A DNA stretch of 18,104 nucleotides from Candidatus Woesearchaeota archaeon (GCA_964573185.1 CAZNIQ010000014.1:1-18104), one strand, 5' to 3'; numbered from the stretch's first letter, positions 1 to 18,104 are shown. The notes: a model not told the origin generated them from the letters alone. Numbers and translations are program-made.

Positions 1-212
1 TGATTTCCTGTATTTATAAATCCAACAGTTATTTGATTATTACTCGTATCTAACTGTGCTTTTATTATATTCACAGAAGCTCCAAAGCAGCTTACCTGTT
101 GTTGAACATATTGTCTTCCCCATCCAATAATCATAACACCTATAGAGATTGTAAAAGCAATTAGTAATACAGCAGCTATTAAAGGAGATATCGCTCTTTT
201 AACATTAACCAT
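1..212 (-). CDS. Archaeal type IV pilin-like protein (class III signal peptide), N-terminal part only. The 3' end lies outside the window.
   Basis: The reverse complement from ATG (210-212) reads MVNVKRAISPLIAAVLLIAFTISIGVMIIGWGRQYVQQQ... A basic KR residue pair followed by A-ISP-LIAAVLL and a hydrophobic helix is the typical archaeal prepilin/flagellin-like N-terminus. The frame stays open to the window edge. It is absent from the ORF track because it is truncated. Confidence 0.6.
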   Translation of the reverse strand, partial: MVNVKRAISPLIAAVLLIAFTISIGVMIIGWGRQYVQQQVSCFGASVNIIKAQLDTSNNQITVGFINTGN

Positions 213-298
213 ATTTTTTAAATGTGAACTTATGTATATAAATCTTTGTTGTTCAGCGAAAGAGCAAATATAGATAAAGAGATAAAAAGGATTAACGT

Positions 299-308
299 TT
301 TATAAATA
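299..308 (+). promoter_or_regulatory. TATA box candidate for the RNR gene; the transcript is probably leaderless or nearly so.
   Basis: TTTATAAATA is centred about 24 nt upstream of the ATG at 327. No Shine-Dalgarno-like purine run lies between it and the start. Confidence 0.4.
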
Positions 309-326
309 TTTTTTCAAATACATTAA

Positions 327-1979
327 ATGGTTAATATTGATTTGGTTAAGAAAATGTTTAAAGCTAATACCAAAGTTAAAAAGCTTTTACCAAAAGATAT
401 ATTAGAAACCTACGAAAATTTGTATTTCAGATTTTTAGATTTGAGGGAAAAAGGAAAAATACCTTTCCACGGAAATTACTTATCAGATTTTGAATTAGCC
501 AAAACAATTTACAAAAACAAATATTTCCTGAAAACATTGGATGGAAGATCTATTGAAGAACATCCAGAAGACGTATTTTTAAGAGTAGCTGCTTTTATAG
601 CTTCAGTTGAAGAAAATCCTGAACGCTGGGCAAATAAATTCTATGAGATTATGTATGAAGGGTACTTCTTACCCGGTGGTAGGGTTTTAGCAGGAGCTGG
701 AGATTTATATAGATTGAAAACACCTGTTAATTGTTTTGTCATTCCAATCCCCGATGATTCTATTGAAGGAATTTTTGATGCAGCAAAATGGGCTGCCAGA
801 ACATATTCTTATGGTGGTGGTGTTGGAATAGATATCTCTTGTTTAAGACCTAAAGGTTCTGTGGTTCACAATGCAGCTTTATTTTCTACTGGTGCTGTTT
901 CCTTTATGGAATTATATTCTTTAGTTACTGGTTTAATAGGGCAAGAAGGAAGAAGAGGGGCTTTAATGTTAACTATAGATGTAAAACACCCGGATATTTT
1001 CTATTTCATCAGATCGAAATCCGATGTTGGATACTTTGTAAAATTGGCTTTGGAGGAGTTAAAATGGAGATTACCAAATTTGGATGAAGAGACGTTTGAG
1101 ATAATTAAAAGAGTACTAATAAACAATTTCCAAGTAAGGTTTGCAAATATATCTGTTAAGTTTACTGACGAGTTCTTTCAAGCGGTAGAAGAAGAGAATA
1201 AGTATGGAAGAAACAAAATTTTGGTTTATAAAAAGAAATACAAAGGAATTATAAGGAATTATTATCAAAAGAAAAATGAATTTTCTTACGGAATGCCTTC
1301 AAAAGATATATCGAAATATGAGTTAATTAAGGTTTTTGACAATATTGATCAATTAAATGAGTGGTTAGAGGAGAATTATAGAGTTAGAATAAGAGAAGAT
1401 GATCTTAAAGATCCTTATAAAAGAGATATCTATGGCGATTATGTAATAGAGTTAAAAGATGAAGATTACGATTTGGCTATAAGATATTCTGGTGATTTTC
1501 TTTTATATTGGGCTTCAGAAGTAGTGGGTGAGATAAGAAGATTAGTAAAAGCTAGAGATATCTGGAACTTGTTTGTAGCTTCAAATTACTATTCTGCAGA
1601 ACCCGGAGCTATATACTGGAGTAGACATAAGAAATACTCTCCTTCAGATTATATTGGGGTTCCGATTATGACAACAAATCCCTGTGCAGAAGTTCCATTA
1701 CAACCCGGAGGAGCATGTAATTTGGGTTCAATTAATCTAGCAAGATTTGTTAAAAATCCATTTACAGATAAAGCTGAAATAGATTGGGAAAAATTAAGGG
1801 AAGTAGTACATATCGCTGTAAGATTTTTGGACAATGTTGTTGACTTCCAGATATATCTTAATCCTTTAGATTTTCAGAAGAAAGCTGCTAGAGATACAAG
1901 AAGAATTGGCTTAGGTATAATGGGATTAGCTGATATGTTAGTTCAGTTAGGATTAGAATATGATTCTGATGAAGCTTGA
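327..1979 (+). CDS. nrdJ: Class II (adenosylcobalamin-type) ribonucleotide reductase, N-terminal and catalytic segment. It ends at an in-frame TGA.
   Basis: 550 aa. It carries the active-site loop TTNPCAEVPLQPGGACNLGSINL (thiyl-radical Cys loop) and GGGVGIDISCLRPKGS. The reading frame continues after a single TGA at 1977-1979. Confidence 0.85.
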   Translation: MVNIDLVKKMFKANTKVKKLLPKDILETYENLYFRFLDLREKGKIPFHGNYLSDFELAKTIYKNKYFLKTLDGRSIEEHPEDVFLRVAAFIASVEENPERWANKFYEIMYEGYFLPGGRVLAGAGDLYRLKTPVNCFVIPIPDDSIEGIFDAAKWAARTYSYGGGVGIDISCLRPKGSVVHNAALFSTGAVSFMELYSLVTGLIGQEGRRGALMLTIDVKHPDIFYFIRSKSDVGYFVKLALEELKWRLPNLDEETFEIIKRVLINNFQVRFANISVKFTDEFFQAVEEENKYGRNKILVYKKKYKGIIRNYYQKKNEFSYGMPSKDISKYELIKVFDNIDQLNEWLEENYRVRIREDDLKDPYKRDIYGDYVIELKDEDYDLAIRYSGDFLLYWASEVVGEIRRLVKARDIWNLFVASNYYSAEPGAIYWSRHKKYSPSDYIGVPIMTTNPCAEVPLQPGGACNLGSINLARFVKNPFTDKAEIDWEKLREVVHIAVRFLDNVVDFQIYLNPLDFQKKAARDTRRIGLGIMGLADMLVQLGLEYDSDEA

Positions 1980-1997
1980 AAAGTCATTGAAAAGGTT

Positions 1998-2858
1998 ATG
2001 CGGTTTATTGCTAATGAAGCTTATAAAGCATCAGCTTTACTAGCTAAAGAAAAAGGTACTTTTCCATTATGGGATTATAATAAATATTCTAGAAACCCGT
2101 TCTTTAAAGAAGCTTTAGACGACGATACAAAAGAGTTGATAAAAGAGAATGGATTAAGAAATGTTGCAATATTATCTGTAGCCCCTACAGGTACGATATC
2201 AAATATAGTTAAGGCTGCGGAACTAAACGGTAAAAATTATATAGGAGTTTCAAACGGAATAGAACCTATTTTTGCTTTATATTATATTAGAAGGTCGGAA
2301 TCCTTAGAAAAGAAATTCTTCAAGGTATTCCATCCAATAGCAAGATATTATTTAGATTTACATGGTTTATATGATAAAGCACAGGAAGCTTCTGATGAGG
2401 AATTAAAAAAGATTTTACCTAAATATTTCTGGAGGACAGCTCACGTTATAAATCCATATAAAAGAGTAGAAATGCAAGCAGTAGTACAAAAATATATTGA
2501 TCACAGCATTTCTTCAACTATAAACCTTCCGATGGATATTGAACCTGAAACTATGTCTGAAATCTACTTATATGCTTGGAAGAAAGGACTAAAAGGTGTT
2601 ACTGTTTATAGAGAAGGTTCTAGGTTCCCAATAATTATTATTGATTCTAAGAAGAAAGAATTTCAGGAGTTTGCGAATAAAAAGTTCATTTTGAGGACAA
2701 AAGATGGAAAGGAGTATAAAGTGACTGGCGACACTGTTATATATATTAAAGGAAGGCTTACAACTATATATCATGCTCTTAAGAAGAATTTAATTAGAAA
2801 GGAGAATGAAAATGTGTTATATTATGATGATACCGATTTGATTGTCTATCCTAAGTAA
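1998..2858 (+). CDS. nrdJ: Class II ribonucleotide reductase, central and C-terminal barrel segment, in the same frame as 327..1979.
   Basis: 286 aa. RFIANEAYKASALLAKEKGTFP, SVAPTGTIS, HSISSTINLP and KGVTVYREGSR are typical RNR large-subunit blocks. 1998 and 327 are in the same codon phase. The first ATG lies 6 codons after the TGA. Confidence 0.8.
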   Translation: MRFIANEAYKASALLAKEKGTFPLWDYNKYSRNPFFKEALDDDTKELIKENGLRNVAILSVAPTGTISNIVKAAELNGKNYIGVSNGIEPIFALYYIRRSESLEKKFFKVFHPIARYYLDLHGLYDKAQEASDEELKKILPKYFWRTAHVINPYKRVEMQAVVQKYIDHSISSTINLPMDIEPETMSEIYLYAWKKGLKGVTVYREGSRFPIIIIDSKKKEFQEFANKKFILRTKDGKEYKVTGDTVIYIKGRLTTIYHALKKNLIRKENENVLYYDDTDLIVYPK

Positions 2859-2891
2859 CCTTTAAATTTTCTTAATTTTACTTACATTTCT

Positions 2892-3050
2892 ATGCATTTT
2901 AAGGTTAGGTTGGAGGAGCCAAAAAAGGAAGTTTTAATTGCTGAAGGACAACCAATGATGCAATGTCCTGTTTGTGGTAACTACTCCGTAGTGAATCAGG
3001 GTGGTTGTTATACTTGCTTAGTTTGTGGCTGGTCTAAATGTGATACATAA
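2892..3050 (+). CDS. Cys-rich zinc-ribbon-like C-terminal tail of class II RNR, encoded as a separate 52-aa ORF in the same frame.
   Basis: My own translation is MHFKVRLEEPKKEVLIAEGQPMMQCPVCGNYSVVNQGGCYTCLVCGWSKCDT*. The CxxC-x10-CxxCxxCxxxxC pattern matches the redox-shuttle tail of archaeal and Thermotoga-type class II RNRs. It is in phase with 327 and 1998 and is separated from the previous piece by one TAA (2856-2858). It is below the ORF-track size cut-off. Confidence 0.65.
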   Translation: MHFKVRLEEPKKEVLIAEGQPMMQCPVCGNYSVVNQGGCYTCLVCGWSKCDT

Positions 3051-3331
3051 ATTTCAAGCATACATTTAATTAGTTTCTTAACTTTTTCCGGATCCTTTAA
3101 GCAGACTTCAAAATATTTTCCTTTCTTTCTCAATTCAACTATATTTACTTTTTCCAATTCCTTGATATGTCTATAAACTACAGATACATCTTTGTTCAAC
3201 AGTTTTGAGAAATCTGCAATGCAATATTTATTTTCTTGAGCTTTCAGGAGTTCCAGAATTATCTTAAGTCTAGATTCATTGGATAGTACTTTTGCAATCT
3301 CTTGCAAAGCTTTTATATACTTTTCCTCCAT
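3008..3331 (-). CDS. ArsR/SmtB-family winged-helix transcriptional regulator.
   Basis: 107 aa. IAKVLSNESRLKIILELL...YCIADFSKLLNKDVSVVYRHIKELEKVNIVELRKKGKYFEVCL is the ArsR-type HTH plus wing. It is divergent from the PDO gene with only 9 nt between the two start codons. Confidence 0.8.
   Translation of the reverse strand: MEEKYIKALQEIAKVLSNESRLKIILELLKAQENKYCIADFSKLLNKDVSVVYRHIKELEKVNIVELRKKGKYFEVCLKDPEKVKKLIKCMLEIYVSHLDQPQTKQV
3311..3319 (+). promoter_or_regulatory. TATA box candidate for the PDO-TrxR operon, embedded in the ArsR coding sequence.
   Basis: TTTTATATA is centred 26 nt upstream of the ATG at 3341. The mirror candidate for the ArsR gene, CTTTAAAAG (3360-3368), lies inside the PDO coding sequence. 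Confidence 0.4.
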
Positions 3332-3340
3332 GGTATCTTA

Positions 3341-4036
3341 ATGGTATTAGATGAGCACACTTTAAAAGAATTAAAGGAAATTTTTGAGAAGAACCTAAAG
3401 GATCCGGTTGAAGTAGTTTTAATTACTGATAAAGAAAAGAATAGGGAACCTTCCGAGGTAGCCGAAGAACTGGCAAGGGATATTATGTCTATAACGGATA
3501 AAGTAAAATTTGAGATTGTTGATGCAAATGATGAAAAAGGAAAGGGATATTTAGATAAATATGATTTAAGATTGGATAAATGGGGTAAAAGATATGGTCC
3601 TCTCTTCTTCTTTAAAGAAAAACCGAATATAATTTATTATGGCTTGCCGGCTAGAGAAGAATTTCCAGTATTTATTGAGGATTTGATTATGTTGTCTAAC
3701 AAAAAGGTTGACATGATGTTGAGCGTTGCAATGAAAATAAAGAAGGTGAACATTCCTATAGATATCTATATCTTTGTTACACCAACTTGTCCGTATTGTC
3801 CTTATATGACATTAAGTTCCCATAGATTCGCCTATTTGAATGATAAAATAAGAGGTATAATGATCGAGGCAACAGAATTTCCAGAGTTCGCTGATGCTTA
3901 CCAAGTTATGGCTGTTCCGAAAAATGTTATTATTGATAGAAGAACCGGTAAGGAACTATTGATTTGGGAAGGTATGGTACCAGAAAATGCTTTTGCAGAG
4001 CAAATTGAACACGCTTTAGAACACGCAAAGGAATAA
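3341..4036 (+). CDS. Protein disulfide oxidoreductase (glutaredoxin-like, two thioredoxin-fold units, single CPYC site).
   Basis: VTPTCPYCP...FPEFADAYQVMAVPK is the C-terminal active unit of archaeal PDO. The N-terminal unit aligns by eye but lacks CxxC. The start is moved to ATG 3341 (MVLDEHTLKEL...). The ORF-track start at 3302 would overlap the ArsR start and adds a non-conserved peptide. Confidence 0.8.
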   Translation: MVLDEHTLKELKEIFEKNLKDPVEVVLITDKEKNREPSEVAEELARDIMSITDKVKFEIVDANDEKGKGYLDKYDLRLDKWGKRYGPLFFFKEKPNIIYYGLPAREEFPVFIEDLIMLSNKKVDMMLSVAMKIKKVNIPIDIYIFVTPTCPYCPYMTLSSHRFAYLNDKIRGIMIEATEFPEFADAYQVMAVPKNVIIDRRTGKELLIWEGMVPENAFAEQIEHALEHAKE

Positions 4037-4037
4037 A

Positions 4038-4994
4038 ATGTTCAAGCTATCTTTAAGAAAAGAAGAACAATTGGATAAGGATTGGGAAGTAATAATAATA
4101 GGAGGAGGACCTGCTGGTTTAACAGCTGCTTTATATTTAGGAAGATATAAAGTAAAAACTTTGGTAATAACAAAAGAAGTTGGTGGCTTGCTAAATGAAG
4201 CTTCTATAATAGAAGATTATCCTGGTATAAAAAGAATAAAAGCAGTAGAACTTGCCAAGGCTTTTGAAGAGCATGCCAAGGAATGGGGGGCAAAAATATT
4301 AATAGATGAGGTTATAGATGTTAAGAAAGAAGGGGATAAATTTATCGTAAAAACAAGAGATAAGGAATTCACAGCGGAAGCAATTATATTAGCCACCGGT
4401 TCTAGAAGAAGGAAACTAGGGGTTCCCGGAGAGAACTTACCGGGGGTATCATATTGTGCAGAATGTGATGCTCCTTTATTTAAAGATAAAGTTGTTGCAG
4501 TTGTTGGTGGTGGAAACACAGCTTTTCACGATGCAATTGTGATTTCAGGTTATGCAAAGAAAGTTTATATTATTCATAGGAGAGATAAATTTAGGGCAGA
4601 TCCTGTTTTAGTTGAAGAAGCTAAAAAGAAGGGAATTGAATTTATTTTAAACAAGGTTGTTGTAGAGATAAAAGGTGAAGGAAAAGTAGAAAAAGTTATA
4701 TTAAAAGATACTAAAACGGGAGAGATCTCTGAATTAGAAGTTCAAGGTTTATTTGTTGCAATAGGATTAGAACCTAATAATGAATTGGCAAAGAAATTAG
4801 GAGTGGAATTGGATACTGATGGTAGAATAAAGGTAGATCCTTGTATGAGAACAAATATTGAAGGAGTTTTTGCTGCTGGTGACATAACAACGGGATCATG
4901 TAAATTTATGCAAATTATTACTTCCGCCGCAGAAGGTGCTATTGCTGCTAAATCAGCTTATGAATATTTATTAAAGAAAAGGTACAAACAATAA
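4038..4994 (+). CDS. trxB: Thioredoxin (disulfide) reductase.
   Basis: The FAD-binding motif is VIIIGGGPAGLTAALY. The redox-active site is CAECDA. The NAD(P)H-binding site is VAVVGGGNTA...IHRRDKFRA. The C-terminal block is GVFAAGD. It starts 1 nt after the PDO stop. Confidence 0.9.
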   Translation: MFKLSLRKEEQLDKDWEVIIIGGGPAGLTAALYLGRYKVKTLVITKEVGGLLNEASIIEDYPGIKRIKAVELAKAFEEHAKEWGAKILIDEVIDVKKEGDKFIVKTRDKEFTAEAIILATGSRRRKLGVPGENLPGVSYCAECDAPLFKDKVVAVVGGGNTAFHDAIVISGYAKKVYIIHRRDKFRADPVLVEEAKKKGIEFILNKVVVEIKGEGKVEKVILKDTKTGEISELEVQGLFVAIGLEPNNELAKKLGVELDTDGRIKVDPCMRTNIEGVFAAGDITTGSCKFMQIITSAAEGAIAAKSAYEYLLKKRYKQ

Positions 4995-5000
4995 AATTTT

Positions 5001-5074
<74 letters not shown>

Positions 5075-5115
5075 AAGTAAGATTATTATTTTTCTTACCT
5101 TTAAAAAGTTTAGTA

Positions 5116-7341
5116 ATGGTTAGAGTAGTTGGGATAGAGCCTAGAGAATACCAAAAGAGAATTTTGGAAACTTGTAAAAGAAAAAACACATTGGTAATTC
5201 TTCCAACAGGTACTGGAAAAACAATTATTGCTCTGATGCTTACTGCAGAAAGACTAAATTTATACCCAGATTCAAAGGTAATTTTTCTTGCCCCCACAAA
5301 ACCTTTAGTTAATCAACATAAGAACACATTTTCAAAACATCTAGAAGATATAGATAAAACTAGGTTAGTTGTAATTACAGGAGATATAAGACCTGAAAGA
5401 AGAAAAGAATTATACAAATTTGGAAAGATAATTTTTGTGACACCACAGACACTTCAAAACGATTTATTGATGAAAAGAGTTTCTTTAGAAAATGTTTCTT
5501 TAATCATTTTTGACGAAGCACATAGAGCTGTAGGAAAATATCCTTATGTTTATATAGCAAGGGAATATTTTAAACAATCAAGATTTCCGAGAGTGTTAGG
5601 ATTAACAGCAAGTCCGGGACACGATTTGGAAAGAATAAAAGAGGTAATTCGTAATTTAGGAATAGAAGCTATTGAAATTAGAGTAGGGACAGAACCTGAT
5701 ATAAAACCTTATATAAAGCCAATAAAAATAAAAAGAATTGAAGTAGAGTTTCACGGAAAATTAAAAGAAATACAGGAATTGTTAAAAAACGCTTTGGAAA
5801 TAAGATATCAACAGTTAAAAGAATTAGGCTATGTGACAAGAAAACTAAAGGGGAAGAAGGAAATTTTAGAAAAGCAAAAGGAATTACAACAATTATTGGC
5901 AAATGATCCTGAGAATGAGAAGATAAAGAAATCCATAAGTTTGCTAGCAGAAGTTATGAAATTGGATCATGCTCTAGAAGTTTTTGAAACGCAAACGCTA
6001 TATACTTTTATAAAGTATTGTGAATCTTTGTTTGAAAAAGCACAAAATACTAGAATAATTGCTTTAAAGAACGTCACAGAGGATCCAAGGTTTAGAAAAG
6101 CTTATGTTCTAGCAAAAGAAGCTATTAGAGAAACTGAACATCCAAAATTATTGAAATTAGTAGAATTAGTAAAAGAACTTGTAAAGAAAAATAAAAAGAT
6201 AATTATTTTTGCACAGATAAGATATACAGTAGATAGAATAATAGAATTTTTAAGAAAAGAAAATATAGCTTGTGAAAAATTTGTAGGAAAGAAGGAAATG
6301 TCTAGGGATAAGCAATTAGAGATACTTAGAAGATTTTCCTTAGGGGAATTTAATGTTTTAGTTGCAACATCAATTGCTGAGGAAGGATTGGATATTCCTA
6401 AAGTTGATACTGTAATATTTTACGAGCCAGTACCTTCTGAAATAAGATATATTCAGAGAAGAGGGAGAACAGGAAGATCTGATATTGGAGAGGTTATAAT
6501 TCTAATAACAAAGAATTCTAGAGATGAAATTTACTATTGGGCTTCTGTGATGAGAGAAAGAAAAATGATTAAAACTATTAAATGGTTAAAGGAAGTACTA
6601 AAGAAAGAAAAAATAATACCCGAAGAGAAGAAGGAAGAAAAACCTATGTTAACTTTAGATAAATTTGCTTTCGTTGAGCACAAAATAGAGAAACCAGAAC
6701 CAGCATTCAAAGGTTTAAGGATTGTTGCAGATTATAGAGAAAAAGCTTCGGGTGTCGTACAAGAACTAACGAGATATGGAATTCTTGTTGAGTTAAAGAA
6801 CCTACCTGTAGGAGATTATTTAGTAGGAGATATTTTAATAGAAAGAAAAAGTAAATTAGATTTTGTGAATTCAATTATAGATGGAAGACTTTGGGAACAA
6901 CTTGATAAGCTAAAAGAATATAATTCTATTTTGATCTTAGAAGGAGAGGAAGATTTGTATTCAATAAGAAACGTTCATCCGAATCTTATAAGGGGTGTTC
7001 TATTAAAAATTGCAGCAGATTACAAAATCCCAATAATCTTTACCAAGGATTTTAGAGATACTGCTTTATTTATCAAGCTTCTAGCCGAAAAGCAAAAAAG
7101 AGAAAATAAGGAAATTATTTTAAAGAAGAAGAGCAAAAGTTTAACCGAAATACAAATAGATATTCTTACAAGTTTTCCGGGTATTGGTAAAAAATTGGCT
7201 TTAGAATTATTGAAGAAGTTTAAAAGCCTAAAAAACATATTCAATGCTTCTATTGTAGAACTTTCTAAAGTTATAGGTGAAACTCGTGCAAGAAAATTTA
7301 AAGAGATATTGGAAAAAGAATTTAAAGCTGAAGAATTATGA
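5116..7341 (+). CDS. hef: Hef-type helicase/nuclease (SF2 helicase fused to an XPF/Mus81-family nuclease and HhH2).
   Basis: Helicase motifs are LPTGTGKT, FDEAH, TASPG and YIQRRGRTGR. The C-terminal nuclease carries VGDYLV...IERKSKLDFVNSIIDGRLWEQ (the ERK motif). The terminal HhH is FPGIGKKLALELLKKF. Confidence 0.9.
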   Translation: MVRVVGIEPREYQKRILETCKRKNTLVILPTGTGKTIIALMLTAERLNLYPDSKVIFLAPTKPLVNQHKNTFSKHLEDIDKTRLVVITGDIRPERRKELYKFGKIIFVTPQTLQNDLLMKRVSLENVSLIIFDEAHRAVGKYPYVYIAREYFKQSRFPRVLGLTASPGHDLERIKEVIRNLGIEAIEIRVGTEPDIKPYIKPIKIKRIEVEFHGKLKEIQELLKNALEIRYQQLKELGYVTRKLKGKKEILEKQKELQQLLANDPENEKIKKSISLLAEVMKLDHALEVFETQTLYTFIKYCESLFEKAQNTRIIALKNVTEDPRFRKAYVLAKEAIRETEHPKLLKLVELVKELVKKNKKIIIFAQIRYTVDRIIEFLRKENIACEKFVGKKEMSRDKQLEILRRFSLGEFNVLVATSIAEEGLDIPKVDTVIFYEPVPSEIRYIQRRGRTGRSDIGEVIILITKNSRDEIYYWASVMRERKMIKTIKWLKEVLKKEKIIPEEKKEEKPMLTLDKFAFVEHKIEKPEPAFKGLRIVADYREKASGVVQELTRYGILVELKNLPVGDYLVGDILIERKSKLDFVNSIIDGRLWEQLDKLKEYNSILILEGEEDLYSIRNVHPNLIRGVLLKIAADYKIPIIFTKDFRDTALFIKLLAEKQKRENKEIILKKKSKSLTEIQIDILTSFPGIGKKLALELLKKFKSLKNIFNASIVELSKVIGETRARKFKEILEKEFKAEEL

Positions 7342-7348
7342 TTTTCTA

Positions 7349-7546
7349 ATGAAAGCTAAGGAATTAAGACAGAAGTCTACTGAAGAACTTATACAATTAC
7401 TTAACCAATTAAGAGAAAAACTCATGCAATTGAAAATGAGGAAAGAGGCGGGAATGCCTTTAGAAAATCCAATGGAAATTAGAAATACAAAAAGGGATAT
7501 TGCAAGGATATTAACTATTTTAAGAGAAAGAGGAATTAAATTATGA
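7349..7546 (+). CDS. rpl29: 50S ribosomal protein L29 (uL29).
   Basis: MKAKELRQKSTEELIQLLNQLREKLMQLKMRKEAG is the typical L29 N-terminus. The ORF-track start at 7277 would overlap the Hef 3' end and add 24 unrelated residues. Confidence 0.85.
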   Translation: MKAKELRQKSTEELIQLLNQLREKLMQLKMRKEAGMPLENPMEIRNTKRDIARILTILRERGIKL

Positions 7547-7854
7547 AAAAGAAGAAATTAATAACTGGAGGTTTACCCGAGTTAGATACTTTTGAACAAG
7601 TAGTAAAGGAAACTCAAAGAATAAAGGTTAGAACTGAAACTAGATCTTATGGAAAAGTTGTTACAATTATAGAAGGAATAGACGAGGCTTTAGATCCAAA
7701 AAGTATTTTAAAGGAATTAAAAAGAAGATTGGGCTGTGGGGGAACATATGATAAAGATTCTAAGGCGATAGTACTTCAAGGGGACCATAGGAATAAGATT
7801 AAGAAGCTTTTAGTTGACCTTGGCTTCTCGGAATCCTCTATATCCATCGAGTAG
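7543..7854 (+). CDS. Translation initiation factor aSUI1 (eIF1 homologue).
   Basis: IKVRTETRSYGKVVTIIEGI...LKELKRRLGCGGT...IVLQGDHR is the SUI1 fold signature. Its start overlaps the L29 stop in an ATGA arrangement. Confidence 0.85.
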   Translation: MKKKKLITGGLPELDTFEQVVKETQRIKVRTETRSYGKVVTIIEGIDEALDPKSILKELKRRLGCGGTYDKDSKAIVLQGDHRNKIKKLLVDLGFSESSISIE

Positions 7855-8125
7855 AGTTAAAGAATTAATAAAGCACGAGCTAATAGGTTTATGGGTAGAG
7901 GTTATAGATTCAAAAAATAAGGATTATATTGGGATTTATGGAGAAGTTGTTGATGAAACTAAAAATACATTAAGGATTAGATCACCGGATGGAAAGATAA
8001 GAACAGTTATTAAAGAATTCTGTACTTTTTTATTTTATTTTGATGACGGTTTTATTGTAAAAGTTGATGGAAAGCTAATTAAAGGGAGACCGTGGGAAAG
8101 GATAAAGAAAAGAATAAAGAAATGA
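7814..8125 (+). CDS. rnp1: RNase P protein component 1 (Rpp29/Pop4 homologue).
   Basis: ELIGLWVEVIDSKNKDYIGIYGEVVDETKNTLRIRSPDGKIRTVIKEFCTFLF...VDGKLIKGRPWERIKK matches the Rpp29 Sm-like barrel pattern. It also sits in the conserved position between SUI1 and S17. The start is uncertain because the ORF overlaps SUI1 by 41 nt. Confidence 0.75.
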   Translation: MTLASRNPLYPSSRVKELIKHELIGLWVEVIDSKNKDYIGIYGEVVDETKNTLRIRSPDGKIRTVIKEFCTFLFYFDDGFIVKVDGKLIKGRPWERIKKRIKK

Positions 8126-8173
8126 TCAGAGACCCTCTTAGTCATCATTTTCAGCCCGAAAAACGCTCATCAC
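8126..8173 (-). ncRNA. C/D box sRNA (2'-O-methylation guide). Coordinates cover box C through box D.
   Basis: The minus strand reads GUGAUGA-GCGUUUUUCGGG-CUGA-AA-AUGAUGA-CUAAGAGGGUCU-CUGA. All four boxes (C, D', C', D) are canonical and both spacers are exactly 12 nt. An AT-rich TATA-like run (8191-8208) lies about 25 nt upstream on that strand. Confidence 0.8.
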
Positions 8174-8208
8174 TAGAATTACATCTTAACTATATTTTTA
8201 AATAAAAA

Positions 8209-8258
8209 TCAGCGTTTTGGTCCTTCTTCATTTTTCCGCAGCGGCGCGACGTCATCAC
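8209..8258 (-). ncRNA. C/D box sRNA with degenerate internal boxes. Coordinates cover box C through box D.
   Basis: The minus strand reads GUGAUGA-CGUCGCGCCGCU-GCGG-AAAA-AUGAAGA-AGGACCAAAACG-CUGA, followed by UUUUUAUU. The C and D boxes are canonical. C' (AUGAAGA) and D' (GCGG, or CUGC with a 10-nt spacer) are degenerate. The spacers are 12 nt. Confidence 0.6.
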
Positions 8259-8264
8259 TATAAC

Positions 8265-8274
8265 ATTTATAAAT
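8265..8274 (+). promoter_or_regulatory. Palindromic TATA box candidate upstream of the S17-L14 genes.
   Basis: ATTTATAAAT is a perfect palindrome centred about 25 nt upstream of the ATG at 8295, with no SD-like sequence in between. This suggests a leaderless S17 mRNA. Confidence 0.4.
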
Positions 8275-8294
8275 TAACTGATTAAAAAGGTTAA

Positions 8295-8651
8295 ATGAAG
8301 AAACCTTATGTTAAGAACATAGGAATAGAAGGGGTACAGCCTCCTGAGAAAGTATGTAACGATCCGAAATGTCCTTGGCATGGAGAAATTAGGATACATG
8401 GATTTTTATTTAAGGGAGTTGTTGTGAAGGCAAGAGCTCAAAAAACAGTTGTAGTTCAATGGGAAAGATATCATTATTTACCTAAATATGATAGATATGA
8501 AGTAAGAAAAACAAGAGTACTAGCTCACAATCCACCATGTATAAATGCAAAGGAAGGAGATATTGTATTGATTGGAGAAACCAGGCCTTTATCAAAGGAG
8601 AAACATTTTGTCGTAATTCAAGTTTTAAAAAGAGCTGAAGAGAATAAATAA
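8295..8651 (+). CDS. rps17: 30S ribosomal protein S17 (uS17).
   Basis: [34 protein letters not shown]...[40 protein letters not shown] is the archaeal S17 pattern. Its position directly before L14 also fits. Confidence 0.9.
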
Positions 8652-8653
8652 CC

Positions 8654-9055
8654 ATGAAGGCTGTAAAAGCAAAGGTTACAAGGGCTTTACCTGTAGGGGC
8701 ATATTTAACGGTAGCTGACAACTCTGGTGCTAAAGAAGTACAAATTATTGGTGTGATAGGTTATAAAGGTGTTAGAAGAAGATTGCCAGCAGCTGGTGTA
8801 GGTGATATGGTAGTTGTTACTGTTAAAAAAGGAAAATTAGAGTTATTAGGACAAGTAATGAAAGCTGTTATAATAAGACAAAGAAAGGAATATAGAAGAG
8901 CTAATGGGATAAGAGTAAAATTTGAAGATAATGCATGTGTAATAGTAAAGGATGATTTAGGAACTCCAAAAGGAACTATGATAAAAGGTCCCGTTGCTAA
9001 AGAAGCAGCAGAAAGATGGCCTGAAATAGCAAAGATAGCTTCAATTATTGTTTAA
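8654..9055 (+). CDS. rpl14: 50S ribosomal protein L14 (uL14).
   Basis: [17 protein letters not shown]...[13 protein letters not shown]...[28 protein letters not shown] is the L14 signature. Confidence 0.9.
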
Positions 9056-9065
9056 TTTTTTATGA

Positions 9066-10079
9066 ATGATTATTGCTAGAACAAGAAAAGGGAACGAGTT
9101 TATTGTTAAAAAAGAACTGGAAGAAAAAGGTATAAAATGTGAGGCAAGACCCTATGGCTATCTCGGTGTTGTTTTTGTTTATTCTGATGATCTAGAAACT
9201 GTTTTGAAAATTCCTGAAGTAGAATATGCATATAAAGTTGATATCGAAACGGAAGCAAAATTAGAAAAATTGGAAGAAGCTTGTAAAGAAATTGCAAAAA
9301 GAATAAATGAAAATGAAACCTTTGCTGTAAGAACAGAAAGAAGAGGAACTCATAATTTTACATCTATTGATGTTAATGTAAGATGCGGAAAGGTTATTCA
9401 AGAGATTTCAAAAGCTAAAGTTAATTTAACAAATCCAGATAAATTAGTTTTGATTGATATTTATAACGAAAAAGCATTTATCTCTTTATTACCAGGAGAT
9501 TACTTCAGAAAGAAAATGAAGCCTTATAAAAAATTAGCTTTAGAGTTGTTTAAAAAAATTGTCTTTGTTCAGTTAGCATATTGGGGTCCCGGATCTTATG
9601 AGATGGGAAGGAGAATTGGAAGAGCTGCTCAGGCTTTTGAAATTAAAAAATTAATAGTTGGGTTACATGATGAAATAAAAGCAGAAGATTTATTTAATTT
9701 TTTAAGAGGTCTATTTGAGGGTTTAGAAGCTAGAAAAGAGGTTCAAGACAAAACATATGCGAGAAAAGTAAAAAGGGTTGAAATAACTGTTGAAAATATC
9801 TATCAATTAATTAGAAAGTTAAATCCGAAAAAACAGTTAATAATTATAACTGATCCTACTGGTGAACCCATTAGTAAAATAAGAGAAAAATTGAAAAAAG
9901 ATTTGGAATGGTATGAAGAAATTTATGTCTTTGCAGGATCTAGAGAAGGAATTCCTAAAGGATTATTTAGATTCGCACACTACGTTATTGATCTTTGTCC
10001 GGGAATAACATTTGCAACGGAGCATACTATTCCTACGAGTTTAATCGCTTTATATACTATTTATTCAGAAGAAAAATAA
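9066..10079 (+). CDS. THUMP-domain protein fused to a putative SPOUT-like (trefoil-knot) RNA methyltransferase domain.
   Basis: The N-terminal approximately 140 aa look like ferredoxin-like plus THUMP (FAVRTERRGTHNFTSIDVNVRCGKVI...VNLTNPDKLVLIDIYNEKAFISL). The C-terminal VFAGSREGIPKGLFRFAHYVIDLCPGITFATEHTIPTSLIALYTIY resembles the SPOUT cofactor-binding knot. The exact family is not resolved. Confidence 0.55.
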   Translation: MIIARTRKGNEFIVKKELEEKGIKCEARPYGYLGVVFVYSDDLETVLKIPEVEYAYKVDIETEAKLEKLEEACKEIAKRINENETFAVRTERRGTHNFTSIDVNVRCGKVIQEISKAKVNLTNPDKLVLIDIYNEKAFISLLPGDYFRKKMKPYKKLALELFKKIVFVQLAYWGPGSYEMGRRIGRAAQAFEIKKLIVGLHDEIKAEDLFNFLRGLFEGLEARKEVQDKTYARKVKRVEITVENIYQLIRKLNPKKQLIIITDPTGEPISKIREKLKKDLEWYEEIYVFAGSREGIPKGLFRFAHYVIDLCPGITFATEHTIPTSLIALYTIYSEEK

Positions 10080-10082
10080 AAA

Positions 10083-10700
10083 TTATTCGATATATTTGAA
10101 TATTGCGGCTACATACATTACTGGAGCCATAAATATGAAGAACAAAGTTGCTAATACAGTTCCTACTGTTGGTATTAATGATAGTCCGAAGGTGATTAAT
10201 CCGATTATAGCACCCATTATATAGGATATTAAAATTATTTTTGCACCGTTGTAAATATCTATTGTTAATTTATCTACCTTCTTAATTATACTTCCGTAAG
10301 CAGAATATCCGAACAGTAACTTTAAGAAAAACTCTACAGCAGCAACAATTAATGCAAGAGTAGAAATCTTATATGCTATTGAAAAAAGATTTTTTGCAAT
10401 TAAAAATGGATTCTGTAATGCTGTAATTGTTAATAACAAATAAAGTAAAAATCCTGGAACTCCTTTTATTAATATAAATGCTATAATTGATGTATTTAGC
10501 CTATCTGTTGTTTCAAATCCAAGCTTTTTTGCAATATATCTTAATACAAATGGTAAAGCTATTGCAGTAATAAAAGGTCCTATGAAAGGAATTATTGATG
10601 GAATTCCTATTAAAACCAATAGCAAACTTCCAATAATATATGTTAATGGCTTTTCTTTTATCTCTTTGAAGGAAAATTCTATTGCCTCTAGTAGACCCAT
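10083..10700 (-). CDS. Integral membrane protein of unknown function (about 5-6 predicted TM helices).
   Basis: 205 aa, dominated by long hydrophobic stretches (LLLVLIGIPSIIPFIGPFITAIALPFVL, GFLLYLLLTITAL, IGLITFGLSLIPTVGTVLATLFFIFMAPVMYVAAI). Its start overlaps the stop of the upstream methyltransferase gene by 1 nt. Confidence 0.6.
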   Translation of the reverse strand: MGLLEAIEFSFKEIKEKPLTYIIGSLLLVLIGIPSIIPFIGPFITAIALPFVLRYIAKKLGFETTDRLNTSIIAFILIKGVPGFLLYLLLTITALQNPFLIAKNLFSIAYKISTLALIVAAVEFFLKLLFGYSAYGSIIKKVDKLTIDIYNGAKIILISYIMGAIIGLITFGLSLIPTVGTVLATLFFIFMAPVMYVAAIFKYIE

Positions 10701-11854
10701 TAATTTATATAGATGTACAGTGTTTTTAAATATTCCAGTTCTTTATGAAATGATACTACTGGATGATCAAAAGCTTGTCTTCCAATATGGAATAATTTTC
10801 CTTCTTTTTTATTATATCTAATAGCTTTAAAAATGAGTTCTTTAAATTCTTCCAAATGTATGTAATAAGAACAATCTGATGTAACAAGATAACCTTCTTT
10901 AATTAATTTTATTGCAAAAGAATTTATTATATACAAAGATTTCATTGCTTTTGCTTTCGGAACTCCGGATACAGCTAAACCTGCAGGGTCTAAGTTCACT
11001 ACATCAAATTTCTCTCCTTTATCAACTAATTTAGGCAATATTTTAAACGCATCTCCTTCGATTATTTCAATTTTATCTTTTACATCATTTAACTCAGCAT
11101 TCTTTTTGATATAATATGTCGCTTTCTCATCCTTTTCTATAAATACTACTTTTTCTACATTTGGATTTAAAGCTGCATGAATACCAAAACCACCAGTATA
11201 TGCAAAAACATCCAATACTTTTCCTTCAGCTATTCTTTCAAAAAATATTCTGTTTTCTCTTTGATCTAAGAAGAAGCCAGTTTTCTGACCTAAAACCACA
11301 TTAACATAAAATCTGGCTTTCCCTTCTTCAATTATCGTTTCCTCCTTATTCCCATACCAAAACTTTTCTACTTCTTTTAACCCTTCTAGAACCCTACTTC
11401 TATATTTATCTTTTTCATATATTGCTTCTATATCTTCTATTTCTAAAATAGCTTCTACTAATTCTCTTTTATATTTTTCGAAAAAAGGATTTGAATTTTG
11501 GAATACAACAATATCATTATATTTATCAACTATTAAACCTGATAGAAAATCTGCTTCAGAGTAAACCCATCTATAAGTACCTTTATAAAACCTCTCTCTA
11601 AATTTCTTAGCTTTTTTTAATCTTTCCAAAAACAACTCCTTTATATCAAAATCTTTTTCAAAAGAAATAACTCTTAATACTATGTTTGAATACGGATTTG
11701 CTGAAGCTTTACAAATAAAATTTCCCTTTTCATCATAAATATCAACAAGCGTCCCAGGTTTAATATTTTCTGGCAATCTAAATTCTTTCTTAACTATAAC
11801 CCTTTTCCCTTGAAGTATTTCTTCCGCAAGTTTTTCTGGGATTATTATTCTCAT
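10700..11854 (-). CDS. PUA-domain class I SAM-dependent RNA m5C methyltransferase (RlmI/YccW-like).
   Basis: There is an N-terminal PUA-like region. The SAM-binding motif is VLDVFAYTGGFGIHAA. The acidic-loop blocks are FIEKDE and DVVNLDPAG. The catalytic-Cys region is LVTSDCSYYI. Confidence 0.75.
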   Translation of the reverse strand: MRIIIPEKLAEEILQGKRVIVKKEFRLPENIKPGTLVDIYDEKGNFICKASANPYSNIVLRVISFEKDFDIKELFLERLKKAKKFRERFYKGTYRWVYSEADFLSGLIVDKYNDIVVFQNSNPFFEKYKRELVEAILEIEDIEAIYEKDKYRSRVLEGLKEVEKFWYGNKEETIIEEGKARFYVNVVLGQKTGFFLDQRENRIFFERIAEGKVLDVFAYTGGFGIHAALNPNVEKVVFIEKDEKATYYIKKNAELNDVKDKIEIIEGDAFKILPKLVDKGEKFDVVNLDPAGLAVSGVPKAKAMKSLYIINSFAIKLIKEGYLVTSDCSYYIHLEEFKELIFKAIRYNKKEGKLFHIGRQAFDHPVVSFHKELEYLKTLYIYIN

Positions 11855-11882
11855 TCAAATTTTTGATTTGAAAAGCTTAAAT

Positions 11883-11930
11883 TCAGTTCGCGTAACGCTC
11901 ATCATGATCAGAAGCGTAATGCATCATCAC
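11883..11930 (-). ncRNA. C/D box sRNA. Coordinates cover box C through box D.
   Basis: The minus strand reads GUGAUGA-UGCAUUACGCUU-CUGA-UC-AUGAUGA-GCGUUACGCGAA-CUGA. All four boxes are canonical, both spacers are 12 nt, and the 48-nt architecture is identical to the sRNA at 8126-8173. The flanks UUAAA/UUUAA can form a 5-bp terminal stem. A TATA-like run lies about 25 nt upstream on the minus strand. Confidence 0.8.
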
Positions 11931-11960
11931 CTTTAAAAACTAATTCTTTTAATCTTAAAA

Positions 11961-12098
11961 ATGTTTGAGAAAATACTTATGTTAATCCTAGCAATCTTCT
12001 TACTTTTCCTCTTCTTCAAAATGCTTTCTTGGATAATCAGAGTAGTTATCTTTCTTTTCATAGTTTTCCTAATCCTAAAATTTTTAGGGATTGTGTAG
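11961..12098 (+). CDS. Small hydrophobic protein (45 aa, two predicted TM helices). Hypothetical.
   Basis: My own translation is MFEKILMLILAIFLLFLFFKMLSWIIRVVIFLFIVFLILKFLGIV*. It fills an otherwise unexplained gap in a very compact region. It is below the ORF-track cut-off. In T-rich DNA such a frame could be open by chance. Confidence 0.3.
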   Translation: MFEKILMLILAIFLLFLFFKMLSWIIRVVIFLFIVFLILKFLGIV

Positions 12099-12110
12099 AA
12101 CCATATATAA

Positions 12111-12159
12111 ATGTTGAGGTCGTAGTGCGCTGAAATATGATGACGGAGGTTTCGTCTGA
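12111..12159 (+). ncRNA. C/D box sRNA candidate with a variant C box. It overlaps the start of ORF 12137.
   Basis: The plus strand reads AUGUUGA-GGUCGUAGUGCG-CUGA-AAU-AUGAUGA-CGGAGGUUUCGU-CUGA. D', C' and D are canonical and both spacers are 12 nt. The C box has U in place of the A of the first GA. The flanks CAUAU (12102-12106) and AUAUG (12163-12167) can pair as a terminal stem. Confidence 0.5.
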
Positions 12160-12439
12160 AAAATATGAAACATATAAAAGGACTTTACAATTGATACGTA
12201 CCTATTTTAGAAAAAGAAGCTACGGTTATTATTTTATCAACGACTATGTACTAAAAGTACTGCCTCATGAAGCGGTTTTTTATTATAAAAAGGAACCTTA
12301 TGTTGTAGTACAGGTATCAAAAATAGAAGAAATACTTGAAACAGATCCTATAATTATTAGAGCTCATAGTGTAGAAAAAGGTTTGCTTTTCTTAGCAAAA
12401 GTTTTAAGATTATATATGAATTCTTTAAGAGAAGAATAA
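12137..12439 (+). CDS. Hypothetical protein (100 aa). No family recognised.
   Basis: This is an open frame from the ORF track. The start ATGATG coincides with the C' box of the sRNA candidate. The 3' end overlaps the convergent PP-loop gene by 76 nt. I recognise no motif in it. Confidence 0.35.
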   Translation: MMTEVSSEKYETYKRTLQLIRTYFRKRSYGYYFINDYVLKVLPHEAVFYYKKEPYVVVQVSKIEEILETDPIIIRAHSVEKGLLFLAKVLRLYMNSLREE

Positions 12440-13407
12440 ATTTCTTTCTTTTTAACTTCTTTAGCATATTCCATTAGATTTTCTATTCTTTCTATCTCTT
12501 TTTTGATCTCTATAGGTCTTATTCTATGTAATCCCAACCATTTAAATTGTTCTTTTGATACATCTTCAAGATACTTCTCTTTCTTATGATAATCTTTCTC
12601 TAAGGCTTTATCTAACAATTCAAATCCTTCCGGTTCGAATAACATTAAATTTTCGTATCCTAAAGCCCATAATACTGTTGAAGCTCTTGGACAAGGAATA
12701 CAAGAAGCCCTAGTATTTATATAATAGATTTTGGACAAAGCATCATTTTGTAAAGCAAATAAAAATACTTCTGGATCTGTTAAAAATTGTATAGGATTAT
12801 GTTCTGTATCCTTTAATTTTTCATACCTTTGTGGGCTTTCATAAATCCTTTCTCCAGTAACTAAATTCTTTCTAGGTATTCTGTTTTCTTTCATAAACTT
12901 TCTAATAGCCTTCATTTTCAAAGATCTCAGAGGACACTTTACATAAGGAGGTCCTTTTTGCAAAACATCTTTTACAGTTTCTTTTGGAACTTCTATTATT
13001 TTTGCATCAAATTTTTCATAAATATCCCTTGTAAAGAAATATAATAATTCTGCTAAATATGGAATATGGGAATAAACCGGAATGTATTTTAATCCTAATT
13101 TTTCCAATGTTAAAGCTAGAACTACAGAATCTTTTCCTCCTGTAAATCCTAAAACTAATAACTTTCTTTTCCATTTTTCTCTAAATTTATTTACAAAATC
13201 TTTGTTTTTCTCTAAATATTCATCCAAGTCTTTATATCTTATCCTAAAGGTTTCTAGAGCAAAATCCCAATTAACTTTATATCCAACTTTTTCCATATGT
13301 TTATAATCAACTTTATAGAACCTTAAGTCAGTTCCGATAAAATAAGCATATTTTTTGCCATTTTTATAAATAATAAGAAAATGCTGTTTGGTAAAGTAAA
13401 AAATCAT
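12364..13407 (-). CDS. PP-loop ATP pyrophosphatase superfamily protein (PAPS reductase-like domain). Specific function unknown.
   Basis: LVLGFTGGKDSVVLALTLEKLG is an SGGxDS-type PP-loop. Downstream Cys residues occur at VKCPLRS and ASCIPCPRAS. The N-terminal approximately 80 aa and the C-terminal approximately 90 aa are unassigned. The start overlaps the dcd stop by 4 nt. Confidence 0.6.
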   Translation of the reverse strand: MIFYFTKQHFLIIYKNGKKYAYFIGTDLRFYKVDYKHMEKVGYKVNWDFALETFRIRYKDLDEYLEKNKDFVNKFREKWKRKLLVLGFTGGKDSVVLALTLEKLGLKYIPVYSHIPYLAELLYFFTRDIYEKFDAKIIEVPKETVKDVLQKGPPYVKCPLRSLKMKAIRKFMKENRIPRKNLVTGERIYESPQRYEKLKDTEHNPIQFLTDPEVFLFALQNDALSKIYYINTRASCIPCPRASTVLWALGYENLMLFEPEGFELLDKALEKDYHKKEKYLEDVSKEQFKWLGLHRIRPIEIKKEIERIENLMEYAKEVKKKEIYSSLKEFIYNLKTFAKKSKPFSTL

Positions 13408-14018
13408 TCGTATTCTTTTGATATTCTTGATTCCGTAGCACCTAACTCTCCAATATACTTTCCTCCTTTTCTTTTATAATCTAATTCACACGGTTCTTCT
13501 AATTCAAAAAATTGTAATTGCGCAATTCTCATTTCAGGATATAACTTGATGGGAACTTTATTTACATTTACTATTTCTAAAGTAAGATGTCCTTCATATC
13601 CAGGATCTATCCAGCCAGCGGAAGTATGAATTATCAAACCCAATCTTGCAAAAGAAGATCTTCCTTGAATTTGGGCAGCTATAAAATTAGGGAGCTTTAT
13701 ATATTCATATACAGATGCTAAAACAAATTCTCCAGGATGTATTATAAAAGGTTTGTTCTTATCTTTTAATATAACTACAGTTGAATAAGTATATTCCTCT
13801 ATTATTTCATCTTCTTTTTCAATAACATGTATTAAATTTTCTTTATACTCTTTTGGATCTAGAGCCTCCACATTTCTATTTTTAAAAATTCTAAATCTAT
13901 ATCCTAATCTTACATCCAATGAAGCAGGACCAACCAATTTTTCATCAAAAGGCTCAACAACTATTATTTTCTTTTTTACATATTCCTTTATTTTCTTATC
14001 ATTCAACAACCCGACCAT
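13404..14018 (-). CDS. dcd: dCTP deaminase, possibly a bifunctional dCTP deaminase/dUTPase type.
   Basis: LGPASLDVRLG...GRSSFARLGLIIHTSAGWIDPGYEGHLTLEIVNVNKVPIKLYPEMRIAQLQF is the Dcd/Dut trimeric-fold signature. At 204 aa it is similar in size to the bifunctional archaeal enzymes. Confidence 0.85.
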   Translation of the reverse strand: MVGLLNDKKIKEYVKKKIIVVEPFDEKLVGPASLDVRLGYRFRIFKNRNVEALDPKEYKENLIHVIEKEDEIIEEYTYSTVVILKDKNKPFIIHPGEFVLASVYEYIKLPNFIAAQIQGRSSFARLGLIIHTSAGWIDPGYEGHLTLEIVNVNKVPIKLYPEMRIAQLQFFELEEPCELDYKRKGGKYIGELGATESRISKEYE

Positions 14019-14053
14019 GTTAAATTCAAAAGCTTTAAATTTTAAAATATAAA

Positions 14054-15121
14054 ATGCGAGTTACTCTTATTAATTATTTTAAAGATGCGGAAAGATTAAC
14101 AGCAATAACGGCGAAATCTACGCAAAGCTTATATACACCTACAGATCTTTTTGATATCCTTTCTGAGGAAGAGGTAAAAGAATTAGAAGAAGAAATGTTA
14201 AAATATGCAGTAGAGCATAAGCTCTCTTCAGTTTTAGATTTTCCTTATTATATTGTTGAAATTAAAGACGTTTCTAGAAGTTTTACGCATCAATGGGTTA
14301 GACATAGGTTAGCAGCTCATATGCAGCAGAGCTTAAGATACGTTAAAGTATTAGACGATAAAGCAATTGAAATTGAGAAATATGGTAAAGATATCTTAGT
14401 TAGTTTCCCTCCTTGGTTTGTAATTCCTCCAAGCGTTTTAATGTCAAAACCAGAAGCTATTGTTAAATTCGTTAAATCAATGTATATTTCAGGTAAAACA
14501 TACGTAGAACTCTTAAAAGAAGAAATAAAAGAAGAGAGATTTAAGAAGTGGTTTTTGGTAAGGAATAAAGATTATATCCCAAAAGAAGATGCAAGATTTG
14601 TTTTACCAATAGGTACAAAAACATTTATTTCATCTGCAATGGATGCTGAAGAATTATTACACATTATAAAGGTTAGAACATGCATGGATGCTCAATGGGA
14701 AATCAGAACAGCAGCTTGGACATTAGCTTTATTAGCTTACATTATTCATCCAAGGATTTTCTATAGATTTGGCCCATGGTGTATTCAAGAAAGATGTAGG
14801 GGTTTCTTTATTTATAGAGATAAAAACTGTGCCAAAAACATATATAACTTGAAAGAAGAGTTAAAGGAAGCTGGTGATTTATTGAGAAAAGAATTTGAAA
14901 ATGAAAGAGAAGGAGAAATAAATACTAAATATGGAAAAATAAAATACTATGTTGAAAAATTTAAAGAAAAATATTTCGTCATAGATTTAACCGAAATATT
15001 TGGCTATATACCTCCTGAAGAAAAGAGAATAAAGGTAATAGAACTATTAGAAAAAGAAGGATTGAAACTTGATGAAAGGTTATTAGAGTTTAAGGTTATT
15101 GGAAGAATAAGATATATATAA
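14054..15121 (+). CDS. thyX: Flavin-dependent thymidylate synthase ThyX, an atypical long form.
   Basis: DVSRSFTHQWVRHRLAAHMQQSLRYV matches the ThyX motif region. Further blocks are ARFVLPIGTKT and DAQWEIRTAAW. At 355 aa it has an internal insertion and an extra C-terminal region of about 100 aa. Confidence 0.8.
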   Translation: MRVTLINYFKDAERLTAITAKSTQSLYTPTDLFDILSEEEVKELEEEMLKYAVEHKLSSVLDFPYYIVEIKDVSRSFTHQWVRHRLAAHMQQSLRYVKVLDDKAIEIEKYGKDILVSFPPWFVIPPSVLMSKPEAIVKFVKSMYISGKTYVELLKEEIKEERFKKWFLVRNKDYIPKEDARFVLPIGTKTFISSAMDAEELLHIIKVRTCMDAQWEIRTAAWTLALLAYIIHPRIFYRFGPWCIQERCRGFFIYRDKNCAKNIYNLKEELKEAGDLLRKEFENEREGEINTKYGKIKYYVEKFKEKYFVIDLTEIFGYIPPEEKRIKVIELLEKEGLKLDERLLEFKVIGRIRYI

Positions 15122-15142
15122 TTTTTCTTATTAACCCTTTGA

Positions 15143-15175
15143 GCCCGCTGGACTCCCCGTTAAGGGGAGGAGGGC
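15143..15175 (+). promoter_or_regulatory. GC-rich structured 5' leader of the L1-P0-P1 operon. It sequesters the Shine-Dalgarno sequence and is a candidate L1 autoregulatory site.
   Basis: The sequence is GCCC-GCUGGA-CUCCCC-GUUAA-GGGGAG-GA-GGGC. The inner stem is 6 bp (15153-15158 with 15164-15169) and the outer stem is 4 bp (15143-15146 with 15172-15175), separated by an asymmetric internal loop. A perfect AGGAGG (15168-15173) lies inside the 3' arms, 5 nt before the ATG at 15179. Confidence 0.45.
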
Positions 15176-15178
15176 ATC

Positions 15179-15847
15179 ATGATGATCTCTAAAGATCGTA
15201 TCCTGCAGAAGATAAAAGAAGTAAAATCTAAAGCTAAGAAACGAAGATTCGTGCAAACATGGGACTTAATCGTAAATCTAAAGAACTGGGATCTAAAGAA
15301 GCCTGAAAATAGGATACTAGAATATGTTGAGTTACCTCACGGAAGGGGAAAGAAAGTTCCAGTAGCAGCAATAGTAGGACCTGAATTAGAGAAAGATGCA
15401 AAAGAGATATTTGACCTAGTTATAACAAAAGATCAATTACCGGAATTAGGTGCAAATAAAAGACAAGCTAAGAAAATAGCCAGAAGGTATGAATTCTTTG
15501 TTGCTCAAGCAGATCTAATGCCTTTAGTAGGTAGATATCTTGGTAAATATTTAGGTCCTAGAGATAAAATGCCAAATCCAAAAGCAGGTATGATATTCCC
15601 ACCTAAAGTTACTAGAAAAGATTTAGAAAATCTTTACAACAAATTACAAAAAACTGTTAGAGTATCCGTAAAGAAGCATGTTACTTTTGGAGTACCGGTG
15701 GGTTCAGAAAATATGGAAGATGAGTTAGTAGCAGAAAATATCGAGTATTTTATAAATTGGTTATTGAACCGATTACCAATGGGAAAGCAGAATATAGACA
15801 GTATATATTTAAAGCTTACAATGTCTCCTGCTGTTAGGTTAATATAA
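15179..15847 (+). CDS. rpl1: 50S ribosomal protein L1 (uL1).
   Basis: RRFVQTWDLIVNLK...ELPHGRGK...FFVAQADLMPLVGRYLGKYLGPRDKMPNPKAG is the L1 signature. Its position before P0 also fits. Confidence 0.9.
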   Translation: MMISKDRILQKIKEVKSKAKKRRFVQTWDLIVNLKNWDLKKPENRILEYVELPHGRGKKVPVAAIVGPELEKDAKEIFDLVITKDQLPELGANKRQAKKIARRYEFFVAQADLMPLVGRYLGKYLGPRDKMPNPKAGMIFPPKVTRKDLENLYNKLQKTVRVSVKKHVTFGVPVGSENMEDELVAENIEYFINWLLNRLPMGKQNIDSIYLKLTMSPAVRLI

Positions 15848-15848
15848 A

Positions 15849-16850
15849 ATGGTCGCCCCCTGGAAAATCCAAGAAGTTGAAGAAATAAAGAAACTATTAG
15901 AGGAGTACCCAGTGATAGGTATAGCGGACGCTATGGATTTACCTACAGCGCAGTTCCAAAGAATAAGGAAGGTACTTAAACAACATGGTGTTATAATAAG
16001 AGTTGTAAAGAAAACTTTATTGAAGAGAGCTCTAGATCAAGTAAAAGATAAAAAACCAGGATTAGAGAAGATAGAGGAATATATTAAGAAAGGAACAAGA
16101 ATTACTCCTGCATTAGTATTAGCTAAAGACATTAATGCTTTTAAGTTGTTTAAATTAATTGAAGAAAATAAATCTCCAGCTCCCGCAAAACCCGGTGCAA
16201 TAGCTCCAAGAGATATAGTAATTCCAGCAGGCCCAACACCTTTTACACCCGGTCCGATGATAGGATTCTTATCAAGAATGGGATTAAAGGTAAAAGTAGA
16301 AGGCGGAAGGATAGTGATACAAGAGGATAAAGTAATAGTCAGAGCTGGAGAAGTTATAAAACCAGAAGTTGCAGATCTATTGAATAAACTAGGTATAGAA
16401 CCTTTAGAAGTTAAATTAAAAGTTTTAGGAATTTGGGAGAAGGGAATATTCTATCCAGCAGATGTTTTAGCAATAGATGAAAAAGAATATAGAGAAAATA
16501 TTATTAAAGCATTTAGAACTGCTGTTGAACTAGGTATAAGAATAGGATTCCCCGCAAAGGACGTATTGCCAGTAGCTATACAAAGAGCATTCAGAATTGC
16601 TTTAGAATTATCTGCAATAGCCGGAATACCTTCAAGATCAAACATAGAGTACTTAATAAAGAAGGCACAGTCCATTGCTTTAGCATTAGCATCTAGGTTA
16701 CCAGAAGACCTCAGACCTGAGGAAGCAAAAGTAGTTACAGAAGCTCCAAAGGAAACAAAAGAAGAGGAGAAACCTAAGGAAGAAGAAAAGAAGGAGGAAA
16801 AAGCTGAAGAAGAAGCATTGGGTGGATTAGCAGCGTTGTTTGGTACCTAA
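15849..16850 (+). CDS. rplP0: 50S ribosomal stalk protein P0 (uL10).
   Basis: PWKIQEVEEIKKLLEEYPVIGIADAMDLPTAQFQRIRKVL is the P0 N-terminus. The tail is KE-rich and ends in EEALGGLAALFGT, the conserved stalk C-terminal peptide. Confidence 0.9.
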   Translation: MVAPWKIQEVEEIKKLLEEYPVIGIADAMDLPTAQFQRIRKVLKQHGVIIRVVKKTLLKRALDQVKDKKPGLEKIEEYIKKGTRITPALVLAKDINAFKLFKLIEENKSPAPAKPGAIAPRDIVIPAGPTPFTPGPMIGFLSRMGLKVKVEGGRIVIQEDKVIVRAGEVIKPEVADLLNKLGIEPLEVKLKVLGIWEKGIFYPADVLAIDEKEYRENIIKAFRTAVELGIRIGFPAKDVLPVAIQRAFRIALELSAIAGIPSRSNIEYLIKKAQSIALALASRLPEDLRPEEAKVVTEAPKETKEEEKPKEEEKKEEKAEEEALGGLAALFGT

Positions 16851-16895
16851 TGGTAACTTTTTTAAATATTTTTAAATAACCATAGGACAATGGGT

Positions 16896-17219
16896 ATGGA
16901 GTACATCTATGCTGCTTTGTTATTGCATGAAGCTGGAAAAGAGATAAATGCAGAGAATATAAAGAAGGTTTTGGAAGCAGCTGGTGTAGAAGTTAATGAA
17001 GCAATGGTAAACGCTTTAGTTACAGCTTTAGAAGGAATAAATATTGAAGAAGTTAAGAAAGAAGCTTTAACAGCACCTGTAGCAGCAGCTCCTGCTCAAG
17101 CTCCTGCTGAACAAAAGAAAGAGGAAAAGAAGGAGGAAGAAGAGAAGAAGAAAGCTGAAGAAGAAGAGAAGAAGCAAGAAGAGGCATTATCTGGTTTGGC
17201 ATCTCTATTCGGTCTTTAA
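16896..17219 (+). CDS. rpl12: 50S ribosomal stalk protein P1 (archaeal L12).
   Basis: [33 protein letters not shown]... is followed by an Ala/Pro hinge, a KE-rich tail and the terminal [16 protein letters not shown] 16890 (MGMEY...) is an alternative start. 16896 gives the conserved N-terminus. Confidence 0.85.
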
Positions 17220-17231
17220 ATTTAATTTTTA

Positions 17232-18104
17232 ATGGTTAGCTTAAGACAATTAAAACAGGAAATACAGGAATTACGTAGAAAACTTTTAGAAATAGATAAA
17301 TTAAAAGAGGAAGCTTTTCAAAGAAAGGAATTACTTAAACAAGAATTACAGAAGAAAAGAGAAGAATTAAAACAATTAAAAGAGGAGAGAAGAAAAATAA
17401 AAGAGGAAATAGATCAATTGATGAATCAAAAAAATGAATTAAAAGAGAAGATACAAAAGTTAAAAGAAGAGTTAAGGGAATTGAACAGAAGAAAAAGAGA
17501 AATTATTAGGAAAAAGAAGTTACCGGCTGACCCTGAAAAGTTAAAAAGAGAATTGGAGATGCTAGAATATATATTAGAAACAGAAGTATTATCTTATAAT
17601 CAGGAAAGAAAAATATGGTCAAGAATTAAACAACTAAGAAGAATTTTGGCTTCAATGGAAGAAGTTAATGTTATTTTAGAGGAAATAGAGAAGAAAAGAT
17701 TAGAATTGGAGGCTTATAGATCCAAATTAAATATGATAAGAGAAAAACTAAAAGAATTGTTGGCAAAGAAGAAGGAATTAAGACAAAAAATTGAAACATT
17801 AATTAATGAAATAATTAAATTAAAGGAAGAAAGAAAGCAAGCTATTGAAGAATTTAGAAAATACAAAGAAGAGTTTAATAAGTTAAATGAAGAGTTGGCA
17901 AAGAAGTTAGAAGAATATGCAAGAGTACTAAGAGAAAGAGAAGAGAGATTGGCAAGACAGCTATTACAGGAAGATATAGAGGAAATAATGAAAAGATATC
18001 AGGAAATACAAAACAAATTGCTATCCGGACAAAAGATTACTACAGAGGAATTATTGATATTACAAAAATATGAAATATTGAAAGCTCATGGATTGATTAA
18101 ATGA
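17232..18104 (+). CDS. Long coiled-coil protein of unknown function.
   Basis: 290 aa, almost entirely heptad-like K/E/L/R/I repeats (LKQEIQELRRKLLEIDKLKEEAF...). It ends with TGA at the last bases of the window. It resembles the uncharacterised archaeal coiled-coil proteins, but I cannot assign a family from sequence alone. Confidence 0.55.
   Translation: MVSLRQLKQEIQELRRKLLEIDKLKEEAFQRKELLKQELQKKREELKQLKEERRKIKEEIDQLMNQKNELKEKIQKLKEELRELNRRKREIIRKKKLPADPEKLKRELEMLEYILETEVLSYNQERKIWSRIKQLRRILASMEEVNVILEEIEKKRLELEAYRSKLNMIREKLKELLAKKKELRQKIETLINEIIKLKEERKQAIEEFRKYKEEFNKLNEELAKKLEEYARVLREREERLARQLLQEDIEEIMKRYQEIQNKLLSGQKITTEELLILQKYEILKAHGLIK

Follow-up and report, generated by a model that had tools for sequence, protein, structure and literature searches.

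On balance, the ribonucleotide reductase (RNR) locus of a "Candidatus Woesearchaeota" archaeon, carried on an NCBI contig of a metagenome-assembled genome (MAG) (GCA_964573185.1 CAZNIQ010000014.1:1-18104; this whole 18,104-nt stretch is here called the window), appears to be a normal nrdJa/nrdJb gene pair with a reduced NrdJb, in which nrdJa additionally carries a recent TGA codon, most likely a null or hypomorphic allele. The original prediction was of one enzyme broken into three in-phase pieces by two nonsense codons. This holds for the TGA at codon 551 but not for the TAA further downstream. Of the two codons only the TGA is a lesion, because the TAA is native, the 52-amino-acid (aa) open reading frame (ORF) behind it is an independent gene, and a separate Cys-rich ORF accompanies nrdJ in most related loci.

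Organization of the nrdJ locus

A single reading frame opens at ATG 327 and is interrupted by TGA at 1977-1979 and TAA at 2856-2858. The TGA stands between ...YDSDEA and KVIEKVMRF..., and the TAA stands between ...LIVYPK and PLNFLNFTYISMHFKV. ATG 1998 lies 6 codons past the TGA, ATG 2892 lies 11 codons past the TAA, and the starts at 327, 1998, and 2892 share one codon phase. The nrdJa gene spans positions 327-2858, i.e., 843 codons up to its native TAA (Table 1). The convergent ArsR-type ORF overlaps the small gene at its 3' end by 43 nt, and the same overlap exists in the related contig L001 (8674-8716). The frame, the stop and ATG coordinates, the phase, the 52-aa ORF, and this overlap are all present in the sequence as the original prediction described them.

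TABLE 1 Features of the nrdJ locus in the window
Feature	Position	Strand	Remarks
nrdJa, codons 1-550 (piece 1)	327..1976	+	All-alpha domain, first half of the ten-stranded barrel, finger loop TTNPCAEVPL
Premature TGA, codon 551	1977..1979	+	TTA (Leu) in both closest orthologues; T-to-G at 1978
Rest of nrdJa, codons 552-843 (piece 2)	1980..2855	+	Second half of the barrel (with PTGTISN loop), C-terminal beta-rich domain
Native TAA stop of nrdJa	2856..2858	+	Ends of P0001 and P0002 align here
AT-rich spacer (33 nt) between nrdJa and the small gene	2859..2891	+	TTTAAAT about 27 nt before ATG 2892
Putative mini-nrdJb, 52 aa, six-Cys zinc-finger/redox tail alone	2892..3050	+	C25, C28, C39, C42, C45, C50
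Convergent ArsR-type winged-helix regulator	3008..3331	-	Pfam HTH_5, HVO_A0114
Thioredoxin-fold protein with CPYC motif (glutaredoxin-like or protein-disulfide-oxidoreductase-like)	3341..4036	+	Pfam Thioredoxin_3
Thioredoxin-reductase-like flavoprotein	4038..4994	+	Pfam Pyr_redox_2, E 4e-57

The positions of the thioredoxin-fold gene and the thioredoxin-reductase-like gene are conserved in L001 and in another contig, L004, and the CPYC protein is a candidate electron donor. Beside the nrdJa/nrdJb pair would lie its likely reductant system, made up of the ArsR-type regulator together with the thioredoxin-fold protein and the thioredoxin reductase. The spacer upstream of ATG 2892 falls outside the aligned blocks of the window and L001, where blastn alignments end at 2674 and restart at 2935; from its TTTAAAT element we infer a possible archaeal TATA box and a leaderless transcript. 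An Rfam scan of the window gave a tRNA-Ala as the sole match.

Identity and integrity of NrdJa

Profile matches identify the window gene as a class II (adenosylcobalamin-dependent) RNR, NrdJ, in agreement with the original prediction. Piece 1 matches Pfam PF00317 (all-alpha domain) and PF02867 (barrel domain, profile positions 162-307), and in piece 2 PF02867 continues at profile positions 316-523. Because the barrel profile runs on in this way, the RNR homology that had been proposed on both sides of the TGA is real and continuous across it. On TIGR02504, the NrdJ equivalog model (cut-off, 399.95 bits), the intact orthologue P0001 scores 516.8 bits, while the two pieces cover contiguous ranges with 335.1 bits (positions 2-375) and 168.7 bits (383-601); each piece alone is under the cut-off because of the stop. 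Residues N451, P452, C453, and E455 are invariant among 30 homologues, and the Cys of TTNPCAEVPL is, as we assume by homology, the thiyl-radical Cys.

The whole nrdJa is 83% identical to P0001, and the two closest intact orthologues are 83% and 75% identical. P0001 and P0002 are both 842 aa long, and homologues of 830-845 aa predominate in the family. The relatives that were found belong to archaea, Calditrichota, Marinimicrobia, Ignavibacteriota, and others. The window NrdJa and its orthologues have no Cys in the last ~80 residues (ends, ...IVYPK and ...IQIYPE), and an AlphaFold model of the orthologue has a folded beta-rich domain at 778-840 (pLDDT, ~91).

The TAA codon and the independent small gene

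P0001 (...IQIYPE) and P0002 (...VEVYVL) end at the residue aligned with the window TAA. Judged by these ends, the TAA is the native nrdJa stop and no lesion. An alignment with sister loci, which had been suggested together with the original prediction, gave one result for each codon: a sense codon at 551 in L001 and L003, and the orthologues' own end at the TAA.

A separate small ORF with six Cys residues exists in L001, L003, and L004. In L001 it encodes 51 aa, follows nrdJ after a 31-nt spacer, and starts 2,560 nt past the nrdJ start, i.e., in another frame; in L003 the orthologue has 59 aa and lies upstream of nrdJ, 14 nt away. A 66-aa version in L090 overlaps the end of an nrdJa. From this comparative evidence the 52-aa ORF is a conserved independent gene rather than the third fragment of a broken enzyme that it was thought to be. 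Because the L001 ORF is in another frame, the in-phase position of the third ORF in the window is coincidental. Two cautions for annotation follow: ORF-length cut-offs miss such a small gene, and in-phase neighbors can mimic a broken gene.

Probable reduction of NrdJb

Among 80 related loci, 59 have a six-Cys ORF of 150-300 aa of its own behind nrdJ, often with a 4-nt overlap; the tail is fused in 5 of the loci, and 2 have a separate ORF of less than 100 aa. Two of the long NrdJb-like ORFs were scanned and contain a TSCPD domain (PF12637; E 5e-9 and 3.5e-8) plus the zinc finger. By gene layout and profile matches, the window arrangement is the known NrdJa+NrdJb split. Throughout a large NrdJ clade that takes in many archaeal lineages (Aenigmatarchaeota, Thermoproteota, Micrarchaeota, and Woesearchaeota), NrdJb is as a rule encoded on its own.

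The 52-aa ORF ends with CPVCG-x9-CYTCLVCGWSKCDT. Its product is 73% identical to the 51-aa orthologue of L001 (pairwise dN, 0.17; dS, 1.46). It matches positions 165-209 of an HMM with 210 positions, for which 52 full-length NrdJb-like ORFs were used (E 7e-8), as well as the extreme C terminus of the NCBIfam B12-RNR model NF006417 (726-758 of 759; E 7.6e-6). A word-index search with the protein returned the L001 orthologue alone; the index is too insensitive for a 52-aa query, and an exhaustive profile search was substituted. No frame of the window, L001, L003, or L004 gave a TSCPD-like match. The N-terminal motif of full-length NrdJb (MIKL...I.EVK) is not significant in the window protein, as 36 of 200 shuffles score equally; in L035 only 2 of 200 shuffles score as well, which is suggestive only. 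Similar small six-Cys proteins are not all linked to RNR: the one in L089 lies amid phage-like genes and the one in L088 lies by a nuclease-like ORF, and neither has an nrdJ in its neighborhood.

The 52-aa gene would be a reduced nrdJb that has kept the six-cysteine zinc finger and lost the IscU-like/TSCPD domain. NrdJb appears from its sequence to have shrunk to a zinc finger of 50-75 aa in three or more related species and also in a few others. Judged by homology and gene linkage, it is quite probable that the 52-aa protein is a functional minimal NrdJb. If so, the IscU-like domain would be dispensable for re-reduction.

Origin of the TGA codon

The codon alignment places the window TGA opposite TTA (Leu551) in L001 and L003. 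The TGA is, on this evidence, a derived single-base change from TTA, and both the genuine in-frame nonsense codon and its origin from a Leu codon had been correctly anticipated. The same TGA is found in ENA contig L004 (k141_18920, 32,584 nt), which was reached through a look-up of the 52-aa product and differs from the window at 9 positions over 7,050 nt. Six of these 9 differences fall in nrdJ, which makes up 36% of the length (binomial p ~0.06, not significant), two of them in one codon.

It is very unlikely that the TGA is a sequencing or assembly artifact and that the organism really has TTA at codon 551. The change is a single-base difference in metagenome-assembled contigs, and beyond the window and L004 no contig covers the site: JGI contig L005, of the same species, starts 3 nt past the TGA, and two scans of JGI metagenome DNA (one with a pattern across the TGA with Ns at 551-552, one with a pattern just upstream) gave 0 matches and hence no additional contig over the codon. 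An exact look-up of the 550-aa product gave no record. When the protein collection was searched with a 180-aa segment across the site with Leu restored, no intact allele of the species was found, and piece 2 itself was the only near-identical match among the matches listed; as the listing was apparently limited to short proteins, this speaks only weakly against an intact allele. However, the same TGA stands in the NCBI MAG contig of 18,104 nt and in the ENA contig of 32,584 nt despite 9 other differences. We consider the TGA real, since it is in two separately deposited assemblies (although read sets are possibly shared), and a same-base consensus error in both is unlikely; the base-call error considered in the original prediction loses ground accordingly.

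Recoding of TGA as a sense codon or selenocysteine has nothing in its favor beyond the in-frame TGA itself. TGA terminates four other window ORFs where their Pfam domains end, including those of a Hef helicase and RNase P p29, which means that the code is standard, and no further window gene is interrupted. At the variable position 551, the residue in homologues is Leu, Gln, Met, Ile, or Val and never Cys, and no SECIS or other Rfam element was matched. An alternative code or selenocysteine is therefore effectively refuted and extremely improbable.

Age of the TGA allele

Because dS to the nearest relatives is saturated (1.3 to >4), the dN/dS values of the separate pieces are powerless for a recent event, and invariant-column and relative-rate tests were used instead. 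The window keeps 196 of 197 family-invariant columns, the sole change being Y319F, including 63 of 63 downstream of the TGA. Lineage-specific changes in piece 2 number 16 in the window and 31 in P0001, without an excess past the TGA, and the dN/dS values against L001 are 0.049 for piece 1 and 0.039 for piece 2. Relaxed selection downstream of the stop, as envisaged in the original prediction for a decaying gene, is thus not seen; there is no decay. We conclude that the lesion is recent, because nearly all invariant columns survive, piece 2 has gathered fewer lineage-specific changes than its intact sister, and dN/dS is ~0.04-0.05 on both sides. Across four strain-level haplotypes, piece 2 has 6 synonymous and 2 nonsynonymous differences (pooled regardless of the state of codon 551), a pattern that points to recent purifying selection within the species.

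The nrdJa of this strain lineage carries one evolutionarily very recent nonsense mutation, located within a barrel helix (residue 551 lies in helix 548-576 of the AlphaFold model of the orthologue). The two TGA haplotypes are 9 sites apart, which means that the allele has lasted for some time and does not kill at once; its persistence is compatible with retained function as well as with dispensability.

Fate of the TGA allele

The TGA allele is most likely null or strongly hypomorphic and not an evolved three-subunit enzyme; it would then be either a pseudogene in the making or a loss-of-function variant that still segregates. If any activity is left, it would be due to a low level of readthrough at the UGA or to inefficient reinitiation at Met558.

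It is rather unlikely, though worth weighing, that the nonsense codon is leaky, with a near-cognate tRNA (e.g., tRNA-Trp) decoding UGA551 at low frequency. Enough full-length NrdJa would then be made for a slow-growing symbiotic archaeon, and the gene would stay functional and under selection. In bacteria, UGA is generally the stop codon most prone to readthrough, the gene is wholly undecayed on either side of the stop, two diverged haplotypes have the TGA in common, and the variability of position 551 means that a substituted residue is probably tolerated. Against this, the stop is not conserved, it has no downstream structure and no Rfam element, and the absence of decay is equally expected from a very young mutation. 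Programmed readthrough, one of the original suggestions, is disfavored because the relatives have a sense codon at 551.

A functional enzyme of three noncovalently associated polypeptides, NrdJa-N (550 aa), NrdJa-C (286 aa, reinitiated at ATG 1998), and the 52-aa NrdJb, is quite unlikely. It would be helped by the in-frame ATG 18 nt past the stop, by the intact invariant residues of both halves, and by the precedent of phage Aeh1 NrdA, a barrel-split RNR that retains function (PMC3045599). However, neither sister species has the split. Met558, at the first ATG of piece 2 (1998), is an ancestral conserved residue and not a new start, the 18 nt before it are ancestral coding sequence, and reinitiation there would cut within the helix and remove 7 residues (551-557). 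In Haloferax, termination-reinitiation reaches 40-60% at distances of 13-14 nt and about zero at 22-23 nt (PMC10666635), and the 18-nt distance in the window lies between these spacings. As we read it, the sequence has no well-spaced SD-like motif before ATG 1998, which has GG at -4/-3. Furthermore, the halves are without new interaction tails; in Aeh1, the only characterized barrel-split RNR, such extra tail sequences are required if the large subunit is to be active and to assemble correctly (PMC3045599). If the three-polypeptide enzyme were true, it would be the first cellular RNR with its catalytic barrel split by a simple nonsense mutation, a gene fission caught happening, and it would also use the smallest known free-standing redox-shuttle subunit. 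If the mutation is instead a recent loss of function or a leaky stop in an archaeal MAG, the nonsense codon alone matters little.

Comparison with known systems

The TGA allele resembles the common nonsense alleles and incipient pseudogenes of reduced DPANN-type symbiont genomes in that one derived stop lies in an otherwise intact gene and is shared by close strains; the only distinctions so far are the usual essentiality of the gene and the intact state of its partner genes. As in Aeromonas phage Aeh1 NrdA-a/NrdA-b (Crona 2010, PMC3045599), the chain is interrupted in the barrel region and essential elements lie on two ORFs. The Aeh1 split, however, arose from insertion of a homing-endonuclease gene, which created the new tails essential for activity (PMC3045599), whereas the window has a point nonsense mutation and an 18-nt gap, with no inserted element, no new sequence, and no conservation in relatives.

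The closest parallel to the gene pair is the split system of Pseudomonas aeruginosa. Split NrdJa+NrdJb was described in 2015 for Proteobacteria only (Crona 2015, PMC4520616), and a 1:1 NrdJa-NrdJb complex in which NrdJb is required for turnover with physiological reductants is known from P. aeruginosa only (PMC4520616). The Cys-rich tail acts in trans in this system (PMC4520616, PMC5704485), which upholds the original suggestion that the tail could work in trans; the zinc finger delivers to the active site the reducing equivalents that a redoxin supplies. Published NrdJb consists of an IscU-like domain and the zinc finger, and NrdJa has an extra folded domain at its C terminus (PMC9669993, PMC5704485). 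Like P. aeruginosa NrdJa (PMC4520616, PMC5704485, PMC9669993), the window NrdJa ends without cysteines after such an extra folded domain, and a six-Cys zinc-finger tail for thiol-disulfide exchange is supplied by a separate adjacent gene. In relatives, NrdJb comprises ~200-260 aa when read from its first start codon, which is of the order of the 229 aa of P. aeruginosa NrdJb, and the two scanned have the same IscU-like/TSCPD plus zinc-finger composition. In contrast, the window NrdJb has 52 aa and wholly lacks the IscU-like/TSCPD domain, the host is an archaeon, NrdJa has 842 aa instead of 734, and one sister species has the small gene on the upstream side of nrdJa.

In its lack of the IscU-like domain, the window protein is like the tail of fused short-C-terminus NrdJs (Burnim 2022, PMC9669993), with four Zn-ligand cysteines and a terminal cysteine pair, but in those enzymes the finger is covalently on the catalytic chain (PMC9669993), while in the window it is a free-standing microprotein. 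The mini-NrdJb of this archaeal lineage is thus a modestly novel form of a known subunit. What the IscU-like domain does in the tails of class II RNRs is still open (PMC9669993), and the physiological reductant of zinc-finger-tailed NrdJ is still to be identified (PMC5704485). With a 52-aa finger beside a thioredoxin-fold protein and a thioredoxin reductase, the window locus offers a natural minimal test system for both questions.

nrdJ and the downstream small ORF

Translation of the window gives a single frame from ATG 327 that holds both TGA 1977-1979 and TAA 2856-2858, with ATG 1998 lying 6 codons past the former and ATG 2892 11 codons past the latter. By Pfam, the RNR all-alpha domain falls in piece 1 (the 550-aa ORF from ATG 327) together with positions 162-307 of the barrel profile, and positions 316-523 fall in piece 2 (286 aa, from ATG 1998); TIGR02504, the NrdJ equivalog model, matches the two pieces at 2-375 and 383-601, respectively. 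The original prediction had described the frame, stops, ATGs, 52-aa ORF, 43-nt ArsR overlap, and RNR homology accurately. Residues ~295-400 of NrdJa, the catalytic subunit (window ~1200-1530), form a ~110-aa insertion of this NrdJa clade relative to Thermotoga maritima NrdJ; by HMMER, 135-255 and 401-767 align and the stretch in between does not. AlphaFold predicts mostly beta strands in it (298-303, 331-337, and 372-408).

The closest full-length relatives found with the read-through translation, P0001 and P0002 (83% and 75% identity; both 842 aa), end in ...IQIYPE and ...VEVYVL, at precisely the point aligned with ...LIVYPK and its TAA in the window, and most of the best 120 matches (825-850 aa) share this end point, without a cysteine tail. 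These alignments indicate that TAA 2856-2858 is the native nrdJ stop. Gene neighborhoods confirm a small ORF distinct from nrdJ: in L001, the P0001 contig (GCA_054017035.1), a 51-aa ORF reading MEFKLSLEKGNEEIIAQGQPLMKCPVCGNYSVVNEGGCYICLVCGWSKCDV lies 31 nt after nrdJ and starts 2,560 nt past the nrdJ start, hence in another frame, and in L003, the P0002 contig, a 59-aa ORF lies upstream of nrdJ with a 14-nt gap. Because of these two arrangements, the phase that the third ORF shares with nrdJ in the window is a coincidence, and TAA readthrough is ruled out as the ancestral link between tail and enzyme. Thus, the proposal that two nonsense codons cut the gene into three in-phase pieces is half right: the TGA is a nonsense codon, whereas the TAA is native and the small ORF is a gene of its own.

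A recent nonsense codon in nrdJa

At codon 551, where the window has TGA, both L001 and L003 carry TTA (Leu); the TGA is derived, by a single T-to-G change at position 1978, as had been guessed. Using the exact small-protein sequence, we reached three further contigs from this species. One of them, L004 (ENA ERZ27262635; 32.6 kb), matches the window at 99.87% identity across 7,050 nt (9 SNPs) and has the same 550 + 286 + 52 arrangement with identical sequence around the TGA. A base-call error, or any other sequencing or assembly artefact, is therefore very improbable, and the TGA is a real and recent nonsense codon. The JGI contig L005 begins at window position 1982, 3 nt past the TGA, and the Logan contig L006 stops short of it; two metagenome DNA scans yielded no further contig over the site, nor any JGI contig for the left side. 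That L005 starts here may be due to low coverage or to a polymorphism at or close to the nonsense codon that broke the assembly graph. An intact allele of this species was absent from the protein collection.

Recoding of TGA, which would make codon 551 a sense codon, is exceedingly improbable: four other window ORFs end in TGA, including those for the Hef helicase-nuclease and RNase P p29, whose Pfam domains finish just ahead of that stop; all other genes are uninterrupted; and an Rfam scan of the window returned one tRNA and nothing else. The genetic code of this organism is standard.

The window NrdJa keeps 196 of 197 columns invariant across 30 homologues (sole change, Y319F), and the intact sister P0001 departs at 5. 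When P0002 is used as outgroup, 16 changes in piece 2 are specific to the window and 31 to P0001. Compared with L001, piece 1 has a dN/dS of 0.049 and piece 2 one of 0.039, with dS saturated, and four strain haplotypes differ in piece 2 by 6 synonymous and 2 nonsynonymous changes. By these measures, nrdJa is free of decay, so the mutation either arose very recently or still allows function.

Could the TGA allele work?

The finger loop and the cysteine-bearing conserved motif TTNPCAE are in piece 1, and the PTGTISN loop and final barrel strands are in piece 2; from established knowledge of RNR structure, neither of the two can be active by itself. In the orthologue AlphaFold model (pLDDT 88.9), residue 551 is predicted to lie within the 29-residue helix 548-576 that follows the RIGLG strand, four residues in. 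A functional two-fragment NrdJa would thus be broken inside this helix, and restart at Met558, an ancestral residue (EKVM in relatives) and not a newly evolved start, would remove residues 551-557. The TGA-to-ATG 1998 spacing is 18 nt; in Haloferax volcanii, reinitiation drops to 40-60% with a gap of 13-14 nt and to about zero with 22-23 nt (PMC10666635). The only characterized barrel-split RNR, NrdA of phage Aeh1, depends on tail sequences made by an insertion event (PMC3045599), which window nrdJa lacks. We consider two working fragments improbable. Maintenance of function by UGA leakiness is somewhat less remote, albeit still unlikely. Residue 551 varies across the family (Leu, Gln, Met, Ile, and Val), so that a read-through product would probably be active; no readthrough signal is evident. 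We therefore lean toward a recent null or hypomorphic allele; unless shown to work, such a nonsense codon is routine.

A putative minimal NrdJb

Among 80 related nrdJ loci from species-representative genomes, scanned for the six-Cys terminal motif, 59 have it in a codirectional 150-300-aa ORF of its own immediately 3' of nrdJ and 5 in a tail fused to nrdJ; 2 have a separate ORF of <100 aa (L035, 75 aa; L082, at most 96 aa), and in 14, mostly on contigs that end too early, it was not found. Separate ORFs frequently overlap nrdJ by 4 nt (ATGA), and two representative long ones encode TSCPD PF12637 (E 5e-9 and 3.5e-8) with the zinc finger behind it. Hosts of separate NrdJb-like ORFs include archaea (Aenigmatarchaeota, Thermoproteota, Iainarchaeia, Micrarchaeota, Woesearchaeota, and Heimdallarchaeota) as well as Calditrichota, Marinimicrobia, Ignavibacteriota, and Bacteroidota; in 2015, the split had been described for Proteobacteria only (PMC4520616). 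In three Woesearchaeota loci, an extra 38-50-aa ORF directly 3' of fused-tail NrdJ has a motif resembling that of the tail (CPNCGGPVEKE...GTCFSCK.E.CGWGIC) and looks like a second free-standing finger. One Nanobdellota MAG (JBNJDG01) has two nrdJ copies on separate contigs (L041 and L042), with no six-Cys ORF within ~4.9 kb downstream of either.

An HMM built from 52 long NrdJb-like ORFs aligns with the 52-aa ORF solely over positions 165-209 of 210 (E 7e-8), and with it no TSCPD-like sequence was detected in the window, L001, L003, or L004, whichever the frame. NCBIfam full-length B12-RNR models match the protein at their extreme C termini (e.g., NF006417, 726-758 of 759; E 7.6e-6). Against L001, the gene has a pairwise dN of 0.17 and dS of 1.46, a low ratio, although a gene of 52 codons allows little statistical power. 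Among 1.84 billion representative proteins, searched exhaustively with a profile, 151 matched, many of 35-125 aa with a C-terminal motif; one of 66 aa (L090) lies directly 3' of an nrdJa end. We conclude from these comparisons that the ORF is a real gene whose product is a putative minimal NrdJb that has lost the IscU-like domain.

RNR linkage does not hold for every such finger: L089, among phage-like genes, and L088, by a nuclease-like ORF, lack nrdJ. Both proteins (50 and 41 aa) have the same C-x2-C-x10-C-x2-C-x2-C-x4-C pattern; L089 adjoins a GH108 lysozyme-family gene, and L088 adjoins an ORF read as a VRR-NUC-like nuclease.

Features of the window and of related loci
Feature	Contig	Positions	Strand	Remarks
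mini-nrdJb, 52 aa	Window	2892-3050	+	C terminus CPVCGNYSVVNQGGCYTCLVCGWSKCDT
ArsR-type ORF, convergent	Window	3008-3331	-	43-nt overlap with 2892-3050 ORF
tRNA-Ala(TGC)	Window	5000-5075	-	Between thioredoxin reductase and Hef genes; same region, 5052-5297 / 5116-7341
43-nt overlap	Window	3008-3050
43-nt overlap	L001	8674-8716		Conserved in sister genome
NrdJb-like ORF	L007	7457-8062		~200-260 aa, after nrdJ
NrdJb-like ORF	L008	7472-8098		As L007
NrdJb-like ORF	L011	7526-8167		As L007
NrdJb-like ORF	L018	7481-8122		As L007
NrdJb-like ORF	L073	7472-8173		As L007
Extra finger ORF	L033	7698-7814		3' of fused-tail NrdJ
Extra finger ORF	L062	7726-7842		As L033
Extra finger ORF	L067	7684-7836		As L033
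Small six-Cys ORF	L089	1838-1990
Small six-Cys ORF	L088	749-874

Genes for a thioredoxin-fold protein and thioredoxin reductase adjoin the nrdJ locus in the window, and L001 has the order small ORF, ArsR gene (again with the 43-nt overlap), thioredoxin-fold gene, and thioredoxin reductase gene; the two products would be the obvious electron donors. At this overlap, one stretch of DNA encodes the final cysteines of the finger on one strand and the C terminus of the ArsR-type regulator on the other. The remainder of the window is archaeal (Hef, L29, aSUI1, RNase P p29, S17, L14, and THUMP-SPOUT), and the ribosomal-protein cluster (L29 to L14) after Hef confirms this origin. The nearest named NrdJ relatives are from Aenigmatarchaeota and other DPANN-type or thermophilic archaea; biosynthetic gene loss in such symbionts would be unsurprising.

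Comparison with known split systems

In the NrdJa+b subclass, the cysteine-rich domain with its six invariant cysteines is separately encoded (PMC5704485); published NrdJb combines an IscU-like domain with a zinc finger, and published NrdJa has an extra folded C-terminal domain (PMC9669993). In Pseudomonas aeruginosa, NrdJb (229 aa) is essential in vivo, where thiol-disulfide exchange is its role (PMC4520616). The long ORFs of the window's relatives share the published NrdJb architecture (two representatives scanned), whereas the 52-aa protein is without the IscU-like domain. A free-standing zinc-finger subunit of this size and the broad archaeal spread of separate NrdJb are notable for RNR specialists. 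Judging from gene arrangement and sequence, the window locus would work like the NrdJa+NrdJb split enzyme, and it is best filed as a putative mini-NrdJb version of that system, with an ordinary nonsense allele superimposed on nrdJa.
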